Below are positions 1 to 64,000 of a stretch of 64,000 nucleotides of DNA, piece by piece; the first letter of the stretch is position 1, and the number at the start of each line of letters is the position of its first letter. The translations under genes and the position numbers were made by a program. The stretch is taken from IMG/VR virus record IMGVR_UViG_3300031787_007614, positions 1 through 64,000 of that record. The stretch is one strand, 5' to 3'. Below the pieces are notes generated by a model, which searched no databases, was not told where the DNA came from, and saw only the letters and a program-made list of their open reading frames with translations.

Positions 1-3
1 TTC

Positions 4-153
4 TATAGTCAAGCACCGAGAGATGCTCAATTTATGCGTCCTCCGCTAAGAGTGCAATAGCCGATAGCAGTTATATTAGGATCCGTTCCCGGCCGGTTGG
101 ACCCGAATAGCGTAAGCGTCCTTACACGATACCTTTATCGGTGCTTGACTATA
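4..153 (-). ncRNA. Unassigned structured RNA (A) closed by a 16-bp stem
   Basis: TATAGTCAAGCACCGA (4-19) is the perfect inverted repeat of 138-153. Internal hairpins (GTAAG/CTTAC, GGGTCC/GGATCC) and G-U pairs mostly favour the minus strand. No ORF; lies in the tRNA operon. Confidence 0.6.
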
Positions 154-183
154 AAAACTAAAAGTTCGGATTTGAAAATCAAA

Positions 184-325
184 TCCTCCCACTGCTAACT
201 ACTGCTTCCCAATTTATCGTCCATCGGCACCCGTGGTAGGGCTTGCGATGCTCATCGGCCCTGAGTTCTGGCTCAGGTGATCCTTGGGATAGGACTGCTG
301 GGCCTTGTCCTGCCCAGCATCAGGA
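184..325 (-). ncRNA. Unassigned structured RNA (B) with H-type pseudoknot
   Basis: Minus strand TGCTGGGC/GCCCAGCA stem whose loop AGGAC can pair with the following GTCCT; further hairpins CCTGAG/CTCAGG and CGATG/CATCG; GC-rich. Confidence 0.55.
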
Positions 326-331
326 AAATTA

Positions 332-530
332 GTTGCTCTGCATCCCCCGGCGGTAATTGTAGTGCATCATCTCTTGGGTTGCCCCGCAATTCTCACACAC
401 CTTCCACCCGCTTCCCGACAGGGACCGCTATCGTGTTGCTAACGGCCTTTCGGTAAGAAGACTACCACCCTTGAGAGTCACCTCACTTCTTATCCTGCGG
501 GTCACAGTATCCGCTAACCAAGCGGAACGT
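332..530 (-). ncRNA. Unassigned structured RNA (C), about 200 nt
   Basis: Minus-strand stems CCGCT/AGCGG, TAAGAAG/CTTCTTA enclosing TGAG/CTCA, and CGGT/ACCG; GC-rich, within the tRNA operon. Confidence 0.5.
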
Positions 531-535
531 CGGGG

Positions 536-595
536 AGAAGCCACGGTTGCAGGACCTAGTGCTCTTGCGAGGAAGTGTCCAGGCGATGTGGCTTC
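536..595 (-). ncRNA. Small bulged hairpin RNA (D)
   Basis: GAAGCCAC/GTGGCTTC outer stem, GCCTGG/CTAGGT middle stem, CTC-GCAA-GAG GNRA tetraloop. Confidence 0.45.
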
Positions 596-600
596 AAACT

Positions 601-693
601 TGAGGCATCATGTGGGATTCGAACCCACGCAAGAAAACCTTGATGATCATTCAAGGTTGAAGCAAACCACACTCCGTTACATCCTATGACGCC
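601..693 (-). ncRNA. Non-canonical tRNA-like RNA 1
   Basis: 8-bp acceptor GGCGTCAT/ATGATGCC, T-arm GTGGG-TTCGAAT-CCCAC, 8-bp hairpin with loop ATGATCA, no clear D-stem, ends TCA. Confidence 0.6.
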
Positions 694-700
694 ATAAACT

Positions 701-791
701 TGGTGGACAACAATGGGAATCTAACCCACTTCTTCCTCGTATGCTATTACGAAGTTTCATACCAGCCTCAGGTAATTGACACATCATGTCC
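701..791 (-). ncRNA. Non-canonical tRNA-like RNA 2
   Basis: GGACA.../...TGTCC acceptor ending ACCA, T-arm GTGGG-TTAGATT-CCCAT, hairpin CTTCGTA/TACGAGG, no canonical D or anticodon arm. Confidence 0.6.
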
Positions 792-798
792 ATAAACT

Positions 799-873
799 TG
801 GCGGTCCCAGGGGGTAACGATCCCCCTCCTCAGCAGTGACAGTGCTGTGTGCGTCCATGAACACCTTGAGACC
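799..873 (-). tRNA. tRNA-Asp(GTC)
   Basis: Full cloverleaf, anticodon loop CT-GTC-AC, G73 and encoded CCA; atypical T-loop ATCGTTA. Confidence 0.9.
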
Positions 874-879
874 AAATTA

Positions 880-1075
880 GGATAAGCTACTGGGTTCCAC
901 GCCAGCCCTTAATTGAGCAGTTACTCTGTCCATCTCATTTATTCAAAGTCTGTGTGCAGTGAGATTCTGCCTATCAGAGTCTGTAAGGGTAGTCTCCATC
1001 CTTACGCTTACGGTCTTCTGCCACCGGATCTCTATCGCTAATCAAACGCTACTTTAACGAAAGTAGTAACGGGAT
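880..1075 (-). ncRNA. Unassigned multi-hairpin RNA (G), about 195 nt
   Basis: Between tRNA-Glu and tRNA-Asp; stems CTACTTT/AAAGTAG, CGGT/ACCG, GTAAGG/CCTTAC, AGACTCTG/CAGAATCT, CTGG/CCAG; no ORF. Confidence 0.55.
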
Positions 1076-1076
1076 T

Positions 1077-1151
1077 TGGTAGAGCGTAGGGGAATCGAAC
1101 CCCTCTTACAGGCGTGAAAGGCTTGTGTCCTAACCGATAGACGAACGCTCC
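1077..1151 (-). tRNA. tRNA-Glu(TTC)
   Basis: Cloverleaf, anticodon loop CT-TTC-AC, T-loop TTCGATT, CCA end. Confidence 0.93.
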
Positions 1152-1157
1152 ATAGTT

Positions 1158-1392
1158 CACTATATGAAAACACATTAGGGAAGTTCTTGACACGCATCAC
1201 CAACTTGCATCAAGACCTCATTACAGGCCCAGTAGTTCCGCCGCCTTCCTGGAGTTTGGTGTAGCCTTATCCCTCACGCTCGATGGTGTCTCGCGCTACT
1301 CTTAGGCCCTCCTGCTTCATGGGTATCCGGCTCGAATCAGCCTTTGTTCACCCCTAACGGACTAGGTAACCCTAATGTGTTTACATATAGTG
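1158..1392 (-). ncRNA. Unassigned structured RNA (H) closed by a 23-bp stem
   Basis: 1158-1180 and 1370-1392 are inverted repeats with one mismatch; GC-rich interior with TCTTGA/TCAAGA and GTAGC/GCTAC stems. Confidence 0.6.
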
Positions 1393-1486
1393 CCCAGAAC
1401 TTAATCTGGGGCACTATACAAAATTAAATTTTTAACGAACTTCAAAGTAGTTTCGATCAACTGCCTTTGTTTTCTAACTAGTCTCT

Positions 1487-1515
1487 AGTATAGCATCTCC
1501 TGCTTTACTGGTCAA
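1487..1515 (-). promoter_or_regulatory. sigma70 promoter, RNA operon (proximal)
   Basis: TTGACC-17-TATACT with extended TG. Confidence 0.75.
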
Positions 1516-1584
1516 CTTGTTTTGTAAATGCCCCGCCTTGTTGCAGGGTCTTTACAAACTTCGCTGTTTTTCTAACTTGTGTCT

Positions 1585-1613
1585 AGTATAGCACCAATCC
1601 AATTATTGGTCTA
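1585..1613 (-). promoter_or_regulatory. sigma70 promoter, RNA operon (distal)
   Basis: TAGACC-17-TATACT with extended TG; downstream sequence duplicated relative to the proximal promoter. Confidence 0.7.
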
Positions 1614-1620
1614 CTGCCAT

Positions 1621-1650
1621 AAAAAAACCCGCCTACTTGGCGGGTTTTTT
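1621..1650. terminator. Rho-independent terminator after porin (bidirectional)
   Basis: A7-CCCGCC-loop-GGCGGG-T6. Confidence 0.85.
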
Positions 1651-1669
1651 GGTTTGTACTACTTCTGTT

Positions 1670-2560
1670 TTAGAACTGTACGACCAACCCGCCTGCTACT
1701 TGTTTGACATCAGTGGCTGCTGAGGTTCCCTCAACTGTACGATACAAAACTTGTGCATAGGTCTTTTTGCTGAAAGCATACTCAGCACCTACGTTGTAAC
1801 TCTTGATGCCATTTTCAATGCGACCATAGCTGGCCTTCACTGTGACTGGTCCACCAAGTTTGTGTGCCACGCCGACCAACTGAGCACGGTTGGTGTTGGC
1901 AGCAACGCCTTTGTTGTCGCTTGCGCTGGCAAACACAGTGGTTGCACCAAATTTAGCACGAGCAGCCAACACGTCACTGGTTTCTGCGCCAGCTTCGTAA
2001 CGAGCATAAGTCAACACAGCAGGTCCAACTGCGGCAATCACGGATGCGGCATAAGGATCAGCGGCAGTGCCAACAGCACCAGTGCTACGATCAAAGTTAG
2101 CAGAGACATTGCCAAAGTTCACAGAAGTGAAAGCGGCATTGCTCAAACGCAAACCACGCAGGTTATGCACGTCGGCAGCTGAGCTACCAATCAATGTGCC
2201 AAATGGATCATTGTCGCTGATGGCCAAGAAGTGAGTGTGAACATTGCGACCAAGATCAACGCTACCCATTTTGTGAGCAATACCCACGGTGCTTTGGCGA
2301 TCGCCAAGTCTAGTGTCAGTACCAGTGTCTGGGCTGTTGGCTTGGATGCCGGTCTCGTATGTGGCACGAGCTGTTAATCCGCCACCTAAGTTTTCAGTAG
2401 CACGAATGCCAAAGTGACTCAAGTCATTGGCCATGCCTTGCACGGTGGAAGCACCAGTTTTGGTGTTGTCAAGGTAAGTGCCAACACGACCATAGATACC
2501 AACTTGTGCGCTTGCAACACCAGCAACTGCCAGGGTCAACGCAATTAGAACTTTCTTCAT
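1670..2560 (-). CDS. Gram-negative general porin (Betaproteobacteria-type)
   Basis: Signal peptide, N-terminal V.IYGRV, S.FGIR..E.LGGGL, Y.FSKKT, C-terminal Phe. Confidence 0.9.
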   Translation of the reverse strand: MKKVLIALTLAVAGVASAQVGIYGRVGTYLDNTKTGASTVQGMANDLSHFGIRATENLGGGLTARATYETGIQANSPDTGTDTRLGDRQSTVGIAHKMGSVDLGRNVHTHFLAISDNDPFGTLIGSSAADVHNLRGLRLSNAAFTSVNFGNVSANFDRSTGAVGTAADPYAASVIAAVGPAVLTYARYEAGAETSDVLAARAKFGATTVFASASDNKGVAANTNRAQLVGVAHKLGGPVTVKASYGRIENGIKSYNVGAEYAFSKKTYAQVLYRTVEGTSAATDVKQVAGGLVVQF

Positions 2561-2608
2561 AAGTAATTTTTCCTTGTTAATGAAATGATCAAATGTCGAT
2601 CATAGAGT

Positions 2609-2638
2609 ATTATATAGCACAAACACTGAGAATGTCAA
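2609..2638 (-). promoter_or_regulatory. sigma70 promoter of porin
   Basis: TTGACA with downstream TATAAT-like box. Confidence 0.6.
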
Positions 2639-2640
2639 AG

Positions 2641-2666
2641 AAAATGGCTACTTTCGCAGCCATTTT
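2641..2666 (-). terminator. Terminator after tmRNA
   Basis: AAAATGGCT-GCGAAAGT-AGCCATTTT. Confidence 0.75.
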
Positions 2667-2826
2667 GGTGGTTTCTGTTACGAGGTATTTCCTACCCTAG
2701 ACGACCTTAAGCGGCCATCAAGAATTTTTCATCATTTGCAGATAAAAGTTTTGCTTGATTTACGGTCATCGCCTACCGTGCTGTCCACTCTGTTACTCTT
2801 TGCCCTGTCGAATCTAGGTCAGGCCC
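2666..2826 (-). ncRNA. ssrA: tmRNA, two-piece: piece with 5' acceptor strand and tag ORF ANDEKFLMAA* (2707-2739)
   Basis: Starts GGGCCTGA-CCTAGATTCGAC; tag reading frame ends in AA-stop. Confidence 0.92.
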
Positions 2827-2839
2827 ATCATAAAGAAAC

Positions 2840-2917
2840 TTAATCTACGCTTAATGTTGTTAACAACAAGCATAATATTGGAAAAACAATTAATAAAAAT
2901 TTTGCTAAATTTTCCAT
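2840..2917 (-). CDS. 25-aa hydrophobic micropeptide in tmRNA intervening segment
   Basis: MENLAKFLLIVFPILCLLLTTLSVD*; start is 1 nt after the upstream micro-ORF stop. Confidence 0.45.
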   Translation of the reverse strand: MENLAKFLLIVFPILCLLLTTLSVD

Positions 2918-2918
2918 A

Positions 2919-3029
2919 TTACCATAACTCACAGTTTTTTATTTTCTCTTCGTCCAATGTGGTATCACGTGTAAAATAAAATACACCAAACACTAACCAA
3001 AATAACAAAAATAAAACATAACCTATCAT
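2919..3029 (-). CDS. 36-aa single-TM micropeptide in tmRNA intervening segment
   Basis: MIGYVLFLLFWLVFGVFYFTRDTTLDEEKIKNCELW*; RBS AAGGAAG just upstream. Confidence 0.55.
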   Translation of the reverse strand: MIGYVLFLLFWLVFGVFYFTRDTTLDEEKIKNCELW

Positions 3030-3041
3030 TAAACTTCCTTA

Positions 3042-3108
3042 TGGTGGACCTGGGGGGATTCGCACCCCCGTCCAGAACACTTTTCTCTCGGCTTCATACA
3101 GCAATAAC
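3042..3108 (-). ncRNA. ssrA: tmRNA, two-piece: piece with T-arm and ACCA end (transcribed first)
   Basis: GGAC-GGGGG-TGCGAAT-CCCCC-CAGGTCC-ACCA; pairs with GGGCCTG giving the G3-U70 Ala identity. Confidence 0.92.
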
Positions 3109-3112
3109 TCGC

Positions 3113-3141
3113 AGTATATATTTATTCTTTGGGCTTGTCAA
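3113..3141 (-). promoter_or_regulatory. sigma70 promoter of tmRNA
   Basis: TTGACA-17-TATACT. Confidence 0.8.
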
Positions 3142-3283
3142 CTGCTTTGGAGATGATGTCATACACTTGTGCGTATGCATCAGTAATTTTGTCTAGTTGT
3201 TGTTCCGACACCAAGTCTGTGTCCTCCAGACTGACCAAGTCTCGGGCTAGATTTTCTTGTAGTTTTTTTATGGGATTGAGCAC
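3122..3283 (-). CDS. Hypothetical protein, 53 aa (GTG start)
   Basis: Manual translation VLNPIKKLQENLARDL...; ATAAATA motif upstream. Confidence 0.5.
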   Translation of the reverse strand: MLNPIKKLQENLARDLVSLEDTDLVSEQQLDKITDAYAQVYDIISKAVDKPKE

Positions 3284-3291
3284 ATACCTAT

Positions 3292-3825
3292 TTATTCATC
3301 CCCGCTATCTACTGGGATCCAGCCCAACTTAAAAAAGTCTTCCTGGATTTCTTCTGTGACATGTCCTTCGGGTACATATCTTTTAACACCGTCAGCATCA
3401 CCATTGCCCAGTCCATCGCCTATGCCCGAACAGTACCAATCAATATAGTCACCTTGTTCACGCATGTCGGCAACAATACCCCCGGCATAGCGCCACGAAC
3501 AACTGTAGGTCTCTCCCTTTAGCAAAGGCCATACTTCGTTGCGTTGCCAGTCTTGATTGCACAAGGCTGCGTAGATGTTTTGAGCGTAGGTATCGCTGGC
3601 CTTGGCTTTGTCGCAAACCCACTTGGTGCTACGCAAATCATATTCAAGATTGTTTTCTCGCCACCGTTCGTCGGCTTCGCGTTGAGCCTGATGTTCGTTG
3701 ATCATGCGTTCAAGATCTAAAGCTCGTTGAACATCTTCGTCAGTGGCAGGATCTCCTCCTTCCGCAATGACATCTTCAATTCTGCATTGACTGTGAAAGG
3801 TTCCGCGAGTAGGACTTTTGTTCAT
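3292..3825 (-). CDS. Hypothetical phage protein
   Basis: Start moved to MNKSP to avoid overlap with tRNA-Leu. Confidence 0.75.
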   Translation of the reverse strand: MNKSPTRGTFHSQCRIEDVIAEGGDPATDEDVQRALDLERMINEHQAQREADERWRENNLEYDLRSTKWVCDKAKASDTYAQNIYAALCNQDWQRNEVWPLLKGETYSCSWRYAGGIVADMREQGDYIDWYCSGIGDGLGNGDADGVKRYVPEGHVTEEIQEDFFKLGWIPVDSGDE

Positions 3826-3831
3826 AATGTT

Positions 3832-3917
3832 TGGTACCAGAGACGGGACTCGAACCCGTATGCCCTTGCAAGCGGCAGATTTTAAGTCTGCTGTGTATAC
3901 CATTCCACCACTCTGGC
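3832..3917 (-). tRNA. tRNA-Leu(TAA)
   Basis: Long variable arm, anticodon loop CT-TAA-AA, ACCA. Confidence 0.95.
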
Positions 3918-3935
3918 TTTGCGTTATTTAATACA

Positions 3936-4010
3936 TGGTCCGGCGTAGAGGAATCGAACCTCTATAATGACTTTAGAAGAATCATGTCCTATCCGTTGAA
4001 CGAACGCCAG
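3936..4010 (-). tRNA. tRNA-Arg(TCT)
   Basis: Cloverleaf, anticodon loop CT-TCT-AA, CCA. Confidence 0.93.
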
Positions 4011-4015
4011 ATGTT

Positions 4016-4090
4016 TGGTGGGCCAACTTGGAATTGAACCAAGACTCGACCGATTATGAGTCGGTTGCTTTACCATTAAGCTATTGGCCC
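4016..4090 (-). tRNA. tRNA-CAT (probably Ile2, otherwise elongator Met)
   Basis: Cloverleaf, loop CT-CAT-AA; G1-C72 paired so not initiator. Confidence 0.9.
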
Positions 4091-4098
4091 TGTGCTAC

Positions 4099-4127
4099 AT
4101 TGTAGCAGGAAAACTATTTAGTGTCAA
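4099..4127 (-). promoter_or_regulatory. sigma70 promoter for the tRNA trio
   Basis: TTGACA-17-TACAAT with extended TG. Confidence 0.75.
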
Positions 4128-4494
4128 CTGTTCCGTCGGCCAGGTGGTCATGTTTGATTTCTTTTACAGGATGCCCTAAAATGCTGGCAACAGAATTTTT
4201 GTAAGCAATACGTTTGTTGTTATGATCTCTAATGGCAATGGCTCGGCGACCAATCTCCTGAAGGCTCAACATTTGCTCCACGCCTGATTTGAGCTGCCAT
4301 TCTAGATCCCAGATAGCATGATGGATGTCGGTCATTGCTTGAATGTCCTCATCTAGTTCTGCGCTTTGTGGTAGTTGTCGAAACTTGTCCTCGTACCAAT
4401 CAAGTTCAACTTGGTTGGCGCCTTTGGTTCGTGCATGTTTTACTCTGGCAATGCAGAGTCGATCAATTAGTTCTAATACTGGAAGAAATTCCAT
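4114..4494 (-). CDS. Hypothetical helical phage protein (DUF6165-like)
   Basis: ELIDRL.I..VK ... IWDLE ... N.KR pattern; own promoter TTGACA-17-TATAAT at 4524-4552. Confidence 0.65.
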   Translation of the reverse strand: MEFLPVLELIDRLCIARVKHARTKGANQVELDWYEDKFRQLPQSAELDEDIQAMTDIHHAIWDLEWQLKSGVEQMLSLQEIGRRAIAIRDHNNKRIAYKNSVASILGHPVKEIKHDHLADGTVDTK

Positions 4495-4548
4495 AGCATA
4501 CCCTTTCTATTTTGTATAGAATTATTATACAAAAATGCTAAGTGTTTG

Positions 4549-5313
4549 TCAACGGTCTTTGTCAGTTCTTACCAATTGAATTAAGCGGTATCCAGGATCA
4601 AATTCCCACCATTTTTTGCCAAACTGTGGATCTGCGGCAGCGGCGTGATGATTGTTGTGCCAGCCCTCTCCACCAGTCAAATATCCTACCAGCAGGTTAT
4701 TTGAACTTTGATCACGTGTGTCAAAATTTCTATATCCTGATGGACTGTGAGTGAGAGAGTTGGTCAGTGAACTGGCATGTTGCAACAATAGTGACGGAAC
4801 CAAATAAGCATACACTACTGCATAAGGATCTATCATGTAAACTGCCACCCCGACCAAGATAGTGTACAACCAATGATTGTAGTACATGTGCATGTGAAAT
4901 TTGGATTTCACAATCTCTGGAGCATAACTTAATTTTGGAGTAGCAGGTGTGAGTCTAAATTGCACGGCTAGATAACCGTATACCGCAGGTGAGTGCGGAT
5001 CATCTTTTGTGTCAGAGTGTCTATGATGCGCTCGATGTATTGCTACCCAATACAACATTGGTAAAGTTGTGCCAGGAATAGCAATCAATGTTCCTAGATA
5101 TTCAAACCATTTTGGTGCTTGAAAAGAACGATGGGTGATCAGCCGATGAACTGTTACAGTTCCGACTACCATCTTGATATAGTAGACCAACAGACATATT
5201 GCCCACTGCCATGCTTCACTGTTGAAGATAAAGTAGACCAGGATCACATGTAGACAGGCACTGTATGCAATCATTTCGTTGTGCGAAGGCACAAACCAGT
5301 TTTTCTTTTTCAT
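4549..5313 (-). CDS. Membrane fatty-acid (delta-9-type) desaturase
   Basis: Three His boxes HRLITH, HRAHH, WHNNHH; TM segments; WWEFD. Confidence 0.92.
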   Translation of the reverse strand: MKKKNWFVPSHNEMIAYSACLHVILVYFIFNSEAWQWAICLLVYYIKMVVGTVTVHRLITHRSFQAPKWFEYLGTLIAIPGTTLPMLYWVAIHRAHHRHSDTKDDPHSPAVYGYLAVQFRLTPATPKLSYAPEIVKSKFHMHMYYNHWLYTILVGVAVYMIDPYAVVYAYLVPSLLLQHASSLTNSLTHSPSGYRNFDTRDQSSNNLLVGYLTGGEGWHNNHHAAAADPQFGKKWWEFDPGYRLIQLVRTDKDR

Positions 5314-5321
5314 GCAGATAC

Positions 5322-5480
5322 TTATGCATCTACTTGCAGTAGGTCAGCCTCTTGATCCATTTCCATTTCGGTAATCAGCAGGTCAGCAAATTGCTGACAG
5401 AAGATAGCAAACCAAAGTTGGTCCATCGCTTCTTCGGGTGCGCCAGCGGCCCGCACCAGGCGTTCAAGTTCAGTATTCAT
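5322..5480 (-). CDS. Hypothetical protein, 52 aa
   Basis: MNTELERLVRAAG...QFADLLI, resembles the 7204/7798 paralog family. Confidence 0.55.
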   Translation of the reverse strand: MNTELERLVRAAGAPEEAMDQLWFAIFCQQFADLLITEMEMDQEADLLQVDA

Positions 5481-5773
5481 AGCCTGGAATCATAAGTGAA
5501 GGCAGCAAGATATCGCATGCTGGCACGGCTGGGAATGTGCTGATTACAGAACCGTTGGTATGCCGCACGCCAACGCTTTTGGACAGGTGCTGGCGCATGG
5601 CAAGCAAGATAATGCAAGTGGCCAAATCTGCGCCCAATGCTGATGTGATTGGGCTTCCAGCCTGCAGGATACCATTTGTCGCGAGTTTGCCAATTGTAGT
5701 TTACCCAGACACCCATTCGGCGTTCTTGCATGATATACTTTTTAGATATATCTTGTGGTCTAAATCGGTTCAT
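5477..5773 (-). CDS. Hypothetical protein
   Basis: ATGA overlaps with neighbours. Confidence 0.6.
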   Translation of the reverse strand: MNRFRPQDISKKYIMQERRMGVWVNYNWQTRDKWYPAGWKPNHISIGRRFGHLHYLACHAPAPVQKRWRAAYQRFCNQHIPSRASMRYLAAFTYDSRL

Positions 5774-6564
5774 TTTTGCATCATCAGCGCATTGAAGTTT
5801 GCAGGAACAACAATTGTTTGCACACGACCGTTCTTGATACCTTCTGAGATATTCATCATAGCCTGCGCTTGCATGTAAGCAATTGACTGAGCACCTTGAT
5901 TACTCAATGCTTGCATACGTTCTGCTTCCATCTTAGCAGTCTTAACTTCAACTTCTTTTTGTTTCAATTCATTCTTGGCACGAACCAACTCATTTGCACT
6001 CGCAACCACAGAATCTGCAGGTACAATATTCCGAATCAACACTTGACCAACAACCAAACTACCATCAAGTTTTTCATCAGCCAAACTCTTTTGAATTTGT
6101 TCTTTAATTGCTTGTTCCATCACTTGGCGATTATCAGCCATGTCTAGTGCCTCGTACTTTCGGGCTTCTTTGTAGATGGCATTACGAGTGGTTTGAACCA
6201 TATAGTTGTACATCAAGTAGATGTCGCCGTTGTGCCGAGCATGGAATGCTTGACTCTTTTGGCTATACAACTCGGCTACCTGTGCTTGATTGATGTTATA
6301 GATAACCACTGCATCAAAGTCTTTCATTGTTGAGTTATCTTTAGCAACAGGTGTCATGTCCTCCAGTTTGACATTAACGTCCTTGATTGGGAATGTAAGA
6401 ACATCACCCCAAAAGGTTTGATTAAACGAGCCAGGCATTAATTCACCTTGCTGGACTTGTTTATCAAAGCCAACACGTACACCAACTTCACCTGTTTCGA
6501 TACGAGTACAACCTGTTGCCAGCACAGCCGCGGCAAGAACGGAGAGAGTCAAAATACGTTTCAT
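5770..6564 (-). CDS. SPFH/band-7 (prohibitin-like) lipoprotein
   Basis: Lipobox LATGC, IETGEVGV, C-terminal coiled coil. Confidence 0.88.
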   Translation of the reverse strand: MKRILTLSVLAAAVLATGCTRIETGEVGVRVGFDKQVQQGELMPGSFNQTFWGDVLTFPIKDVNVKLEDMTPVAKDNSTMKDFDAVVIYNINQAQVAELYSQKSQAFHARHNGDIYLMYNYMVQTTRNAIYKEARKYEALDMADNRQVMEQAIKEQIQKSLADEKLDGSLVVGQVLIRNIVPADSVVASANELVRAKNELKQKEVEVKTAKMEAERMQALSNQGAQSIAYMQAQAMMNISEGIKNGRVQTIVVPANFNALMMQK

Positions 6565-6573
6565 TTTATTTCC

Positions 6574-6762
6574 TTAAAAAAGTACCACAAGGGCAAGTAG
6601 ACTACCAAAAGTAAGTATAGCACAAAATGCACTGTAAGTCAAGAGTTTTACCAAACTCCACGATTCTTTTCCGGACATGTTCCGTAGGTACTGAATGCCG
6701 AAAAAGAACATGCCAAACACAACAACAAAAGCCAATAGGATTCTAATCATCACACTCTCCAA
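6574..6762 (-). CDS. Small two-TM membrane protein
   Basis: Two hydrophobic segments. Confidence 0.65.
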   Translation of the reverse strand: MESVMIRILLAFVVVFGMFFFGIQYLRNMSGKESWSLVKLLTYSAFCAILTFGSLLALVVLF

Positions 6763-7223
6763 ATTTCTTCAAAACCTTCCGACAAGTCTGGCTCTTCCCA
6801 GTCCCGAATCATGCGAGCAATCACCTCAGATGGGATTGTTTTGCCCGGACGGCCGGCCAATCGTCTAGCCAATTCTTCAGGCTCGGGCGTTCGAAATACC
6901 ACAGCAATGGCCGAGTATTCCGGCAACATGCGAAACTTTTTGGCCCGGCTTGCCCGTGTGGTGCTGGTCTGATCCCAGATGATGTCGTTGTTGTTAGCCT
7001 GTGCAGTCAACGCATGGTTGGTCATCAGGCGAACAGCAATAGGCATGTATTCTTCAAACACTTCTGAATAGGTCTTGCCTTGGCTCCGGGCATAATCTTC
7101 CACCCAGGGGTCTGTGCTGACCACACTCAAGCCCAAGGCCCAGACCTGGTCTTTGATCCAGGTGCTTTTGCCTGATCCTGGCACTCCTACCAACATGTAC
7201 AATTTAGGCACTTTCAACTCCAA
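6750..7223 (-). CDS. P-loop kinase (AAA_33/PNK kinase-like)
   Basis: GVPGSGKST, IIWDQT. Confidence 0.85.
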   Translation of the reverse strand: MELKVPKLYMLVGVPGSGKSTWIKDQVWALGLSVVSTDPWVEDYARSQGKTYSEVFEEYMPIAVRLMTNHALTAQANNNDIIWDQTSTTRASRAKKFRMLPEYSAIAVVFRTPEPEELARRLAGRPGKTIPSEVIARMIRDWEEPDLSEGFEEIWRV

Positions 7224-7431
7224 AATGTTCTTTGATATTCTTTGCAGAAAAGGTCAACGCTCTATCCCATTGATTATTACCGTGCCCGTTACCAATGCTT
7301 GCTTGTTCAATACATTCTCTCACAATCAACTCGGCGAATTTTTTACACTCTGGCATATCCCAGTGTCCAATGCCAAACATATCTTTTTCGTAGCCAGCCT
7401 GTTCAGCAAGTTGTCGAATTCGTTCGTTCAT
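7204..7431 (-). CDS. Small phage protein, MNERI...KFAELIVREC family
   Basis: Paralog of 7798-8091. Confidence 0.75.
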   Translation of the reverse strand: MNERIRQLAEQAGYEKDMFGIGHWDMPECKKFAELIVRECIEQASIGNGHGNNQWDRALTFSAKNIKEHFGVESA

Positions 7432-7637
7432 ATCATACCCTCAAACAATTTTTTAACCGATATCGCCTGACCTGTAGTATAAACAATATCAAAACTATCA
7501 TTCTCAATGTGATACCGATTGCGGTTGCAATTTACATACTCACCCTTGTCATCAGTATACACTTGTCGCATCTGTGTATAGGTTTTATCCACAGCACCAT
7601 CAAAGATAACCCGTGTAGTGATTTTACGCTTGTTCAT
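7428..7637 (-). CDS. Hypothetical protein
   Basis: ATGA-coupled in the gene string. Confidence 0.65.
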   Translation of the reverse strand: MNKRKITTRVIFDGAVDKTYTQMRQVYTDDKGEYVNCNRNRYHIENDSFDIVYTTGQAISVKKLFEGMI

Positions 7638-7801
7638 TCTTCAACCTCTGTTTCAAAAGTAGAAATTTCTTGATCTTCTGTCAGATCCAGACTTTCTAGT
7701 GCGTATTCTAAATTGTTCCTGGATGCAAACACACGGACACTCACATCGGGCACTTCACTGTCTTTGTCAAATGTTTGAACAGCATAGCCGTAGACTTTCA
7801 T
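7634..7801 (-). CDS. Hypothetical acidic protein, 55 aa
   Basis: MKVYGYAVQTFDKD...EVEE*; ATGA-coupled at both ends. Confidence 0.6.
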   Translation of the reverse strand: MKVYGYAVQTFDKDSEVPDVSVRVFASRNNLEYALESLDLTEDQEISTFETEVEE

Positions 7802-8091
7802 TCTTCAACTCCAAATTTCTTTTTCGCTAATTCTTGTTCGCATTGAGCAATGGAGGCGTCAAGCATAGCAGTTGTGATTTCTTTGGGATTCATTCCAAAA
7901 TGCAATTTAATCAAATCTACTCCCTGACCGCGACTGATCATGTCACGCAACATGGGATTCAATGCTATGCAACATTCCCGCACAATCAACTCGGCGAACT
8001 TTTCAATTTCGTCATCTAACAATGAAACAGCATGGTCATTGCTGTATACTGCGCCAGCCTCAACCGCAAGTAGTTTAATTTGTTCGTTCAT
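7798..8091 (-). CDS. Small phage protein, MNEQI...KFAELIVREC family
   Basis: Paralog of 7204-7431. Confidence 0.75.
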   Translation of the reverse strand: MNEQIKLLAVEAGAVYSNDHAVSLLDDEIEKFAELIVRECCIALNPMLRDMISRGQGVDLIKLHFGMNPKEITTAMLDASIAQCEQELAKKKFGVEE

Positions 8092-8298
8092 TTTACATCC
8101 TTATATAACCATCGGCGGAATCTTGTTGATACTGTTGTTAGCACATTTATGCCAATAATAACAACGACTGCAATAACAATAACAATTTCAATCATTCTTT
8201 AACTCCAAAATGTTTTTTACATTTGTGAAATGGCATAATACGACCAAGCCATCCAATCAGTTCACCGCAATTTTGGCAACAGTATGATGGGTATTTCT

Positions 8299-8577
8299 TC
8301 ATTTCAAATCGCCACGCAGGGTGTGCCACATTTTGGGATCGGTGCCCAAGTAGATGCGATACTTTTGATAATTGCGCCACTGGCTCAGTCGGTTCACACC
8401 ACGCTCGACCCAGTCAAACATGGCACTGCGGAACCACAAGGGATTCACAATGGCCACAATCAGTGCTGCCGCCACAGGCACAATCAGCACAGCCACAACC
8501 ACCCAATGAAATGTCATGGCACGGTAGTAACGGCCACCACCAGGCACCAGTTCAATTTCTTTACTCATATTTGCCAT
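8299..8577 (-). CDS. Hypothetical membrane protein
   Basis: One long hydrophobic segment. Confidence 0.65.
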   Translation of the reverse strand: MANMSKEIELVPGGGRYYRAMTFHWVVVAVLIVPVAAALIVAIVNPLWFRSAMFDWVERGVNRLSQWRNYQKYRIYLGTDPKMWHTLRGDLK

Positions 8578-8978
8578 TCCTTTTTTGTTTTGCGTTTGAA
8601 AGTTGTTGGGTCAATCACTGCCGACAGGGCTTGCGTGACATCTTCCGCAGTGTCTGGGTCAGTGCTCTTTTTGAGTCCTAGTGCAACCTTTTCTTCTGCT
8701 GTGAGTTTACGCAGGGCCGCACGCCGCAGGCGCAGACGCTCTTGTTTGCGTTCTTCCTTTTCGCGGGCCTTGCGGTCTGCTTCTTTGTGTTTAGCCCACC
8801 ATTCACGCACCTCGTCATCACGGAGCAACAACAGATCTTCAATCTTGTTGTTTTCCAGTTCAGTCATGGCCTTGCAGGCAATGCGAGCCAGCATGTCAGC
8901 ACGGTCTTTGAGATCGCGATACTGCCAACTGTCAGTGGGGCTGGAATAACTGTCTGATGCATAATCTCTACAGGGCAT
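8565..8978 (-). CDS. Hypothetical protein (MPCRD family)
   Basis: RBS GGAG; WW..H..AD and ALRKLT.EE motifs. Confidence 0.7.
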   Translation of the reverse strand: MPCRDYASDSYSSPTDSWQYRDLKDRADMLARIACKAMTELENNKIEDLLLLRDDEVREWWAKHKEADRKAREKEERKQERLRLRRAALRKLTAEEKVALGLKKSTDPDTAEDVTQALSAVIDPTTFKRKTKKEWQI

Positions 8979-8979
8979 G

Positions 8980-9372
8980 TTACTCTCCTTGTGTCTGCAG
9001 GGCTTTCAAAAACTCCACACATGCGGCCTCGGTGCGCTTGGTCACTACCACCCGGCCACCCCAGAAGCCCACATACAGACTGCGGTGCTCCACAAACTTC
9101 ACTTCACCGTCAGCACCAGTATGCTTTTGACGAGCCGCTGGCTTTGCAGGCACTGCCTTTTTTGCAGGTGCTTTAGGCACTGCGGCCACCACAGGCTTTG
9201 CTGTCACTGCCTTTGCAGGTGCAGGCACTGCAAGCGGACGATGCTCAAAGCCATGTTTCTTATCATACTTGGCAATGGCTTTTTCATCCATGCCCCATGT
9301 GGCCAGTAGTCGGCGAACTTCAGTGCCGGGCAGTTGATTCCAGTGTATGATAGGGTCAGTCCAGTTGGTCAT
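8980..9372 (-). CDS. Hypothetical protein with AKP-rich linker
   Basis: RBS AAGGAG. Confidence 0.7.
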   Translation of the reverse strand: MTNWTDPIIHWNQLPGTEVRRLLATWGMDEKAIAKYDKKHGFEHRPLAVPAPAKAVTAKPVVAAVPKAPAKKAVPAKPAARQKHTGADGEVKFVEHRSLYVGFWGGRVVVTKRTEAACVEFLKALQTQGE

Positions 9373-9382
9373 GTTGGGCTCC

Positions 9383-9583
9383 TTAATAAGATTGATGTGA
9401 ATGTCCGATACGATACACGGGTGCGCCTGGCGTCAAATCATTTTCCGGAGTATACACTTCCGGCAACATGATATCCGCAAACTCACCGTAGGAGTAATAA
9501 CCAGACTCGGTCACTACCAAGCGAGCATCAGCGGGCAGGGCACGGAGTGCCTCAATCATTTGTGCTACAGTTATAGTGGTCAT
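9383..9583 (-). CDS. Hypothetical early protein
   Basis: Start MTTITV after AAGGAG and an early promoter. Confidence 0.7.
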   Translation of the reverse strand: MTTITVAQMIEALRALPADARLVVTESGYYSYGEFADIMLPEVYTPENDLTPGAPVYRIGHSHQSY

Positions 9584-9602
9584 CTCAAGCTCCTTAGTGT
9601 CT

Positions 9603-9640
9603 ATGTGTGTATTATAGCAAATTGGGAATTTTTGGTCAAC
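9603..9640 (-). promoter_or_regulatory. Early sigma70 promoter (repeat 1)
   Basis: TTGACC-17-TATAAT, TG extension, followed by ACACACAT. Confidence 0.85.
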
Positions 9641-9836
9641 CGTGCAGAGCAGTCCAGGTTTCCCAGGGCTGATCGCGAATGTATTGTATTGCCTTAACAC
9701 CACCTTTAACCCTGCAGGCATACTGCATGGCTGTGGCAAATTTGCCACGCTGACGATGTGTTTTGCGAGCTAATCCTACCGGATTGAGCTTCCATTTCCA
9801 CAGCGAGTCATATTTGCCGCGAATCATCTTGTGCAT
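9636..9836 (-). CDS. Hypothetical basic protein
   Basis: RBS GAGGAG after a promoter. Confidence 0.55.
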   Translation of the reverse strand: MHKMIRGKYDSLWKWKLNPVGLARKTHRQRGKFATAMQYACRVKGGVKAIQYIRDQPWETWTALHG

Positions 9837-9855
9837 GGTGGCTCCTCTGTTGTCT

Positions 9856-9893
9856 ATGTGTGTATTATAGCAAAACGGTGATTTGGTGTCAAC
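9856..9893 (-). promoter_or_regulatory. Early sigma70 promoter (repeat 2)
   Basis: TTGACA-17-TATAAT, TG extension, followed by ACACACAT. Confidence 0.85.
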
Positions 9894-10218
9894 CGTTTTG
9901 CTTCACGCGAACGTCCGTGTTCAGCGCAGGTGCATACTTTTGTATTAACTCGCGCTCCAACTTATGTGCGGCATCTTTGCCACGCACAATGTCCACGATA
10001 GCCACGTTCATTGCTTCAGTACCGTTTGCGCGAATTGCTTCGTACAAGTTCCAGCCTTTGTCTTCTGTGCGGCTACGGTAGATGTGCTTGTTCACACGGC
10101 TACGGAGCGACATGTTGATTGTGCGCTGGGTTTTTGCGGTAATACCAATGTAGTACTCAAATCCAATTTGGATCATGTACACTATGTGGCTGCGATCAGT
10201 ACGTTTCTTTCTCATCAT
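9889..10218 (-). CDS. Small GIY-YIG-like nuclease domain protein
   Basis: VYMI....YYIGIT, R...H, E..LI, LN motifs; probably leaderless. Confidence 0.7.
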
Positions 10219-10254
10219 GTGTGTATTATAGCATTTTGGGCATTTTTGGTCAAC
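10218..10254 (-). promoter_or_regulatory. Early sigma70 promoter (repeat 3)
   Basis: TTGACC-17-TATAAT, TG extension, followed by ACACACAT. Confidence 0.85.
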
Positions 10255-10263
10255 CGAAATGCC

Positions 10264-10320
10264 TGTTGCAAAAATACAACAAAAGTACTACTTTTTTTAG
10301 CCCTAAAAGTAGTACTTTTT
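10264..10320. repeat. Nested palindromes at the strand switch
   Basis: TGTTGCAAAAATACAACA, then AAAAGTACTACTTTT and AAAAGTAGTACTTTT. Confidence 0.7.
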
Positions 10321-10372
10321 TCAGCAAAAATTGAATATTTGGTCAACCAAAGTGTGGGCTATAAGTAACAGC

Positions 10373-11446
10373 ATGGACACTGATCTTTACCACGACATTT
10401 ACACTAGCGAAATTTTTGACACCAGCCAATGCATATGGCACGAAAATAATACCATGAATTTCTTTCACAGTTTGTTGATCAAACTGGGATATGAGCCTGT
10501 GCAAGATGGACACAAAACATGGCGCCGTGGAGACCGTACTGTGGTGCTGTGTCTGGTAGACGACTACATCTCTACCACATACGACTATGACACACCAGTG
10601 GCATATCGATTTGATCGCAATACCACAGTGATCACAGACAACTATGTTACCAGTCCAACCTTGTACAAGGTGTTTCAACTGCCATCCAGTTTCTTTGGCA
10701 TCTATCATTATGAACCCAAGCTGACCAATTTCAATCCCACACGCAGATTTAATTTTTCAGTCAATCGCATTGATTCCAAACGCATGTTGACCATGCTGGA
10801 AATTGCGTTGCGTTGTGAAAAGTATCCAGATGCTGAAACGTTGGACTTTATCAATTTCAACTGCTGGAGTTGGGAAGGTGACAATTCCACAGCTGAAGGA
10901 TGCAATCAAAATTTCAGAGATGCCTACGAAAAACTAGAGCCACAATACAAAGCAGTGTATGGTGACACTTTTGAACGCATTGCTCAAACCATGCCATTTA
11001 AAAATCATGACATGTCAGTTGAGCAGGCACACCTCAGTGCTTATGTGAACATGGTAATTGAAACCTACTCCAGTGACAGTTCAATTGCTCTCAGCGAGAA
11101 GATATTCCGTGCATTGGTCACTCCGGCACCCTGGCAAGTGTATGCTGGCCGCCATGCAGTGGCCTATCTGGAAAGTCTAGGATTTGACACACTCAAAGAC
11201 ATTGTCAATCACAGTTACGATGTCATGATGGAAAACAAAACTGCTGCCTATGGTGACAAACTGGTTGAATACATCTTTGCTGGCGCAGATACATTTACCA
11301 AACTCAGTGCTATGGATCGCACAGAACTGCGACATCGTTGCCTTACTGCCAGCAGACAAAATCAAAAGGTGCTCAAAGACATGAGTGCTCGTTGGCCTGC
11401 AGAGTTTGCCGCTTGGTTGCCGGCTGTTATAGACCATATCAAATAA
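10373..11446 (+). CDS. Putative glycosyltransferase, GT10-like paralog 1
   Basis: IET....LSEK..RAL...P.......L..LGF...D..NHSYD motif; TATAAGTA at 10360-10367. Confidence 0.6.
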   Translation: MDTDLYHDIYTSEIFDTSQCIWHENNTMNFFHSLLIKLGYEPVQDGHKTWRRGDRTVVLCLVDDYISTTYDYDTPVAYRFDRNTTVITDNYVTSPTLYKVFQLPSSFFGIYHYEPKLTNFNPTRRFNFSVNRIDSKRMLTMLEIALRCEKYPDAETLDFINFNCWSWEGDNSTAEGCNQNFRDAYEKLEPQYKAVYGDTFERIAQTMPFKNHDMSVEQAHLSAYVNMVIETYSSDSSIALSEKIFRALVTPAPWQVYAGRHAVAYLESLGFDTLKDIVNHSYDVMMENKTAAYGDKLVEYIFAGADTFTKLSAMDRTELRHRCLTASRQNQKVLKDMSARWPAEFAAWLPAVIDHIK

Positions 11447-11447
11447 C

Positions 11448-12989
11448 ATGTGTGGTGTTCTATACGTAAAAAGCACCACTGATATACCGCTAGAAAAGCA
11501 CAACCAAGCTCTAGAAATTTTAAAAGATCGCGGTCCAGATTTTACCTGTTACCAACATCATGGTCGTGTGTTCTGTGCGCAAACAGTTCTGCACATCACT
11601 GGCAACACACAATTTTACAATCGACAGTCAGATGATTTTTTTGCATTCAATGGCGAAATCTACAACTATCGCTGGTTTGGTTCCTACAGCAACGACACTG
11701 AGCTGATGTATCGTGCTGTAAAAGACGCACCAGTAAAAAAACTCAAATACTTTGAAGGACCGTGGGCGTGGGTGTATGCTCAAGGCGACCAAGTGATATA
11801 TGCCACTGATCCACAAGGCGAAAGATGCCTGTACAGATATCAAGACAACAACATACTGATTGTGAGTTCTGAGGTGGCAGCTATTTTGGTATACATCCGA
11901 CCAAAATTACAAGACATTGATTACACAACCAAACACTATCCAATTTGGCAAAACACGCCTTGGCAAGGAATTGAACGATGTGTGCCAGGTGTGATGTATG
12001 ATCAGTCGGGCAACACCACAGTGATTGACAGTATCTTTTCATGGGCCAAACCCAGTAGTATTCAAACATTGGACCAGGCCTGGGAAGAATATCAACCCTT
12101 GTGGGAACGGGTAATCACTGACATGCGGCCAGAAACATCTTATGCCTGCACATTCAGTGGTGGGCTTGATTCTGGCGTGGTTGCAAAAAGTCTTCCACAA
12201 AGTCAGCACTATTATACCACCAACATGCTGGGCAAAGACCCAGTGAGTGAACAATCTCAACGTATGTTGGAAGGCAGTCAACGAGACAAAATCATCAACA
12301 TTGGTGTTACAGAACAGCAATGGGCCGATGCATTTGAGCAAGTGTGTCGTCGCACACTGATGCCAGTTCAAAGCTACAGTTTTGTTGGCCAGTGGATAAT
12401 TGCTCAACACTGCAAAGAACGTGTGTTGTTTACTGGTGTAGGCGCTGATGAACTGTTTGGTGGCTATGGCGTTTACTCACAGCTTGAATACACCACACAA
12501 ACAAGTGCAAGTCCTTACAGTTCATTTGGCAATGACACTCACGCTCAACAACTGTGGCAACAATGTTTGCATGCACATCAAGGTCAAGCAGAGCCAGCCA
12601 CTCTGTTGATGGATTATATCACTCAAATTTGTGCAATAGACATGCGTGGCATTGACGTTTGTACCATGGCACATGGCATTGAACCACGCTCGCCATTTGT
12701 GCATCCTAAGATCATTCGGTTTGCACTTGGCCTTCCCATGCACCTGAGGCGCGGCAAACCTTTGATTCGTCGACAGTTTTTGGCCTCCTGGCCTGAAGAA
12801 ATGATACTTCCCAAAAAAGGATTCACTGGACATTGCAATGATTCATTGCCTTGGATGAAATTCACTGTGCCAGATCAGGCTCGGGCACCACAGTGGAAGC
12901 AAATTGTCAAAACTGGATTTAGATATTATGCCAATCAATATCTTGATCAAACCACTCAGGACTTATCCGCACATGCGGATGTTGCTTGA
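11448..12989 (+). CDS. asnB: Asparagine synthetase-like glutamine amidotransferase
   Basis: MCG N-terminus, RGPD, NGEIYN, SGGLDS, G.GADELFGGY, E.RSPF. Confidence 0.9.
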   Translation: MCGVLYVKSTTDIPLEKHNQALEILKDRGPDFTCYQHHGRVFCAQTVLHITGNTQFYNRQSDDFFAFNGEIYNYRWFGSYSNDTELMYRAVKDAPVKKLKYFEGPWAWVYAQGDQVIYATDPQGERCLYRYQDNNILIVSSEVAAILVYIRPKLQDIDYTTKHYPIWQNTPWQGIERCVPGVMYDQSGNTTVIDSIFSWAKPSSIQTLDQAWEEYQPLWERVITDMRPETSYACTFSGGLDSGVVAKSLPQSQHYYTTNMLGKDPVSEQSQRMLEGSQRDKIINIGVTEQQWADAFEQVCRRTLMPVQSYSFVGQWIIAQHCKERVLFTGVGADELFGGYGVYSQLEYTTQTSASPYSSFGNDTHAQQLWQQCLHAHQGQAEPATLLMDYITQICAIDMRGIDVCTMAHGIEPRSPFVHPKIIRFALGLPMHLRRGKPLIRRQFLASWPEEMILPKKGFTGHCNDSLPWMKFTVPDQARAPQWKQIVKTGFRYYANQYLDQTTQDLSAHADVA

Positions 12990-13611
12990 AATATTTTTCA
13001 ACCCAATCCAAGCATTGTGATTCGCTAGGAGTCACTGACCTAGTGCGAGAACTGTTGAATTCATACCAGTACAACCCGTATGGTGCCTGAGAATCTGTAA
13101 ATCTAAAAGTAAACAACTGTCCGGGATCTGCTCCGCACAGTTTGGCAAATCTATCAAAAGTTGTGATTGGTTCAAAGTCTGAATACAAGTGTGCTCGACT
13201 GTGATGTGTGGTAATAAATCCTGGCACAGTTTGTATTTCGGGCAATCGTTCTAGACATCGCAATCGTGAATCTCCATTGCCAGCAAGATATGTGCCATCA
13301 CCCTGATCTAACACCAAAAATGGTTTTATAATGCCCTGTGCTCGTATGTCTCGTATCCACATGTTGAGCTTGACAAGATTGGCAATGTCATAGTGATTGC
13401 GCGGCTCAGCTAGAAACCCTGCTGGCCCATCATGATCTAGCCACTGATTGGCCCATTCGCAAAGATCATTCAGTCGTTGGTTGGTTGAAAAGTGTCGAAA
13501 TTCGCAACTGGGATTCCAGAACAAGCAATGCATGCCTTGATTTGAACTGATCTGAATGGGATCTTGTTTGCTGGGCCAGTGAAATTCCACAAGAGGATTA
13601 TTCCAATACAT
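12919..13611 (-). CDS. Hypothetical protein with ParB/Srx-like motif
   Basis: I..QGIIKPFLV.....Y...NGDSRL. Confidence 0.55.
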   Translation of the reverse strand: MYWNNPLVEFHWPSKQDPIQISSNQGMHCLFWNPSCEFRHFSTNQRLNDLCEWANQWLDHDGPAGFLAEPRNHYDIANLVKLNMWIRDIRAQGIIKPFLVLDQGDGTYLAGNGDSRLRCLERLPEIQTVPGFITTHHSRAHLYSDFEPITTFDRFAKLCGADPGQLFTFRFTDSQAPYGLYWYEFNSSRTRSVTPSESQCLDWVEKYFKQHPHVRISPEWFDQDIDWHNI

Positions 13612-13633
13612 AGATCTACTTAGTAAATAGGTC

Positions 13634-14593
13634 ATGGACTATACATCTTTGTTTGCCAACACACTCTCTGGCTTGGGGTTTGATCTGCATGCAGTTTACA
13701 ACTGCTTTGATCCGCCATATCGTCCAGAAACTGGTTGGCCGTTAAAGTTGCCCAACATTGAATTCAAACACAACACACTGCTGTTGTTGCATTTTCAAGA
13801 TTTCATAACACCATGTCAGGGTCGCATACTTGAACTGGAACAAGTAGAACGCCACTATGGCGCCAATGCACATCGTGTGCTGGTAACTTATTGGAGTCAT
13901 AATTTACAAAAATACTATCAAGGACCAGTGAACCTTATCGAATTCAGCAATCACAACATGGCCACTGTGACTGCTATCCAAGCTCGTGAGTCACAATGGA
14001 CCAATTCAATAAATGCAAAAACTTCAGCATGGCAATGCCTCAATGGTCGCATGTGCTTGCATCGTCGACGTGCTGTGGACATCTTGCAACATTGGCCTAA
14101 TGGTGTGTTAAGTTACGGCAACGACATTCCACTTGATGCTTGGGCTTATGACACCTATCGCGGCACAGAAAACGAAGATAACTTCATGCGACTGTTGCCG
14201 GTATATGCAAAATGTCAAGTGAACATTGTGACTGAAACACAGTATGATGAGCCGCCAGGCATTGTGAGCGAAAAAACATTGATGGCGATGATTGCACAGC
14301 AGGTACCCATTGTGATTGGTCACCAAGGTATTGTGCAAGACTGTAGAGAGCTTGGGTTTGACATGTTTGACGACCTGGTGGACACCAGCTATGATAGCAT
14401 GTCCAATGACGTTCGAGTCGAACAAGCCATAATGAAAAATCAAGATCTCATACTGGGAAAAATTAACCTTGCGCCATACCAAGAGCGACTGCAAAAACAA
14501 AGAAGTTTTTTGCTTGATGAATTTATAACTGGCACACAACAACGGTACATTCAAGACGTTGAACAGTTGGCTAAAAAACTAAGTGCGATTTAA
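13634..14593 (+). CDS. Putative glycosyltransferase, GT10-like paralog 2
   Basis: NIVTET....VSEKT...P......LGFDMFDD..D.SYD. Confidence 0.6.
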   Translation: MDYTSLFANTLSGLGFDLHAVYNCFDPPYRPETGWPLKLPNIEFKHNTLLLLHFQDFITPCQGRILELEQVERHYGANAHRVLVTYWSHNLQKYYQGPVNLIEFSNHNMATVTAIQARESQWTNSINAKTSAWQCLNGRMCLHRRRAVDILQHWPNGVLSYGNDIPLDAWAYDTYRGTENEDNFMRLLPVYAKCQVNIVTETQYDEPPGIVSEKTLMAMIAQQVPIVIGHQGIVQDCRELGFDMFDDLVDTSYDSMSNDVRVEQAIMKNQDLILGKINLAPYQERLQKQRSFLLDEFITGTQQRYIQDVEQLAKKLSAI

Positions 14594-14944
14594 AAACTTC
14601 AACCACTTTTCTAGATCGCCGTACATGGCCAACATCACTGCCTGCTGACTGCCAAACAAAACAATTTGCGGATGCTTGCCAATTTTAATGTAGTAAGGGC
14701 AATCTAACTTTTTATCCAAGGTCAGTAAATGTTTGGGTTTAGCAACCAAGTCAGAAGGAGCATCAAATGCGTATGTTTCTAAGTCACAAGTACCAATTGC
14801 TGTATATCCAGCATTGGTCAGTCTGAATCCGCCGCCATCTCTAAAGTTCATCCACCATGACTTGCAGGCTTCGTCGTAGGTCAGTTGGTCTTCCGACGGA
14901 AGACCTGTCAGTATGCGTTCGGTAATCTGTTGTTTAGTTAACAT
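14579..14944 (-). CDS. Hypothetical protein
   Basis: GG.RLT..G and PYYI motifs. Confidence 0.7.
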   Translation of the reverse strand: MLTKQQITERILTGLPSEDQLTYDEACKSWWMNFRDGGGFRLTNAGYTAIGTCDLETYAFDAPSDLVAKPKHLLTLDKKLDCPYYIKIGKHPQIVLFGSQQAVMLAMYGDLEKWLKFLNRT

Positions 14945-15230
14945 TGGGGTACACTTGTTCCCCTTGTGTTAACAGCATGACTGTGAATTTGTCAGTCTTG
15001 AACTGTGCATTTAATTTTTTTGCCAAATTTTTAGCATGCCCTGGATTTGAGAAACTGACTTTTTTGTACTTGGGTCCGGGGTATTGCGTAAGCATGTTAC
15101 CAGTCTTGAGATTGATTGGCTTTTGATCGTAAAAGACCGCCCACACACCTTCAGAGGCCAATACTTGTTCGGTCTTATAGGTTTGTTTCTCAGTGTGCTC
15201 AATTAGAACTAGCGGTTTGGGTCTACTCAT
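14934..15230 (-). CDS. Hypothetical protein
   Basis: MSRPKP start after GGAG; ATAAATA upstream. Confidence 0.75.
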   Translation of the reverse strand: MSRPKPLVLIEHTEKQTYKTEQVLASEGVWAVFYDQKPINLKTGNMLTQYPGPKYKKVSFSNPGHAKNLAKKLNAQFKTDKFTVMLLTQGEQVYPNVN

Positions 15231-15260
15231 ATTTTCTCCCAAGTTTATTTATCTAATAAA

Positions 15261-15476
15261 CTAGGTGTTTTTGAAGCTTCCGCCTGCGAGTTCTACCGTA
15301 ATCACTTCATTGGAATTTGTAGCAGTGTTTGACCGTAGTTCTTCCAAAGTTACCAATAGCTTGGTAATGTCTGCATGCAGATCCTTAGCGTCACGAAGTG
15401 TCATGATAAAATCACGTTGGTTGCGTGACTCATGCGCCTTGATAGAATCAACAAATCGGTGTATGTGTAAACTCAT
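15261..15476 (-). CDS. Hypothetical protein
   Basis: ATGA-coupled. Confidence 0.65.
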   Translation of the reverse strand: MSLHIHRFVDSIKAHESRNQRDFIMTLRDAKDLHADITKLLVTLEELRSNTATNSNEVITVELAGGSFKNT

Positions 15477-15841
15477 TTTTTAAGATATGGGTTGAGATCA
15501 GGTGGCGTCCAGCCTACAGGTTTGAGTACCTTACCATCTTCGCGCTTGCGAACCTTGCCGGTGTCTCGATCAATCTTGGCAAAGTTAGTTTTCATGACTT
15601 CTTTCCAAGCACCTTCGGCATCTGCGCCCATACTGTGTAATGCACCAATAGTAACAACCAAAATGTCAATAAGTGCATCAACAGTTTCGACTTGGTCGTG
15701 TGCTGTGATTGCATCAGCCAATTCGTTGGCTTCTTCTTCAATCAATGTAACATACAAGTTAAATTGATCTTTGTTAAACTCGTTGACACTTTGGTCGCAA
15801 GCCTTCATAAATTTTTCTTGATCTCTAAACGGATTGGTCAT
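15473..15841 (-). CDS. MazG-like NTP pyrophosphohydrolase
   Basis: LIEEEANEL, DALIDI, N.AK, DGKVLKP. Confidence 0.88.
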   Translation of the reverse strand: MTNPFRDQEKFMKACDQSVNEFNKDQFNLYVTLIEEEANELADAITAHDQVETVDALIDILVVTIGALHSMGADAEGAWKEVMKTNFAKIDRDTGKVRKREDGKVLKPVGWTPPDLNPYLKK

Positions 15842-16464
15842 AAGTTCTCCCGAAGTTCCCAAAGTGCTACCCAGCCATTAGATTTTGGAAAATAACTGGT
15901 TTGTAATTTATGTGATATTTTTAAATCATATCCCATATTTGACAGTGATTGATTAATAATAAAGAAGGGAGTTTTAAAATTGACCCCACAATGCTTCCAA
16001 GATTTTCGAAGTTGTCTCGACCCGCTGATATTAATATCTTCTGGTAGATAAGCTAACGGATGCTCGGCAGTTACACAATCAAGCATTATGTATTTTGGTG
16101 TATTATAATTTACAAATAGTTCCAACAGATGCAATGAACTATGATGATGATACAACACACCAAAACAAATTACAACATCAAATGGTTTAGCATCTCTCAT
16201 AAGCCAAACATCATCAACCACAACTTTGTCTACTCCAGGAATATCTTCTAATGTAGATTGGTGAACTATATTCCCTTCAATGCATTCTAAGTAACATGGT
16301 GCATGTTTTGCAATTAATTTAGTGTGTTTTCCAACATGCGGCCCTACTTCAAGTACTCGAGCATTAGCACATACCTTCAAATAGTTTTCATCTATAAAAT
16401 TATAATATTCAGTCTCATTACCAGTAACAGTTTTTACATCTTCTTTAAAGTCATAAGGATGCAT
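15838..16464 (-). CDS. Class I SAM-dependent methyltransferase
   Basis: VLEVGP..G, FDVVICFGVLYH; AT-rich. Confidence 0.85.
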   Translation of the reverse strand: MHPYDFKEDVKTVTGNETEYYNFIDENYLKVCANARVLEVGPHVGKHTKLIAKHAPCYLECIEGNIVHQSTLEDIPGVDKVVVDDVWLMRDAKPFDVVICFGVLYHHHSSLHLLELFVNYNTPKYIMLDCVTAEHPLAYLPEDINISGSRQLRKSWKHCGVNFKTPFFIINQSLSNMGYDLKISHKLQTSYFPKSNGWVALWELRENL

Positions 16465-16894
16465 TTGCTTGCTCCTCGGTGTAAAATGGTCCTTGATAGG
16501 TATAACGTTCTAGCACAATTAGTTTGGGATTCTGTAGCACTTTCCAACTGCGATGTTGTTTGATCGAATACCATCCGGCAGCAAACCATGATTTGCTTTT
16601 GGTTGTTTTGGTAAACAACGGCAATTTTAACTGCACATTCCACATGCCATTGTGTGTTCGGCAACCTGTAGGATAACCATGCACACAATCTTTTGGAATA
16701 GGCGTGACATGTTCTGGTTCAGCAAATTCAATGTTGGCCTGTCGGCGCAACATTCGAATGGTTTTAAATTTAGCAACCTTGTTGCGGATGGTAAGAGCAA
16801 ACCCACCATCTACAGCTTGAACGTTGCCAATTTTTTCATCGTCTTGTTTGAGTATCCAGTATTGATTGTCAATTACCGGTTTTGCTACTATCAT
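16451..16894 (-). CDS. Hypothetical protein
   Basis: LPLFTK...S.S..AAGWY; coupled to exonuclease. Confidence 0.7.
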   Translation of the reverse strand: MIVAKPVIDNQYWILKQDDEKIGNVQAVDGGFALTIRNKVAKFKTIRMLRRQANIEFAEPEHVTPIPKDCVHGYPTGCRTHNGMWNVQLKLPLFTKTTKSKSWFAAGWYSIKQHRSWKVLQNPKLIVLERYTYQGPFYTEEQANASL

Positions 16895-17925
16895 TTTAAC
16901 ACTCCTTGATATGTTTGATTCAGCCAGCGACCAATTGGTTCGGCTTGGTCACTCAGCTTGGTAAGCTCATACTTGCCACAGAACTTGAGAAAGTGTGCGC
17001 CCACCATCCCTATGTCTTTGTTACTGACTTGTTCACCAATCACAGCATCCACAGTATCTTTTACTTCTTGTGGTTGTGCAGTAAGGTCAATTAGTGTGAC
17101 ATTGCGTTCGTAGTCTTCGAGCACCTTGTGTTCTTTTTCTTCGTGGTCGGTCCAACGTTGCAACATGAGATTGTTCCAATTGTAGCCTTTTTTGTTGCGA
17201 TCTTCAAATGCTTCTGTAATGCCTACACGATTCTTTGTGCCTTTTACTGGTGCACCAGGGTATGCTGAGAACACATTGTCGCCGGGATCACCGCGCACAC
17301 ATTTCAAGAACAGCACCCATTTCTGATAGTCAGTTGGGGCCACAAAGCTCCGGTCGGCTTTGCCTACTTTGATCTTTGAATTGCTTTCGATTGTGAAACT
17401 CAATTTGTTGCCTTTGGCATCAGTTACGCCATCAATACTGAACAGGTGGTCGTTTATGCCATTGTACAATTGCACATTTGGTGCAACCAACTGAACGAAG
17501 TCTGAATCACTGCTGACAATAATATGTTCATCTTGGGGGTGTAGTGCAATCCAGCGGCCTATGATATCGTCCGCTTCTGCTGTTGCGCAACGAATCACGC
17601 TACAATTTGTTTTCTCAGACAAGTATTTAGTCAGCTCATCATAGGTTTCCCAAAACAACTTGTCCTCTTCTGCTTCAGTTTCACTCATGGCACCACGGGC
17701 CACAGCACGATTAGCTTTGTAGGGCTTGTAGTGATCTTTACGCCAGCTACGCCCTTCTAGTGCAAAAACCACATGGTCTACACCAAAACGCCTAGCTACT
17801 TTATTTGCACTCATCATGGTCAAGTGCAGTGCAAAGCCTAATTTAGTCCATGTGTCGCTGGCCCTGTGTGCTGAATGGCGGGCACGGAAAAACATGTTAG
17901 CAGTATCAATCAGTAGATATTTCAT
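16891..17925 (-). CDS. rnh: 5'-3' exonuclease / RNase H (T4 Rnh/FEN-like)
   Basis: LLID, WRK...YKANR, EADD, SSDSDF.QL, GD..DN. Confidence 0.92.
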   Translation of the reverse strand: MKYLLIDTANMFFRARHSAHRASDTWTKLGFALHLTMMSANKVARRFGVDHVVFALEGRSWRKDHYKPYKANRAVARGAMSETEAEEDKLFWETYDELTKYLSEKTNCSVIRCATAEADDIIGRWIALHPQDEHIIVSSDSDFVQLVAPNVQLYNGINDHLFSIDGVTDAKGNKLSFTIESNSKIKVGKADRSFVAPTDYQKWVLFLKCVRGDPGDNVFSAYPGAPVKGTKNRVGITEAFEDRNKKGYNWNNLMLQRWTDHEEKEHKVLEDYERNVTLIDLTAQPQEVKDTVDAVIGEQVSNKDIGMVGAHFLKFCGKYELTKLSDQAEPIGRWLNQTYQGVLK

Positions 17926-18634
17926 TAGGGCGGTCCAGAAGTTTGTGTTCCTTCAAGTATTGTAACACATATTCCGACCAAAATCTATGACCATCGGCTC
18001 CAAAGTGATAACTTTTGGGATTCACATGCTCAAATCCGTTGTTTTTTAGTATGGCATTCCAACTGTGGTCTCTTGAATATGGCTCAATGTAATGCCCTTG
18101 CCAATCTCTTAGATTAAATAAATCACTAAATGTACTGTTGCCACTGTAGAATAAATGTCGTACATTTAGATCTTTCAACCGACAATGCAGGTGCCATATT
18201 TTGTTATGCCATTCATCTGTTTTTTGAGTCCAGTTGACATCCAAAATGTACTGACGATACCTATCTTCAAGCTCTGGTGGTACCATGTCCACACCACTGG
18301 CGTTTACTTGATAGCATCGGCCTTCATACTCCCATTCTTCTCGTTCCCAAGTGGTCCATTGGATTACCATCACAGTGTCATACAAACGGCTATAGTTCTC
18401 ATGAATCCACTTGTTAGTGGTACGCAGTATGCGGTCATTGCTGGCTGCTGACTCAGCATCACAGTAAAATTCAGTGTTGAGCATTCGGCTCAATTGCTTG
18501 CCCCAGCTGGCTTCCAAGTTGATTGGATGAGGTCTACGGTCAATGCCATATCTACCATCATCCACAGCAAAGCAATCAGGCACCACTGCTTCGGCAGCCG
18601 CTGTATGGCTGCATCCATTTACATACAAGATCAT
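17906..18634 (-). CDS. SGNH/GDSL-like protein, paralog 1
   Basis: NGCSHT, SN.RI, HF...GH. Confidence 0.65.
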   Translation of the reverse strand: MILYVNGCSHTAAAEAVVPDCFAVDDGRYGIDRRPHPINLEASWGKQLSRMLNTEFYCDAESAASNDRILRTTNKWIHENYSRLYDTVMVIQWTTWEREEWEYEGRCYQVNASGVDMVPPELEDRYRQYILDVNWTQKTDEWHNKIWHLHCRLKDLNVRHLFYSGNSTFSDLFNLRDWQGHYIEPYSRDHSWNAILKNNGFEHVNPKSYHFGADGHRFWSEYVLQYLKEHKLLDRPNEISTD

Positions 18635-19107
18635 TTTTGTAGCAGTACTTTTTCGGTCTCTGCGGCAACCACACGCTTGCGCAGGCTACTGGATGAGAAT
18701 GAGTGATCTCGGCCGTTGAATACTAGTTCAATCCCGCGGTCATAGCATTCGTCGCGACCGGTAAAGTCTTTGTGTTCGTATTCTACTCCCAGTACTCGAA
18801 CATCTAATGGCAGAATTAGTAGAAGGTCACGTAGATCTTGTTCGGTTTGGTACACAACAACTTCATCAACGTAACGGCATGCAGCCAGCTGTATCTGTCT
18901 CTCCACAATACTTTGTATCGGACGATTCTTAGTCTCAGGCCTATCGATAGTTGGGTCCGTTTGGAGCCCACAGATGAGGTAGTCACAGTGATTTTTTGCT
19001 TCAGAAAGCATGGCAATGTGGCCTGCGTGGAGCATGTCAAAGGTTGAGAAAGTGATGCCAATTTTTTTGCCTTCTGCTTTGAGTTGTTTGATGTGATTGA
19101 ATATCAT
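18631..19107 (-). CDS. Cytidylyltransferase (TagD-like)
   Basis: FDMLHAGH, ER..QL, VDEV, SSS.LR. Confidence 0.88.
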   Translation of the reverse strand: MIFNHIKQLKAEGKKIGITFSTFDMLHAGHIAMLSEAKNHCDYLICGLQTDPTIDRPETKNRPIQSIVERQIQLAACRYVDEVVVYQTEQDLRDLLLILPLDVRVLGVEYEHKDFTGRDECYDRGIELVFNGRDHSFSSSSLRKRVVAAETEKVLLQK

Positions 19108-19505
19108 GATACCTCGCTCCTGCCATCGCCAAGATCTCGCTTTTGAACATACATGCCGGAGTTCTTGATGGCTTGTTCTTGTTCCCATGTTTCCATCACA
19201 ACATGGCGGCATACATTTTGAAACCAACGGTCAACAATGTCCCCATCAGTGTCTGTAGGTTTCATCATATAGCCAGCCTTTACCAGTCGAGCCACAAAGA
19301 TTTCATTCCAATCCAACTCAAATGCACCTTGATGCAGATTGTCAGGATCCACATCCATACTGAGCACAGCCACGTAAGGTTCTCCCTTTTCAGTAGCAAG
19401 TTGTTTTTCAGTTTTAGCTGGTGGTTCGGCAACTCTAGGCTTAGTGACTTTTTCTACCACAGGTGGTGGTTTCTTTTGAGATTTTTTAAACCAATCAAAC
19501 ATCAA
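19104..19505 (-). CDS. Hypothetical protein
   Basis: FELDWN..FV..L...GY motif. Confidence 0.72.
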   Translation of the reverse strand: MMFDWFKKSQKKPPPVVEKVTKPRVAEPPAKTEKQLATEKGEPYVAVLSMDVDPDNLHQGAFELDWNEIFVARLVKAGYMMKPTDTDGDIVDRWFQNVCRHVVMETWEQEQAIKNSGMYVQKRDLGDGRSEVS

Positions 19506-19677
19506 TCCTACCCCATTTAATTTTTAACCAAATACGTTCCATACTGTATTGCAAGAATGCTAACACAATATGGATTGCAACTGCATCACCCAGTCCGGTC
19601 CACAATGCAGTAATCAGCAATGCAGCAATTCGATAAGTTAGAGTTCGGATCCATGTTCTTGTATGAGTTTCTGACAT
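19495..19677 (-). CDS. Small membrane protein (DUF2061-like)
   Basis: ET..RT...T..YR and ERIW..I.WG. Confidence 0.7.
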   Translation of the reverse strand: MSETHTRTWIRTLTYRIAALLITALWTGLGDAVAIHIVLAFLQYSMERIWLKIKWGRIDV

Positions 19678-19678
19678 G

Positions 19679-20524
19679 TTATTTGCCCCATCCATTACCC
19701 CAGAGGTCCACATGCAATCGTGGGCTGTACCAATAACCTCGTTTGAGTGCTTCGTCGGCAACGTGAATTCTATTGCCATCATACACACTCACAACACCGC
19801 CAACAGGCATCACAAAAACTGGTCCGCTAAATCCACGGGTTCGATAGTCGTCAACTACTAGATCAAGCTCTTTGAAATCATCAATGTGACCAACAACAAA
19901 CTTCAAATAGGTAACACCGTGAGTTTCGTAATCCCAAATAATGTCAGGTTTGATAGCATCTTCATACTTTTCACCACTGACACTAAGTTTAGGACTTACT
20001 GAGAATGTGATCTCGCCAAACCATTCAGACAGATACTGTTTGAATTCTCTTGTGAGTTCTTGAGTACCATTGGTTTCAAATGTAATGTGTCGCAGTCCAC
20101 GTTCGTGCAACAGATTCAACAGTTCAGGATATGCACGTTGCCAACCTAGCAATGGCTCGCCACCTGTGATCACAAGATGCACTGAATTGCCGTTTGGTTG
20201 TTGCCAGTGGCCATTGGGCAACAGCGCAGCCATTTTGTCAACTAACTCTTGTGCTGTGTATGTGGGACTTAGATGTTTAAAGTCAGGATGCCAACTTGCA
20301 TACGAATCGCATCCTGTATTAACCAACGGGAGCTCTTCAAAAGTCTTGTAGAGATGAACGCTCTTTGCGACGTCATCTGCCTCAGTGCTCTTATCACCGG
20401 GTTGGCATCCAAATCCCGAACACGTAAAGTTGCAACCGAAGGTTCGTAAGAAGATAGAAGGAACTCCAATATAGCGTCCTTCGCCCTGAGCAGAATAAAA
20501 TAGTTCACTTACTTTTAATTTCAT
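19679..20524 (-). CDS. queE: 7-carboxy-7-deazaguanine synthase
   Basis: E.FYS.QGEG, FLR..GCN..C, CDS, ITGGEP, ETNG, SPK, RLH. Confidence 0.95.
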   Translation of the reverse strand: MKLKVSELFYSAQGEGRYIGVPSIFLRTFGCNFTCSGFGCQPGDKSTEADDVAKSVHLYKTFEELPLVNTGCDSYASWHPDFKHLSPTYTAQELVDKMAALLPNGHWQQPNGNSVHLVITGGEPLLGWQRAYPELLNLLHERGLRHITFETNGTQELTREFKQYLSEWFGEITFSVSPKLSVSGEKYEDAIKPDIIWDYETHGVTYLKFVVGHIDDFKELDLVVDDYRTRGFSGPVFVMPVGGVVSVYDGNRIHVADEALKRGYWYSPRLHVDLWGNGWGK

Positions 20525-20527
20525 TGT

Positions 20528-21238
20528 TTATAACCTTGTTACCTTTGACATTCCCGACTTGCGGGGATTCTTATTTAGATTGATACTTTCATCATGCATT
20601 TTAACACGAGTAGATTGTTTTGTCACCCAACCCGGTAATACTGCATCTAAATAGGCCAAATGTTCTTCGGGGCTGGGATGTGGGTCACCGTTTCTATTAG
20701 GATATCCAGTGTTTTTAAATACAGTTTTGTCATACCCTGGTTTGATACTTAAAACCACATTTTCGTACAATCGCATGACATCTCTGTGTTTGCTAACATT
20801 GTCGGACGGAAATGGCATGGCCATTAATTCTACCATACTCAAAAATTCCCATTTTAGATTGTGTCGAGATTCCAGTAGAGTTTTAACTGCTTTGATGCAT
20901 GCCAGATCTCTAATTAGGAATCCTCTTTCATCCATGTGTGTTTTAAGGTATTCTTTGTTAAACACATTGGTTGCGAAGTGTGCATTTCCGGGTGTGTGCC
21001 ATCGACCGTCAACATATCGATCCTCTCGATCTAAACTGGTCCAGCATACAACAACAGTATCTCCGTCACCAAAACAATGCCTTTGATCAGCCTCCATGAC
21101 TGAATTGAAAATATATTGATTTCCTCCTCCTGCCTGGCCCCAATTTTCAAAGTGATCAAATTCTGGAGCAAGACAATCTGCCCAGGTGCTCCAGCGATAG
21201 TTTGTAAAACTACAACCAAACGTAAACAGTCGGCGCAT
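20528..21238 (-). CDS. SGNH/GDSL-like protein, paralog 2
   Basis: FGCSFT, G.GN, D.HP...H. Confidence 0.65.
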   Translation of the reverse strand: MRRLFTFGCSFTNYRWSTWADCLAPEFDHFENWGQAGGGNQYIFNSVMEADQRHCFGDGDTVVVCWTSLDREDRYVDGRWHTPGNAHFATNVFNKEYLKTHMDERGFLIRDLACIKAVKTLLESRHNLKWEFLSMVELMAMPFPSDNVSKHRDVMRLYENVVLSIKPGYDKTVFKNTGYPNRNGDPHPSPEEHLAYLDAVLPGWVTKQSTRVKMHDESINLNKNPRKSGMSKVTRL

Positions 21239-21240
21239 TG

Positions 21241-23223
21241 TTAGGCTGCTAGTTTTGCCCTGGCGCCAGCATCTCCGCGTTTGGCAACGTCTACCTGCGT
21301 GTCAGCGTTCAAGCATTCAACTGTGGCTTTTCCAAAATTTCTACGTCTAGCAAAATAAAATAGTTCTAAGAAACGTGGAAAGCTCATAGTTTTATCTTCT
21401 GGAAACTCCAGTTGATATTCTCTTGGCGCATGTACAAGTTTGTGATCAAAGCTGAGATATTCCCAGATGTTGTAGTCTAATTCTAAAACCTCAGGATAAG
21501 TGTTCATAGCATCGTAAGCCACATGGTATCTGCGTTGGAATCGCATGATGTTCTCCAACAACACAGGCGGTAAATCATAACGACTCATGAACTTTTCTAA
21601 CATGTCAAAGATATTGTGATTTTGTTTTTCCACATGCATGTTCAACACAGTTCTGTGTATGAGGTTCCATCCGTGAATTTCAATGCCAATCTTGGGATGA
21701 TTGATTCGGCCATTGGTCATCCAACTGCGATAGTACTCGCGAACTTCTTCTTGTTCGCGGTGGATCCATTCATGACCTTGCACGTATTCAAACAGGTCTG
21801 CATAAAACTCGCTGTAGGGCACACCCTGATACTTGAACACCAATCGACTCAACAGTGTGCTGATGCCATTGATGTGGAAGGTATTGATAAACCATGAAAA
21901 AATATGTGCTTCCATCATGACATCAAACGGCATGTCTTTGGTGCCAGTGATAATGTCAATGGCTTCTTCAATGTGTTCGTTGGAGTATGATCCAGAAAAA
22001 TAGTCTGTTACACTTTGATTGGTAATCTTAAACAACTTCTTCTGCAACAGGTTCATTTCGGCATTTTCCAACAACTGAGCCTGGAACACCGTGAGACCAG
22101 TATGATTGCCCATTTCAAACAAAGTCCAAAAGTTTTTCTTCCAAGACTCAAGACTTTCACCAGGTAGGCCCAAGATAAGTTCAGTGTAGGTTGGAATGTT
22201 ACGTTGCTCACACAGCTCAAATACTTCGTTGAGCTTGTTCATTTCCATGTTTTTGCGACGAATGTTTTCCAATACATCCAAGTCAAGACTTTGCACACTC
22301 AGCGTTAGACCTTGATTGAAGCCTCGGGCATCCAGCAATTTTTTAACAATGTCCACAACTTCTTTCTTTTGATTCTTGGCCCAGGCCACAGAGAAAGTTC
22401 TCGGAGAACCATACTTTTCTTGACATTCAATAATCTTGTCTGCAATCAAACTGTCACGTTCGGCAAACATGCCAAAGTTAGCGTCAGTAATTGATATGAA
22501 ATCAAAGTTGTGCTTAGCCATCCATTCCAACTCATGGTACACACGTTCTAAACCAAACTTCTTGACCTTGTTGTATGTCAAGCTACCCCAGTCACAAAAC
22601 GTACAAGCAAATGGGCAACCACGAGAAGTTTCTAGTGTGCCTTGCCACATGATGTCAGGATTTGCAGCCATTAGGTCATCAAATACACCTGCCAGATACG
22701 GGCTAGGAATATCTTCAAGAGTTTCAATGCGCTTGGCATCACCTGTGCTTATAGCTTCGCCGTCTCGATTGATCAGCAAGCCAGGTATTGACTCCCAGTC
22801 TTTGCTGTCATATGCCAGCATGAGATTTCTAAATGTGATTTCACCTTCGTAGCAAATCACAATGTCCATGAATGGTTCTTTGCGAAACAGATCTTTGTCT
22901 GTGATTGCAGGTTCGGGACCGCCAAATATGGTCAACACGCCAGGATTGATCTCCTTGAGCCTGCGAGCCAATGCATAGTTGAAATTGTGATTCCACACAT
23001 AAGTGCTAAAAGTCACAACATCATTTTCAGCCAGTCGTTGTGCAATTGGCTCTATGTTGTCCCGGCGCCACACCCATTCAGTCACTTGCCATGCATCACG
23101 TATGCTGGGTTCCGCAACTGCATAACTCCAAATCACACCTGCTGAGTATGGCAGGTAGTAGGCATTGAGTTCTTTAGGACCTTGTTGGAAGTTTGGTTGT
23201 ACCCAGGCAATTTTTCTTTTCAT
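21241..23223 (-). CDS. B12-binding radical SAM enzyme
   Basis: STYVWN/GGP cobalamin domain, ETSRGCPFACTFC, DANFG, ILGLPGE. Confidence 0.92.
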   Translation of the reverse strand: MKRKIAWVQPNFQQGPKELNAYYLPYSAGVIWSYAVAEPSIRDAWQVTEWVWRRDNIEPIAQRLAENDVVTFSTYVWNHNFNYALARRLKEINPGVLTIFGGPEPAITDKDLFRKEPFMDIVICYEGEITFRNLMLAYDSKDWESIPGLLINRDGEAISTGDAKRIETLEDIPSPYLAGVFDDLMAANPDIMWQGTLETSRGCPFACTFCDWGSLTYNKVKKFGLERVYHELEWMAKHNFDFISITDANFGMFAERDSLIADKIIECQEKYGSPRTFSVAWAKNQKKEVVDIVKKLLDARGFNQGLTLSVQSLDLDVLENIRRKNMEMNKLNEVFELCEQRNIPTYTELILGLPGESLESWKKNFWTLFEMGNHTGLTVFQAQLLENAEMNLLQKKLFKITNQSVTDYFSGSYSNEHIEEAIDIITGTKDMPFDVMMEAHIFSWFINTFHINGISTLLSRLVFKYQGVPYSEFYADLFEYVQGHEWIHREQEEVREYYRSWMTNGRINHPKIGIEIHGWNLIHRTVLNMHVEKQNHNIFDMLEKFMSRYDLPPVLLENIMRFQRRYHVAYDAMNTYPEVLELDYNIWEYLSFDHKLVHAPREYQLEFPEDKTMSFPRFLELFYFARRRNFGKATVECLNADTQVDVAKRGDAGARAKLAA

Positions 23224-24089
23224 GCATTATTTACTTGTTTTTGATCAGTATCTTTTTTTGCAAAATGTGTATGCGGGTTGGCAAATTGAACCATTTGACT
23301 GTTTACATCATTCTGTGCTAGTTTTTCCCAGGGATCTTGACTGCCGTTGAACACGTTGGTAAAGAATGAAAGATCCATACCTAATTCACTGCGCATGTAT
23401 GTGGCCAATTTTGCACAGTCTCGGTGTCGCAGGTCCATTTGCTGAACGCTGTGAAAGTCCAACGGATCATCGGGGCGACCTTCTAGCATGGCACGATTTT
23501 TAAATGTTTCATCGCCGTTGTTGCCAGTCAAGTCGTGGCGATCATGTTCTACCCATACTGGAATTCTTTCCCAAATGTCCAGCATGTATGCCTGTTGACT
23601 CAACCACCCATCTTGTGTGGGATGGGGACTGATGTATCCCAACAGTTCATACCATTTGCGTGGAACTATTGGAAAAATTGAGTAGGGGTGGTCGTTGTGA
23701 GTATGGAATGCCAGCAATCTAAACTTGCCATTGTATTTCAAAATCTCACTGTCCCACCCCTGGGTTTGCATGATGGCATCATCATTCCAAATAACAAACC
23801 AAGGAGCCAGGGCTTTCTCAGCCATCTTGTTGTTGTAGATATGCAATCTGATATATCCCAATGGGTCAAACAACATGGCGGTATAGTGATAACCGTGTGA
23901 GTCTAACCAAGGCTGCAATTCAGTTTGGAAGTACGTTTTGCCTTTGTCATCGTCTTTGTCAAATCCAAACATGATTTGCAAACGATGAGGATTGTCAGCC
24001 AGTTCAAACAAACTGCGAACACTTTTGCCCAACGCTTCTGTACGACCTCGAGTGGCCAACAGTAAAGATATATCAAATTCTTGTGCCAT
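23220..24089 (-). CDS. Glycosyltransferase (GT-A/GT2-like)
   Basis: SLLLATRGR, WNDD. Confidence 0.75.
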   Translation of the reverse strand: MAQEFDISLLLATRGRTEALGKSVRSLFELADNPHRLQIMFGFDKDDDKGKTYFQTELQPWLDSHGYHYTAMLFDPLGYIRLHIYNNKMAEKALAPWFVIWNDDAIMQTQGWDSEILKYNGKFRLLAFHTHNDHPYSIFPIVPRKWYELLGYISPHPTQDGWLSQQAYMLDIWERIPVWVEHDRHDLTGNNGDETFKNRAMLEGRPDDPLDFHSVQQMDLRHRDCAKLATYMRSELGMDLSFFTNVFNGSQDPWEKLAQNDVNSQMVQFANPHTHFAKKDTDQKQVNNA

Positions 24090-24112
24090 AAATTCCTACC
24101 AATTTGATGTAA

Positions 24113-24733
24113 TTATGCTTGATTGTCTGCAGCCAGCTTTTTCTGCAAGTGATTCAACAAGAAACCATACGCAGGCAGAATAACCAACAGACTCACAATG
24201 ATCTTACTGATTGAATTGTTGGTTGCAACAATGTGCCAGTTAGCAGCCATGAACTCATTTGCGCCACCAGCAAAGGCAGTAAAGAAGAACACATAGGTAT
24301 CAAAGAATGTGCTCACAATTGAACTCAATGCAGGAGCAATCCACCAAGTGGCGTACTTTTCACGAATGTATTGGAACACGTACACATCAAGCAAGTTGCT
24401 CACAAAGTATGCAACACCCGAGCCAAGACCAATGCGGAAAGCAACTGAGTCAGGAGCACCGCCCAGTTTGACCACTGCCATTGACACAATGATAGCAGGG
24501 ATGAATGCCAATGCAATCACCGCACGACCAGTTTGTTTGCCTAACATTCGCACAGTCAAGTCGGTCAACACAACCACTAGTGGGAATGTGAATGCGGCTG
24601 CTGCCAATGGTGCACCAAACACTGAGAATTTGAATTGCACAATGTAGTTGCTGATAGCAATGATAATGATATGTGCCAGCATGAGCTTGTAGGCCAATGC
24701 ACGGTCAACGCCACTTAAGATTCGATCTAACAT
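24113..24733 (-). CDS. yhhQ: preQ0/preQ1 transporter (VUT family)
   Basis: SN..VQ, FTFP....TDLTVR, RI..GS..AY, DT..FF. Confidence 0.9.
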   Translation of the reverse strand: MLDRILSGVDRALAYKLMLAHIIIIAISNYIVQFKFSVFGAPLAAAAFTFPLVVVLTDLTVRMLGKQTGRAVIALAFIPAIIVSMAVVKLGGAPDSVAFRIGLGSGVAYFVSNLLDVYVFQYIREKYATWWIAPALSSIVSTFFDTYVFFFTAFAGGANEFMAANWHIVATNNSISKIIVSLLVILPAYGFLLNHLQKKLAADNQA

Positions 24734-24750
24734 GATTTTTCCTTGTTATA

Positions 24751-25257
24751 TTAAACGAATAGATCTTCCATCCACTCGCGATGGCCTTCTCTAAAAGCCA
24801 TATTGCTCTGTGTTTCGCGCACTTCCACACGATAGCACCAGAGACGCTCTGCTTCACCCGGTCCCCACAGGTCCGGAATGTAAACACCGTTCACATACTT
24901 GTACAGCATGTCTGCCAAGCCTTCACACCCTAAGCGTGGCAGGATTGTGAGTTTGGCCATTTTTTTCTCTTGCAAGAGCTTGTATGTCGCCAGCTCTGGA
25001 TCATCTGCAGACACCAGCAAGGTATGATCAAATTGATCTTCTAATGTCTTTTTAAGTTCTTTGAGACCGCCATAGTCAGCGGCCCAGTTACGCACATCCA
25101 GGTTGTCTGTGCCAAAGTAGAACTTCATTGAGAATGAGTAACCGTGAATTAGATTGCAGTGGCTGTCGGCACGCCATTGACGGTATGCGCAGGGAAAAGC
25201 ATCATGATACTCTTTGGTGCTGGTGTACTTGTATTGTACTGGTTGATTTGTTGCCAT
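24751..25257 (-). CDS. queD: 6-carboxytetrahydropterin synthase
   Basis: C..IHGY, DYG.LK, FDH, E.LA, V.ET. Confidence 0.88.
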   Translation of the reverse strand: MATNQPVQYKYTSTKEYHDAFPCAYRQWRADSHCNLIHGYSFSMKFYFGTDNLDVRNWAADYGGLKELKKTLEDQFDHTLLVSADDPELATYKLLQEKKMAKLTILPRLGCEGLADMLYKYVNGVYIPDLWGPGEAERLWCYRVEVRETQSNMAFREGHREWMEDLFV

Positions 25258-25283
25258 ATTGTCCTCCTATGTATTATAGCATA

Positions 25284-25326
25284 GGCAGCAGAGTTTGTAT
25301 AGCGGGATGATGCCGGACAGGCCGCT
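25284..25326 (-). promoter_or_regulatory. Candidate preQ1-I-like pseudoknot riboswitch in queD leader
   Basis: AGCGG-CCTGTCCGGCATCATC-CCGCT-ATACAAACT-CTGCTGCC; begins 9 nt after TATAAGTA (25335-25342). Confidence 0.55.
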
Positions 25327-25359
25327 TAGAGAAATACTTATATTAAATATCAACAGAGG

Positions 25360-26016
25360 TTAAGGTTCACGCCAGGTTTCTATTGAAAGAAACTCTTTAG
25401 ACCAAGTTTCTCGATCATATGTGACATCGCCCCATTGGCACGATCCGTGCCATTGGAAACTTTCAAACGCAATTAGATCACCAGGTGACTCCCATTTTAT
25501 GATTTTTCTTACACTGAAATTTCTTGCTTCTTCAGTGTATTGGTCAGAATACGCTGGCAAGATGTTTGGCATATCTGTATATAATGGTTCATTCAAATTG
25601 GCTGGACAACTATAAAATGCAGTACCAGGAGTATGACCGTCTTTCCACCACAAAGGAATTAAAAAAGTAAGACCTTCTTTGAAACCTTTGCTTTTATTTT
25701 CTTTGAGCCAATCGACTCCTCTAATGTCGCTATGTGGCAAAATTGGTGCTGACAAATATCGGATACTGGAATCGTGGATGATAAACTCACCAAAGTCTGT
25801 TTTTAACTGGTTGACTATTTTATGAATAGGACTTCGGGGCAGTTCATAGTGCAACTGACGATCCCAACAACTTGCCCATCCCAGTTTAGATTTTGGATTA
25901 GGATAAGGTCCAGCTGAGTCTAACAATGAATCATTTATTTTTTCATAGTATGATTTTATATCATTGACAACGCTCAATGAAATATACTTTTTTTTGTATA
26001 TAATTTTTTTTTGCAT
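25360..26016 (-). CDS. 2OG-Fe(II) oxygenase-like protein
   Basis: PHSD ... WHGS; AT-rich. Confidence 0.55.
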   Translation of the reverse strand: MQKKIIYKKKYISLSVVNDIKSYYEKINDSLLDSAGPYPNPKSKLGWASCWDRQLHYELPRSPIHKIVNQLKTDFGEFIIHDSSIRYLSAPILPHSDIRGVDWLKENKSKGFKEGLTFLIPLWWKDGHTPGTAFYSCPANLNEPLYTDMPNILPAYSDQYTEEARNFSVRKIIKWESPGDLIAFESFQWHGSCQWGDVTYDRETWSKEFLSIETWREP

Positions 26017-26021
26017 GTTAA

Positions 26022-26426
26022 TTATGGTTTTTGGTAACTACCTGTTTTGTAGTTAGCTTGTCCAATAATAACCCCACGTACTCCGCCCACTGGGTCAGCA
26101 CAGTCACCTGCTCGGCGTGGAATCAAATGCACATGTGGATACATCACAGTTTGACCTGCTTCACGACCCATGTTGATGCCGATATTAAATGCATCACATT
26201 CGCCATTGACAACCATTCTGCGACCATGCAGCATGGCTGATTCAAAACAGTCCATGATTACCGCATCGTTATTGTACTGTGGCACAAACAACAAATGACC
26301 GGGTGTGACAGGATAACGATCACGAAACACAGCCACGTGATAGTCTGACAGTTCTGTCACACGGTCGTCCCAGGGTGCAATATCTTGTTGATATGCAATT
26401 TCTAAATCAGTCATAATAGTTTTCAT
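26022..26426 (-). CDS. HIT family hydrolase
   Basis: D.YPVT.GH.L..P, AGQTV..PHVHLIPR. Confidence 0.92.
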   Translation of the reverse strand: MKTIMTDLEIAYQQDIAPWDDRVTELSDYHVAVFRDRYPVTPGHLLFVPQYNNDAVIMDCFESAMLHGRRMVVNGECDAFNIGINMGREAGQTVMYPHVHLIPRRAGDCADPVGGVRGVIIGQANYKTGSYQKP

Positions 26427-26869
26427 TCAATTGGTAACGGAAAAACTCTTCCAGTCAAGCTGAATCTAGTATGTCCAGATTCTATGCCTTCTACACTATG
26501 ATATCTGCTGGCATGCAATATGTGCCATTGATGTGTTGGAATAACAAAACTGTGTGTTATGGTAGTTTTATCATCTTCAAAAAAATTGGTCCTAACATTG
26601 CTTCCACCAGCGTCAATCAAATACGTTAATTTTACTTCAGTACCAACATCTTTGTGTGCAATGATATCGTTGTTCATAAACTGAAATCCCCAATGCATAG
26701 TGTCACAAATATTTTGCTTGCACCATGTATCTATCTGTTGGGTAAAATCGTCTGACCACTTGTAAGCACCGTTAAGATAGTTGGCCTTAAACGAGTATTG
26801 ATCAAAATTGTAATTGAGGCTGTCTAAAATCTCAACTGGAATTTTAGGCAGATTCAGATATCTAATCAC
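26423..26869 (-). CDS. 2OG-Fe(II) oxygenase-like protein
   Basis: HKD ... YHSV ... R.SL. Confidence 0.6.
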   Translation of the reverse strand: MIRYLNLPKIPVEILDSLNYNFDQYSFKANYLNGAYKWSDDFTQQIDTWCKQNICDTMHWGFQFMNNDIIAHKDVGTEVKLTYLIDAGGSNVRTNFFEDDKTTITHSFVIPTHQWHILHASRYHSVEGIESGHTRFSLTGRVFPLPIE

Positions 26870-27039
26870 TCTTGATCCAAGGCCTCAATAGCATTGTCAT
26901 ATCCACGTTGGAAGTCGTCAGCATCTGCTTCGGCATCTTCCAGTTTCAAATAGGGGTTGAGGCATTTTTCGCCGGCCTTGGCCTGCTCATAGCCTTGTTG
27001 ATAAGGCGCTTGTTCATAAGGAGTGATTTTCTTAGCCAT
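26866..27039 (-). CDS. Small protein, 57 aa, RMF/CrpP-like motif
   Basis: YQQGY..A..G....NPY......F.RGY. Confidence 0.55.
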   Translation of the reverse strand: MAKKITPYEQAPYQQGYEQAKAGEKCLNPYLKLEDAEADADDFQRGYDNAIEALDQE

Positions 27040-27377
27040 TATTCTGCCCTTTCAATTTCAGTTGCTTCACGAACCAACACCAACAGTTCGTCTACAGTGT
27101 CAACGATGATCTTGGAAGTTTTCCAGTTGTCTTCATCGTCCCTACCGCTTACTTCAATCATGTAGCCATTGTCATACATGTTGATGCTAAAGTTTTCGTT
27201 AACTTTGACCAGCTTGTCGCTGAGTTTTTTTACAGACCCTTCAGTCTTTGTTTTTGCTTTTGATTTTGCCATTTGATTTTCCTCTGTAGTAAATGTAGTT
27301 AGTGCTTCAAATTCCAGTTTTAACTCTTCAAGAGCTAATAGTTCTGCTTTGGACACCATTGGTTTTCGTCCGGCCAT
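27039..27377 (-). CDS. Hypothetical protein (alternative start at 27272)
   Basis: YDNG..IEV.G motif; both ATGs have an RBS. Confidence 0.7.
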   Translation of the reverse strand: MAGRKPMVSKAELLALEELKLEFEALTTFTTEENQMAKSKAKTKTEGSVKKLSDKLVKVNENFSINMYDNGYMIEVSGRDDEDNWKTSKIIVDTVDELLVLVREATEIERAE

Positions 27378-27491
27378 TTAGATCTCCTCCAAATGGTATT
27401 GTGAGTAGGGATAGTTCGCTTGCAACCATTCCAACAATCCTTCTTCAACTGGAAATTGAATGTTGCCAGTATAATTAGTAATAATTATCAT
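27378..27491 (-). CDS. Hypothetical protein, 37 aa
   Basis: MIIITNYTGNIQFPVEEGLLEWLQANYP...; fills the gap with ATGA coupling. Confidence 0.5.
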   Translation of the reverse strand: MIIITNYTGNIQFPVEEGLLEWLQANYPYSQYHLEEI

Positions 27492-27898
27492 ACGCAAACT
27501 TCCTCTTTGAGATATCGTTTGAGTTCTTTGTCATTGGGTTCTACAGTATAGTTCTTCTTGAAAAAAATTTCATAACTATCACTGCCGTATTTGCCAATGC
27601 CGTACAAATCGGTAGCATCATCACCATTCCAAGTCATGTAGTCTTGACTCATTTTTTTCAATCTGGTGTATCTTACATTAGCCATACCTAATGGTGCAAT
27701 AATGCTTTTTACAAAATCTTCATCGGCTGCGATCAATGCTTCCGGCGTTGGGAACCAGTATAAAAATTCTGGCAAGGTTGTTTTTACAGATTTGCGGCCT
27801 GTTTGATTCAACATGATCACTCCAACCATGTGTTCCCATGAGTTAGAGATTTGTTGTTGAACCATCAGATCATCTCGTAATGCATGAAAAAATATCAT
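27488..27898 (-). CDS. HhH DNA glycosylase (MBD4/endonuclease III-like)
   Basis: W...V..I.LNQT, PLG....R, LYGIGKYG.DSY.IF. Confidence 0.85.
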   Translation of the reverse strand: MIFFHALRDDLMVQQQISNSWEHMVGVIMLNQTGRKSVKTTLPEFLYWFPTPEALIAADEDFVKSIIAPLGMANVRYTRLKKMSQDYMTWNGDDATDLYGIGKYGSDSYEIFFKKNYTVEPNDKELKRYLKEEVCV

Positions 27899-28587
27899 CG
27901 TGGTGCAAAGTCCTGTTGTAGTTTGATGTTGTCAAAGAATTCTTTTTTTACACTTTGGTCTGATTTAAACGCACCGTGTAAAACTGTTGTTTGGGTGAGA
28001 CTAGAGTGAGCCATGATACCGCGATTCTCACAACAACCATGGGTAGCTTGTATATAAACTGCAACATCCTTGGACCCGGTCGCGAATTCAATTTCGCGAG
28101 CAATATCCATACATAGCTCTTCTTGGAGAGTGCCTCGACGGGCACACCATTGCGCAATCCTGGTATACTTGGATAGACCAATAAGTTTGGGGCCAGCAAT
28201 GATTCCAATATAAGCCACACCCGTAACAGGCTGGTGATGATGCGAACACATGCTCTTAAGCTCTGAACGCACCACAAGCATACCTTCGTATGCTCCGTCC
28301 GTATCGTTTGGGAAAGCCGTAGCATTAGGGCTCGTCTCATAGCGACCAGCCATAATTTCATTGAAGTACATTTTTGCAAGGCGTTGCGCCGTGCCTTGTG
28401 AGTTAGGATCATTTTCCCTGTCAATTAGTAGTGTATCGAGAACTTGTTCAAATGCTTGAGTGGCCTCCATAATCAAATGTTCACGATCTGACTCAGCAAC
28501 ATAATCACTGATGTTGTCACCAGCCCAGAATCTCTTGCCGTCTGCCTTCATGCGTTCGCGAAGGACTTGTGATAGATTTTTTTCCAA
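27895..28587 (-). CDS. folE: GTP cyclohydrolase I
   Basis: SMCSHH, GLSK..R, LQE, H.C...RG; TTG start. Confidence 0.95.
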   Translation of the reverse strand: MEKNLSQVLRERMKADGKRFWAGDNISDYVAESDREHLIMEATQAFEQVLDTLLIDRENDPNSQGTAQRLAKMYFNEIMAGRYETSPNATAFPNDTDGAYEGMLVVRSELKSMCSHHHQPVTGVAYIGIIAGPKLIGLSKYTRIAQWCARRGTLQEELCMDIAREIEFATGSKDVAVYIQATHGCCENRGIMAHSSLTQTTVLHGAFKSDQSVKKEFFDNIKLQQDFAPR

Positions 28588-28594
28588 TTGTTAT

Positions 28595-28621
28595 TCTCCG
28601 AGTTATAAGACGTGGATGTCT
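28595..28621 (-). promoter_or_regulatory. Candidate mini-pseudoknot over the folE RBS
   Basis: AGAC-ATCCAC-GTCT-TATAACTC-GGAG; promoter TTGACA-17-TACAAT at 28630-28658. Confidence 0.35.
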
Positions 28622-28654
28622 ATGTGTTAATTGTAAACTATTTAGATTGACTTG

Positions 28655-29326
28655 TCAATAGATTAATTGATTTGTGACCCATCTAATTAACCTATCTGCT
28701 ATAACTTGATGGCCCAGTTGATTGGGATGGCCACCACTACTGCTAAACAATTCATGTCCTCGTTCCATACTGGTAAATTTCACTCCCAGTATGTCAGCAC
28801 AAGTTACCTTGCCATTCTCATACATGTATCTAGTGTCTACTTCAGACCAAAATTTTATCTTTTGCCAGCCAGCAACAAATAGTGCATTTACCCTGGCTTC
28901 TCTGCAAATTCCTTGCACAGTCAAGATAGCAGTGTTCACAGCATAATCGTGTGCGGCATCGCTAGAAAAATACTTGTAATACAATTCGTTTAGATTGTGT
29001 TCTGTGGGATTGGCATTGGGCACAGCCACTCCGTTGGGTTGCAAATGTACCAGCCGATCATGCCAGGTCATGTGACGTTGTTGAGAAGTCAAAAACACCA
29101 ATACAGTGTACCTATTGTCTGGATTTTCTCTTTCAGTGCGGTACTTGTCTAAAAAGCCTTTGAGTTGCAACACTGTGTGAGGAATGCTGGATCCAGGTAC
29201 TGCAACATTATCCACACTGGTCACATTCAAACGGTCACCAATGATCTGGCCAAATGATTTTTCGCCTGGCTCAAGTTCTGCACCATATGCCCAACTGTCT
29301 CCTAAAATAGCAAGTCTATGAATCAT
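28655..29326 (-). CDS. SGNH/GDSL-like protein, paralog 3
   Basis: LGDSWAYG, N.A.PG, HPN..GH. Confidence 0.75.
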   Translation of the reverse strand: MIHRLAILGDSWAYGAELEPGEKSFGQIIGDRLNVTSVDNVAVPGSSIPHTVLQLKGFLDKYRTERENPDNRYTVLVFLTSQQRHMTWHDRLVHLQPNGVAVPNANPTEHNLNELYYKYFSSDAAHDYAVNTAILTVQGICREARVNALFVAGWQKIKFWSEVDTRYMYENGKVTCADILGVKFTSMERGHELFSSSGGHPNQLGHQVIADRLIRWVTNQLIY

Positions 29327-30317
29327 TCTTATCAAACTCTGTTTCCACGCGGCTGTACCAAGCATCTACGTCTCGTGCATATTCTCTCAACAGATTATAG
29401 TTGTTTTCAATGCGTGTGGACAACTGTTGTTTTAACTCACAACATTGTCCCACAGTCAATTGATCTAGCCTGTGTATTTCTTTCAGCACAGCATGTAATC
29501 TCTGATCTTCATCTGTGATGTTGTCATAACTGTGTGTGACAATGTCATCAAACACATCAAACCCCAGTTTACGCACTTCAGCAACCAGACCAGGAACTGC
29601 AAACCAAATTGGAATTTGTCTCAAGCCAAATGCCTTGAATGTTTTTTCACTGATAAAATGACTGCGCCACACGCCAACATCAGACTGACTGCCAGACTCT
29701 GCAACAATATTGAACATGCAGGTTTTGAACATGCTGTTGGTTTGGTCATGTTCTAGCCCAGTTGATCGTTCCACAATCCCATCCAACAACAGCGGCAATT
29801 CTCTTGGTATAATTTCTCGGTATTCGTTGGTAATGTTATTGGCACCCATGCTACCAAAGCTGAGTCTGACACTAGAGATGTCCGTCAACCCAGCAGCAAG
29901 TCTAGCACGACTTATACTGGGCCTACGAATCAAACACAAAAACTTTGTGTCAATGCCAGTAGCGGCACCAGACGCATCAAGACGATCAAACCAACCGGCA
30001 AAATTTGTTAGAAAAGTAGGTTGCGACAGTGCTTTGTACGAAAGGCCATCAACGTCAACCACAGCGTTGAATACCACCAGGATATCTTCAACTGGTAGTG
30101 TTTGCAAATACGTAATTAGATTGCCGATCACTTTGTCACACTGGCCTTCGGCTCTAAAATCTACTATGAGTTTTTTGCCGTGCAAGTCGGCTCGTGACAT
30201 TCCGCTGGTTGCTAAATCTTGTTCTACTCTAGGACCAGGGTTATCAAGATACCATTGTGCCATGTGCAATGCACCATAATGCACAAGATTGCGTCTTGAA
30301 AAACTAAACCACTTCAT
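29316..30317 (-). CDS. Putative glycosyltransferase, GT10-like paralog 3
   Basis: FNIVAES....ISEKTFK...P......LGFDVFDD...SYD. Confidence 0.6.
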   Translation of the reverse strand: MKWFSFSRRNLVHYGALHMAQWYLDNPGPRVEQDLATSGMSRADLHGKKLIVDFRAEGQCDKVIGNLITYLQTLPVEDILVVFNAVVDVDGLSYKALSQPTFLTNFAGWFDRLDASGAATGIDTKFLCLIRRPSISRARLAAGLTDISSVRLSFGSMGANNITNEYREIIPRELPLLLDGIVERSTGLEHDQTNSMFKTCMFNIVAESGSQSDVGVWRSHFISEKTFKAFGLRQIPIWFAVPGLVAEVRKLGFDVFDDIVTHSYDNITDEDQRLHAVLKEIHRLDQLTVGQCCELKQQLSTRIENNYNLLREYARDVDAWYSRVETEFDKNDS

Positions 30318-30910
30318 TCAACAATCTTGATATTTCTTAGATCAGGATATGGCACATACACAGGTTTAGGATTGTGTTCCTTGACACCTTGTAGCAATGC
30401 CACACCTTGAATGGCATCTTCAATACTGGGCTTGTAGTGATAGCCCACATGAAATGTCTTTTGGTCCTGCCAAGGTGCCACAGTCAAGTCTCTGCCATCA
30501 TAGCGTTGGCGCAATATGGTTTCATATGCTTTTTTATCATCCAACAATATAGCACCACCATGCCCAATAGCCAATGGCTTTGTATGTCCAAAACTCAAAC
30601 ACTGCATGGTGCCTGGCCGATACATATCCTGTTCCAATCTGCGAGCTGAGTCCCAAATTCTAGTGTAAGTGAATTCATACTCGCCTTCCCAATGCTGCCA
30701 GTCAATATCGTGATAGACATAGTGAATGCCTAACTTGTGCATGGTCATAGGAATGCTCAAATAAGTGTAAGGTGTAAACTTACAAGCTCGTACTCGATCA
30801 TATCGCAAGCAAAGTTCAATGGCATGTGTACAGCAATCAGTCATGATTGCATACGGTGCTCCTGTGAACTCTGCTAGTTCTTCTTCAAACTTTTTTATCT
30901 TGTCGAACAT
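30314..30910 (-). CDS. DegT/DnrJ-type PLP aminotransferase (short)
   Basis: FE..LA, T.A..L, DSA, SF...K.L..G.GG. Confidence 0.82.
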   Translation of the reverse strand: MFDKIKKFEEELAEFTGAPYAIMTDCCTHAIELCLRYDRVRACKFTPYTYLSIPMTMHKLGIHYVYHDIDWQHWEGEYEFTYTRIWDSARRLEQDMYRPGTMQCLSFGHTKPLAIGHGGAILLDDKKAYETILRQRYDGRDLTVAPWQDQKTFHVGYHYKPSIEDAIQGVALLQGVKEHNPKPVYVPYPDLRNIKIVE

Positions 30911-31847
30911 ACCAGTTCCATGCGTGTTGAATCATGTCATCTAGCTCATAATGACGCCATGCTCCTGCTATCAAATTAAACTTTTCTGAACTGGCAGTAA
31001 GTACAGGAGGGTCACCGGCTCTACGCTTGCCAACAACAACATTCAATGGTTGTTGTGTTTCATCAAGTGCGGCTTCAATAATGCCGTGATTGCTTGTGCC
31101 CATGCTGGAGCCAAGATTGTAAACGCCCGCAGGGATTTTGTGATATAACGCCAGAACGTGGGCCCGGGCAATATCATCCACATGCACGTAATCACGCACA
31201 CATGTACCATCCTCAGTGGGGAAATCGTTTCCGTTTAACACAAAATCTTTTTGATCCCTTATGCTTTCAAGCACTCTAGCAATAATATGTGTGGCACCAG
31301 GCTCTTGACCATGCCTGCCTTTGGGGTCTGCACCACATGCATTGAAATAGCGAAAACTAACATAGTCAAGACCGTATGCCCGGTGATAGCTTTCCAGCAT
31401 CATGTCAATCATCAGTTTAGATTCGCCATAAGGACTAACAGGTTCGTTGGGATCCACTTCATGTATGGGATTCATGACGGGCTCACCGTATGTGGCTGCT
31501 GAACTTGAAAACACCAATCTACAACGAGGCATGCTTTGTTTAACAATATCCAACAACTTCAATGTTTTGGCCACATTGTTGTTGTAGTATTCTGAAGGGT
31601 TCTGTACTGAAGGCCCCACAAGGCTGGTGCCAGCACAATGAATGATAGCATTGGGTTGCTTTTGTATGATCCAACTCAGTGCTACATCACTTGCAAAGTC
31701 CTGATACAAGAATCCATCGGGCACACCTCTAAGATGTTCAGGAGGCTGTCTGCGATCAATGCCGTATACTTCATGCCCGGCATCTTTCAATGCCAGCATG
31801 GTCTGACCACCAATGTACCCGGCTGATCCAGTTACAATTACAATCAT
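30885..31847 (-). CDS. galE: UDP-glucose 4-epimerase
   Basis: G.AGYIG, SSAA.YG, PYG.SK, RYFN, DGT.VRDY.HV.D. Confidence 0.93.
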   Translation of the reverse strand: MIVIVTGSAGYIGGQTMLALKDAGHEVYGIDRRQPPEHLRGVPDGFLYQDFASDVALSWIIQKQPNAIIHCAGTSLVGPSVQNPSEYYNNNVAKTLKLLDIVKQSMPRCRLVFSSSAATYGEPVMNPIHEVDPNEPVSPYGESKLMIDMMLESYHRAYGLDYVSFRYFNACGADPKGRHGQEPGATHIIARVLESIRDQKDFVLNGNDFPTEDGTCVRDYVHVDDIARAHVLALYHKIPAGVYNLGSSMGTSNHGIIEAALDETQQPLNVVVGKRRAGDPPVLTASSEKFNLIAGAWRHYELDDMIQHAWNWYVRQDKKV

Positions 31848-33058
31848 TTTTCAATCTTTACAACTTGATATTTTTCGTGAGAAGCGTGGTCACGATAGCG
31901 GTTGCCCGCTCTATTCCATTGCTCACCGCTACCACTAATAATATCAATAACGCGATCCACAGTGGCATTGTTCCAATCTGAAATAAGTCCCATGTTGTGG
32001 TGCGGCTCGCGAAGTAGGTTTTGCATTTTGTGATAAGCATCATCTATGCTCCAGGGAATATACAGTCTATTGGGATCGTTCGCGAAGGTTTCAGGAAAAC
32101 TGCGATACGCTGGATATAGCACATTGCATCCAACAGTATCGGCCTCTGATACGGTGTTTGAAACCCAATCTTGTAAAGCACAATTAAACAACACACGAGT
32201 ATTGTTGAGATGACTATAGTATTCATTCTTGCTTATATTGTCGTAGATCTTGAGCTTGCCTTCTGCCTCCATACGGAGGGCACGTTCAATATAGTCTGGA
32301 TTGTTGGATCGGAGAGGTCCGCCACTGTATATTGCAAACTCACACGGTTCGGAGGTAAGCTCACCATACATCTCAATAAGGTCCATGAAGAATCCAGGTT
32401 GTTTTTCCTGATCGAAACGGGCTGCAAAACCCACTCGTCTCGGTCTTTCAGCAAACGGCGTGATATTCTCTGTACCGCCAATTCTTTCCAGAACCTCTGA
32501 TTTTCCAAATGCCAGACCGGAAATGTTGTAGATTGGAGCAGTCCATCCAGCGATGCGCATGTGCGCGACCATTTCTTCATTGGTAGCCAATACTGCACCC
32601 CCCGAGAAAGCCACCATCTCATTGACCATTTGTTCATACAAGTTCATCCACTTTGCCATACCCCACACATGCACAAAGTCATCAGGATCAATGGCCTGTG
32701 CCAAACAACGAACATAAATCTTTGGACATTGTTCTTGTGGAATCTGATTCATGATGTAACCAAGGCTTTCAAAGCCCGGCTGGAACATGTCTTCAAAGTA
32801 GATCACATCGTCACCGGTAACATCGCCGTTCTTCATGAGCTGAACCAAGTTCATCATTTGGCTCATGGCAAAGAAACTGCGTCCGTGTGCGTCTAACACT
32901 TGACCTACTGAGATAGCTTGTGTGTTGTCAATTGTAGTGCCAGGCACATACACAACATCAAGACCTCTGCGGTCAAACACACGTCGATTCCACTCTGTGA
33001 GTTGTAGTGTGTAGCGGGCTTCATAACTTTCCAAGCCCATGTAAAATAGTTTTCTCAT
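31844..33058 (-). CDS. GT-B fold glycosyltransferase
   Basis: R.DQEK, N..SEA...G, YP..RSFPE. Confidence 0.7.
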   Translation of the reverse strand: MRKLFYMGLESYEARYTLQLTEWNRRVFDRRGLDVVYVPGTTIDNTQAISVGQVLDAHGRSFFAMSQMMNLVQLMKNGDVTGDDVIYFEDMFQPGFESLGYIMNQIPQEQCPKIYVRCLAQAIDPDDFVHVWGMAKWMNLYEQMVNEMVAFSGGAVLATNEEMVAHMRIAGWTAPIYNISGLAFGKSEVLERIGGTENITPFAERPRRVGFAARFDQEKQPGFFMDLIEMYGELTSEPCEFAIYSGGPLRSNNPDYIERALRMEAEGKLKIYDNISKNEYYSHLNNTRVLFNCALQDWVSNTVSEADTVGCNVLYPAYRSFPETFANDPNRLYIPWSIDDAYHKMQNLLREPHHNMGLISDWNNATVDRVIDIISGSGEQWNRAGNRYRDHASHEKYQVVKIEK

Positions 33059-33762
33059 TGATGTTCCTGTAAAAATTTTATCACTGTGGGTTTTAAATGT
33101 TCTGCAAACAGTACATTGCCTTTGAAGTTTGGATGAACATTGTTGAACAAATCTTGTGTTTCAAGTTGTTTCCAAAAAAAGAATGTGTCCCACACACTGT
33201 CTACCAAACTTGGTTCTGGATCGATGTTAGGGGTTTCGTGCATGAACCTGTGTATAACTTCAGCACCCCAACAATGATGCATATCAAATTCTGTGCCATC
33301 GTTTAGTATAACACAAACCGACCCATTATTAATAGTCATTCCGGCTTTGTCTGCTAGAAATTTTTGCCAGGAAAGATGTCCTATAGTAATGTTTGGATAA
33401 TTGCAATTAACAATGTCACTGTGTGCTCCAATTAACAACACAGGTTTATTTAAACTGTTGATTTTGTTCAGACAAAATTGATTGCATTCTTCCCAAATAT
33501 CTTTCCAGTCTGAACGCTGAATAAATTCTTTGAAAGTTAACTTAGTTGCATCTTGTAAACACAAAATAGGTTCATTATAGATCCAAATTACAGGTACATT
33601 AGGCGATCGTACCAATCTAATATAACTTCCCAACACACTAGTTCCAGATTGAGCATGGTCATAGAACTCAAACCCCCATTCCTTGGCAAGATTAGTTGTT
33701 GGTACATCCAGCGGCCAACTAGATGCCGCCCAACTTGGTCCAGTGTATGTAAATTTTTTCAT
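33055..33762 (-). CDS. SGNH/GDSL-like protein, paralog 4
   Basis: GPSW, A.SG.S, HPN..G; AT-rich. Confidence 0.55.
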   Translation of the reverse strand: MKKFTYTGPSWAASSWPLDVPTTNLAKEWGFEFYDHAQSGTSVLGSYIRLVRSPNVPVIWIYNEPILCLQDATKLTFKEFIQRSDWKDIWEECNQFCLNKINSLNKPVLLIGAHSDIVNCNYPNITIGHLSWQKFLADKAGMTINNGSVCVILNDGTEFDMHHCWGAEVIHRFMHETPNIDPEPSLVDSVWDTFFFWKQLETQDLFNNVHPNFKGNVLFAEHLKPTVIKFLQEHQ

Positions 33763-33769
33763 CAGCCAC

Positions 33770-33997
33770 TTAGTTACGAAATGCTCCGGCAAAGCGACGA
33801 GTGTCTTCGTCCCACATGTTCTTGGCATTCTTGCCTTGTGAAAACTTGTTGAACTGCTGCCAGGCATAACTCTTAAAGTTATACAAATCGGCTTCGTTGT
33901 AACGATAACCGTAGTCTTGGCAGAACTCCTGGAAGTGCTCAAGATGCTCAAAGAGCTCGGCCACACGTGGGTTAGATTTAATAGCGATTTTTGCCAT
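33770..33997 (-). CDS. Hypothetical protein
   Basis: RBS AGGA; FC..YGY.Y.E..LY. Confidence 0.7.
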   Translation of the reverse strand: MAKIAIKSNPRVAELFEHLEHFQEFCQDYGYRYNEADLYNFKSYAWQQFNKFSQGKNAKNMWDEDTRRFAGAFRN

Positions 33998-34008
33998 TTT
34001 GTTTCCTA

Positions 34009-34452
34009 TTAGATAGCAATGTTAATACTAGGGCGGTGAGTTTCATACTTAATAAGAGCTCCGTTTTCACCATCTTCGGAGACCTCAATCCAGACTGAGC
34101 GTTCTGGATACCGTGCGGCAATTTGCAAATACAAATCGTCTGACATCATTTCACATGACTTGTAGTCGAGTTGGACGGTTCCTGACTCGTAGAGTTTTTG
34201 TAGCCATCGTTTGAACTGGATGAATTCAATGTCTCGATCATTGTGTACAACATCAATCCACACCCGGAAGTGGAAGATATGACGGTGAGGAGTACCAAGG
34301 AAACTAACATCATACTCATCGCCCGTCTTAAGGGCTGGATCTGTTGCGGCTGCGGGGTAGAAGTGGATGCCTTCTTTTTGGAAGGTAACCCAGATTCTTC
34401 TTTGTGCGGCATATTTGATTCTTTCAATTTGTTCACGTTCATCTTGTATCAT
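34009..34452 (-). CDS. Second QueD-like T-fold protein (DpdL-type, putative CDG decarboxylase)
   Basis: H..P, LGTPHRHIF (LxxxHRHxF), RDIEF, SCE, V.EDGE. Confidence 0.72.
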   Translation of the reverse strand: MIQDEREQIERIKYAAQRRIWVTFQKEGIHFYPAAATDPALKTGDEYDVSFLGTPHRHIFHFRVWIDVVHNDRDIEFIQFKRWLQKLYESGTVQLDYKSCEMMSDDLYLQIAARYPERSVWIEVSEDGENGALIKYETHRPSINIAI

Positions 34453-34982
34453 TTGATTACTTCATCCTTTGTGTATTGGTCCCAAGAGGTAAATGTTTTT
34501 CTATCCAGCAAGTCATGCAGGCTGTGACACCATACTCCTGGGTTGGTTGCTTTGAAATCTTTGTCGTCTAGCTTGATAGTGGCATTGTAGCCTAGCAGTT
34601 TAATATAAGGCAGTTTCACTGAAATCATAGGAACAAATTGTGCTTGTTCGCACAAGCTACCTTCGCACAATCCTTCCACAGCACTTGAATCAAGATCCAA
34701 GGTACACCAGTATCCTCGATCCAGCCACGGTTGAATCATCTGTTCCCAGGCAGTCCAGACTCCAGCATCGTTCATAGTGGGGTTTGGAAAACTTTGATTG
34801 GCGCCAAAGTAGATGTGTGTGATTGGATTTTTACTCTTGTGGTCTGACTCACCCAGTTGCCACATGATTTGATCTGCATCTTGCAGTCCGACCACAAACA
34901 ATGTACGGTGACCGGCTACAGGACTGGCCTCAACTTCTGTACCTACAAAGAAATTGGTATCTTCGTGTCCGGGTCTATTCAT
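34449..34982 (-). CDS. Hypothetical protein coupled to the DpdL-like gene
   Basis: G.EVE....G..TLFV, HIYFGAN, K.DD..F..TNPGVW. Confidence 0.75.
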   Translation of the reverse strand: MNRPGHEDTNFFVGTEVEASPVAGHRTLFVVGLQDADQIMWQLGESDHKSKNPITHIYFGANQSFPNPTMNDAGVWTAWEQMIQPWLDRGYWCTLDLDSSAVEGLCEGSLCEQAQFVPMISVKLPYIKLLGYNATIKLDDKDFKATNPGVWCHSLHDLLDRKTFTSWDQYTKDEVIK

Positions 34983-35956
34983 AATGTAATCTCAAATAAG
35001 TTAGATAAATGTTTGTTGTTTGCTTTTTTGTCTGTCTTAGTTTTTTTCATGCCAGGGTGTACCTTTTTATTTTTAAATTCAGTAGCATCAAAAATTGATC
35101 TTGGCACAAAGAAACGATCCATAACTCCAGATACTTTGGTATAACTTTTACCAAGGTCATTGCCGTTAAAATCACACATCACATAATCACCTAACCCCAT
35201 CATAAGATTGATAATATCATTGCAAGTGTACCCAAATCGTTTACAATGTGTATCTCGCAGTTCGACCTGAACCACGGGTTGATACTTAGCAATGGTTTGT
35301 GTTGCACCTTCTAATGCAAACAGTTCAGAACCTTCAATATCAATCTTAATAAGATCAACATTTTCAAACCCAAAACTGTCAAGTGTGCGTTGCTCTGCAG
35401 TCTGTGTGGGATTGTTGGTAGTTTTGCCATCAAGTAACACAGCATCACCGCGACTGCACTCGTTGGTTTTTTGTTCCATGGTAATAATTCCAGCGACTTT
35501 ACCTAATGCATATTCAAAAAACTCAATCTCTCCTATCAAGTCAAGACTGGCAAATGTGCCATTGGGGAACTTGAACCAGCCATCTGGACGATCCGGCTGA
35601 TGTCTTACTTGTTGCAGTTTGCTATCCCAATAACGACCTTGAAGTTTTGCATTTTTTGCAATGTCTACATTGAGTTTCATTAGTTCCATGCTAGACTGCA
35701 TGGGCTCAAAGGTTTTTACATGTTGGCACCAGGTGGCATATTCAATTGCGTTCATGCCAATGTTGCCACCAATGTCAATTACAGTTCTTGCATTAGGTAG
35801 CAAGCGACGATTCATTACCAAATTGCGAGCCTGGTATGGACCGTTTTCTCTTGCCATACGCTGTTCATAAAGTTTGTCATTGTCCCAGATCCAATATTGC
35901 CTGCCTATGCGGTTTGTTACTAGTTTTTTGTTGTTGATATCAAATAGTTGTGCCAT
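34979..35956 (-). CDS. FkbM-family methyltransferase
   Basis: IDIGGNIG, FEP, TLD....DLIKIDIEG.E. Confidence 0.9.
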   Translation of the reverse strand: MAQLFDINNKKLVTNRIGRQYWIWDNDKLYEQRMARENGPYQARNLVMNRRLLPNARTVIDIGGNIGMNAIEYATWCQHVKTFEPMQSSMELMKLNVDIAKNAKLQGRYWDSKLQQVRHQPDRPDGWFKFPNGTFASLDLIGEIEFFEYALGKVAGIITMEQKTNECSRGDAVLLDGKTTNNPTQTAEQRTLDSFGFENVDLIKIDIEGSELFALEGATQTIAKYQPVVQVELRDTHCKRFGYTCNDIINLMMGLGDYVMCDFNGNDLGKSYTKVSGVMDRFFVPRSIFDATEFKNKKVHPGMKKTKTDKKANNKHLSNLFEITL

Positions 35957-36027
35957 GTTGTTGCCTTATAAAGAAATCCTGCATACATATTTAACAGTAT
36001 ACAGGATCACGAGAGAGAAAGCAAGAG

Positions 36028-36951
36028 TTACTTCTTCTTTTTCCAACGATCTTTGAAGGCATCAGGGCACCATCTGGTTGCAATTTCCATTGGATCATTT
36101 TGAGCCAATACATCTAATGCTTCAGGAGTCAAATCGATTAACTTGCGTTCTGTCGAACCAGGAGTTATATTGTAGAGACTCTGCTTTGTTTCTTCCCTAA
36201 CATCTTCAAAATTTGAATCAGGAAGATCTTCAAACAAGCAAATAAATTCCTTGTAGTAAGAATTACGATTCCATCTATTATAGGTTACTTCTTGTATTGT
36301 TGCATTGGTTACGTCAATGAATCTTCCGTCAACATACTGTAACACTCCGTCGTTATATTTTTCAAACGGACGTAAATTTTCGTTAGTAGTGGGACCACCG
36401 TGTGTTCTTTCTGACGTATGAACGGTCGTTGCTAAAGCATGATTCATTGCATATCTAGCCATGTCTTTAGGGCTGACTCTCCTGCTGTTTTCGATCACTT
36501 CTCGAATTAAATCTTTTTCAATTTGTTTAATAGGATATGTGTGCTCGCAATGCCATTCATTGGCAAAGTTATCACCTGATAAACCGGCCAACCCTAGCTC
36601 ATGCATTCTTCCAATGGCCTTGCCAGTGATTAGATCTGTACCGCTATTGCCGGTAGCATGTTGTAATCCCATAACATCTGAATGAAATTTTCTGATACCG
36701 CCATTACTCCAATGCACAGTGTCACCAGAAATGCTCGCCTGGTTATATTCAGGTCCTGCGGCAAAACCACCATTGAAAAATCTTTTGTAATAGCAATATT
36801 CTTTGAGTTCTTCGATTGTGCGGGCTTTAACATGATTAGCAAATTTTCGCAAGTCGCCGGCCATAAATGCTAATCTTACACCGGCCGTTATAGCCTTTAG
36901 AACGGCTTTGTTGGGATCTTGTGCAAGTAGTTTCTGAATATTCAAAACCAA
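36028..36951 (-). CDS. Hypothetical protein with EHxxP motif
   Basis: 307 aa; own promoter TTGACT-17-TATAGT at 36976-37004. Confidence 0.7.
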   Translation of the reverse strand: MVLNIQKLLAQDPNKAVLKAITAGVRLAFMAGDLRKFANHVKARTIEELKEYCYYKRFFNGGFAAGPEYNQASISGDTVHWSNGGIRKFHSDVMGLQHATGNSGTDLITGKAIGRMHELGLAGLSGDNFANEWHCEHTYPIKQIEKDLIREVIENSRRVSPKDMARYAMNHALATTVHTSERTHGGPTTNENLRPFEKYNDGVLQYVDGRFIDVTNATIQEVTYNRWNRNSYYKEFICLFEDLPDSNFEDVREETKQSLYNITPGSTERKLIDLTPEALDVLAQNDPMEIATRWCPDAFKDRWKKKK

Positions 36952-37026
36952 CTCCTAAGTTGTTACAATGCACACACTATAACACAAGAACAATTTTGAG
37001 TCAATCAAATTGTTAAAATAAAAGTA

Positions 37027-38565
37027 TTATATTTCTGTGCTCAGGTTGTCCAATTTGTCACTGTCCAAATCTACTTCGTCGGGCTCCGACTCACTGTCCT
37101 CATATTCAAACAATGCATTGAATTGAGTAGTAGCATTCACAGTCTTCTTGCCCTTAAAGCCTCGTGTGCCCACAATCTCCATCCAATATGTACTGTATTT
37201 CTCAACAATAGATTCGGCTTGTTCTCTTGTGGGTGCAGTGAAAATATCTTCCACAATGTCTTCAAAGTAAGCATAGTCACCAGTGCTACGACGCATCATG
37301 GCAGGATGTTCTCCTGCATCAAAACGTCTATTGGCTTCTTGTACTGCGGTCAAGTGCATCCAGACATTATGGCCCATGAGTAAAGCATATGAGAAACTGT
37401 CCCACGATGTCTTGCCTTCTTTACCATTTTTATTTAGGTCGCCTGGCTTGTAGATACAGATGTCTTTCATCTTGAGAAGTTTGCTTATGGGGCTATCTTC
37501 CCAACGTGGTACTACTCCATCGGCAACTATACTTGTACCCCAGGCACGTGTGTCAGTGGCGTACTTTTTGTCGTCGGCTGTAGGAGCCATGCGATACGAC
37601 CATTTTGAGTTGTTTTCAAAGACATTTTCAAAGTAGACCTGTCCGTTTGCTGTTGCAAGGAACGGACTGGCGCAGTCAAACGAGATTGTGAAGTTTGGAT
37701 TGACATATTTTCTCACGGCCCTTTGGATTACAGTTAATAAAACAGCCCACTCCAGTTTGGAGGTTCCCAAGAAGTGCATCCAATCATGGACACCTTCTTG
37801 AAGTAAATTGTCATAGCGCAATGCCACAATACGTTTGAGTACCAAGTGAACATCACACATGTTTTGTCCGCCCATGGCCCAGCCATTGAAATGCGTATCT
37901 GGATATTTTTGTGGATCGCAATAATCCTTCATCATCTGATACCATTCTTCTGCATGAGTATGGTTACCACCTTGCAACACATTCAAGAACTTGGTACCAC
38001 CGTTTGCCACACCCTTGCGATGTTTCATGAAGTATTCGTTGTTGTAATGTGTTGCCTTGACTGCCTCATCCAAAGTGCTAATGCCAGACTTCCATCCATT
38101 CTTTTCATTGATAACAAAACTTGGAATATCAAGTGTCATAGCATAGTCTGCTATACCATCTAACCAGGCTAGTGCTTGTTCTCGTTTGGCCTGAGCCTTG
38201 GCACAACCTGAGTTGGCTCGCCAATCACCTTCCCACACACCTTTAGCAATCTGGAAACCACCAGAGTCGCCCAGCATGATTGTGCCAGGCTCTCTGTTCC
38301 GTACCATGTCTTCTGACCAGTCTTGTTTAGCAAGATCGAGATTTGCATGCCCTCCAGAGTATAGGGACCAACGGTAAGGGAAAAGTGCTTTGGTAGAGTT
38401 AAGCCAATTAAGTTGCTCCATGTCACTAAGGCCCTGAGGCAATCTCGCCGGATCCACATATGGTTCATTCCTTTGCTTGCCTATGAACGTGGCATAGAAC
38501 CCGCTGATGGCCGGAAGGAACACAGCGTAGTCCGATTGCTTGGCAGTTAAGTCGTCTTGGGTCAT
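37027..38565 (-). CDS. TGT-fold guanine transglycosylase (DpdA-like)
   Basis: DSGGFQ, LDIP, VLQG, GWAMGG, HFLG, SFD; no CxCxxC zinc site seen. Confidence 0.85.
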   Translation of the reverse strand: MTQDDLTAKQSDYAVFLPAISGFYATFIGKQRNEPYVDPARLPQGLSDMEQLNWLNSTKALFPYRWSLYSGGHANLDLAKQDWSEDMVRNREPGTIMLGDSGGFQIAKGVWEGDWRANSGCAKAQAKREQALAWLDGIADYAMTLDIPSFVINEKNGWKSGISTLDEAVKATHYNNEYFMKHRKGVANGGTKFLNVLQGGNHTHAEEWYQMMKDYCDPQKYPDTHFNGWAMGGQNMCDVHLVLKRIVALRYDNLLQEGVHDWMHFLGTSKLEWAVLLTVIQRAVRKYVNPNFTISFDCASPFLATANGQVYFENVFENNSKWSYRMAPTADDKKYATDTRAWGTSIVADGVVPRWEDSPISKLLKMKDICIYKPGDLNKNGKEGKTSWDSFSYALLMGHNVWMHLTAVQEANRRFDAGEHPAMMRRSTGDYAYFEDIVEDIFTAPTREQAESIVEKYSTYWMEIVGTRGFKGKKTVNATTQFNALFEYEDSESEPDEVDLDSDKLDNLSTEI

Positions 38566-39320
38566 GCTTGGTAAAAGTTTACTGTTTCAAATAGTTCACA
38601 GTCCTCTTTATAGAAACTGCGAAGTCTATTTAGATAGTCTGGATTGCTTGAAAGTTTTTCATTGATACGATCTACTATATTTTGTTGTAACTCTGTAGTG
38701 AACAATTCTGTCACTGTGGGGTTGATCTTTTTAGTAATATTAAACACATTGGTAGGATCTTGATCTTCTGTTGTGAGATTAAACGGTGTACCAGTAAACT
38801 GTTCCATCATCTTGCCAAAGTTTTTGGCCAGCTCATCATCACACCGTAACCAAGTGATCTTAGAATGATCGATACCTTTAATAAAATCACATTGTGGTTG
38901 AGTGTGACTGTCGAACATTACAGTATCGAATATCATATCCCAATCAACATTGTTTATATGCAATGGATGTTCTGGATCCCATCCTTGCAGATACTGTGCT
39001 AGTCCAGTCACCCACCGATTGATAGGATCTCTAAGTATCACAGCATACTGGGCATTCTGTAAATGTTCTGACCATGTTGAAACGTTGATATTGTATTGTG
39101 TTGGAATATCTTCGTAAAATTTTTGTGTACGGTAGTTAAACAAATATCCCGGTGTATGATGCTTGGTCCAGCTGCTGGCATTTTTAGGAATGTGAACGTA
39201 AATCAAACATCTTGATGGATTATCTTTGACAATGCAATAGCTTTGTCCATTCCCAGCTTGGTTAGGTCCTGCCGGATCACCATCATCAACAAATTTAGGT
39301 CCTGTTGGTTTTTTAAACAT
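38562..39320 (-). CDS. Sulfotransferase-family protein
   Basis: HIPKNASS, LRDP..R, H..PQ, FY..D. Confidence 0.75.
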   Translation of the reverse strand: MFKKPTGPKFVDDGDPAGPNQAGNGQSYCIVKDNPSRCLIYVHIPKNASSWTKHHTPGYLFNYRTQKFYEDIPTQYNINVSTWSEHLQNAQYAVILRDPINRWVTGLAQYLQGWDPEHPLHINNVDWDMIFDTVMFDSHTQPQCDFIKGIDHSKITWLRCDDELAKNFGKMMEQFTGTPFNLTTEDQDPTNVFNITKKINPTVTELFTTELQQNIVDRINEKLSSNPDYLNRLRSFYKEDCELFETVNFYQA

Positions 39321-39321
39321 A

Positions 39322-40044
39322 TCACTTGCTTTGTGCTGGTAAGATATAATTGTAAACAGCAATGCCACTATCCACCGTGATCTTGGCAGCACCATCATCA
39401 CTGATACGAACGGTCTTGTCCCCAGTCAATGACAGGATACTCATGACTTGTTGAGCAGGCCACGACCAAGCACGTTTCAATTGACCATTTACACCTGGGT
39501 GGAACACAAAGTTACCAGCATGTGTGCTATGATCACCAAAGAAAAACTTCAAGTCTCCGTTTTCAGTCTTGGCCTGGAAATGTGGTTCTTCAGCATTGGC
39601 CTGTGCTTGCATACGCAGGCGTTGGATGGCAGCCACAGTGGGTTCAAATTCAATGTGCCAGTTTACACCTTTGAACTTGGGCGTCTTGAGTTTTTCAGTC
39701 ACAATGGCTTCGGCCATGAAACGATAGTTGTTTTGAAAATCGCCTGCGGCATTTTCAAACTTGATGCCATCTGGCTCGCCGCCTGCTCGGCGACTCAAGC
39801 TGAGTTTGGCGTTTTCTTTGTACTCCTGCAAGTTCAACAGAATTTTGATCTTGGCCAAGTTTGGCATGCCAAATGTGCCCACAAAGTCTGGATGTGGATT
39901 TTTGAATTCACCTTCCACAACCACGCTCATGTCTTCAGCAAGGCCTACAATTTGTGTGGCTTTGTCATCGCCTACAATCTTGATCAAATCAATGCAGCCA
40001 AGATCGTGTGTGTGTTGTACTAAGTCTAATAGATAATCTCTCAT
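39322..40044 (-). CDS. Putative DNA polymerase sliding clamp
   Basis: 240 aa, beta-rich, C-terminal Y.YILP, next to the polymerase. Confidence 0.6.
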   Translation of the reverse strand: MRDYLLDLVQHTHDLGCIDLIKIVGDDKATQIVGLAEDMSVVVEGEFKNPHPDFVGTFGMPNLAKIKILLNLQEYKENAKLSLSRRAGGEPDGIKFENAAGDFQNNYRFMAEAIVTEKLKTPKFKGVNWHIEFEPTVAAIQRLRMQAQANAEEPHFQAKTENGDLKFFFGDHSTHAGNFVFHPGVNGQLKRAWSWPAQQVMSILSLTGDKTVRISDDGAAKITVDSGIAVYNYILPAQSK

Positions 40045-40077
40045 TTTGTATACTCCTAATGTTTAAGTTTAACAGGT

Positions 40078-41022
40078 TTATTTAGAATTTGCAACTATTC
40101 TGGCTAATGTTTGTCCGCCTCTAAGCGAATCTATTTCTCCAGGTTTTTGGAACTCAAACCATGCAACGTCAGCAGGGCCATTGTGACGATGCATGAGCTC
40201 AAATCCCAATGTTTCAGCATGTTCTTGAATCAACGATCCTGGAGTGTAGCACATGTAACTGCGCTCGGCCAATGCAACTCCGTGAGCACGATCACAGTCG
40301 TTGTAGGTAAAAAACACCACTCCGCCAGGCCGAAGTTTTTTCCACAGCTCATCCAAGTACTGACATATCAATTCCAATGGTTTGTAATTGAAGTAATTGT
40401 AAGCAAAGCAATATCCAAACTGAGCATCTGGCAACAGTGCAAGTATTGGTTTGCCTAGAATCTCTTCAGCTGTGTATAATCTCAGTCTACGTCGATATTC
40501 TTCAGTAAATCCTTGACAGGCAGGTTCTAGCAATTCAAGATTGTTGTCAATCATGTACAACGGGTCCAATGGTACCAATTGCTCCACGTGTTGTTCCAGT
40601 GCTGGTCTGAAAATCAATCCAGGCACACGCCAATCTGTGTAGCGTAAAATTCTACCTTGTAGTAGTTCAGCACTTTCGGGATCGCAACGTAGCCTACGAT
40701 TAAGAATGTGTTCGGTAGTGTCATAACACATTTCATGCTGGAACAATCTCAAACTTTCACGCAAGTATTCTGGATGCTGTGCAGTCATAGCGTCAATCAC
40801 GTGACTGCGTATAGCGTCAATGGTATGATTGAATTGCTGGAAACTTTCATTAATTTTGTTACCATTGGCAATGATGCCTTGTGTAAATTTGTTAAATTGC
40901 ACATTGTGGTTGGCAATTTTGTGTATCACAGCATCAAGTCTGTGACGGGCTTCTTGATGAATTTGACCTAACTCAAATTCATCAATGTGGTTCAAGTAAT
41001 CAACAAGTTCGCTCAGTTTCAT
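40078..41022 (-). CDS. Protein with C-terminal SAM methyltransferase-like domain
   Basis: LP..QF, L...LRPGG...FT. Confidence 0.6.
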   Translation of the reverse strand: MKLSELVDYLNHIDEFELGQIHQEARHRLDAVIHKIANHNVQFNKFTQGIIANGNKINESFQQFNHTIDAIRSHVIDAMTAQHPEYLRESLRLFQHEMCYDTTEHILNRRLRCDPESAELLQGRILRYTDWRVPGLIFRPALEQHVEQLVPLDPLYMIDNNLELLEPACQGFTEEYRRRLRLYTAEEILGKPILALLPDAQFGYCFAYNYFNYKPLELICQYLDELWKKLRPGGVVFFTYNDCDRAHGVALAERSYMCYTPGSLIQEHAETLGFELMHRHNGPADVAWFEFQKPGEIDSLRGGQTLARIVANSK

Positions 41023-43679
41023 TCGAATGAAAATAGTGATGTAAAAGTATTTTCTGTGTTGGTAGCAGACGCAAGGTCCCATTCCAACACACCCAGCAAG
41101 TTGTCGACCTTTTGATCCACAACAGTTGCTTCCATTAGCCCATCGTCAAACGGCAGTTCAGTAAACCATGCAGGCAATCTTTGCTCATCTGTAGGATAGC
41201 CAATTGATGTCCATCCAAGTGCATTTGATTTGAGTTTGCACACAATGGTTTTCATACCATCCACAACCTGCATTGAGTAGTTGTCTGAATTCATTCTACG
41301 CATTTGATTCCAATTCATTGCGGCACGAACGTGTCCTGGCATGTTTGCTTTGCCCAGGCGTGCTTCCTCTGCCGCATATTTGGTCAAGTTGTTCACACGC
41401 TTAGGCGATCCTTTTTCCCAGCCTGGACGCTCTTTAAACTCATACTTGAATTCTCTAATGCGTTCAATGATCTCATCTCGTTGTGTACCTGCCAGTACTT
41501 TATTTAGAATTTCTAACAGGAAGTCTTGAATTACTTTGGGGGTATCTGAACGCTTGAGATCCAAGCCCATGGCCTTGGTCTTGCCAATCTTGCCGTCTAC
41601 ATCCAGTCGCTTGCCTTCCAAGTCAATGATGTTCACAGCATAACGCTTCTTGGTAATGAACAAACTGCGGTCAGCAACCAGTTCACGACCTGCTTTGATC
41701 AACGCACCCATGTCTCGGGGACAATGGAACGCCTGTTCCATAAACGCTGGAAAGCTCTCATTCACTTGATCAGCAATTGAGTCGTACAGTTGGATGCAGA
41801 TTTCTTTTGACCATTCCATCCGTCCTTCTGCAACTTCTTTTTCCAGTATGGGCCACGCAGAAAAATAGCATGAGTCTGTATCACCATAGATGATGGCCTT
41901 GCCTGTGTGATCATATTCGCCTGTGATGCACTCATTGATGTGAGCATCCATGTGCTTGGCAATACTTCGACCTGCCAGTGTGGTTGACTGCCCAATACGC
42001 TTGTCAAAGAATCTACAGCCTGGATTCAAAATAGCACCATACAAGCTATTCAAGTTAATCTTCTTGACCAATTGACGTTTGTCCCAGAACGCAATCTCTT
42101 TGGGATCCTTGGTCTGCTTCTTCTTGGCTTGCAGTTCTTGTCGTTCACGATACCAGCGTTCCAGCAGGCCAGGGATGATACCTTTCTTCTCGTAAGTGAG
42201 AATGGTACCATTGGCAGTAAGGATCCAAGGTTGATTTGAGTCAAAGATCATGTGCCAGATTTCCATAGCAGAGTGTACTGACTCTTCGCCACCTTCCCAG
42301 TCAATGGTAATTTCTGTACCACGTTGCTGTTCCATCACAGCAGTATACTCTAAACTGGCAAACAAGCCTTCCCATGCAGCCGCAAAACTTTGTCCCTTGG
42401 CCATGTTGGATTTGATCAACTGATCAGTCATGGTTTGCCGCAATTGGCCCACCACAGTTTCTGGACCCATGTTCATGGCACGAATTGCAGATGGATATAG
42501 ACTGTTGATGTCCACTGACCCAATCCACATGTGCAGGCCCTTTTTAGGATATGCCACATAAGCACCTGCGGCCTGGGTGTCATCATCTGTAAGGCGTTGC
42601 TTACGATTGGGCACAACCATTCCACGCTCGTGTGCTTCATTGATAATGGCCTGTTCAGTCACTGCCACAGCACCCATTGTGGTTTGTAGCAACACAGTAT
42701 TGGCGTGTGCCAGTTCATTGGCTAGGTCCAAGAAACGCAATTTCTTGTCTAACTTGGCAATGATCATGGTGTCTTGGCGGTTGTACTCAATAAACTTTTT
42801 GAAGTGCTGGTTGTACAACTGATCCAGTGTGCCTTCAAATTGTGTTTTGCGTTCACCCAGCTCGTACTCGCCGATAGCATCCAAACTATATGAGTGGCGT
42901 TCCTCGTATGTGTACTTGCGATACAACTGCATGTAGTCCATATGCACACGACCGACTAAGTCGTAAGTTTGATTCTCTGCGCCAAAGCGTTCAAACATTC
43001 TTTGCTTGGGAAACTGTCCCCACAAACAAAAGCGTCGTGTGTCATCCTTGCTGAGTATTCTTGTGGTACGATTTACTGTGTAAGGAATGTCGTAACCTTC
43101 TGAGTTCCAACCTGTAAGTACATCCGCACCTTCAATCACATCCAAGAACATTTTGATCATGTCTTCTTCACGCTCAAACAAGATGGTATTTTCAAACTCG
43201 GCCACCAGCTCTTGTGCAGTATCCCAGCTTAGATGTTTAGGCGGCACCGCCAGTGTGATCATCTGATCCAGCCAATCTAAATATACAGATATAGCAGTGA
43301 TAGGATTGAAGGGATCTGCCACAGGCGAGAATCCACGCTCTGCATCAAACGCAACTTCGATGTCAAAAAATGCTGTGTGCAGTTCTGGAGCATCTTGGTC
43401 TTTGTAGTTCTCTTCCAAACATCTAAAGATAGGATTGATGTCTGATTCATACAACTGCTTGCCCGACTGGCTGCGAACTTCCTTGCGAAATTCTTTGTTG
43501 TTGCGCGATGAGAATCTATTTACAGGTGTGCCGTAGATGCTTTGAAACTTGCCTCTAGGATCGTCATAATAGAAAATGTAGTTGGCAGGATATTCCTTGT
43601 AGACTCGTTCGCCATCGCGGCGTTCTACTACATGTATGCGATCGTGTTCACGATCAAAAAGTGCGTCGATATAACTCAT
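41019..43679 (-). CDS. DNA polymerase family B
   Basis: DIE exonuclease, DINSLYPS, K...NS.YG, YGDTDS, KKRY. Confidence 0.97.
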   Translation of the reverse strand: MSYIDALFDREHDRIHVVERRDGERVYKEYPANYIFYYDDPRGKFQSIYGTPVNRFSSRNNKEFRKEVRSQSGKQLYESDINPIFRCLEENYKDQDAPELHTAFFDIEVAFDAERGFSPVADPFNPITAISVYLDWLDQMITLAVPPKHLSWDTAQELVAEFENTILFEREEDMIKMFLDVIEGADVLTGWNSEGYDIPYTVNRTTRILSKDDTRRFCLWGQFPKQRMFERFGAENQTYDLVGRVHMDYMQLYRKYTYEERHSYSLDAIGEYELGERKTQFEGTLDQLYNQHFKKFIEYNRQDTMIIAKLDKKLRFLDLANELAHANTVLLQTTMGAVAVTEQAIINEAHERGMVVPNRKQRLTDDDTQAAGAYVAYPKKGLHMWIGSVDINSLYPSAIRAMNMGPETVVGQLRQTMTDQLIKSNMAKGQSFAAAWEGLFASLEYTAVMEQQRGTEITIDWEGGEESVHSAMEIWHMIFDSNQPWILTANGTILTYEKKGIIPGLLERWYRERQELQAKKKQTKDPKEIAFWDKRQLVKKINLNSLYGAILNPGCRFFDKRIGQSTTLAGRSIAKHMDAHINECITGEYDHTGKAIIYGDTDSCYFSAWPILEKEVAEGRMEWSKEICIQLYDSIADQVNESFPAFMEQAFHCPRDMGALIKAGRELVADRSLFITKKRYAVNIIDLEGKRLDVDGKIGKTKAMGLDLKRSDTPKVIQDFLLEILNKVLAGTQRDEIIERIREFKYEFKERPGWEKGSPKRVNNLTKYAAEEARLGKANMPGHVRAAMNWNQMRRMNSDNYSMQVVDGMKTIVCKLKSNALGWTSIGYPTDEQRLPAWFTELPFDDGLMEATVVDQKVDNLLGVLEWDLASATNTENTFTSLFSFE

Positions 43680-43682
43680 TGT

Positions 43683-43747
43683 TCTCCGTTTGTGGCCGGT
43701 AAGCCATGATTCATGCTCGTAACGAGAGCGACTCGCAGATATTTATA
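43683..43747 (-). promoter_or_regulatory. Late-type promoter and structured leader of the polymerase gene
   Basis: TATAAATA (43740-43747); TGGC-TTACCG-GCCA-CAAA-CGG-AG pseudoknot reaching the RBS. Confidence 0.5.
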
Positions 43748-43775
43748 TTAGACAGTGTGTTGACAGGAAATCTTA

Positions 43776-44840
43776 TCATGCTCGACTCAAGTCGTTTGTG
43801 ATACAGTGTATACCAGCGTCCCAAAAATAACGATGCCTAAACGGCGACACATGAACTTCAATACCGTGTCTAGCACAGGCTTTTTCAACTTGATCATTGT
43901 GGCTGGATACCACAATGTTCTTTTGATCTATCACAAGTATGTTGACATCAAACACAGTTTCACTAGCATTGCCTACCCAAGACTCAAAGTAATGTTCAAC
44001 CATGTGTACAAGATTAGGATCTGATTCAAAGCCCGGAATGTTCCAGCGGCCTCGATTGTGCTTCATGCTGGCTCGAAATTCCGCAGTGTCTGCATAATCA
44101 CTTGGTGGCAAGTACACCACTTCCCATCCAGGAAAAGTGTCTGCGTAAGTTGGCACATCTCGTAGGCTAATGATCAATCCAGGAGTAACTGGGCAATAGG
44201 TAGCATCTCCGTGACCGCCAGCATTCACAATGCGATTGCGTGTGCGCGGGAACAGTTGATTGACTTTGGCCAACAGTTGTGTTTGATCTTCATCATAACT
44301 TTGAGTGGCAAAATACAAGTCTTGACCAATGCGACTCACAAAGCATCCTGACACTACATCAAGATCTGTATGTCGTACTGTGTTGCCTTGTGACAACACA
44401 TGCTCAACGACGTTTTGATAACAACTCAATTTAGCACGATGTTGTGCAAGATCTCTATGTTGAAATTCTGTCCAAGTCAGTTCAGTTTGATTGGCGTATG
44501 CTCTTTGAGCATGTGAGCTGTTTGGCTGTTGCGGAACCCACAGTTCATCATGAATCATGATGAAATAATCTCTTGGAGTTACAGGCGGTGGCACCCAATG
44601 ATCATGAATTTTCAAAGCACTGAGATCCTCAGGCAGTTGAGGCCGCAACACACGGATTCCGAACCGGCTTTGCAATAGTGCAATAAGGGCTTGATAATCT
44701 TGTTCAGTTTCTTCTGCCAACGTTTGGAAACGTTGGCGTGTGTTGCGATCTTGGATCCAATAGTAATAATCCGGCGGGTACGTCATACCGACCACGCATA
44801 CCTGTAATGGATCCCAGTGTTGAAAAACTTGATAGCTCAA
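43776..44840 (-). CDS. Amidinotransferase-family protein
   Basis: WD.L...VVG, PRD, H.D, N.L, G.HC.T. Confidence 0.82.
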   Translation of the reverse strand: MSYQVFQHWDPLQVCVVGMTYPPDYYYWIQDRNTRQRFQTLAEETEQDYQALIALLQSRFGIRVLRPQLPEDLSALKIHDHWVPPPVTPRDYFIMIHDELWVPQQPNSSHAQRAYANQTELTWTEFQHRDLAQHRAKLSCYQNVVEHVLSQGNTVRHTDLDVVSGCFVSRIGQDLYFATQSYDEDQTQLLAKVNQLFPRTRNRIVNAGGHGDATYCPVTPGLIISLRDVPTYADTFPGWEVVYLPPSDYADTAEFRASMKHNRGRWNIPGFESDPNLVHMVEHYFESWVGNASETVFDVNILVIDQKNIVVSSHNDQVEKACARHGIEVHVSPFRHRYFWDAGIHCITNDLSRA

Positions 44841-45097
44841 AGAGTTTTACCAACTGTTTCTAAAATAGTTTCCAGGGTTTCGTGATCCTGTTTGGCTTTG
44901 CCAAATTCAGCTTTGTGTGCCAGCTTGATTGCTTTTTTAAGTACAGCAGGCTTGATTTCCAGTTCTTCAGCCACAGCCTTGATGGTGTCAGTAAGTCCGC
45001 CGTTGAGAGTTTCAATTTCGTGCATGACTTGCATGCCTTCGTTGATGATCTGAGTGAGTTTGAGTTTTTGCTCGCCGTTAAATGTTTTGCCGCTCAT
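44837..45097 (-). CDS. Small helical dsDNA-binding protein (T4 DsbA/GapR-like)
   Basis: Coiled-coil pattern; promoter TTGACT-17-TATACT at 45116-45144. Confidence 0.55.
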   Translation of the reverse strand: MSGKTFNGEQKLKLTQIINEGMQVMHEIETLNGGLTDTIKAVAEELEIKPAVLKKAIKLAHKAEFGKAKQDHETLETILETVGKTL

Positions 45098-45153
45098 AGA
45101 GCCTCCTAAAACAATAGTATATAGATTTATTTAAAGAAAGTCAATGTATGGTT

Positions 45154-45227
45154 GCTCGTTTTGGATCATTGGGTAGCGAATCCAATGACCCGGGCAGAAG
45201 CCGCCCACTCGGTCCTAAGGCCAGAGT
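45154..45227 (-). ncRNA. Structured intergenic RNA with three stems and a pseudoknot
   Basis: ACTC-TGG/CC-GAGT, GGGCGG/CTGCCC, GGGTCATTGG/CCAATGATCC with loop TTCG pairing to 3' CGAG. Confidence 0.5.
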
Positions 45228-45229
45228 TC

Positions 45230-46762
45230 TTATGTACGACGGATTTGTTTGATTAGGTGGCGGCTTGGATCAAAGTTTTTGCTCCAAGTCAAAGTTTCTG
45301 CAACAATCTTCTCTCTTAGTTTTTTCTTTTTAGTCTTTGTGGGCAGAGTTTTTGTTTGCTTTGTAGGCAGTTTGACCTTGCGACCTGTGTATCCAGGAAC
45401 CTTGCCGGCTGCTCCTGAGCCAGAGGCGTCTGCTGGAGCAGGTGCGGGTGGTCTACTAGCTCTTTTTGCTATCTCAGCATCAAGAACTGCTTTCATTTTT
45501 GGATGTAAATCTGTTCTTGCGGCAAATCTGGATAATACTTCATCAGGTCCTTTCTGAACATCTCTAACTAAATTAGCTATTTGAACATCACTTGGTTCAT
45601 GTGCTGTCGCTCCTGGTGCTGGCGCTGGTGCTGGAGCAGGCTCTGCTGCTGTGACTCCCAGTTGATTTACAAAACTCAACAATGCTTTGGCATCTTCTAC
45701 TGACAGATTGGCCAATTCAACTTGTATATCGTCCCAGCTCAATTCGCCTTGCCCTACATACTTGGTACCAGCTTGTTTGCCTTTAGCGTATGCTTGTGAC
45801 ATTCCAGTGAATGCACCTCTTGTGGCACCAGCAGCAGTTGAAAGCGCACGTGGTGTTGCAGCAATTGCTGAACCTGTGGTTTTTAGAGCTTGTTTGCCCA
45901 TGTCGTATGCTTGGCTCATTCTGCTTTTGTTTGGTACCACAGGTGCGACTGTAGGAGGCAAACGTTCTTCCAATGCACCAGCGGCCTTTTTAGACAATAT
46001 CTGTTTGACTATTTCCAACTGCTTGGCGTCAAGAGCTTGAATGGATTGCACTAGAGGTTTGTTTTGCATCACTTGTGATGCGGCAATTTTGGCATACAAC
46101 GGATCGCTTGGAGAAATCTTTTGTCCACCAATGCTGACTGTTTCAGGCTTGCCACCAGTTGGGGTTCCTGCAATTGCTGATCCCAATGCACCGGTTGCGG
46201 GTTCTGCAGTAGGTTCTGTGCCAGCATCACCAGCAGGTGTTGATGACAGTGCTTCAAGTTCTTTGTTTAGCGCATTGCGTCTTGTTTTGTAGGCTGCATC
46301 TAAATTGCGCAGTTCTGTTTTGACTGTGTCAGCATCTCGTGTGGCTGCTGCGCCACCGCCACCGCCAGAAGCAGCAGGTGCAGGTGTTGCTGTTGCACTA
46401 CCACCTGACGGCCCAGAAAAATCACTAGGCACATAGGGCTTGCCGGTACGAGGATTAATCGTATTAGATCCAATTGGCATTTCTGCTTTACCGCCGGCCT
46501 TGGCGCCAGATGTGTCACCATAGGCTGCGCCGGGCACTGTGCTGCCAGCATCATCTTCGCCACCAATGCCTTTTACTGATCCACGATAACCTTTTTTAAT
46601 TGCTCGACCCAGGCCTTGCGGAATACCTGCCACAGCGCCTGCTGTTTTACCAATGCCGCCGACAAGGCCGCCAATGCCTCGACCAACCTGGTCCAGGCTA
46701 ATTTCGTCAAGCTGTTGCTCGTTGATTGTGGTAGTTGGTTTGATTAGATCAGTGTATATCAT
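45230..46762 (-). CDS. Gly/Ala/Pro-rich putative internal virion protein
   Basis: Low complexity, LDE/LEE/LRE motifs. Confidence 0.7.
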   Translation of the reverse strand: MIYTDLIKPTTTINEQQLDEISLDQVGRGIGGLVGGIGKTAGAVAGIPQGLGRAIKKGYRGSVKGIGGEDDAGSTVPGAAYGDTSGAKAGGKAEMPIGSNTINPRTGKPYVPSDFSGPSGGSATATPAPAASGGGGGAAATRDADTVKTELRNLDAAYKTRRNALNKELEALSSTPAGDAGTEPTAEPATGALGSAIAGTPTGGKPETVSIGGQKISPSDPLYAKIAASQVMQNKPLVQSIQALDAKQLEIVKQILSKKAAGALEERLPPTVAPVVPNKSRMSQAYDMGKQALKTTGSAIAATPRALSTAAGATRGAFTGMSQAYAKGKQAGTKYVGQGELSWDDIQVELANLSVEDAKALLSFVNQLGVTAAEPAPAPAPAPGATAHEPSDVQIANLVRDVQKGPDEVLSRFAARTDLHPKMKAVLDAEIAKRASRPPAPAPADASGSGAAGKVPGYTGRKVKLPTKQTKTLPTKTKKKKLREKIVAETLTWSKNFDPSRHLIKQIRRT

Positions 46763-46763
46763 T

Positions 46764-47489
46764 TTAGCGTTCATCCAAATAATCTTGTTGGCTTGTTTGT
46801 TGAGCCTGTTGTTTCATTGCTCTGCGTTTTTGAAACAACTTTACTGCCATGTCAGCATGGTCTAGGTTTTTAAATTTGCTGGGCATGGATCTATTACCTT
46901 GCCGCAGTTCAAATCCATCCTTTTCGTTGCCATAACATTCAAAGGTAACACCATATTCCATGGCGTAACTTTTTACCGGAGCAGATGATGTTTCTGACAT
47001 GTCATTGATAGGCTGTTGTGGGTTGCCTAGCTGAGTGTCTACTTTGTCCTCGATGCCATGCACTGTGCTGGGATCTGTCAACTCGTAGTCATCTTCTTCA
47101 ATTTCTTCTTCGGCTTGACCTTTTTCCACAGCGTCAACTGCTTTGTCTTTGAGTTCACGATCAACTCGAACTTTTTGTTCCAACTGATCAAGATATTGTG
47201 TAAGGTCCTTCTTGACCTTGCTCAACATATCTTCTTCAACTTCTTGCATGGCTTCTTCTAGTGCGGATTTTCTGGGCTCTACAGAATCACCCACCATGTA
47301 TCCATCCATTGGATGTGCTGGATCTTTTTTGGCACGCAACGCAGGACTGGCTGATTTAGGCTTGAACAGCGCAGGCAACTGTGGCACACCTTTTTGTTGT
47401 GTGTTAAGCCCATGCTTGACGCCTACTGGCGTAAGTTTACCTTCTACCGCCGCAAGGCGTTCCAGTATTGATCTAATGTCCGAACTCAT
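46764..47489 (-). CDS. Hypothetical acidic protein
   Basis: 241 aa, operon-coupled. Confidence 0.7.
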   Translation of the reverse strand: MSSDIRSILERLAAVEGKLTPVGVKHGLNTQQKGVPQLPALFKPKSASPALRAKKDPAHPMDGYMVGDSVEPRKSALEEAMQEVEEDMLSKVKKDLTQYLDQLEQKVRVDRELKDKAVDAVEKGQAEEEIEEDDYELTDPSTVHGIEDKVDTQLGNPQQPINDMSETSSAPVKSYAMEYGVTFECYGNEKDGFELRQGNRSMPSKFKNLDHADMAVKLFQKRRAMKQQAQQTSQQDYLDER

Positions 47490-47926
47490 GCTCTTTCTTC
47501 TTTCAGGTAACTTCTCAGCATCCAGCCATGCTTTTGATGAGCATCGATGCGTTCAGCAATGAAGTTAGCAATACCTTGTTGGTTTTCTTCAGTTGCTACT
47601 TGGAAGACTTGATTGAGAAGATCCAACATTTGGCCGTTGTTGGCCAAGAGTTCTTCTAGCATGAGTCGGGCACGTGGAATTTTTGTTTGGCCCTGTATTT
47701 TTGTTAATTCTACAAATCGTTCAAAACTACCAGGAGCATAGTCGCCCAGGGCACGTATGTATTCTGCTGTGGGATCTGTAGCACCATAAACATCGTCATG
47801 GATTGCGTCAAAGAAAGCGTGAAGCTGGCCAAAGTCTGGGCCTTCAACGTTCCAGTGGAACTGTTTGGCTTTGAGAGCAAAAGCCTCCTCAGTTGCCAGG
47901 AGTGTTTTTAAAGCGTCCGCTAACAT
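47486..47926 (-). CDS. dps: Dps/ferritin-like protein
   Basis: HWNV.G..F..LH, D..AE, K..WML. Confidence 0.92.
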   Translation of the reverse strand: MLADALKTLLATEEAFALKAKQFHWNVEGPDFGQLHAFFDAIHDDVYGATDPTAEYIRALGDYAPGSFERFVELTKIQGQTKIPRARLMLEELLANNGQMLDLLNQVFQVATEENQQGIANFIAERIDAHQKHGWMLRSYLKEERA

Positions 47927-48101
47927 TCTTATTCCTTTTGTATTCCTTGGGCGTGTTAGGCGTAGGATCAGTTGTATATTTACCACTCAACAAGGATCCG
48001 CCTGATCTTGACACCATGCCTAAGGCCTGGCTCACAGGTGCTATACTACCAGCACTGGTGCCGCCCACTGACGCATTTTCCATGATTTCTTGAATTTTCA
48101 T
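47889..48101 (-). CDS. Hypothetical protein (MKI.EI N-terminus)
   Basis: MKIQEIMEN..G.TSAG.IA. Confidence 0.65.
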   Translation of the reverse strand: MKIQEIMENASVGGTSAGSIAPVSQALGMVSRSGGSLLSGKYTTDPTPNTPKEYKRNKNVSGRFKNTPGN

Positions 48102-48385
48102 TATAGTATTTCCAACTCGCCGCCGCTGTCTATCATGCCCGGGCCATCAACCACACGCCAATTCAGCTGCTGTATTGACGCTAATGTTCCAGGCAATAAT
48201 TCATAGCGCAACTTGTACTTACCTGGTTCTGCGGCAATTTGAAAAGACTCTTCCAAATGCTGATCACGCCAAACCCAGGTGCGTTCGGTAAACAATTCAT
48301 TATTGACATAAGCTCGGTAGGTTGGAGGGTCAGTCCAACCTTGGCAATAAACTTCGCAAATTACCTTGACAAACTTTTTGTTCAT
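48101..48385 (-). CDS. Hypothetical protein
   Basis: YR.YVN.EL..ERTW; ATAAATA at 48391-48397. Confidence 0.7.
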   Translation of the reverse strand: MNKKFVKVICEVYCQGWTDPPTYRAYVNNELFTERTWVWRDQHLEESFQIAAEPGKYKLRYELLPGTLASIQQLNWRVVDGPGMIDSGGELEIL

Positions 48386-48422
48386 AAAGATATTTATCAT
48401 TAAGTGGGTCTATAAATATTGC

Positions 48423-49469
48423 ATGCTAAAATTGAATGATATACGCAAAGTGCATGTGGAATTGACCACTAGATGCAATGCCAGATGCCCCATGTGCATG
48501 AGAAACTATCGAGGGTATGATTACAATAGTGGATATCCGCTGTGTGAACTCAGTGTTGGAGATTTCAAGAAAATTCTAACTCCTAACGTTTTAGCACAAC
48601 TAATTCAGCCCGATCCGCCCATTGGAGATCGTGTGCCAATCATATATGAATTTAGAGGTGTGGCATTCAATGGAAATCTGGGTGATTTTGCTTCTGCACG
48701 TGATGCTGTTGAAATAGTAGAATACCTGGTAGAGCATCAGGTACCTGTTATTATCAATACCAATGGTTCTGTGCGCAGTCCAGAATGGTGGGCAAGACTG
48801 GCTCTACCCAAAGTTACAGTGGGTTTTGCCATTGATGGCCTAGCAGACACGCATCATTTGTATCGCCAAGACACAGACTGGCATAGAATAATTTCACATG
48901 CTCAAGCACTGATCAACGCTGGTGGACAAGCTGTATGGAGGTTTGTGCCGTTTGATCATAACCGTCATCAGGAACAGGCCTGCAGAGATATGGCTGCCCA
49001 AATGGGCTTTGCAAAGTTTGAAAATATCTATGATGGAAGAGATCGCACGTCGGTATACAATCGAGACGGCACATTCAGTCACAAGATTGGTCCAGACCCT
49101 GGCGGTCTTACCAATCAAACAGTGCATCCTTTTTTGGAAAGTCATATCACTTGGTACGATGCCAAAACAATCACACATCACAAAGATACTCCTGTGCTAG
49201 ACATGCAGTGTCATCACAAACGCAATCGAGAAATATACATAGCTGCCGACGGCTCTGTTTATCCCTGCTGCTTTTTGGGGTTTTATCCGCATACCATGAA
49301 TCATCCCGGCAATCAAGAACTGGCTCCATTAGTAACAGAAAACAATGCATTGGAATATCCTCTTGAACACTGTCTTGAATGGTTTGAACGTGTGGAACAA
49401 ACCTGGAATGAGTCTAGCATTGCGGCTGGCAGAACTTATCAATGTGTAGTAACTTGTAATCGAACATGA
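48423..49469 (+). CDS. Radical SAM protein with SPASM/twitch domain
   Basis: CNARCPMC, TNGS, G.V.PCC, C...C; TATAAATA at 48411-48418. Confidence 0.88.
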   Translation: MLKLNDIRKVHVELTTRCNARCPMCMRNYRGYDYNSGYPLCELSVGDFKKILTPNVLAQLIQPDPPIGDRVPIIYEFRGVAFNGNLGDFASARDAVEIVEYLVEHQVPVIINTNGSVRSPEWWARLALPKVTVGFAIDGLADTHHLYRQDTDWHRIISHAQALINAGGQAVWRFVPFDHNRHQEQACRDMAAQMGFAKFENIYDGRDRTSVYNRDGTFSHKIGPDPGGLTNQTVHPFLESHITWYDAKTITHHKDTPVLDMQCHHKRNREIYIAADGSVYPCCFLGFYPHTMNHPGNQELAPLVTENNALEYPLEHCLEWFERVEQTWNESSIAAGRTYQCVVTCNRT

Positions 49470-49512
49470 ATAAAGATCTACAACAATTCATGAATCAAAT
49501 TGTCAACTTGTT

Positions 49513-50382
49513 ATGACTGTAGCAAGAGTATTGTTCCTAGCAAGATATCGTGTGCCACATGCATGTTTTGCCATGCAGTGGGACCATAATTTACTGGGCA
49601 TAGATTACACCATAATAGCTTCGCCAGTGCCACAGCATGAACTATGGCCAGTGTTTGAACGCTATGGTATTGATACTTCACAGCTAAAGTACATGAATGA
49701 CAGTGTGATATACCAACGCTATCCTGAAGTCAACAACTGGGTGTTTGACCATGACTATCGGGGCTGGTGGTTGCGACAACAAGCAATCAAACTGGCCTAC
49801 CGAGACCTGTTGGAAGAAGATGTCATACTCATGCATGACTGTGACACTTTTATGATTGAACCTTATAGATGCTGGGATGGTGAACAACTGAATTATCTTG
49901 TGATACCTGACACCAAGCACGGCAGTTATCATGGGGTATTTGAAAGCATTACTGGATTGCCAGAGGCCAGCCCGCATTGTTTTGTGTCAGAGCTTGTGCC
50001 TGTACTGCGCACACACTGGCTTGAATTGCGCAAACTGCTGGCCCAACGTTGGCCCAACAAACTGTGGCTGGACGCTATTATTGACGCTGTTCCTGGCATG
50101 CCCACAATACCTCCCTGGGGCACAGGCGAAATAATCAAATGGTTTTCAGAATATGAATTGATAGGAAACTGGGCAGCATGTTGTGATCCCATCAACTACA
50201 CTTTTCAGAAACGTTTTGAATACAATCAATTGGAGCTGTTGTCTACATTGAATGCCAAAGAGTTCAATGCAGTATGTGATGCTGTGCCGGACCTAAGTCA
50301 AAGCATGCAACTTGATTGGGACACATTGGACATACCTAATTTTGAACATTATCAACACATGGTGAAGCAATGTACACAATAA
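49513..50382 (+). CDS. GT-A-like protein (DUF6492-like), paralog 1
   Basis: W..QQ.IKL, DCD, SEY.L. Confidence 0.65.
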   Translation: MTVARVLFLARYRVPHACFAMQWDHNLLGIDYTIIASPVPQHELWPVFERYGIDTSQLKYMNDSVIYQRYPEVNNWVFDHDYRGWWLRQQAIKLAYRDLLEEDVILMHDCDTFMIEPYRCWDGEQLNYLVIPDTKHGSYHGVFESITGLPEASPHCFVSELVPVLRTHWLELRKLLAQRWPNKLWLDAIIDAVPGMPTIPPWGTGEIIKWFSEYELIGNWAACCDPINYTFQKRFEYNQLELLSTLNAKEFNAVCDAVPDLSQSMQLDWDTLDIPNFEHYQHMVKQCTQ

Positions 50383-51497
50383 CATACCCAGCAAAGTTCC
50401 GATATCCTGTGTATCAACCTGCATCACAAAGTATTGATGTCACAGCTGATTGGGGTCTGGGCAGATTTGAAACTACCAACGATCCTGCACTGGCGCTGAG
50501 TCAACCGTGGTCTGTAGCAGCATTTCGTGTGCTGTGCAACGAGCCCGGCGTGTTTGATTATGATCCAGCACTGGCTGACATGGATCTCAGTCAGTTTGAT
50601 TTGGTACTGCTGAGTGACATTGAATACTACAGTGTTAAAGAAATACGTGCCTGGATTGAAAAAAACAAAATTCAACGTTATGTGTTGGCAGTAGGCGGTC
50701 TTGTGCAAGGAGAAGAATTGGATCAATCCTGCATGGTGTATCGCCCTTGGTGGGCTTACAATCTCTTGCGACACAACGAATACCAAGACACCTACCAAGA
50801 TCAAAAACCCTACATGTTTGAAGCACTGTTAGGAGCACGTAGACCGCACCGTGACTATGTGATGATGGCCATGGACAAAACTGGGCTGTTGGATCGTAGC
50901 ATTGTGACCTACAGAGATTGCTTTGAAGGCAAATTGATTGACAGAAACTGTGATCAATTTCAGCAGACTTTTTATGACACTCCGCTAAAGTGGCCTTACG
51001 TGAGTGCAAACTTAAATCCTGCATGGGAAGTCACGGACAACATCACTCGCAGTATCAGTCCATATGTGCCCTGGAACATCTATCAACGCAGTCATTACAG
51101 CATTGTGTGTGAAACACTGGGCACTGGCACAACATTTTTCTGGAGTGAAAAAGTTACCAAGTGTTTGTTAGCCAGAAGAATTTTTGTGTTTTTTGGCGCA
51201 CAAGGATTTCTTGCTCGCATGCGCGAACTAGGGTTTGAAACATTTAGCAGTATCCTTGACGAAAGCTACGATGAACATCCTGTGGACAGCATACGATTTG
51301 AACGGGCCATGCATCAGGTATTGCAGTTGGCATATTTTGAAAATCCCAAAGTGTTGTATGAACGCATACAAGCCATACTGGATCACAACCAAGCTAGATT
51401 GCGCAGTTACCAGATTCAGTTTCAAGCCACAATGTCTGATCTACTGCATCAACACATTGAAGGTGGCCATTGGTTATGGGATGACGAAGTGGGTTGA
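50370..51497 (+). CDS. Putative glycosyltransferase, GT10-like paralog 4
   Basis: SIVCET....WSEK..K......LGFETF...DESYD. Confidence 0.6.
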   Translation: MYTITYPAKFRYPVYQPASQSIDVTADWGLGRFETTNDPALALSQPWSVAAFRVLCNEPGVFDYDPALADMDLSQFDLVLLSDIEYYSVKEIRAWIEKNKIQRYVLAVGGLVQGEELDQSCMVYRPWWAYNLLRHNEYQDTYQDQKPYMFEALLGARRPHRDYVMMAMDKTGLLDRSIVTYRDCFEGKLIDRNCDQFQQTFYDTPLKWPYVSANLNPAWEVTDNITRSISPYVPWNIYQRSHYSIVCETLGTGTTFFWSEKVTKCLLARRIFVFFGAQGFLARMRELGFETFSSILDESYDEHPVDSIRFERAMHQVLQLAYFENPKVLYERIQAILDHNQARLRSYQIQFQATMSDLLHQHIEGGHWLWDDEVG

Positions 51498-52289
51498 AAT
51501 GTGCTGATAGAAGTTTTCAGCAATTTTTTCCTGTCCTTCGGGACCAGAATGATATCCAGGGTCGTCTCCTGAAAATGGGTAACTGCCACATATGGCTTGA
51601 GGACTTTTAGTTGTGTCCAATTGTATGTAGTGATCAGGGATAAGTTTAGGAAACGCATCACGCCATAAGGTATGATTGTCAGGATCGAATGGCCACAGCA
51701 AGTTGGGTAGCACTAAAAACTTGATGTCATCCAAGAACATGGTAATCACACCTTCTCGGATCATCCACTCGTCCTGTTGCTTTTTCCAAGCATTGTCATA
51801 GATTGAATCAATCCAGTGACGTATGCCGTTCTGCGCTTGTTTGGTAATGCGGCCCTGTCTGTACGGATGATCAAAGTTTTCTGCAAGAGTAAAAATAGTT
51901 TCGCAGATCATGTTTGATGGCTCCCGACCATAATTTACATTGCGTATGCCATCTTGTCTGTTGTAGCCATTGCCCAGTTTTCTATTTTGTAGGTGTCGTT
52001 CTAGTGGAGGATTTTCCCCGGCGCTGGGTGCCTGTGACCAATCATATGGCACAGAGTTTGCAGGTATTTCCATACGATCCCAGAAGGTAGGACCAATCAC
52101 AGCAAAGTCTGGACGCTGTCTGCGTATCTCGTCTATTTGTATACGGATGCCGCCGTTTGAACAACCTTGGCGTGCTAGGTTAACCAACTCCCAGCCACCT
52201 AGTTTTTCGGCCAAGCGTTCACTCCAAGCAGTGCCTGGCAAAGTTTGACTCACTGCCGAAAACGAGCAGCCTGCTACCATTAATTTCAT
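51474..52289 (-). CDS. SGNH/GDSL-like protein, paralog 5
   Basis: AGCSFS, NLA..G.SN, YH...G. Confidence 0.65.
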   Translation of the reverse strand: MKLMVAGCSFSAVSQTLPGTAWSERLAEKLGGWELVNLARQGCSNGGIRIQIDEIRRQRPDFAVIGPTFWDRMEIPANSVPYDWSQAPSAGENPPLERHLQNRKLGNGYNRQDGIRNVNYGREPSNMICETIFTLAENFDHPYRQGRITKQAQNGIRHWIDSIYDNAWKKQQDEWMIREGVITMFLDDIKFLVLPNLLWPFDPDNHTLWRDAFPKLIPDHYIQLDTTKSPQAICGSYPFSGDDPGYHSGPEGQEKIAENFYQHISTHFVIP

Positions 52290-52798
52290 AGTGTTTCCTT
52301 GTAACTGTTTCGGTGTTCTTCGCTGTGAAAACTAGCAATAATTTCTTTGTGCATGGGCAATTCGTCTAAGTTGTATGTGCCAGGTGGAATTGTATGTGTA
52401 ACTCCTTCACCAGGCCGTGCAAAAGTTACCAGTCTAGGATGCCACTGCACTGCACGATGTACCAGCACATGATGTATGTGTCCATAGTCTCCTAGTTCGT
52501 CATGGGTGAGCACTAGATCATAATCACGAGCAAGGTGCCAGCAGGCACGGTCGGCAGATTCTTCAGCCCAGCGTGTGAATACTTTTTGCTCGTTGTCATG
52601 CCAGTGGTCTTCAAAGCCCAAAAACACACAGTCGATTCCCCGACGTTTCCAAAACGCCAAAAGTTCTTGGCCTCGGGGATCATGCTCAGTGTACGTTAAA
52701 TAGCCAATGGTCCATTTGTGCTCAGGGTGCGCATGAATATAACTGTAACCAAATATCACACAGTCATCTGGATGCGCTACCATACACAATGCGTTCAT
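52286..52798 (-). CDS. PIG-L/LmbE-family deacetylase
   Basis: AHPDD, TH...G.YGH.HH. Confidence 0.85.
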   Translation of the reverse strand: MNALCMVAHPDDCVIFGYSYIHAHPEHKWTIGYLTYTEHDPRGQELLAFWKRRGIDCVFLGFEDHWHDNEQKVFTRWAEESADRACWHLARDYDLVLTHDELGDYGHIHHVLVHRAVQWHPRLVTFARPGEGVTHTIPPGTYNLDELPMHKEIIASFHSEEHRNSYKETL

Positions 52799-53640
52799 TC
52801 AAGTTCCCAAGCAGCAAAATGGCCGCGATCAATCAACAACATCTTAAATGCAGTTTTTTGTTCTGGTAACATTTTTGACCAAGCATTTCGATGAATACTC
52901 ACTGTGAGAGCATTTTTATCACGCATGAGTTCAAGTTTCTTATCAAACTGGTCAACTTCGCTATGACAAACATTTACCACACCGCCAAGTGTGTTTTGTT
53001 TGGTATAAAAATGATCCAAATGTCCATACTTGTATTGACAAAATCCTGAGTACAACATGAATTCTGTCAGCATGCCTTGGCGCTGAAACCATGTGGGAAA
53101 ACTTTCATGTGTTTTGATTGTGGTATCAGCAATCATAAAGCGTACAGTGTCATTGTGGAAGAAAAATGGCACACCGCCAGGGCCAGCTTGTTTGGTCATG
53201 TTGATGTCAAACAGCTGATCCACAATGTTCTTACTGGGTTTAAAAACATCAAATATATCCAATTGTCCCACAGTAAGCTGACCTTGTTCGTTAACCAATT
53301 TGGATATTTCCAAGGGTCTAACAAATATAGTCTTGGCGTCTAATACCATGGTGTAGACATTGTAACTTATAGACGCGGTGAGAAGTTTTAGAATCTGCTG
53401 GCTTACCCAGCCGTTTGCTATCCAAGCACTGCTGAATGCTGTGCGCGGCACTACCAAGACAGAGCTTGCTAGATCACCCCACCATGCTGGATCAATTTTT
53501 TCCGCTAGGGTTTCGTAATCATTGAGCACCACATAGATATTTCTTATGCCTATGTTGCGACAATAATTGTTTATGCTTTGTGCCTGAATTTTAAGGATCG
53601 GCAGTTCCTGTTCAAATACTACTGTGCAGATATCAATCAT
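52795..53640 (-). CDS. GT-A-like protein (DUF6492-like), paralog 2
   Basis: GW..QQ.LKL, LDAK, TEF.LY. Confidence 0.65.
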   Translation of the reverse strand: MIDICTVVFEQELPILKIQAQSINNYCRNIGIRNIYVVLNDYETLAEKIDPAWWGDLASSVLVVPRTAFSSAWIANGWVSQQILKLLTASISYNVYTMVLDAKTIFVRPLEISKLVNEQGQLTVGQLDIFDVFKPSKNIVDQLFDINMTKQAGPGGVPFFFHNDTVRFMIADTTIKTHESFPTWFQRQGMLTEFMLYSGFCQYKYGHLDHFYTKQNTLGGVVNVCHSEVDQFDKKLELMRDKNALTVSIHRNAWSKMLPEQKTAFKMLLIDRGHFAAWELE

Positions 53641-53673
53641 GCAGTTATGTATTTGGGTTTTGGGGTGGCCTAA

Positions 53674-54030
53674 TTATTTTCCTGCTGCAAACAGTGCGGC
53701 ACCGCGATTGAAACTGTCGCTCCAACTTGCAGGTTGTCGGCCACCGCGCTTTTGACTCCAGGCATATCCTGCTCTGTGACCAGAACAGTCTTTGGTGCAT
53801 TGTGAACCTAGAAAACTTAATTCACGCAGTTGCTCGCGGGTCCACTTGTCTGGAATTGTGCCGTGTTTTTTCACAAACTCGTCGTGCAGTTGTTTGCCAG
53901 TAATGCCGTAGTCACGAGCAATGGTTTGCATCATGTGATCAATTGCGCTGTAGCTCTTGGGATCATCTAGATCTTTTTCCAAATCTTCTACAGCGCCTTC
54001 TTTCAACTGTGCAAACTCGTATGCTCTCAT
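53674..54030 (-). CDS. Two-module putative internal virion protein
   Basis: MRAYEF start; LKE/LRE junctions; CT.DCSGH.AGY.W module. Confidence 0.7.
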   Translation of the reverse strand: MRAYEFAQLKEGAVEDLEKDLDDPKSYSAIDHMMQTIARDYGITGKQLHDEFVKKHGTIPDKWTREQLRELSFLGSQCTKDCSGHRAGYAWSQKRGGRQPASWSDSFNRGAALFAAGK

Positions 54031-55862
54031 TTTTTAGGTTGCACCGCTGTGGGCATGTTGCGATACACACGCTTTTGGGGATCATACACAGTTTTAAGTG
54101 GGCCCAAGCCAGCCAGTTTCTTTACTCTAGCAATCATGTCTTGATAATCATCACCGTAGTCGGCTTCTTTTTCTTTGGGAGTTGATTTGCTTTCGTCAGC
54201 CTTTTTAGGCAAGTCTGCATAGTCCTGCTTGCGATCAGCACCGTGGAACTCTTGAGCAACGTCTTGGCTGATGCCAACTTTTTTTGCAAATTCAGGATTG
54301 TGTGCGGCTGCTGCCATGGTGCGGAATTGTGCTTGGCTGGTTGACTTTTCATTCAAGTCACCTTCTTGCATGTTCTTTAATAGTTCTTTTGCTTTTTCAA
54401 CACTAACCATTGGTCTTGGGTGCTTGCCGTCTATTACACTTTGTAAATATTCTTTGCTAAAGCCTTTTGGTGCTTCTGCAGCCGGTTTATTATCAGCAGG
54501 TGATGTCATTGTTGCACTTGGCTTGAATCCGCCAGTGAAACCGCCTTGGCCATCAGGAGTAACTCTAGCATTGGCACCACCTGCGCCCAGTGCCATTGCA
54601 CCTGCCAATGCCGCGCCACCTAATTTTTCTTTCCAGCCTTCGTCAAGATCACCTTCCGCTACACCTTGTTCTCTTACACTACTGCGGAAATGTCTGGCAT
54701 CATTTGCATCGTGTTTGCCGCGTTCTAATCCTTTGGCCCATTCGTCATTTTTACGGGCTTCTCTTGTGGCACTATATGGATTGTCTCTGATGGTCATACC
54801 TTGTTTGTATGCTCGACGACCCAGTTCGTATGCTACGCCAACACCTGCTAGTTCATACTCTTCCGCCATGCCTTTCTTCTTCAATGCTTCCTTATTTCTC
54901 ACCCAGCCTTTGCCACCGCATTCTGGGCACTCATCATCGTGTGTATCTATTCCAGTGCCATCGCAAGAACCACATTCATGCTTTTCACCAGTGTTACCGT
55001 AAGCATCTGACTCCGAGCCTTCCGCCATGCCTTGTCCTAGATTGGCTATGTAACCATCAGGGCCAGTCCATTGATCTTTATAGTCTTGCCATTCTTTTAG
55101 ACCCCAAGCTATAGGAAACTGATGCCAAGCCCACATTCCGTGGGTATTAAACTCGCTAGAAAATTCCTGTATGTCAGCCTGTGTAATGCCTGAGGTATTG
55201 GATTGTTTGGCGACCTCAATCAACCAGTGCGCCATAGTTTCGCCACCGTCGTCAAGATTACCTACTTTTTCTAATTTATTAAACCTATCTACACCTTGCC
55301 TTTCAAAGTTGCGGCAAATTTTTTCAAGCCAATTTATAAATTCCTGGCCCCATTTGGCCAATGCTGTTTCTGGGTCGCTGCCTGTTCTTGCAGTGAGAGA
55401 CTTATTCAAACTATCTACACTTTGCCTAGCAGTAGCACCACCTGTGATCTGACCCATCATTGAGTCAAACTTTTGATCGCCAGTTGCTTCCGCCACACCT
55501 TGCTTCTTGTTTAACTCTTTGTTTAGAATCTTTTCAGCATCCTTGGCTACTTTTTTAGCAGTGGTTGCTTTAGCAGTGTATTCTTTTTTGCCGCCTTCAT
55601 CGTTACTACCATCACGCCCTGGAGGTGTTTGTGATTTGTCCATTTCCATCACACCTTCAGACTTGTTGCCATAATTGCCAGCGCCTTTTTTGCGACACTG
55701 AACCAAGCGTCCAGATGCATAGGCTGATGGCCATACTTTTGCTGACGCTTTTACTTTGTAGTAGCAGGCGTCTTTCTTTTCCATCATCAGCATTTCACTG
55801 AACATGGGACCACCACAGTGTGGGCATGACTGTGAGGCTTCAAATAAGTCGTCTATAATCAT
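54027..55862 (-). CDS. Modular polyprotein with G-[VM]-A-E junctions
   Basis: QGVAE, QGMAE, KGMAE, QGVAE separate unrelated modules, including Zn-finger-like and RMF-like ones. Confidence 0.8.
   Translation of the reverse strand: MIIDDLFEASQSCPHCGGPMFSEMLMMEKKDACYYKVKASAKVWPSAYASGRLVQCRKKGAGNYGNKSEGVMEMDKSQTPPGRDGSNDEGGKKEYTAKATTAKKVAKDAEKILNKELNKKQGVAEATGDQKFDSMMGQITGGATARQSVDSLNKSLTARTGSDPETALAKWGQEFINWLEKICRNFERQGVDRFNKLEKVGNLDDGGETMAHWLIEVAKQSNTSGITQADIQEFSSEFNTHGMWAWHQFPIAWGLKEWQDYKDQWTGPDGYIANLGQGMAEGSESDAYGNTGEKHECGSCDGTGIDTHDDECPECGGKGWVRNKEALKKKGMAEEYELAGVGVAYELGRRAYKQGMTIRDNPYSATREARKNDEWAKGLERGKHDANDARHFRSSVREQGVAEGDLDEGWKEKLGGAALAGAMALGAGGANARVTPDGQGGFTGGFKPSATMTSPADNKPAAEAPKGFSKEYLQSVIDGKHPRPMVSVEKAKELLKNMQEGDLNEKSTSQAQFRTMAAAAHNPEFAKKVGISQDVAQEFHGADRKQDYADLPKKADESKSTPKEKEADYGDDYQDMIARVKKLAGLGPLKTVYDPQKRVYRNMPTAVQPKK
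54653..55502 (-). repeat. Dispersed 16-bp repeat (C/A)AAGG(T/C)(G/A)T(G/A)GCGGAAG
   Basis: Copies at 54653-54668, 54860-54875, 55019-55034, 55487-55502; variant at 56728-56743. Confidence 0.75.
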
Positions 55863-56212
55863 TTCTTTTTAGTGGCCACGTTGATGGCCTTTCCTGTGCG
55901 GTTGGGGTTGGGATCTTGTCTGCGTTTTCTTGCGGCTGCTGACGCACGACCTTTTTTGCCCAGGGCATGTGCTTTGGCTTGCGGCAAACACTTGGGCTTG
56001 CCTTCTTTTGAACTGCCTCTAGCACAATCACCACGGATCTTGCCGTCGGGCCCAAAGCGTACCCACTTGTCTTTGAACCAATCACGGAGATTTTCTTCCA
56101 ACTCGGTTTCGCTCACAGGCACACAATTGGGCACCTGACGACCACCTTTGTTTTTCATGCCTGCTTGGCGATAACCAGTCCAGCAGGCTTCAAGAATTTC
56201 TTTATATCTCAT
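55859..56212 (-). CDS. Basic two-module protein (CW.GY...VPNCV; L..WF..KW)
   Basis: MRYKEILE start. Confidence 0.75.
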   Translation of the reverse strand: MRYKEILEACWTGYRQAGMKNKGGRQVPNCVPVSETELEENLRDWFKDKWVRFGPDGKIRGDCARGSSKEGKPKCLPQAKAHALGKKGRASAAARKRRQDPNPNRTGKAINVATKKK

Positions 56213-56218
56213 GATGGG

Positions 56219-59200
56219 TTATTTATTGCGTTTGGCTCGAGCCCGTCCAGCCTTCATGTTGGCCATCCAGTGTGCCAATTGTCCTTTGCGACCGCCTTGT
56301 TTGGCCACTTTACGCAGGGTGCTTACTGATGCTTTGGTGGGCACGCCGTGTCGCTTTGAATCGCCTTTGTCTTGGGGATTCCGACCGTCAGCAAAGTTTT
56401 CACCTACGTTGTATGTGGGATCAGTTTTTTGACGCTTGATGCCAGCAGGTTGATTGGGATCTACAGGATCAATGTCAGTGGTGGTTAACCCTAGTTTTTC
56501 CAACTGCTTGATGTATTCATGTTCAAGATCTTCGTCGCCAAAACTCACAATAGTACTGGGTGGTCCTTTGCCAAAATCGTCAGTGTTATCTCTGTCTAAG
56601 TTAGCAATGTTCTTGCCCAACTTGTACCAGTCATACATGTCTGACACATCCACTCGCACAGTGCCCGCTGGCATTGTGGGTCGGCTTTCAGGACCAGGAG
56701 GATCAAAGTTTCCGTAGCGATCCTTGCCTTCGGCTACACCTTCTGTCATGATTGGCACAACTTCAAAGCCTTCGCCTGACACTCCCCGACCATTGTTTCG
56801 CAACCATTGAGCCGCTACACGGTTAGCATCGCCTTGATTGTTGCCCACGCCTGAAAATCTATGAACTTCTTCACCATTGACCAACACCTTCCATGCACCA
56901 GAGAATGTGCCTGGCGTGGCTCGCTGTTGTGCCAAGGCTGCTGTGCTTCCAGGGTAGACCACCTCTATATCTGGTTCAATGTCAATGATACCACCCGATG
57001 CTGCATCTGCAGGCCGATCCCATTGTTCAGTATCCACCACCATGTAGTCAGCAGCAACCACATTGTTTCTAGCAGCCCAGGCTTGGAGAACATATCTGCC
57101 TTGTGCCTGTTCCGCTGGATTGCCCATGTTAAATCTAAACTGATAGTCAGGTGCTGGGCCAGTAAAACTGCCATACAGGCCTGGATCCGAGCGTAGCACA
57201 ATGGCATAGCGACCGTTGGGGTCATTGGGGCGGCCACCACCTTGAGAACCTGGCGGTGCAGTAAAGGCACTAGCTGTGTCGTCGTCTTGTGTAGATTGTG
57301 CATCCAAATTATACGGACGCACAGGTTCAGCCACAATAGATTGTCGTGTGTTGGCCCAAGACGGATAGCCATCATCCCCCAAGGCTTTTTCAATGGCTTC
57401 TTCTCGAGAGGTGGCAACAACTTCTACACTGGCATAACTATTGCCAGGATTGGAAACGTTCCACCACATCTTTTCACCGCTTGTTTTATTACGCTCCGTC
57501 TTGCGTTGTAGTTGTGCTTGCTTGACAAAACTACGCAAGGCAGCCTTGGGAATCTTGCCAGCCACATAGTCAGCAAAGTATCGGATTGTGTCTGACCCTT
57601 TTTGATCCTGAGTCAACAGTTTGTATAGTTTCTTTTGATACTCTTCTCGATAGGCTTCAGGGTTAAGTGCTGCACTCATGGCCACTGTGAAACGCAACAG
57701 AGTGTTTTCAATCTTGTCAAAGTTGTCATCCAGCCAGTCACCACCCGGCGAACGGAATTCAATGTGTCCGCTCTTGGTGTTGATTGATGTGTACTTGTCT
57801 GTGCTGCCTGAATGGATGGCCTTGGAAGCCAGTTCACCCATTTGACCTTTCATCTTGTCCAGCAAACGCTGTGCGTCTTCGGGGTTGGACCGCACACGAT
57901 CACGCACCTTGCCTAGTGCTGATTTGGTGTAGGTATTGGAACTGCGACCAAATTGTTTGAGCACATACTCGTCGCCCAACAGCAAGGCCAGTTTTACATA
58001 GTCCAAACGATCTAAACTGTAGTCAGGCACTGATATGTTGATGTGCAGGCCAGTCGAACTGTTGGTATAAACGCCCATGCGTCCAGCCCAGGCCTTCACG
58101 GCATTTAAATCTTTCAGCAGTTCATCTATGGGCATGGGCGGGCTCACAAACTCCAAGCCTTCGTCGCCGTCATTGTCGCCTTCCAAACTGGCGTCTGGTT
58201 CTACTACATAGAATTGATTGTTGGGTCCAGGTCTGTCGCCGGACTGATGATATCTTGTGTTCACTCGCACTTCACGACCCACAGCCTGACTGAATTCGTC
58301 AGCCACTTGATCTGCGTCAATCTCGCCGCTGTTCATGCTAGTCCAGTAGGGCCAATTCATTCCATACATTTGCTCAACCTCACTCATTCTGTCAAGGTCT
58401 GTGGCGTCTAACCAGTCGCTTTCGTCATAATTTTCTTGGAATTCTTCCCGCCATTCATCAAAGGCTTCATTGTAGTAAGTACTCGAAGGATCAGCGTCTA
58501 CATTGGCTGCAAATTCATCAAATGCTTCGTTTCGTTCATCACCAGTTAACTCGTTAGGATTCCATTCATCTTCATTTACATTATTCCGAAGCCAGTCACG
58601 AATGTAATCTTGGCTTTCACCGCCCCAGTCATCGCGAAGTTTTTCATCCAGCCATTCCTGGAAATCGTCCTGCATTCTTTCACGCAGGCGTTCAACATCT
58701 CTACGGCCGTTGTAGTCGCCATCATGAAAGAATCGCACAGCATCATCAATGCTAACACAGCGTTCATCCTGATCATAGTCTGGTTCCATTTCAGGATCTT
58801 CGGATTCCATACCAGGCACAATCATTTCAAATTCCATGCCAGCAATGGCACCTGTTTTGGCAGCTTCCCTGCGCAAATTTTTGCTGCCCATGTTTATTTC
58901 AAACAGGTCTTGTTCTTCAAACAGTTCAAATTCTTGTGCTAGACTTTCTGCTAACTTTACCTTGCCATCTGCTCGCAACAGTTGTGGATGGCCTTGCGAA
59001 TCAGTGGCCAGTCGCATCTTGTTGGCTTCTGTGCCAGTTTGTCCTGGATGCACATCCACACTCAGTGCCATTTCAAATCGAGGATCGTTGCGTTCGGCCC
59101 AGGTGGGAATGTATCCAGATGACTCACGAATGTCTTCATGGTCAAACAGTTCTGGGTGTGCATCAGCAAAGTCTCGCATGATAATGCCAGCCACAGCGTT

Positions 59201-60388
59201 TGCTTCGTTCTCCACAGGAGAGCCTGTGTTGCCAGATGTGTGATCCAATTGTTCTAATTCCTGTTGGCGGCAGTGTGCCAGTTCGTGTGCCACAGTGCGA
59301 AGAATATCCATCACATGTCGATCGCGCAGATTCACATGCAAAACATGCAGCTCTGGTTGGTACATGCCAAATGAACGATTTTGTTCACTCCATCCGTCAT
59401 TGTCATGTAGTACAATTTCAGGCATGCGTTCAATGCCCAAGCGTTCAGCAGTGTCTTGAATAAACTGTTGCACCATGCTCTCAGTGTCATCTTCATTCAA
59501 GAACATTTGTGTGCTGGCAGCAACACCATCTTCTGAACTGTAGGGTTGTCCTTGATGGCCTTCGCGCATGCTTTCGCCACCACCACCGTCACCACCTTCG
59601 CCTGATTCTCCTCCGTAGCCAAATCCAGGAGACCAATAGCTGCCAAATCCATAACGCACTCGGGATTTCTTTTTTCGGCGTTCTTGTAGACTCAGCTCGT
59701 GATCTTGTGCGGCTGTTCTAGCTGTGCGCAAATCCTTGATGCAACCTTTGTTACGCAGGATTTTGAACACAATGTTTTCACACCCAAACTCGCCGTGAGC
59801 ATCCAAGCCACTTTGGCGCATGGCCTTGATCTTGTCCCACAGTCTGCTCATGGATTCAGCGTTGCCAGATTCAATTGCTGAATGTATTCTAGCATCCAAA
59901 TCTTCGACCTTGGCTCGCACACAGGTGTCGTCAATTCTGGCACGTTTTCTGCGTGGCACTTGAATCCATTCGTCACGTGGGATAGAATACTCACCTTGAC
60001 TCACAGGAGACTCGGCTGCATTTTGCACATACAGTTCCACAGGCACGCCGCCGATGCTCAACTTGTGTTCATCGTTATATTGGTATTTTTTGGCATTGAA
60101 CAGTTCCTGATAAACTTCGTCGTCAGCAGGAAACTCCACCACAAGGTGTAGATCAATGTCGGAATATGGGGTATAGCTGTAGGCAGCATTACTGCCTGAG
60201 ATGGTTATGTCACGGACGTCAAGGTCACCTACGCCAAGAAATTCGCGAAAATTGTCAGCAATGGCCAACAGCTTTTCGCGTACTTCGGGTAACAATTGCT
60301 CGTCCCTGCCCCAGATTTTAGGGTTGAGACGATTGTGAAACTTTACAGCATCACTCAGCTTGAAGGAATCCAGTTCGTTGATGTTCAT
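56219..60388 (-). CDS. Polyvalent protein: nucleotidyltransferase + zincin + putative amidoligase + variable modules
   Basis: GS...SDIDLH; HELAH; G.EFE, EFVSPP, GLHIN, KY.SIN, IEFR. Confidence 0.82.
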   Translation of the reverse strand: MNINELDSFKLSDAVKFHNRLNPKIWGRDEQLLPEVREKLLAIADNFREFLGVGDLDVRDITISGSNAAYSYTPYSDIDLHLVVEFPADDEVYQELFNAKKYQYNDEHKLSIGGVPVELYVQNAAESPVSQGEYSIPRDEWIQVPRRKRARIDDTCVRAKVEDLDARIHSAIESGNAESMSRLWDKIKAMRQSGLDAHGEFGCENIVFKILRNKGCIKDLRTARTAAQDHELSLQERRKKKSRVRYGFGSYWSPGFGYGGESGEGGDGGGGESMREGHQGQPYSSEDGVAASTQMFLNEDDTESMVQQFIQDTAERLGIERMPEIVLHDNDGWSEQNRSFGMYQPELHVLHVNLRDRHVMDILRTVAHELAHCRQQELEQLDHTSGNTGSPVENEANAVAGIIMRDFADAHPELFDHEDIRESSGYIPTWAERNDPRFEMALSVDVHPGQTGTEANKMRLATDSQGHPQLLRADGKVKLAESLAQEFELFEEQDLFEINMGSKNLRREAAKTGAIAGMEFEMIVPGMESEDPEMEPDYDQDERCVSIDDAVRFFHDGDYNGRRDVERLRERMQDDFQEWLDEKLRDDWGGESQDYIRDWLRNNVNEDEWNPNELTGDERNEAFDEFAANVDADPSSTYYNEAFDEWREEFQENYDESDWLDATDLDRMSEVEQMYGMNWPYWTSMNSGEIDADQVADEFSQAVGREVRVNTRYHQSGDRPGPNNQFYVVEPDASLEGDNDGDEGLEFVSPPMPIDELLKDLNAVKAWAGRMGVYTNSSTGLHINISVPDYSLDRLDYVKLALLLGDEYVLKQFGRSSNTYTKSALGKVRDRVRSNPEDAQRLLDKMKGQMGELASKAIHSGSTDKYTSINTKSGHIEFRSPGGDWLDDNFDKIENTLLRFTVAMSAALNPEAYREEYQKKLYKLLTQDQKGSDTIRYFADYVAGKIPKAALRSFVKQAQLQRKTERNKTSGEKMWWNVSNPGNSYASVEVVATSREEAIEKALGDDGYPSWANTRQSIVAEPVRPYNLDAQSTQDDDTASAFTAPPGSQGGGRPNDPNGRYAIVLRSDPGLYGSFTGPAPDYQFRFNMGNPAEQAQGRYVLQAWAARNNVVAADYMVVDTEQWDRPADAASGGIIDIEPDIEVVYPGSTAALAQQRATPGTFSGAWKVLVNGEEVHRFSGVGNNQGDANRVAAQWLRNNGRGVSGEGFEVVPIMTEGVAEGKDRYGNFDPPGPESRPTMPAGTVRVDVSDMYDWYKLGKNIANLDRDNTDDFGKGPPSTIVSFGDEDLEHEYIKQLEKLGLTTTDIDPVDPNQPAGIKRQKTDPTYNVGENFADGRNPQDKGDSKRHGVPTKASVSTLRKVAKQGGRKGQLAHWMANMKAGRARAKRNK

Positions 60389-60405
60389 ACGAACTGTATT
60401 TACCG

Positions 60406-61266
60406 TTACTTGGCTGTAGCTGGTTCTTCCACGGGCACAACATCCACAGGGGTGCTGGATGCCATGATTTCAGGCTCAGTTATATCAACTGGTTGCTTGG
60501 CTGCATCATGTGCATTGGCAATCTTAGGAGCAGCAATAGCATGCAAGTCTTGGTACAACTTGTCCTGTGTTTGCGCATCAAACACATAGGTGCCCACGTG
60601 TTTCAACAACACACGTTTGTCGATATACACTTTGCCGCCTAGATCACGCCAGTTTTCGCAGAATGTCCAGTCTTCTGAATAGTAGCGGTTTTCACGCACA
60701 GCAGTGTCAAAGTAGGTTTTCATGTACTTGTCCAGCGCAGGATCTAGACCAATGTCATTGTTGAAATGACGCACAGCAGGGTGTGCATTCAGTTTGTCAA
60801 ACACATCTTTCTTGATCAACAAGAATCCTGTGCCAGTCTTGGTAACTTCTACCAAGTTGTCCACGCCTTCTTCTTGACCTGGAATGCCATTCACACACCA
60901 TTTAACTGGCAGTGATTTCATGGGATACAATCCACCAATCACATCCACTTGGCGATTTAGCAACACCAACAAATGCCAGGGTTCCCAGCCAATGTCCGCG
61001 TCAATAAACATCAAGTGTGTTGAACCTTCTGTATTCAAAAACTTTGCAGTCAGAGTGTTTCTAGCACGACTAATCAAACTTTCATTAGTCATGGTTTCTA
61101 CAGTCCAATCAATGCCTAGTTGTCGGCAGGTATTGCCCCATTTGATAAAACTCATGAATGTTGCTTCTGTCAGCTGGCCCCCATAACAGGGCATACAGAT
61201 GTGAACACGAGTGGTTTTTAGATATTCAAGGTCGACTTGAATTTGAACTTGTTGTGGCTCTGCCAT
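60406..61266 (-). CDS. GT-A-like glycosyltransferase
   Basis: SLI.RARN, FIDAD, TGF.LI, SED..FC. Confidence 0.75.
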   Translation of the reverse strand: MAEPQQVQIQVDLEYLKTTRVHICMPCYGGQLTEATFMSFIKWGNTCRQLGIDWTVETMTNESLISRARNTLTAKFLNTEGSTHLMFIDADIGWEPWHLLVLLNRQVDVIGGLYPMKSLPVKWCVNGIPGQEEGVDNLVEVTKTGTGFLLIKKDVFDKLNAHPAVRHFNNDIGLDPALDKYMKTYFDTAVRENRYYSEDWTFCENWRDLGGKVYIDKRVLLKHVGTYVFDAQTQDKLYQDLHAIAAPKIANAHDAAKQPVDITEPEIMASSTPVDVVPVEEPATAK

Positions 61267-61322
61267 TTAGATCTCCGTAAAAAAGTGTAGTATTTACGGA
61301 TTATACAGCCAAGGCAAAATTT

Positions 61323-62039
61323 TTACGACCTAGACTCTTCCATGTAGTCAATAACGGGCTGATTTTCTCTAGCTTGATAGCCTGCCTTCATGCCACCCAC
61401 ACTCAGTTGATTCTCGCTGGTAAATGTCGCGGCCCAGCCTTGATTCTCAGCCACAGTACCAATGGCAGTGTCCAACAGTTTGACAACATTAGCAGCCAAT
61501 TTGGGATTCTTTTGTGTTGCTGGATACAAGCTCATCACAAGAGCTGTTTTGCGTTTTTCGTTTAGTGTGGGCCATGCGCCACGAATCTCTGTGGCCGACG
61601 TCATGCCTGGACCAAACTCCACTGTGGGTAGGTAGGCCATGTAGGCATGTTTTGCAAATGGCTCTAATCGCTTTGCACCTATCAGTGGTTGCAAGTATGC
61701 AGGATTGCCATCTTTCTTTATGCCGCCTGCTTGTGGAGGTTTGTTGGCGTCTTTATCAGAACGCACAAAAATTAATGTGTCTGTAGCAGGGTTAAATTGC
61801 GCAGTAATTTCTTCAGCACGAAACGGTGATTTGACCTGCACAAAATGTCCAGCATCTACTCCAGCCAGCTTGGCCAACTTTTCTTTTACTGCAAATGGAA
61901 ATGGTCTAGCTGAGGTATCGTTTGTGGCCGCAACAAAAACTTCAGCATCAGGGAATGCCCGTTGTGCGGATTGATAAAGTGCTAGGTGCCCTGCATGGAA
62001 AGGATGAAATCCCCCGGGCATGATTACTACAGTGCTCAT
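61323..62039 (-). CDS. HxGH nucleotidyltransferase (cytidylyltransferase-like)
   Basis: PGGFHPFHAGH, SAT.IR. Confidence 0.8.
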   Translation of the reverse strand: MSTVVIMPGGFHPFHAGHLALYQSAQRAFPDAEVFVAATNDTSARPFPFAVKEKLAKLAGVDAGHFVQVKSPFRAEEITAQFNPATDTLIFVRSDKDANKPPQAGGIKKDGNPAYLQPLIGAKRLEPFAKHAYMAYLPTVEFGPGMTSATEIRGAWPTLNEKRKTALVMSLYPATQKNPKLAANVVKLLDTAIGTVAENQGWAATFTSENQLSVGGMKAGYQARENQPVIDYMEESRS

Positions 62040-62055
62040 ACACTGTATTTAGTGC

Positions 62056-62496
62056 TTACATGTGTTCCAGCAACCACAGATAAAATGGTGTGGTAAATTC
62101 AAGTGTTATTGAGCCGTTACAGCCCATGGCTCCATAGAACTTGTCTTTTATGGGATCTTGTGTGCCATTGAAATCGTGTGCATAATCTGCTGTTTCATTC
62201 AACAACTGAGTGATATCAACTCCGTCAATTGACACAGTATCAATGGTCAACATGGCATCAGCAGTGATATTGCCCTGATCATCAACTTGTGTGTGTTCTG
62301 TAGTTTTGCCTGACATCACCAGTTGTAGTTTTTGTTCAGTGTCATCTGTATCTGGAATGTCAAATGTTACCTGACAGTTATCAGTCACATGATCTAACTT
62401 AAAAACACTTTGGCCATTTAGTAAAGCTTCAAAACTCAGTGGTGCAGCGGACGAGGTGGTGCCTAACGTACACTGAAATTTAACAACTTCTGACAT
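62056..62496 (-). CDS. Hypothetical beta-rich protein
   Basis: NG...L.F..P.Y.WLLE C-terminus. Confidence 0.72.
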   Translation of the reverse strand: MSEVVKFQCTLGTTSSAAPLSFEALLNGQSVFKLDHVTDNCQVTFDIPDTDDTEQKLQLVMSGKTTEHTQVDDQGNITADAMLTIDTVSIDGVDITQLLNETADYAHDFNGTQDPIKDKFYGAMGCNGSITLEFTTPFYLWLLEHM

Positions 62497-62504
62497 GGAT
62501 TTCC

Positions 62505-62867
62505 TTAGTAAGTGGCGGTGACAGAATTTATAGTGCCACCAGAAAAGTTTTCAATTCTGCAACGCAGCCACACAAAATTACCAGTTATTGTTGCAGGATG
62601 GTAATCAGTTATTGGTATAGTAGACCCATCATCAAAAATAAATGTGTTAAACCAAGTGGCTGATTCTGGTAGTGTATCCAGCGTGGCGTCAAGATAAATG
62701 GTACCTTCAAAATTTTCAACACTAAAAGTCACAGTTTGCAAGCCGCCACGGCCGCGATAATAACTGGCTGCTGGCACAGCGTCTGATGCCCAGTCTTGAC
62801 TTGACCCGTCGTAGTTGCCCGAAGGTTCTCCGTAAACTGTGGTGCCAAGAATGATTTCAGTGGTCAT
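62505..62867 (-). CDS. Hypothetical beta-rich (possibly structural) protein
   Basis: GNF.W.R motif. Confidence 0.72.
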   Translation of the reverse strand: MTTEIILGTTVYGEPSGNYDGSSQDWASDAVPAASYYRGRGGLQTVTFSVENFEGTIYLDATLDTLPESATWFNTFIFDDGSTIPITDYHPATITGNFVWLRCRIENFSGGTINSVTATY

Positions 62868-63031
62868 TATGCGCGATCAGCTTCCACAACAACACCGCTG
62901 CCGGCTAGTTCTTCTGCAACTGATTGCAGGGCTGCCACAATGTCATCAGTGGCAATTGCTTCTGCTGTTGCATCGTCTTTGACCAATTTTGATAGTTTGA
63001 TCACAACTATTTCTTCATGTATTTTTGCCAT
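62867..63031 (-). CDS. Hypothetical protein, 54 aa
   Basis: MAKIHEEIVVIKLSKLVKD...; ATAAATA upstream. Confidence 0.65.
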   Translation of the reverse strand: MAKIHEEIVVIKLSKLVKDDATAEAIATDDIVAALQSVAEELAGSGVVVEADRA

Positions 63032-63041
63032 AGTGTGTTAT

Positions 63042-63737
63042 TTATTGTTTTTTCACTATGGGCAGAGTTTTCCTAACCATGCCCGGGCATACCATACTCA
63101 GCATGGTTTCATATTGTAGGCTATTGTGCTCGATGTAGTAATAGCTTTCAGTAACATCATTGCGCCACCAATACACCCGTGTTGGCCTAATTTCAATATC
63201 TAAAAATTCTCGCAAACTCTTGCTGGCTGCAACGTCATTGCCCTGGGTGGTTATCCATGCAGCCAGTCGAGACTTTTGTGTTTTGCCAAGTGATCGCCCA
63301 CGGAAATAAGTGCGGTATTGATACTGTGGATTTTTTAATAAAATTGTATCAGGTGGCAAATTGAGTTCTGCTCGTTTGAGATCTACAGACTCAATCCAAT
63401 CGCATGCCATCAATCGACCATGCAAGCCAAGATTGTTTGTGTACACTGTGAGATAATTGTTGAAAAACACCATTTTCTTTGGGGGAGTTTCTGCTGCCAA
63501 CAGTGCTCGCATGCCTTCTAAATTGTCACAACAGCGTGTGGTAAATTTGCTTATAAATTTTTCGCCATAGCGTTGGTAATGAGAATTTCTACTAGCTTCG
63601 TACTCCATTCTCACGCGAATGTGTGACTGCATTTTCTTTTGATCAAGACTGCGAATACACCCAATTTCGTCCTGCTGCCAGGTCATGGCATATTCATATG
63701 CGTTGTAGTACAACGAACTACGCGATTCACTTCTCAT
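63042..63737 (-). CDS. Hypothetical protein
   Basis: 231-aa ORF. Confidence 0.7.
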   Translation of the reverse strand: MRSESRSSLYYNAYEYAMTWQQDEIGCIRSLDQKKMQSHIRVRMEYEASRNSHYQRYGEKFISKFTTRCCDNLEGMRALLAAETPPKKMVFFNNYLTVYTNNLGLHGRLMACDWIESVDLKRAELNLPPDTILLKNPQYQYRTYFRGRSLGKTQKSRLAAWITTQGNDVAASKSLREFLDIEIRPTRVYWWRNDVTESYYYIEHNSLQYETMLSMVCPGMVRKTLPIVKKQ

Positions 63738-64000
63738 TGTCCACCACTATAATTCCATCAACATTTACACTTGCAATCACTTCCACAGGTGCGTCCGCTT
63801 GAACATCAAACACAATTTTGTCCGCCACAACATCCGCAGTGATAGTACAATCACGCAAGCGATCAAACAGGATCTTCTTGCTCAACGGCACACGAATCAG
63901 TTCATCAATCTTCCTCGAGAGTGGTCGCGCACCCAGCTTCGAATCATAGCCCTTGTCAGCAAGCAGGTCAACTGCGCCTTCGGATAAGTTGAGACGTATA
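63727..64000 (-). CDS. ClpA/ClpB-type ATPase, C-terminal fragment (continues beyond window)
   Basis: GYDSKLGARPLSRKI...I..PL...IL. Confidence 0.85.
   Translation of the reverse strand, partial: IRLNLSEGAVDLLADKGYDSKLGARPLSRKIDELIRVPLSKKILFDRLRDCTITADVVADKIVFDVQADAPVEVIASVNVDGIIVVDNEK

What the first reader, a model, noticed from the sequence alone, without database searches (positions are those of the whole stretch)
4..153. RNA A: 150-nt unit clamped by a perfect 16-bp terminal stem
Seen: a perfect terminal inverted repeat, extendable to 19 bp with one G-U on the minus strand, encloses several hairpins and a duplicated AGGACGC. Inference: either a 6S- or Y-RNA-like closed RNA, or a unit excised by RNase III cleavage of the stem.
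Basis: partly seen in the sequence, partly recalled or inferred. Interest (0 to 1): 0.6.

Follow-up and report, generated by a model that had tools for sequence, protein, structure and literature searches.

The report
Novel structured RNA in phage tRNA-island
The 150-base unit is a real gene for a compactly folded RNA of a family that matches nothing in the RNA-family database; it sits among the tRNA genes of large uncultured water phages, its fold is strongly supported by evolution, and its job is still unknown.

Summary
The inverted repeat is real and not chance. The unit is a single-copy RNA gene on the MINUS strand, the strand of all 30 tRNAs and the tmRNA of this 364-kb circularly assembled phage. 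It straddles the contig junction.

Pattern scans and a covariance model found over 200 related contigs and about 147 distinct sequences. Almost all are phage tRNA islands from metagenomes. None was found in 50,697 GenBank phage records. The only true match among 185,579 species genomes is a phage-like MAG contig.

Covariation supports this fold:
- a 19-24 bp terminal helix P1 (median 21);
- hairpins P2, P3 and P4;
- a short helix P5;
- a 4-bp pseudoknot between the P3 loop and the strand before P4.

92-95% of pair cells are paired, against 69-71% in shuffles. G-U to A-C is 205:18.

Rfam gives no hit, even at E up to 10. It is not 6S, YrlA, a tRNA, GOLLD, T4 rnaC/rnaD or a MITE. The phage encodes no Ro, RtcB, RNase III, dsRBD or reverse transcriptase.

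P1 usually ends 0-4 nt before the next tRNA. I infer release by tRNA-processing enzymes, with host RNase III possible, and a trans-acting role through the conserved core. The function is unknown.

The parts
1..159 (-). Whole RNA A unit as matched by the family covariance model (model positions 1-157). P1 can extend 3-4 bp further across the circular junction, into genome 364273-364277.
   Evidence: cmsearch with R1: 144.8 bits, E 3e-34, full length. Only copy in the genome.
138..156 (-). P1 5' arm (RNA positions 4-22)
   Evidence: P1 is 19-24 bp (median 21) in all 64 distinct members examined. 17-18 of its 19 pairs show compensatory changes.
1..19 (-). P1 3' arm (RNA positions 141-159)
   Evidence: In 24 of 25 close relatives one pair is U-G on this strand, which would be C-A on the + strand.
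128..137 (-). J1/2 joiner with the invariant GGUA
   Evidence: G27 G28 U29 A30 are invariant in 64 sequences.
110..127 (-). P2 hairpin: 7 bp plus a GACG-type tetraloop; it holds the conserved GGACGC
   Evidence: 6 of 7 pairs have changes on both sides; 97% of cells are paired.
79..104 (-). P3 hairpin: a 6-bp lower stem with an invariant G-U, an internal loop and a 2-bp upper stem. Its loop forms the pseudoknot.
   Evidence: 99.5-100% paired; 3 pairs covary and 2-3 are invariant.
90..93 (-). Pseudoknot 5' strand (P3 loop, GCCG in the window)
   Evidence: Mutual information scan. 100% paired in three alignments, with GC/CG/UA and GC/AU swaps at the two variable pairs.
60..63 (-). Pseudoknot 3' strand (CGGC in the window)
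   Evidence: Same as the 5' strand. A further U-A type occurs in L143.
66..70 (-). P5 5' strand (CUGCU), directly after the conserved AUAA joiner
   Evidence: RNAduplex on all variants. Compensatory variants in L112, L132 and L136. The three core pairs are about 88-90% paired. Support is moderate.
23..27 (-). P5 3' strand (AGCAU)
35..56 (-). P4 hairpin: a 3-bp base, an internal loop, and an apical stem whose loop holds a conserved AGC
   Evidence: The 3 base pairs all covary and are 98-100% paired. The apical stem is 65-72% paired in the model-fitted alignments.

Best explanation
What it is (shown). RNA A is one member of a family of about 155-nt structured non-coding RNAs that matches no Rfam 15 family. 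The gene lies on the tRNA strand, inside the tRNA/tmRNA (and here also GOLLD) islands of uncultured, mostly large, aquatic phages. The RNA folds into a terminal helix P1 of about 21 bp. P1 closes a junction carrying hairpins P2 and P3 and a short helix P5. P5 in turn encloses hairpin P4. The P3 loop pairs with the strand between P5 and P4, forming a 4-bp pseudoknot. About 25 unpaired junction nucleotides are near-invariant.

How it is made (inferred). It is transcribed with the tRNAs, or in some phages from a promoter-like motif placed just before P1. It is then freed like a tRNA-array unit. RNase P cutting at the 5' end of the next tRNA would leave the 3' end flush with P1. The two-turn P1 would clamp both ends against exonucleases. 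P1 is also the right size to be trimmed by host RNase III.

What it does (guess). The mature RNA acts in trans through its conserved pseudoknotted core, by binding a protein, an RNA (tRNA) or a small ligand during the phage's takeover of translation and tRNA metabolism. The partner is unknown.
For: Family and fold:
- 41, 95 and more than 118 viral contigs were found by three different patterns.
- More than 120 metagenome contigs were found, and 79 of 80 scored 68-168 bits with model R1.
- There are about 147 distinct cores.
- Pair counts on three alignments give 92.4%, 94.3% and 95.2% of cells paired. Shuffles give 68.6-71.1% (0 of 500 reach the observed value) and slid partners give 35-43%. 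35 to 39 of 47-49 pairs change on both sides.
- The pseudoknot came from a blind mutual-information scan and is 100% paired.

Strand:
- G-U to A-C is 205:18 on A3 and 112:20 on A4.
- All ARAGORN tRNAs in the 64 loci lie on the same strand; none lies opposite.

Gene-like copy number: one copy in the window's genome and one in each of five other 92-99% complete genomes of 320-349 kb.

Processing context:
- The next tRNA starts -6 to +9 nt after P1 in 40 of 57 loci; the mode is +1.
- The previous tRNA's CCA lies -6 to +5 nt before P1 in 15 of 47 loci. Other members follow another RNA's 3' end or a promoter-like AGUGUGUUU..AAUAU motif.
- P1 is 19-24 bp in every member despite unrelated sequences.

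Expression (weak): contigs from metatranscriptome libraries of two studies carry relatives of the whole unit. Coverage along the island is very uneven.

No known family: zero Rfam hits at E up to 10.
Against: - No experiment and no read-level data exist. The RNA-library evidence is assembled contigs only. It shows no ends and no strand, and DNA carry-over cannot be excluded.
- In the window itself no tRNA follows the unit. It lies tail-to-tail with a + strand ketoacyl-synthase-like gene. RNase P therefore cannot set its 3' end here.
- A weak hairpin plus U-rich run lies just upstream of the unit on the minus strand (window 168-186). Read-through from the tRNA operon is therefore unproven for this copy.
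- The phage has no RNase III or dsRBD gene, so any RNase III step would depend on the host.
- Much of the apparent invariance of CUAUUCGGG and UCCUnAnAUAAC was imposed by the search patterns. Only the first scan, which used the P1 arm alone, shows it independently, and only within one subfamily.
- P5 and the apical part of P4 are less well supported (62-72% paired in the model-fitted alignments).
- Nothing points to a specific partner.
Confidence: 0.6

Rival explanations
1. Pure processing or spacer element. The unit exists only to present a two-turn dsRNA helix to host RNase III, or to act as an exonuclease block, so that the untranslated tRNA polycistron is cut into pieces. This would resemble the stems flanking 16S and 23S rRNA. 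The interior would have no function of its own.
For: P1 is always 19-24 bp whatever its sequence. It is placed flush between tRNAs. The outer half of P1 is more variable than the inner half: 25 versus 11 distinct arm sequences.
Against: About 25 unpaired junction positions are near-invariant, and a covarying pseudoknot plus three hairpins is maintained over more than 100 distinct sequences. That is far more than a cleavage stem needs. There is only one unit per genome, among about 30 tRNAs. In the window it sits at the end of the array, where nothing needs separating.
Confidence: 0.1
2. Highly derived tRNA or tRNA mimic. On this view it is a giant cloverleaf: P1 = acceptor, P2 = D arm, P3 = anticodon arm, P4 = T arm. 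It would act as a decoy or competitor for host enzymes or defence nucleases that target tRNAs, or as a substrate for tRNA enzymes.
For: It has the same order of helices as a cloverleaf and the same genomic niche and strand as tRNAs. It is spaced in the arrays like a tRNA. The P2 stem-loop shares GUGU plus a 9-nt string with the D arm of the neighbouring phage tRNA-Asp. Phage tRNA sets are thought to counter tRNA-cleaving defences (own knowledge).
Against: The Rfam tRNA model and ARAGORN do not call it, even at E up to 10. It has no T-loop consensus, no 7-nt anticodon-type loop with U33 and no 3' CCA. The acceptor-like helix is three times too long. The pseudoknot has no tRNA counterpart. The 9-mer match has roughly a 4% chance per tRNA compared, so it is not significant over 30 tRNAs.
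Confidence: 0.12
3. Catalytic or ligand-sensing RNA. It would be a self-cleaving or tRNA-processing ribozyme, or an aptamer whose P1 stability controls maturation of the tRNA that starts 1-2 nt downstream.
For: Its complexity is of the riboswitch or ribozyme class: a pseudoknot, conserved junction nucleotides and covarying stems. P1's 3' strand abuts the next tRNA. HDV-like theta ribozymes next to phage tRNAs set a precedent (PMC10879173, title and abstract as listed).
Against: No known ribozyme or riboswitch family matches. 17 of 57 members, and the window's copy, have no tRNA close downstream. No candidate cleavage site or ligand is indicated.
Confidence: 0.1
4. Y-RNA-like (YrlA) or 6S-like regulatory RNA. 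The closed stem would bind Ro/Rsr, or the RNA would mimic an open promoter.
For: There is a long stem formed by the 5' and 3' ends, with a structured module inside. The size is similar to bacterial Y RNAs.
Against: There are no Rfam hits of any kind on window 1-170. The genome has no TROVE or RtcB gene. It has no T-arm/D-arm consensus and no GGUCCGA-like motif in the stem; these YrlA features are taken from PMC4201824. It has no large single-stranded central bubble and no distal closing stem as in 6S.
Confidence: 0.03
5. DNA-level element. This could be a MITE or other mobile palindrome, a recombination or packaging site, or an artefact of the contig end.
For: It has a perfect terminal inverted repeat. 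It lies exactly at the contig end, inside the 127-nt terminal duplication.
Against: There is one copy per genome in six genomes and no target-site duplication. The strand asymmetry of G-U over A-C is strong. Compensatory changes preserve RNA pairs, including a pseudoknot. The same unit lies internally in hundreds of other contigs, so it is not an end artefact.
Confidence: 0.01
6. Template or scaffold RNA of a reverse-transcriptase system: a retron msr/msd with a1/a2 repeats, or a UG27-type ncRNA unit of about 150 nt with a pseudoknot.
For: It has a terminal inverted repeat like retron a1/a2. The unit size and the pseudoknot recall the phage UG27 ncRNA units described in bioRxiv 10.64898/2026.09.22.753630.
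Against: There is no RVT_1 domain anywhere in the complete 364-kb genome. It is a single copy, not an array. It is flanked by tRNAs, not by an RT gene.
Confidence: 0.01

Closest known systems
GOLLD and ROOL RNAs (large ornate phage/prophage RNAs, often near tRNA islands)
   Same: They are phage-encoded, elaborately folded RNAs with pseudoknots. They lie in tRNA islands and have no known partner or function (10.1101/2024.12.08.627333). A GOLLD gene lies in the very same island of this genome (204 bits). Another lies 3.6 kb from RNA A in L067.
   Different: RNA A is 4-5 times smaller. It has no sequence or model similarity to them. It occurs without GOLLD in five other complete genomes. Nothing is known about oligomerisation.
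Phage T4 species 1 and 2 RNAs (rnaC, rnaD)
   Same: They are small stable RNAs of about 120-140 nt encoded at the end of a phage tRNA cluster on the tRNA strand (annotation). That they are co-processed with the tRNAs and have no known function rests on my own knowledge.
   Different: Model R1 finds nothing in the T4 locus. rnaC folds with a tRNA-type T arm and lacks a 21-bp terminal helix. rnaD is barely structured. They are analogues, not homologues.
Bacterial Y RNAs (YrlA/Yrn1)
   Same: The 5' and 3' ends pair in a long stem that closes a multi-hairpin module. The size is similar. Some are phage-encoded (PMC4201824).
   Different: RNA A has no neighbouring Ro/TROVE gene, no T-arm/D-arm mimicry, no Ro-binding motif in the stem and no Rfam match.
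RNase III processing stems of rRNA operons and T7 early transcripts
   Same: A helix of about two turns is formed by sequences flanking a stable RNA inside an untranslated polycistron (own knowledge). P1 is 19-24 bp.
   Different: Cleavage is untested. Here RNase P at the adjacent tRNA can already set the 3' end. P1 is nearly perfect, without the internal loops typical of T7 sites.
Theta (HDV-like) ribozymes next to phage tRNAs
   Same: They are structured RNAs with a pseudoknot placed directly beside tRNA genes in uncultured phages, and they are linked to tRNA end formation (PMC10879173).
   Different: RNA A has no HDV-like nested double pseudoknot and no Rfam ribozyme match. It is twice the size. 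Many copies are not adjacent to the 3' end of a tRNA.

Membership tests
YrlA / bacterial Y RNA | Match to the curated covariance model (Rfam) | tested here: not met
   cmscan of window 1-170 against all 4227 Rfam 15 families gave 0 matches at E up to 10. Nothing was found at 1-160 in the 1-1700 scan either.
YrlA / bacterial Y RNA | Encoded next to, or in a genome with, a Ro60/Rsr (TROVE) gene | tested here: not met
   PF05731 is absent from the complete 364-kb genome; the positive controls rang. RtcB is also absent.
YrlA / bacterial Y RNA | Conserved T-arm-like and D-arm-like stem-loops, and a GGUCCGA-like Ro-binding motif in the terminal stem (PMC4201824) | tested here: not met
   Family consensus: no T-loop consensus is present. 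P1 sequences are AAGCAYCGA-type or AGUGUUAUC-type, and no GGUCCGA lies in the stem.
6S RNA | Rfam 6S models; a long helix interrupted by a large single-stranded central bubble and closed by a distal stem-loop | tested here: not met
   There is no Rfam hit. The interior is a pseudoknotted multi-helix junction supported by covariation.
tRNA / tRNA-like | Cloverleaf recognised by the tRNA covariance model or by ARAGORN; T loop; 7-nt anticodon loop; 3' CCA | tested here: not met
   ARAGORN and Rfam RF00005 do not call it. The helix order resembles a cloverleaf, but the sizes and loops do not.
MITE / mobile palindromic element | Many dispersed copies per genome with terminal inverted repeats and target-site duplications | tested here: not met
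   There is one copy in the window's genome and one in each of five other near-complete genomes. No TSD is seen. The flanks are tRNAs.
GOLLD RNA | Match to RF02032 | tested here: not met
   RF02032 matches genome 362284-362748, not the unit. RNA A occurs in five genomes without GOLLD.
T4 rnaC / rnaD | Homology to the T4 species 1 and 2 RNAs | tested here: not met
   R1 gave no hit in the T4 tRNA-region locus L108. The folds differ.
RNase III substrate | Uninterrupted dsRNA of about two helical turns (about 20 bp or more) | tested here: met
   P1 is 19-24 bp, median 21, in 64 of 64 members. In the window it is 19 bp, or 23 bp across the junction.
RNase III substrate | Actual staggered cleavage leaving 2-nt 3' overhangs | not testable with these tools
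   Only assembled contigs of RNA libraries were available, so no ends can be read.
Retron / UG27-type RT-associated ncRNA | Adjacent or co-encoded reverse transcriptase | tested here: not met
   PF00078 is absent from the complete genome; the controls rang.
Known self-cleaving ribozymes and riboswitches | Match to any Rfam ribozyme or riboswitch model | tested here: not met
   Activity itself was not testable.

The most novel reading that the evidence does not exclude
RNA A is a new functional RNA class with its own biochemical activity directed at the phage's tRNA supply. It could be a small ribozyme, or a ligand- or tRNA-sensing aptamer whose P1 helix gates maturation of the tRNA that begins 1-2 nt downstream. 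Alternatively it could be a self-assembling RNA like GOLLD and ROOL. On any of these readings it would be more than a passive stable RNA.
Probability: 0.12. Interest if true: 0.85.

Novelty: new variant of a known kind. Interest (0 to 1): 0.62.

Why it matters
Orphan structured RNAs in phage tRNA islands (GOLLD, ROOL, and T4 species 1 and 2 RNA since the 1970s) remain unexplained. This family adds a small member that can be worked on:
- It is about 155 nt long.
- Its fold is defined by covariation, pseudoknot included.
- It is single-copy and phage-specific.
- It is abundant in freshwater metagenomes.

Its size suits chemical probing, crystallography or cryo-EM, and pull-downs. If its partner is found, that could show what large phages do with their private tRNA and translation toolkits beyond supplying codons. 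It could also show how long untranslated tRNA polycistrons are processed.

The covariance model can be used at once to annotate hundreds of phage contigs in which this stretch is currently blank.

Tried and rejected
Searches for a known family or partner that found nothing:
- Rfam at gathering and at E up to 10, on 64 kb, on 1.7 kb and on 170 nt: nothing at the unit.
- Pfam searches of the whole genome for TROVE, RtcB, dsrm, the RNase III domain and RVT_1: all absent, with positive controls ringing. One search was a tool failure and was repeated.
- Pfam on ten neighbouring ORFs gave porin, fatty-acid desaturase, SPFH, an AAA_33 kinase-like protein and a ketoacyl synthase. None bears on RNA.

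Comparisons with candidate relatives:
- T4 rnaC and rnaD were fetched, folded and searched with R1; they are unrelated.
- GOLLD co-occurs in the window's genome and in L067 but not in five other carriers.
- A resemblance of the strand AUAAC..CGGCUU to the RNase P P4/CR-V region and to TPP or twister motifs was considered by eye only. It was dropped because no model matches.

Searches in public collections:
- blastn of two family representatives against 50,697 GenBank phage records: no match, so no cultured carrier is known.
- Genome-collection scan: one true hit, on a phage-like MAG contig, and one chance hit in a coding region.
- The third viral scan pattern was loose and returned many chance hits in coding DNA. 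These were discarded by eye and by the model.

Structure analysis that needed correction:
- My first P5 register failed on the MAFFT alignment (35% paired). It was redone with RNAduplex and with model-fitted alignments.

Expression and literature:
- Metatranscriptome contigs were laid but cannot give ends, strand or level.
- Literature searches found no description of this RNA. The IMG/VR catalogue of 8,495 candidate RNAs (PMC10690425) may list part of it anonymously. Its supplementary files are not held, so this could not be checked.

No complex prediction or structure job was run, because no protein partner is proposed.

Full report
OBSERVATION. Window 1-19 and 138-156 form a 19-nt inverted repeat that is 95% complementary, with 118 nt between the arms. 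The 16-mer at 4-19 recurs exactly, inverted, at 138-153, where 0.41 near-matches are expected by chance. The one mismatch is a G-U on the minus strand. Both strands fold much better than shuffled controls, with z -4.7 for + and -5.35 for -.

The window is the start of a 364,404-bp IMG/VR phage record whose first 127 nt are repeated at its end. That is an assembly overlap of a circular or circularly permuted genome. The unit therefore straddles an arbitrary break and exists once. Read across the junction, P1 reaches 23 bp.

SURROUNDINGS. Window 1-1670 has no ORF of 80 aa or more. ARAGORN finds 30 tRNAs and a permuted tmRNA in the genome. All are on the minus strand, in one island that runs from 355,769 across the junction to window 4,090.

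Rfam also finds a GOLLD RNA in that island, at genome 362,284-362,748 (204 bits). Just upstream of window position 1, a + strand ketoacyl-synthase-like ORF ends; its stop codon is the complement of the last P1 extension pair. Other neighbours are a porin, a fatty-acid desaturase and an SPFH protein. None bears on RNA.

RELATIVES. A scan of IMG/VR for the 16-mer arm returned 41 contigs, and 38 of them align over the entire unit at 74-100% identity. A second scan used only interior motifs and gave 95 contigs with 71 distinct units. Their P1 sequences are unrelated to the window's, yet still form a long helix. A third scan gave more than 118 contigs, with further variants among many chance hits.

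79 of the 80 fetched loci scored 68-168 bits with covariance model R1. Altogether there are about 147 distinct cores.

The family is essentially phage-only:
- Of 185,579 species genomes, only one true hit appeared. It is on a MAG contig carrying the same tRNA/tmRNA island.
- None of 50,697 GenBank phage records matches by blastn.
- Each of six near-complete genomes of 320-364 kb has exactly one copy.

It is not a MITE, and the interior is conserved.

STRUCTURE. RNAalifold on 25 close relatives already gave P1-P4, with 11 compensatory pairs. A blind mutual-information scan then revealed a long-range pairing between the P3 loop and the strand ahead of P4. Variants showed a short helix P5, UGC(N) with (N')GCA, that encloses this strand and P4.

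Pair counts on three alignments are as follows. All have 0 of 500 shuffles reaching the observed percentage paired.

| Alignment | Source | Cells paired | Shuffled mean | Slid partners | Pairs changed on both sides |
|---|---|---|---|---|---|
| A3 | MAFFT, 64 sequences | 92.4% | 68.6% | 35-43% | 35 of 49 |
| A4 | model-fitted, 38 sequences | 94.3% | 68.8% | 36-42% | 39 of 47 |
| A5 | independent metagenome set, 79 sequences | 95.2% | 71.1% | 37-40% | 37 of 47 |

Per helix:
- P1: 17-18 of 19 pairs covary, and about 98% of cells are paired.
- P2: 6 of 7 pairs covary.
- P3: 99.5-100% paired, with an invariant G-U.
- Pseudoknot: 100% paired, with GC/CG/UA and GC/AU swaps.
- P4 base: all 3 pairs covary.
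- P5 core: about 88-90% paired, with a few compensatory cases. I call P5 probable.

P1 is 19-24 bp (median 21) in all 64 distinct units measured, and the units are 151-167 nt long. About 25 unpaired positions are near-invariant. They include GGUA in J1/2, UAUUC before P3, AUAA before P5, AGC in the P4 loop and AAU after P4.

Caveat: two of these motifs were part of my search patterns. Their conservation is independent only in the set retrieved by the P1 arm.

STRAND. G-U pairs outnumber A-C by 205:18 on A3 and by 112:20 on A4. In 64 loci every tRNA lies on the strand of the unit and none on the other. The RNA is the minus strand of the window.

CONTEXT AND MATURATION (inference).
- The next tRNA begins -6 to +9 nt after the last P1 pair in 40 of 57 loci, most often at +1.
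- The preceding tRNA's CCA lies -6 to +5 nt before P1 in 15 of 47 loci. In six of these it is part of P1.
- Other members follow the 3' end of another unknown RNA, or a promoter-like AGUGUGUUU..AAUAU motif that ends a few nt before P1.

The unit therefore behaves like one more module of the tRNA array. RNase P cleavage of the downstream tRNA would leave its 3' end flush with P1. P1 would protect both ends.

A near-perfect helix of two turns is also the canonical RNase III substrate (own knowledge). The phage has no RNase III or dsRBD gene.

The outer half of P1 varies more freely than the inner half: 25 versus 11 distinct arm sequences. This is compatible with an outer handle and an inner part that belongs to the mature RNA, but the difference is modest.

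In the window itself no tRNA follows, and a weak hairpin plus U-run precedes the unit (window 168-186). For this copy, the 3' end must be set otherwise, and transcription is unproven.

Metatranscriptome contigs from two studies carry relatives of the whole unit. One example is a 227-nt contig covering window 4-163 with 16 differences. Coverage along the island is very uneven, as expected for RNA. Contigs give no ends or strand, and DNA carry-over cannot be excluded.

COMPARISON WITH KNOWN FAMILIES. Nothing in Rfam 15 matches, even at E up to 10 on a 170-nt query.
- YrlA/Y RNA: no model match, no TROVE or RtcB gene, no T-arm/D-arm consensus and no Ro-binding motif in the stem.
- 6S: the wrong architecture.
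- tRNA: not called. The helix order recalls a cloverleaf, and P2 shares a 9-mer with the D arm of the neighbouring tRNA-Asp, which is not significant over 30 tRNAs.
- T4 rnaC/rnaD: the closest analogues in lifestyle, but R1 does not hit them and their folds differ.
- GOLLD/ROOL: the same niche, and GOLLD is even in the same island. RNA A is unrelated to them and occurs without GOLLD in five genomes.
- Retron or UG27-type RT RNAs: there is no RT in the genome.

VERDICT.

What is there is a well-supported family of pseudoknotted RNAs of about 155 nt, absent from Rfam 15, specific to phage tRNA islands. I put about 0.95 on it being a genuine structured minus-strand RNA gene. I put about 0.6 on the array-unit maturation model. 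I put well under 0.5 on any particular function. My best guess is a trans-acting binder in tRNA or translation takeover.

Noticed in passing
genome 362284-362748 (minus), outside the window; L167:7785-8249: A GOLLD RNA (RF02032, 204 bits, full model) with a tRNA embedded in it (L167 8116-8186). It lies in the same RNA island, about 1.9 kb from RNA A across the ketoacyl-synthase gene. The ORF-poor stretch at genome 362778-363200 may be its 5' half.
   Followed up: partly
window 2616-3134 (-): A permuted (two-piece) tmRNA with tag ANDEKFLMAA. Relatives match the beta-proteobacterial tmRNA model, and a Porin_4 gene lies at window 1670-2560. Both suggest a betaproteobacterial host.
   Followed up: partly
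window 186-322, 334-600, about 900-1070 and about 1173-1383 (-): Further ORF-free stretches with no Rfam match recur next to RNA A in relatives. One is the element ending ...CCGCCGGGGGAUGCAGAGCA at window 334-365. These stretches carry the highest contig depth in metatranscriptome libraries (window 400-513, 913-1083, 1198-1368). They are probably more unknown stable RNAs.
   Followed up: no
window 204-298: An 80.6% blastn match to an unannotated stretch of Bordetella phage vB_BbrM_PHB04 (47164-47261). It is the only part of the 1.7-kb RNA region, apart from tRNAs, that is shared with a cultured phage.
   Followed up: no
window 604-692 (-): A weak tRNA-like match (20 bits, below gathering) with a good T arm. 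It may be an aberrant or intron-containing tRNA. ARAGORN with introns also proposes a tRNA-Val with a 392-nt intron at genome 137583-138064, outside the window.
   Followed up: no
window 1-127 = genome 364278-364404: The record's 'direct terminal repeat' is a 127-nt overlap, typical of a k-mer assembly of a circular molecule. It is not a biological terminal repeat, and it cuts RNA A in two in the second copy.
   Followed up: yes
L186:1087-1242 and L186:3669-3825: One 5.5-kb metagenome contig carries two full-length family members 2.4 kb apart. It is the only case of more than one copy seen.
   Followed up: no
upstream of P1 in L006, L008, L040, L050, L066, L074, L079, L091 and others: A conserved motif (C)AGUGUGUUU-N-AAUAU(G) ends 1-8 nt before P1. 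It looks like a phage-specific promoter with a -10-like box, and it would make RNA A the first RNA of a transcript in those phages.
   Followed up: partly
window 110-127 versus tRNA-Asp at window 799-873 (-): P2 of RNA A in many members shares GUGU plus the 9-mer AUGGACGCA with the D arm of the phage tRNA-Asp, which usually follows it. This may be a trace of tRNA ancestry or may be chance.
   Followed up: partly
window 4549-5313, 5770-6564; L002:597-1498: Auxiliary metabolic-looking genes are interleaved with the RNA island: a fatty-acid desaturase, an SPFH/Band 7 protein and a short ketoacyl-synthase-like protein on the opposite strand.
   Followed up: no
L109 (NZ_JBBAKG010000090.1): A 23-kb contig binned into a Haliscomenobacter MAG carries the same tRNA-Met/Arg, permuted tmRNA, tRNA-Glu, RNA A and tRNA-Asp island. 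It is most likely a phage contig mis-binned or a host hint.
   Followed up: partly

Follow-up and report, generated by a model that had tools for sequence, protein, structure and literature searches.

A giant freshwater phage was found to carry a 1.6-kb RNA gene cluster that encodes two ordinary tRNAs and about eight other folded RNAs. The latter match no catalogued RNA family, yet most of them recur in tens to over a hundred other uncultivated phages, and they look like undescribed RNA classes of unknown function. The cluster lies at positions 4-1615 of the window, the 64,000-nt stretch of IMG/VR record IMGVR_UViG_3300031787_007614 (positions 1 to 64,000) that was analysed here.

Results

Promoters, tRNAs and boundaries of the RNA gene cluster

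To investigate whether this region is a non-coding RNA operon, as a sequence-only reading had claimed from tandem promoters, the lack of credible ORFs, two true tRNAs and 7-8 foldable units with AT-rich spacers, we examined its strand, signals and coding potential. Everything described was present, but the RNA strand is the minus strand, and G-U pairs in the conserved helices fit only this strand. A consensus scan showed two tandem sigma-70-like promoters, both with a TG extension: P1, TAGACC-17-TATACT (1613-1585), and P2, TTGACC-17-TATACT (1515-1487), the latter with 10 of 12 consensus matches. The two are near-duplicates of each other (26 nt, 92% identical), although the scan found 11 sites where 6.6 were expected by chance. 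A hairpin (UUUGUAAAGACCCUGC...GCGGGGCAUUUACAAA) was read between them at 1553-1513 and was not examined further. The promoters precede about 1.5 kb with no ORF over 72 aa, which was the longest ORF in 1-1660 on either strand.

ARAGORN and Rfam agreed on exactly two tRNAs, both with CCA encoded: tRNA-Glu (UUC) at 1077-1151 (53.8 bits) and tRNA-Asp (GUC) at 799-873 (36.2 bits). The remainder divides into eight non-tRNA units, which we named A/B, X, T2, T3, H, Y, Z and W. The AT-rich spacers are real: AGUUUAU follows each CCA end at 792-798 and 694-700, AGUUUG lies at 595-600, and AAUUU-type junctions lie at 874-878 and 325-329. At 153-187, after Z, a terminator-like hairpin (GGAUUUGA-UUU-UCAAAUCC) is followed by a U-rich tail. 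It had an MFE z-score of -2.2 and was not flagged by the terminator scan, which requires at least 3 G-C pairs, and a promoter-like site, TTCAAA-17-TATAGT at 176-148, overlaps it.

None of the units matches a known Rfam family

To determine whether the units belong to known families, which had been named in advance as an outcome that would refute the reading, Rfam 15 was searched at the gathering score and at E<=10 on 64 kb, 4.4 kb and 1.46 kb. Nothing but tRNA and tmRNA was found, apart from noise-level snoRNA and miRNA hits in 1-1460, and no unit hit a family even at E<=10 with lax filters, except that T3 scored 20 bits against the tRNA model, below its gathering score of 29. Thus no match was obtained to GOLLD, ROOL, RNase P, group I intron, T-box, ribozymes, Y RNA, 6S, SRP or the rest, and the same held for two homologous loci (L012 and L021). 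A blastn search of GenBank phages returned only Bordetella phage PHB04, and only for Z.

Single-sequence folding energy did not settle whether the units are more than chance, and the case rests on homologues and covariation. The z-scores were -6.2 for the A hairpin, -4.7 for W, -3.8 for H and -3.3 for B, but only -1.8 to +0.4 for Z, Y and X, similar to the two real tRNAs. X and Y fold no better than shuffled sequence, so their case rests wholly on covariation.

Homologues and compensatory changes support the predicted structures

We next collected homologues with exact-motif scans of IMG/VR and nhmmer searches, and examined whether base pairing is kept through compensatory changes, the lack of which had also been set out as grounds for rejection. 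Abundant compensatory changes were found. For X, Y, Z, W and H, the paired cells were compared with slid controls, and 0 of 500 shuffles reached the observed covariation score for any of the five, which is strong support. Related sequences can inflate the shuffle control, although the slid controls argue against that. B, T2 and T3 were examined without such controls.

Unit A (1341-1445) contains a conserved GUUC(U/G)UUAAAA box plus a leader hairpin (1383-1416), and was found by nhmmer in 76 loci; the hairpin covaries. Its 3' arm is shared with the closing duplex of B, so the two pairings exclude each other. Unit B (1158-1392) has an interior of about 190 nt closed by a 22-23-bp A/U-rich duplex (1392-1370 with 1180-1158), seen as a 23-nt inverted repeat. 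It was found in 78 loci, with 13 of 44 pairs compensatory and the closing duplex conserved, but the interior of the window's copy has diverged from most family members and rests on few or close sequences.

Unit X (878-1076) is a pseudoknotted RNA of about 195 nt with long invariant stretches (for example GAUAGAGAUCCGGUGGCAG). The 19-nt motif occurs in 113 IMG/VR contigs, and nhmmer gave 130 hits. On 56 sequences, 96.5% of cells were paired against 32-43% when slid, and 15 pairs were compensatory; this includes the pseudoknot helix AUCUC/GAGAU. The X core CCGGUGGCAG was invariant even in loci fetched independently of it.

Unit H (537-595) is an RNA of about 60 nt with a closing stem, conserved internal loops and an apical hairpin, and its motif occurs in 88 IMG/VR contigs. 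On 33 sequences, 98.2% of cells were paired against 30-43% slid, and 10 of 17 pairs were compensatory. Unit Y (326-533) is about 205 nt here and up to about 290 nt in relatives, with nested long-range helices, a variable insertion site and long invariant single-stranded segments. It gave 96 nhmmer hits, and on 24 sequences 98.0% of cells were paired against 39-56% slid, with 21 of 39 pairs compensatory. A possible loop-helix contact in Y, GACCC/GGGUG, showed one compensatory case, one wobble case and four correlated but non-Watson-Crick cases, which leaves it unsettled. Unit W (4-152) is cloverleaf-shaped, with a 16-bp closing stem (152-137 with 19-4) enclosing three hairpins. It gave 55 nhmmer hits, and on 16 sequences 96.6% of cells were paired against 34-42% slid, with 24 of 35 pairs compensatory.

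Unit Z (185-324) is an RNA of about 140 nt whose covarying hairpins carry conserved loops (AGGNNAAGG, mostly CUAGAA). It was found in 28 IMG/VR contigs, in phage PHB04 at roughly 47.13-47.29 kb of MF663786 and in 73 metagenome contigs, with 99.5% of cells paired against 20-47% slid and 15 of 36 pairs compensatory. All 6 hits among 185,579 bacterial and archaeal genomes were chance matches in coding regions, and Z as a host-derived gene or attP site was rejected. A 3' hairpin of Z carries a self-complementary hexamer (UAGUUA at 197-202) in a loop of roughly 8 nt on a 2-bp stem. Across 59 distinct sequences the hexamer takes six variants, all self-complementary, and central G-U pairs are tolerated. 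Positions 2 and 5 read A-U 32 times, U-A 17 and C-G 10, with a mutual information of 1.43 bits against 0.47 for the next best partner, although they are only 2 nt apart. Such covariation implies pairing between molecules, probably a kissing dimer, although dimerisation has not been demonstrated. Short-range palindromic covariation was also looked for in X, Y, W, H and B, and none was found.

T2 and T3 are tRNA-like but lack a canonical anticodon loop

To determine whether T2 and T3 are canonical tRNAs, ARAGORN was run at its default, intron (-i) and relaxed -ps settings. It called neither, and only implausible chimeras spanning two units appeared at -ps90 and -ps80. Unit T2 (701-791) has four hairpins (class II-like), a 5-bp acceptor stem, a 6-bp T stem with the T-loop UUAGAUU, and an ACCA end, without an Rfam tRNA hit at E<=10. 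Its anticodon-position loop is UGAGGCU or UGAUGCU, with G where U33 should be, on a 4-bp rather than a 5-bp stem. The T2 motif occurs in 10 IMG/VR contigs; on 8 sequences, 8 of 26 pairs were compensatory and the 3' 32 nt were invariant.

Unit T3 (601-693) has a covarying acceptor stem of 7-8 bp, a canonical T arm (GUGGG-UUCGAAU-CCCAC) and a variable hairpin in place of a decoding arm, whose loop varies in length (6-7 nt) and sequence among homologues. The 3' tail is UCA in the window's copy and NCCA in the other 3 of 4 sequences. T3 was found in 5 IMG/VR contigs, and on 4 sequences 6 of 27 pairs were compensatory. Its profile weakly hits the 3' half of T4 tRNA-Leu. These results indicated that both units keep an acceptor stem, a T arm and a CCA-type end but not a canonical anticodon loop, although both rest on few or close sequences.

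B, X, H and Y usually abut tRNAs in large phage tRNA arrays

We then examined the position of the units across 216 loci holding 2767 tRNAs. The median gap from X to the upstream tRNA was 2 nt and to the downstream tRNA 8 nt. For H the gaps were 7 and 10 nt, for Y 3 nt upstream, and for B 7 nt downstream. In contrast, W and Z were not tightly flanked by tRNAs in most loci, and Z mostly sits among small ORFs outside arrays, so one processing model may not fit all units. The operon is not dedicated in evolutionary terms, contrary to the sequence-only reading, but a compacted version of a widespread phage tRNA array in which tRNAs normally far outnumber these units.

In the window, a permuted two-piece tmRNA (2616-3155) and three tRNAs lie upstream. 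A GOLLD RNA (204 bits, gathering score 150) lies downstream in the same phage, about 1.5 kb beyond the window's left edge (10090-10554 of locus L037), followed by a further run of tRNAs; no GOLLD hit was found inside the window region. A B-family DNA polymerase and PHROG hits, together with identical sequence in IMG/VR contigs of 215-364 kb, support the phage identity. Relatives reached through the neighbouring porin gene (loci L042 and L043, 87-88% amino-acid identity) showed no match to the operon in the sequence examined downstream of that gene, and gave no covariation.

Discussion

In the present study, the observation of an RNA operon with few tRNAs and many unassigned structured RNAs was confirmed, apart from the strand, and its interpretation as a set of RNAs of mostly unknown function was supported, with the anti-defence decoy and translation-modulator ideas remaining guesses. 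We suggest, with a probability of roughly 0.6, that this is the compacted RNA-gene island of a jumbo phage that probably infects a freshwater Gram-negative bacterium. At least six units (A/B, X, H, Y, Z, W) belong to families shared with tens to over a hundred other uncultivated phages and absent from Rfam, while T2 and T3 are tRNA-derived. Our analysis demonstrated the units themselves, their conservation, their covarying secondary structures and the close abutment of B, X, H and Y to tRNAs, and the island fits the description of phage structured ncRNAs encoded beside tRNA genes on the same strand with no ORF, a descriptive kind rather than a homology family.

The rest of the model is inference from sequence. 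In this view, host RNA polymerase would start at the two tandem promoters and make a polycistronic precursor that ends at the hairpin after Z or after W. The most likely reading is that stable RNAs are cut out of it by tRNA-processing enzymes: RNase P would cut at the 5' ends of the tRNAs and tRNA-like units, endo- and exonucleases would trim at the CCA ends, and RNase III may cut the long closing duplexes of B and W, freeing each unit as happens for the two stable RNAs in the T4 tRNA cluster. No transcript data exist, and the promoters, terminator, processing sites and RNA stability all come from sequence alone. Discrete processed transcripts, a single transcription unit and any function were not shown. 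The freed RNAs would act in trans during infection and, given their company (tRNAs, a phage tmRNA, GOLLD), the target is most probably translation or tRNA metabolism, although nothing but its neighbours ties any unit to translation. Z would pair with a second Z molecule through its hexamer.

Other explanations were considered, and each seems less likely. Anti-defence decoys that soak up or resist tRNA-targeting nucleases or other RNA-sensing defence proteins are possible but doubtful. T2 and T3 have altered anticodon-position loops, the units travel with tRNA arrays, and phage tRNAs can replace or evade tRNAs cleaved by host anticodon nucleases. However, a decoy for an anticodon nuclease would be expected to keep the anticodon loop, X, Y, W, H and Z do not look like tRNAs, nothing in the sequence ties any unit to a defence system, and no known anti-defence gene was recognised nearby in Pfam and PHROG scans. 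Equally tentative is the idea that X, Y or both are ribozymes or tRNA-binding RNAs that help mature or regulate the array's own tRNAs. Both are about 200 nt with multi-helix folds, carry long invariant single-stranded segments, a hallmark of catalytic or ligand-binding RNAs, and sit 0-10 nt from tRNAs, but they resemble no RNase P, group I intron, T-box or small ribozyme in Rfam at E<=10, and no cleavage site or substrate could be inferred. Comparisons by hand were all dropped because the motifs did not line up or were not conserved in homologues, and because Rfam found nothing; these were hammerhead (Z has CCGAUGAG...GAC where CUGAUGA...GAA is needed), RNase P conserved regions, group I intron P/Q/R/S elements, T-box (a shared GAUUAGCGA string), the SRP GGAAGCA motif, the 16S 3' end (GGAUCACC), CsrA GGA sites and tRNA-Sec (an 8/5 reading of T3). 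Y or X as a tRNA carrying a group I intron was rejected because the termini do not form an acceptor stem.

A decaying tRNA array of pseudogenes or spacer debris is very unlikely. T2 and T3 are clearly tRNA-derived and non-canonical, the window's T3 ends in UCA and the interior of its B has diverged, but debris does not keep 96-99% base pairing through compensatory changes across dozens of diverged phages, nor 19-32-nt invariant blocks, and this phage kept the units while losing most neighbouring tRNAs found in related arrays. Cis-regulatory leaders or small protein-coding genes are just as improbable. Z lies between small ORFs in many phages and ORFs of 30-72 aa can be drawn across the region, but no ORF lies downstream on the RNA strand within the operon, the next gene converges on it, the units abut tRNAs, and the substitutions are paired-column covariation including G-U pairs, not codon-like. 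A template array for a reverse transcriptase of the UG27 or retron type was the least likely. A phage-encoded array of structured ncRNA units of about 150 nt that templates cDNA was recently described (bioRxiv 10.64898/2026.09.22.753630), and the overall look of tandem units is similar. However, no reverse transcriptase domain (PF00078) or accessory ORF was found in the roughly 50 window ORFs scanned or the flanking ORF outside it, the rest of the 286-kb genome not being scanned, the UG27 motif AUCN7UANAG is absent from 1-1615, and the units show no mutual similarity or shared fold.

Among known systems, stable RNAs C and D (species 1 and 2) of the T4 tRNA gene cluster are also non-tRNA RNAs of unknown function that directly abut tRNAs on the same strand, and rnaC has a tRNA-like 3' T arm, as T2 and T3 do. 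nhmmer in both directions found no similarity to any unit at E<=1 to 10, and no structural model of these RNAs was compared; T4 has two such RNAs against eight tRNAs, while here eight units stand against two tRNAs. GOLLD (RF02032) and ROOL are phage and prophage RNAs with ornate covarying structure and unknown function, found near tRNA islands (PMC5737381; bioRxiv 10.1101/2024.12.08.627333). They form homo-oligomers, and the Z hexamer suggests self-association too, but they are single RNAs of roughly 500-800 nt or more, whereas the eight units here are 60-235 nt and match neither model. Kissing-loop dimerisation elements, such as HIV-1 DIS and the phi29 pRNA loop-loop pairing, likewise have a short self-complementary loop sequence whose complementarity is kept through covariation, without homology to Z; this comparison draws on established knowledge and was not tested here. 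The tRNA-like domain of tmRNA and viral tRNA-like structures resemble T2 and T3 in their acceptor stem, T arm and CCA-type end without a decoding anticodon arm. If T3 is read with a 7-bp acceptor stem, it has G-U at pair 3:70 in 3 of 4 sequences, which is the alanine identity element used by tmRNA; aminoacylation was not assayed, and T3 and T2 have no mRNA-like part and no match to a tmRNA model. Non-tRNA RNAs in phage tRNA clusters are already known, and the catalogue of viral structured RNAs by Fremin et al. 2023 (PMC10690425), whose supplement was not compared, may already list some of these units anonymously.

A bolder reading, which is compatible with the evidence but unlikely, is that the island is an RNA-only toolkit of several undescribed functional RNA classes. 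X and/or Y would be new ribozymes or tRNA-recognising RNAs, Z would be an obligate homodimer or higher oligomer in the manner of ROOL, GOLLD and OLE, and T3 would be an alanine-accepting tRNA mimic. Together with the phage tmRNA and GOLLD, they would reprogram host translation or RNA turnover.

Large structured RNAs with pseudoknots and invariant unpaired nucleotides have repeatedly turned out to be ribozymes, ligand sensors or self-assembling particles, and this one locus points to at least six such families, which are abundant in lake phage communities. Z is present in a cultured phage, PHB04, so that its presence, ends and predicted dimerisation are accessible at the bench. The families could also be added to Rfam, which would improve annotation of regions currently left blank or mis-called as small hypothetical proteins. 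The embedding of the families in tRNA arrays suggests that phage tRNA islands are general launch pads for stable RNAs rather than simple codon-supply cassettes.

Genomic organization of the RNA operon

To define the organization of the RNA operon, the window was examined with ARAGORN, Rfam, a promoter and terminator scan and an ORF search. The RNA genes at 1-1615 read on the minus strand, and ARAGORN and Rfam agreed on tRNA-Glu(UUC) at 1077-1151 and tRNA-Asp(GUC) at 799-873. Two sigma-70-type promoters face left, TAGACC-17-TATACT at 1613-1585 and TTGACC-17-TATACT at 1515-1487, both of which are TG-extended and are near-duplicates of each other. No ORF longer than 72 aa exists in 1-1660 on either strand. 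A bidirectional terminator at 1622-1650 closes the upstream gene, which lies directly upstream of the RNA operon at 1670-2560 on the minus strand and encodes a Gram-negative porin (Pfam Porin_4, E 2.8e-25). Relatives with 87-88% identity (loci L042 and L043) showed no match to the operon in the sequence examined downstream of this gene.

Further upstream on the same strand lie a two-piece (permuted) tmRNA at about 2616-3155 and tRNAs Leu, Arg and Met at 3832-4090. The tmRNA is phage-encoded and of the betaproteobacterial type (Rfam tmRNA_permuted 115 bits, beta_tmRNA 111.5 bits), which hints at a betaproteobacterial host; it carries the tag peptide ANDEKFLMAA, and has about 194 nt of AT-rich insert separating its two pieces. 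Strong promoter-like sites lie at 3141-3113 and 2638-2609. A 203-aa ORF at 3292-3903 on the minus strand overlaps tRNA-Leu (3832-3917) by about 70 nt and had no Pfam or PHROG hit; its real start, if it is a gene at all, is probably further downstream.

The genome is a phage, as it has a B-family DNA polymerase and PHROG hits, and the sequence is identical to IMG/VR contigs of 215, 286 and 364 kb. In the 286-kb contig the cluster continues beyond the left edge of the window, where a convergent ketoacyl-synthase gene comes first, followed by a GOLLD RNA and a further run of tRNAs. The GOLLD RNA (RF02032, 204 bits, gathering score 150) lies about 1.5 kb beyond the edge at 10090-10554 of L037, a locus of the same phage, with a tRNA embedded at 10153-10223, and the tRNAs that follow include a weak tRNA-Sec-like hit at 11308-11396 (29.8 bits, below the gathering score). 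Four independent assemblies of this phage break inside or at the edge of the RNA operon, with two contigs (L038 and L040) starting at window position 1 and two (L039 and L041) ending near window position 1240, and sequence shared with co-occurring phages may tangle the assembly graph there.

Auxiliary metabolic genes flank the RNA island, namely a fatty-acid desaturase (window 4549-5313, minus strand), the beta-ketoacyl synthase (L037 8562-9533, just outside the window and convergent on the last RNA unit, W) and an asparagine synthase (window 11448-12989, plus strand). GTP cyclohydrolase I (27895-28587), a Vut_1/YhhQ-type transporter (24113-24733) and a B12-binding radical SAM enzyme (21241-23223), all on the minus strand, together suggest 7-deazaguanine (queuosine-type) metabolism, which could modify DNA or tRNA. 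An AAA_33-type kinase domain protein of 157 aa (E 4e-22) is encoded at 6750-7223 on the minus strand, and since polynucleotide-kinase-like enzymes belong to this fold, a role in RNA repair is conceivable.

Composition of the operon

Read 5' to 3' on the minus strand, the promoters are followed by unit A, which is a conserved box and a leader hairpin, and then by unit B, which is about 190 nt closed by a 22-23-bp duplex. Next come tRNA-Glu, unit X of about 195 nt, tRNA-Asp, and the tRNA-like units T2 and T3 of about 90 nt each. These are followed by H of about 60 nt, Y of about 205 nt, Z of about 140 nt, a weak terminator-like hairpin, and finally W, a cloverleaf of about 150 nt closed by a 16-bp stem. 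The short AT-rich spacers (TAAACT, AAATT) described in the sequence-only reading are real: AGUUUAU follows each of the CCA ends of tRNA-Asp and T2, AGUUUG follows T3, and AAUUU-type junctions close X and Y.

The units are conserved in uncultivated phages and supported by covariation

To investigate whether the units are more than chance, we firstly compared their folding energies with those of dinucleotide shuffles. The A hairpin, W, H and B were much more stable than the shuffles, with z-scores from -6.2 to -3.3, while Z, Y and X were not, with z-scores from -1.8 to +0.4. Folding energy alone is not decisive; the two genuine tRNAs scored similarly to the latter group, and the evidence comes from relatives.

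We next searched for relatives of the units. BLAST against GenBank phages found only one hit, which was Z in Bordetella phage PHB04, in an otherwise unannotated 2.7-kb gap (MF663786, about 44.7-47.8 kb) carrying only one 114-nt hypothetical CDS in the annotation. This stretch actually holds three tRNAs, a permuted tmRNA (tag ANDDYIRAAA), about 800 nt of unassigned GC-rich sequence and the Z RNA. Exact-motif scans of IMG/VR found much more, with the X motif in 113 viral contigs, H in 88, Z in 28, T2 in 10 and T3 in 5, and a metagenome scan found Z in 73 contigs. Profile searches over the 216 loci fetched gave 130 hits for X, 96 for Y, 86 for H, 78 for B, 76 for A, 55 for W, 25 for Z, 7 for T2 and 3 for T3.

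Absence of covariation among homologues together with absence of discrete transcripts had been named in advance as an outcome that would count against the units, and covariation was counted on alignments with controls in which the 3' partner was slid or the alignment was shuffled. The results showed strong covariation. In X, 96.5% of cells were paired, compared with 32-43% when slid, and 15 of 45 pairs were compensatory; the X structure includes a pseudoknot helix. The corresponding values were 98.0%, 39-56% and 21 of 39 for Y, 96.6%, 34-42% and 24 of 35 for W, 99.5%, 20-47% and 15 of 36 for Z, and 98.2%, 30-43% and 10 of 17 for H. In each of these five units, 0 of 500 shuffles reached the observed covariation score. 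B, T2 and T3 are supported more thinly, with 13 of 44 compensatory pairs on 10 sequences, 8 of 26 on 8 sequences and 6 of 27 on 4 sequences, respectively. Furthermore, invariant G-U pairs in several helices fit only the minus strand.

Comparison with known RNA families

To determine whether the units belong to known families, which had likewise been set out beforehand as a way in which the proposal could fail, they were searched against the 4227 models of Rfam 15. No unit matched any of these models, even at E<=10 with lax filters, and the nearest was T3, at 20 bits against the tRNA model, below the gathering score of 29. The two stable RNAs of T4 share no sequence with any unit. A recently described phage array of RT-templating ncRNAs (UG27) was also considered, and it was rejected because no RT was found in about 50 scanned ORFs, its motif is absent, and the units here are unlike one another. 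Z is not host-derived, as all 6 pattern matches in 185,579 bacterial and archaeal genomes were chance hits in coding regions.

Genomic setting of the families

To examine where these families occur, we analyzed the 216 loci, which hold 2767 tRNAs. B, X, H, Y and W co-occur inside large phage tRNA arrays. X typically sits as Tyr-1 nt-X-5 nt-Asp, with a median gap of 2 nt to the upstream tRNA and 8 nt to the downstream one, while H has gaps of 7 and 10 nt, Y has 3 nt upstream, and B has 7 nt downstream. A/B usually opens a block after a gap of 150-800 nt, which fits a promoter plus leader. Z is different, in that it rarely co-occurs with the others and mostly lies between small ORFs. The operon of the window is therefore a compacted array, which kept the non-tRNA units and lost most of the tRNAs, and this argues that the units are selected for their own sake.

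A group I intron (RF00028, 57.5 bits) lies at 6439-6638 of L066, a related phage tRNA array, probably interrupting a tRNA that ARAGORN misses, and many related arrays have a gap of similar size at the same place (355-389 nt, Asp-to-Met or Asp-to-Asn). Recurrent gaps of fixed size between tRNAs, such as Ser-200 nt-Y in related arrays, for example L127, L143 and L066, and Cys-114 nt-Glu, Glu-127 nt-Lys and Trp-511 nt-His in many loci, are not explained by any of the families defined here and may hold further RNA families or small ORFs.

T2 and T3 are tRNA-like RNAs

Both T2 and T3 keep an acceptor stem, a T arm and a CCA-type end. T2 has four hairpins, like a class II tRNA, but its anticodon-position loop has G at position 33 on a 4-bp stem, and its T-loop is UUAGAUU. 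In T3 the hairpin at the decoding position varies in loop length and sequence, and the T3 profile weakly matched the 3' half of T4 tRNA-Leu. If the acceptor stem of T3 is read as 7 bp, pair 3:70 is G-U in three of four sequences, which is a lead towards alanine acceptance and nothing more. The T3 of the window ends in UCA (601-603), where three homologues have CCA after the discriminator base.

A self-complementary hexamer in Z

Near its 3' end, Z has a small hairpin whose loop holds a hexamer. Across 59 distinct sequences there are six variants, UAGUUA, UUGUAA, UUGCAA, UCGCGA, UCGUGA and UAGCUA, and all six are self-complementary if G-U pairs are allowed, although the commonest variants are palindromic only at the RNA level. 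Positions 2 and 5 covary perfectly, being A-U 32 times, U-A 17 times and C-G 10 times, with mutual information of 1.43 bits, while the next best partner column gave 0.47. Two bases that close together cannot pair within one hairpin, and the simplest reading is pairing between two Z molecules. No other family showed such a signal.

Interpretation

The observation made in the sequence-only reading, that unassigned structured RNAs outnumber tRNAs in a non-coding RNA operon, is real. Its interpretation as a set of processed RNAs of mostly unknown function also stands, although it has not been shown that discrete processed transcripts exist. What our analysis demonstrates directly is the units, their families, their structures, and the abutment of B, X, H and Y to tRNAs, whereas the mechanism is inferred: transcription would start from the tandem promoters, and the precursor would then be dissected by tRNA-processing enzymes and perhaps by RNase III at the long duplexes of B and W. 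Roles as anti-defence decoys, or as ribozymes or tRNA-binding RNAs, are still possible, although each is considered unlikely, while pseudogene debris, RT templates and coding or cis-regulatory readings are disfavoured.

The RNAs are new families among the structured RNAs of phage tRNA islands, alongside T4 RNA C/D, GOLLD and ROOL, although they may already be listed anonymously in a large catalogue of viral structured RNAs (PMC10690425), with which they were not compared here. In the inferred mechanism, the freed RNAs would act in trans in the phage's takeover of translation or RNA metabolism.

What the first reader, a model, noticed from the sequence alone, without database searches (positions are those of the whole stretch)
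184..325. RNA B: 5' H-type pseudoknot followed by a hairpin series
Seen: 8-bp stem TGCTGGGC/GCCCAGCA, loop AGGAC complementary to the directly adjacent GTCCT, plus three further stems. Inference: compact tertiary fold typical of a ribozyme or aptamer.
Basis: partly seen in the sequence, partly recalled or inferred. Interest (0 to 1): 0.6.

Follow-up and report, generated by a model that had tools for sequence, protein, structure and literature searches.

The report
New pseudoknotted phage RNA in tRNA island
The finding is a real gene for a compact, roughly 160-nucleotide RNA with three pseudoknots. It belongs to a previously uncatalogued family found only in phages, usually among their tRNA genes, and its function is unknown.

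Summary
They belong to a conserved RNA family. 98 distinct homologues from viral and metagenome contigs, plus Bordetella phage PHB04, keep 45 modelled pairs in 99.3% of cells, and 25 pairs show compensatory changes. Covariation instead supports three other tertiary pairings: 5' CCU with loop-1 AGG, loop-4 CCAC with a 3' GUGG, and (both sides invariant) loop-2 UCCCA with a 3' UGGGA.

The window is from a circularly assembled 364-kb T4-like jumbo phage. The RNA lies in its 12.7-kb island of 30 tRNAs and a tmRNA, as the last gene of a tRNA/RNA operon. In other phages it sits flush between tRNAs, or directly after a small ORF.

No Rfam 15 family matches. It was not found in representative bacterial genomes. 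It occurs in unrelated phages that share no protein, and it appears in metatranscriptome assemblies.

Best reading: a trans-acting stable RNA released with the tRNAs and aimed at a host component. Its function is unproven, and a ribozyme or aptamer role cannot be excluded.

The parts
161..330 (-).
   Evidence: The covariance model R1 matches at 183 bits, E 3e-50. Relatives lacking the module join 158|334 or 163|334.
322..324 (-). PK1 5' strand CCU, which pairs with AGG at 309-311 in loop 1
   Evidence: 100% paired in 98 sequences. Two of three pairs covary, CG to UA in 3 and in 5 sequences from different lineages (sequences).
296..319 (-). P1 hairpin: 8-bp stem (312-319 with 296-303) and loop 1 AGGACAAG (304-311)
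   Evidence: 6 of 8 pairs have compensatory changes. One homologue (L222) carries an extra hairpin inserted in the loop.
280..295 (-). P2 hairpin GUCCU/AGGAU with loop 2 AUCCCA (285-290)
   Evidence: The stem is invariant in all 98 sequences; only the first loop base varies, A or U.
260..277 (-). P3 hairpin: 6-bp stem with a 6-nt loop ending in GAA
   Evidence: 5 of 6 pairs covary, with up to 5 pair types per position.
251..259 (-). J3/4, the near-invariant single strand GCCGAUGAG
   Evidence: Alignments A2-A5. It does not covary with the P4 5' strand.
222..250 (-). P4: outer stem 246-250/222-226, inner stem 239-242/229-232, loop 4 UACCAC (233-238)
   Evidence: 7 of 9 pairs covary.
207..211 (-). 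PK2 3' strand UGGGA, complementary to loop 2 UCCCA (285-289)
   Evidence: Perfect 5-bp complementarity, with both sides invariant in 98 sequences. This pairing is inferred, not shown by covariation.
194..202 (-). P5, a possible 2-bp mini-hairpin with an NGNNA loop
   Evidence: Weak support: 3 compensatory changes but 13 mismatches at its G-C pair.
189..192 (-). PK3 3' strand GUGG, which pairs with loop 4 CCAC (233-236)
   Evidence: 100% paired. PHB04 has GCAC:GUGC and L245 has CUAC:GUAG, two independent compensatory changes.
161..186 (-). P6 variable terminal hairpin (168-186; here 8 bp and AU-rich) followed by a U-rich tail, terminator-like
   Evidence: The stem covaries while its length and loop vary. 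U-runs follow it in many homologues. The consensus terminator scan did not call it.
148..176 (-). Promoter-like site (TTCAAA, 17 nt, TATAGT) overlapping the end of the RNA and facing the next RNA module
   Evidence: 9 of 12 matches, weak. Clear sigma-70-type promoters follow the RNA in other loci such as L055.
1487..1515 (-). Promoter-like site that could drive the operon: tRNA-Glu, module, tRNA-Asp, modules, then this RNA
   Evidence: 10 of 12 matches, with an extended -10 TG. tRNAs are.

Best explanation
Window 330-161 (minus strand) encodes a small stable non-coding RNA of about 155-165 nt from a new, phage-restricted family. It folds on its own into a compact body of five covarying helices (P1, P3, P4a, P4b, P6) and the invariant P2 hairpin, locked by three pseudoknots: 5' CCU with loop 1, loop 2 with a 3' UGGGA, and loop 4 with a 3' GUGG. 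Those points are shown or strongly supported. The following are inferred. It is transcribed together with phage tRNAs; here it is the last gene of a tRNA/RNA operon and ends in a terminator-like hairpin. It is set free by the host enzymes that excise the flanking tRNAs. It then acts in trans on a conserved host component, as a protein-binding decoy or sponge linked to translation, RNA processing or tRNA-directed defence, rather than on a phage protein or a neighbouring gene.
For: Fold: 45 modelled pairs are 99.3% paired in 98 distinct sequences, and 25 pairs have compensatory changes. No shuffle out of 500 reaches this, and sliding the partners collapses pairing to 24-45%.

tRNA setting: in about a dozen loci it lies on the same strand as tRNAs. 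The upstream tRNA ends 1-4 nt before the model start in 4 loci, and the downstream tRNA starts 1-4 nt after the model end in 8. In the window it sits in a 12.7-kb island of 30 tRNAs and a tmRNA, downstream of a promoter-like site and ending in a hairpin plus U-run.

No phage protein partner: PHB04 (65% GC) shares no protein at blastp 1e-6 with the three T4-like carriers, yet its RNA is about 80% identical.

Not host-derived: a gapped pattern scan of 185,579 species genomes gave only chance hits, and 151 sampled genomes of one bacterial phylum had no model match.

Present in RNA libraries: metatranscriptome contigs cover 185-297 and 186-322, one at depth 74.

Nearly every conserved base is paired or in a short junction, so there is no long free strand for antisense action.
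Against: No experiment or read-end data show the mature ends, stability or any partner. The RNA-library evidence is contigs, which cannot prove transcription. In about half of the IMG/VR loci no tRNA lies within the fetched locus, and the RNA follows a small ORF instead. The trans-acting decoy role is inference by exclusion. A small or fast-evolving phage partner protein could escape blastp.
Confidence: 0.5

Rival explanations
1. It is a self-cleaving or otherwise catalytic RNA. It would cut at or near its own 5' edge, trimming the trailer of the upstream tRNA or ending the upstream mRNA.
For: It has a multi-pseudoknot compact fold with near-invariant junction bases (GA after PK1, GCCGAUGAG, GACG). 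It starts 5-8 nt after a tRNA CCA end or a stop codon.
Against: No Rfam ribozyme family matches, even at E up to 10. The topology does not fit hammerhead or HDV-like folds (own comparison from memory of those folds). A metatranscriptome contig runs uninterrupted from the upstream tRNA end into the RNA, though that could be precursor or DNA.
Confidence: 0.13
2. It is a cis-acting transcript-end element: a terminator combined with an exonuclease-resistant cap that stabilises the upstream tRNA or mRNA transcript.
For: The terminal hairpin is followed by U-runs, and new promoters follow in many loci. In the window it is last in its operon.
Against: In arrays it lies between tRNAs that are excised anyway. 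A terminator does not need 120 nt of near-invariant, triple-knotted sequence upstream.
Confidence: 0.12
3. It is a free-standing aptamer that binds or sequesters a small molecule, for example a nucleotide signal.
For: Its size, compactness and density of conserved junction bases are in the range of riboswitch aptamers.
Against: There is no expression platform and no consistent downstream gene. No riboswitch family matches.
Confidence: 0.08
4. It assembles into an RNA-only homo-oligomer, with the loop-to-3'-strand pairings formed between molecules, as in the tRNA-island-associated ROOL and GOLLD RNAs.
For: It shares their setting: phage, tRNA island, multiple pseudoknots, no known protein partner (PMC12286853, read). 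Covariation cannot tell intramolecular from intermolecular pairing for PK2 and PK3.
Against: It is 4-5 times smaller than ROOL or GOLLD, with no sequence or model similarity. The intramolecular fold is sterically plausible.
Confidence: 0.07
5. The conservation reflects DNA, not RNA: a target site or cargo of homing endonucleases that moves as a cassette.
For: HNH (HNH_3 + NUMOD4) and GIY-YIG endonuclease genes lie next to it in some loci. Relatives show clean presence/absence at 158|334.
Against: Compensatory changes at 25 base pairs show selection on RNA pairing. Cassette mobility may explain its spread but not its conservation.
Confidence: 0.03

Closest known systems
GOLLD and ROOL RNAs (phage and prophage RNAs near tRNA islands)
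   Same: They are encoded by phages, often next to or within tRNA islands. They have multi-pseudoknot folds, no known protein partner and unknown function (PMC12286853).
   Different: Those RNAs are about 580-800+ nt and form nanocages; this RNA is about 160 nt. No Rfam GOLLD or ROOL match was found in the window or the locus. Oligomerisation was not tested.
Phage T4 rnaC/rnaD ('species 1 and 2' small stable RNAs)
   Same: They are non-tRNA stable RNAs of about 120-140 nt at the end of a phage tRNA cluster, on the same strand. A homing endonuclease gene lies in the T4 cluster, and their function is unknown.
   Different: There is no homology. The covariance model scores at most 7 bits anywhere in the T4 tRNA region, and nothing on rnaC or rnaD, with filters off. 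The rnaC sequence contains a tRNA-like T-arm string (own reading); this RNA has none.
Classical H-type pseudoknots (viral recoding or tRNA-like pseudoknots)
   Same: PK1 plus P1 has H-type topology: a 3-bp stem, a 2-nt linker, an 8-bp stem, no second linker, and a 5-nt A-rich third loop. Stacked, they would give about 11 bp.
   Different: It is not placed to recode. In the ORF-adjacent loci the next in-frame stop is 4 codons beyond the stop codon and there is no slippery site (own reading of L015). It is only the first part of a larger fold.
Box C/D-like or kink-turn motifs
   Same: The only weak Rfam hit aligns GCCGAUGAG to a C box. A CUGA lies at the 5' end.
   Different: 16 bits against a gathering score of 40. 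No terminal stem and no guide regions. The strand order and the flanking base next to P3 do not fit a standard kink-turn (own inspection).

Membership tests
Any Rfam 15 family (4227 models, including riboswitches, ribozymes, tRNA, tmRNA, SRP, 6S, RNase P, GOLLD, ROOL, HEARO) | A covariance-model score at or above the family's gathering threshold | tested here: not met
   No match over 150-345 at gathering scores. At E up to 10 the only hit is sR34, 16.1 bits against 40. The PHB04 copy also has no match.
tRNA / tmRNA | A cloverleaf or tRNA-like domain detected by ARAGORN or Rfam | tested here: not met
   ARAGORN and Rfam find tRNAs and the two-piece tmRNA nearby but nothing at 161-330.
T4 rnaC/rnaD | Sequence and structure homology to the T4 RNAs | tested here: not met
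   Model R1 with filters off on the T4 tRNA region gives a best score of 7.2 bits, and that hit lies in an unrelated ORF region.
   81.5% of cells paired. One pair is unpaired in 32 of 37 sequences, another breaks when the loop changes, and there are no compensatory changes.
H-type pseudoknot, revised (5' CCU with loop-1 AGG) | Crossing pairs kept, with compensatory change | tested here: met
   100% paired in 98 sequences; CG to UA at two different pairs in separate lineages.
Self-cleaving ribozyme | Site-specific self-scission | not testable with these tools
   Only contigs were available, with no read ends. No known ribozyme model matches.
Riboswitch | An aptamer joined to an expression platform upstream of a regulated gene | tested here: not met
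   It is flanked by tRNAs on both sides in arrays. Elsewhere it follows an ORF and is itself followed by a promoter or by varying genes.
ROOL/GOLLD-type RNA-only assemblies | Homo-oligomeric assembly | not testable with these tools
   Only the shared genomic setting could be established.

The most novel reading that the evidence does not exclude
It is a new functional class: either a new ribozyme, or an RNA decoy or sponge by which lytic phages neutralise a conserved host factor (for example a tRNA- or translation-directed defence nuclease), spread between unrelated phages as a mobile RNA cassette. It may be one of several such uncharacterised RNA cassettes in these tRNA islands.
Probability: 0.3. 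Interest if true: 0.85.

Novelty: new variant of a known kind. Interest (0 to 1): 0.62.

Why it matters
Complex, highly conserved RNA folds with no assigned function are rare, and they have repeatedly turned out to be ribozymes, ligand sensors or machines. This one is short enough for direct structural and biochemical work. It is abundant in freshwater, estuarine and marine phages. It is also present in a cultured phage, Bordetella phage PHB04, so genetics is possible.

It suggests that phage tRNA islands carry more than tRNAs. The same island holds several other conserved, unannotated RNA modules that come and go as cassettes. That bears on the open question of what tRNA-island-associated phage RNAs such as GOLLD, ROOL and T4 rnaC/rnaD are for.

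Tried and rejected
- **Rfam.** Searched at gathering and at permissive thresholds on the window, the 196-nt region and the PHB04 locus; nothing relevant.
- **T4 rnaC/rnaD homology.** Rejected.
- **Host origin.** A gapped pattern scan of GTDB representative genomes gave 24 loci, all chance by the model. Three genomes and then 151 sampled genomes of one phylum gave no match. This means 'not found in those searched', not 'absent'.
- **A looser pattern through P4.** It returned only unrelated GC-rich coding sequences.
- **A partner protein.** The about 70-aa ORF that ends just before the RNA in 23 loci has a homologue in the window genome 9 kb away. It is absent from PHB04 and from two complete carrier genomes, so it is not a universal partner and has no Pfam or PHROG match. 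No protein family is shared by all four carrier genomes.
- **Coding potential.** A 15-codon AUG frame exists in the window copy, but the AUG is lost in some homologues, and the substitution pattern is that of paired stems (own reading).
- **Recoding signal for the upstream ORF.** Rejected (see Closest known systems).
- **CsrA-type GGA sponge, SRP, 5S, RNase P and 23S GTPase-centre mimicry.** Considered from memory of their motifs. Similarities are short and not conserved in PHB04; none is supported.
- **Homology of window 331-700 with the PHB04 upstream region.** Not supported.
- **Literature.** Four full-text searches ran; a fifth was rejected for a too-short term. They found no description of this RNA. 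The large IMG/VR screen of candidate structured RNAs (PMC10690425) may contain it, but its tables are not held.

Full report
**Observation.** Reading from 330 down to 161, the RNA begins with CCUGA, followed by an 8-bp hairpin (319-312 with 303-296) whose loop is AGGACAAG. Next come GUCCU (295-291) and more hairpins. Folding the single sequence gives -54.3 kcal/mol and z = -2.0 on the minus strand, against z = -0.75 on the plus strand. That is suggestive but not compelling by itself.

**A conserved family.** A distant BLAST against cultured phages found one relative, Bordetella phage vB_BbrM_PHB04, at 80.6% identity over 95 nt in an unannotated gap. The pairwise alignment already showed three compensatory changes in the 8-bp stem. 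Two conserved words were then used to scan IMG/VR. They retrieved dozens of loci in which both words lie about 75 nt apart. A covariance model built from 20 of these recognised 48 loci in IMG/VR, plus two more found with a gapped pattern. In all, 98 distinct sequences were aligned to the model. There is only one copy in the window and in its genome.

**Secondary and tertiary structure.** On the 98-sequence alignment, my 45-pair model is paired in 99.3% of cells. Twenty-five pairs carry compensatory changes. No shuffle out of 500 reaches any measure, and sliding the partners by 1-3 columns drops pairing to 24-45% (the same on 37 sequences).
- P1 (6 of 8 pairs), P3 (5 of 6), P4 outer (4 of 5), P4 inner (3 of 4) and P6 (2 of 3) all covary.
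- P2 (GUCCU/AGGAU) never varies.
The fourth pair is unpaired in 32 of 37 sequences. The second pair breaks in the 2 of those 37 sequences whose loop position changes. No compensatory change occurs.
- PK1: the loop's AGG pairs with the 5' flank CCU. One lineage has CUU with AAG, and another has UCU with AGA. There are no mismatches in 98 sequences.
- PK3: loop 4 CCAC pairs with GUGG near the 3' end. PHB04 has GCAC with GUGC, and L245 has CUAC with GUAG.
- PK2: loop 2 UCCCA is perfectly complementary to UGGGA. Both sides are invariant even where the search pattern left loop 2 free. This pairing is therefore an inference.
- P5 is weak, with 13 mismatches.
- One homologue has an extra hairpin inserted in loop 1, between the AGG and the AAG. 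This fits a loop whose two ends matter while its middle does not.
- Window coordinates of every element are listed under 'parts'.

**Genomic setting in the window.** The window is the first 64 kb of a 364,404-bp virus record. Its 'terminal repeat' is an exact 127-nt overlap, so the assembly is circular and position 1 is arbitrary. The phage is T4-like: it has a family-B DNA polymerase of phrog_262 and shares 39 protein families with two phages of 150-164 kb. Window 1-4090 together with the genome's last 8.6 kb forms one island of about 12.7 kb. All of it is on the minus strand, and it holds 30 tRNAs and a two-piece tmRNA. No ORF of note lies in 1-1670. A promoter-like site at 1515-1487 precedes tRNA-Glu, an RNA module, tRNA-Asp, further modules and finally this RNA. 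Here its P6 is an 8-bp AU-rich hairpin followed by a U-rich tail. A weak promoter-like site overlaps the end of the RNA.

**Setting elsewhere.** In about a dozen loci the RNA lies between tRNAs on the same strand. The upstream tRNA ends 1-4 nt before the model start in 4 loci. That is 4-6 nt between the encoded CCA and the CCUGA. The downstream tRNA starts 1-4 nt after the model end in 8 loci. In a second group of loci, 23 in all, it starts 2 nt after the stop codon of a conserved ORF of about 70 aa with no known domain. There it is followed by a small GNRA hairpin, a sigma-70-type promoter, or in three loci an inserted HNH homing endonuclease gene. GIY-YIG endonuclease genes lie upstream.

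Metatranscriptome contigs laid on the window show relatives in which exactly this module is missing (joints 158|334 and 163|334). Other modules of the island are likewise missing in some relatives (593|798, 873|1076, 1177|1374). The island is therefore a mosaic of RNA cassettes.

**Distribution.** All carriers are viral or metagenomic contigs, mainly from lakes and other fresh water, with some marine and estuarine. A gapped pattern scan of one genome for each of 185,579 prokaryote species gave only chance matches. A model search of 151 sampled genomes of one bacterial phylum gave none. PHB04 (94 kb, 65% GC) shares no protein with the three T4-like carriers at blastp 1e-6, yet its RNA is about 80% identical. 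It also carries a two-piece tmRNA and tRNAs in the same unannotated gap. The RNA has therefore moved between unrelated phages, and it cannot depend on a conserved phage protein detectable by sequence.

Metatranscriptome assemblies from four studies hold parts of the island. Contigs cover 185-297 (5 differences) and 186-322 (depth 74). The second runs on into an upstream tRNA 3' end. Contigs cannot prove transcription or show ends.

**Comparison with known RNAs.** No Rfam 15 family matches at any threshold tried. T4's rnaC and rnaD occupy an analogous place but are not homologous. GOLLD and ROOL are the closest known kind: phage RNAs near tRNA islands, with many pseudoknots, no known partner and unknown function (PMC12286853). 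They are far larger and unrelated by model. Hammerhead, HDV-like, box C/D and recoding pseudoknots were considered and do not fit (see membership tests). I found no paper describing this RNA.

**How it most likely works.** Two things are shown: an independently folding, strongly constrained RNA, and its residence in phage tRNA operons. The rest is inferred.
- Because it is flush with tRNAs, RNase P cleavage at the downstream tRNA and 3' processing of the upstream tRNA would release it as a discrete molecule.
- Because almost all conserved bases are engaged in helices, pseudoknots or short junctions, it is unlikely to act by antisense pairing.
- Because no phage protein is shared among carriers, and the sequence is held at about 80% across unrelated phages, its target is most likely a conserved host component.
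- Alternatively, the RNA itself may be the active agent, as a ribozyme, an aptamer or an RNA-only assembly.

I give the trans-acting host-directed stable RNA reading 0.5. The ribozyme, cis-acting 3'-end, aptamer and oligomer readings share most of the remainder.

**Novelty.** This is a new RNA family of a known general kind: orphan structured RNAs of phage tRNA islands. It is of above-average interest because the fold is complex, the family is abundant, and a cultured carrier exists.

Noticed in passing
window 1-158 (minus strand; also genome end 364278-364404): 'RNA A': a module of about 155 nt closed by a 16-17-bp stem (4-20 with 138-155), directly downstream of the RNA studied. Its core (60-138) is 80-82% conserved in L030, L320 and L010, and it follows the RNA in several relatives. 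No Rfam match.
   Followed up: partly
window 874-1075 (minus strand): A module of about 200 nt between tRNA-Asp and tRNA-Glu, 78-88% conserved in seven loci, with a variable-length covarying hairpin and long invariant stretches. No Rfam match. It is missing in some relatives (joint 873|1076).
   Followed up: partly
window 334-598 (minus strand): The non-coding stretch just upstream of the RNA has the highest summed contig depth in two metatranscriptomes (about 260) and is weakly similar to L067. It is probably another stable RNA. No clear homology to the PHB04 upstream region.
   Followed up: partly
window 604-692 (minus strand): A tRNA-like piece with a good T-arm (GGGUUCGAAUCCCAC) but no proper acceptor stem. 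Rfam tRNA scores 20 bits, below threshold, and ARAGORN does not call it. It is conserved in L047.
   Followed up: no
window 2616-3155 (minus strand): A two-piece (permuted) tmRNA of the betaproteobacterial type, with tag peptide ANDEKFLMAA. This hints at a betaproteobacterial host. PHB04 has one too (L001 3872-4209), unannotated in its record.
   Followed up: partly
whole record G000: The record's 'direct terminal repeat' is an exact 127-nt overlap, typical of a circular assembly, so it is not evidence of real terminal repeats. The tRNA island (30 tRNAs) spans the arbitrary start point.
   Followed up: yes
L003 3993-4220 and 22 other loci; window 9386-9574 (minus strand): A conserved protein of about 70 aa (C-terminus GHSHQSY) with no Pfam or PHROG match. 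It ends 2 nt before the RNA model in 23 loci. A 63%-identical homologue lies in the window, 9 kb from the RNA. It is absent from PHB04 and from two complete carrier genomes.
   Followed up: partly
L003 4413-4871, L004, L024; L003 1810-2223 and 3194-3547: Free-standing homing endonuclease genes (HNH_3 + NUMOD4; SegE-like GIY-YIG) are inserted next to the RNA gene in some but not all syntenic loci. This recalls segB in the T4 tRNA cluster.
   Followed up: partly
L222 149-329: One homologue carries a 21-nt extra hairpin inserted inside loop 1, between the AGG and the AAG.
   Followed up: no
window 1178-1373 and 1425-1673 (minus strand): Further non-coding stretches are conserved at 75-97% in several related loci and are missing in some relatives (joint 1177|1374). 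A strong bidirectional terminator-like hairpin lies at 1622-1650.
   Followed up: no
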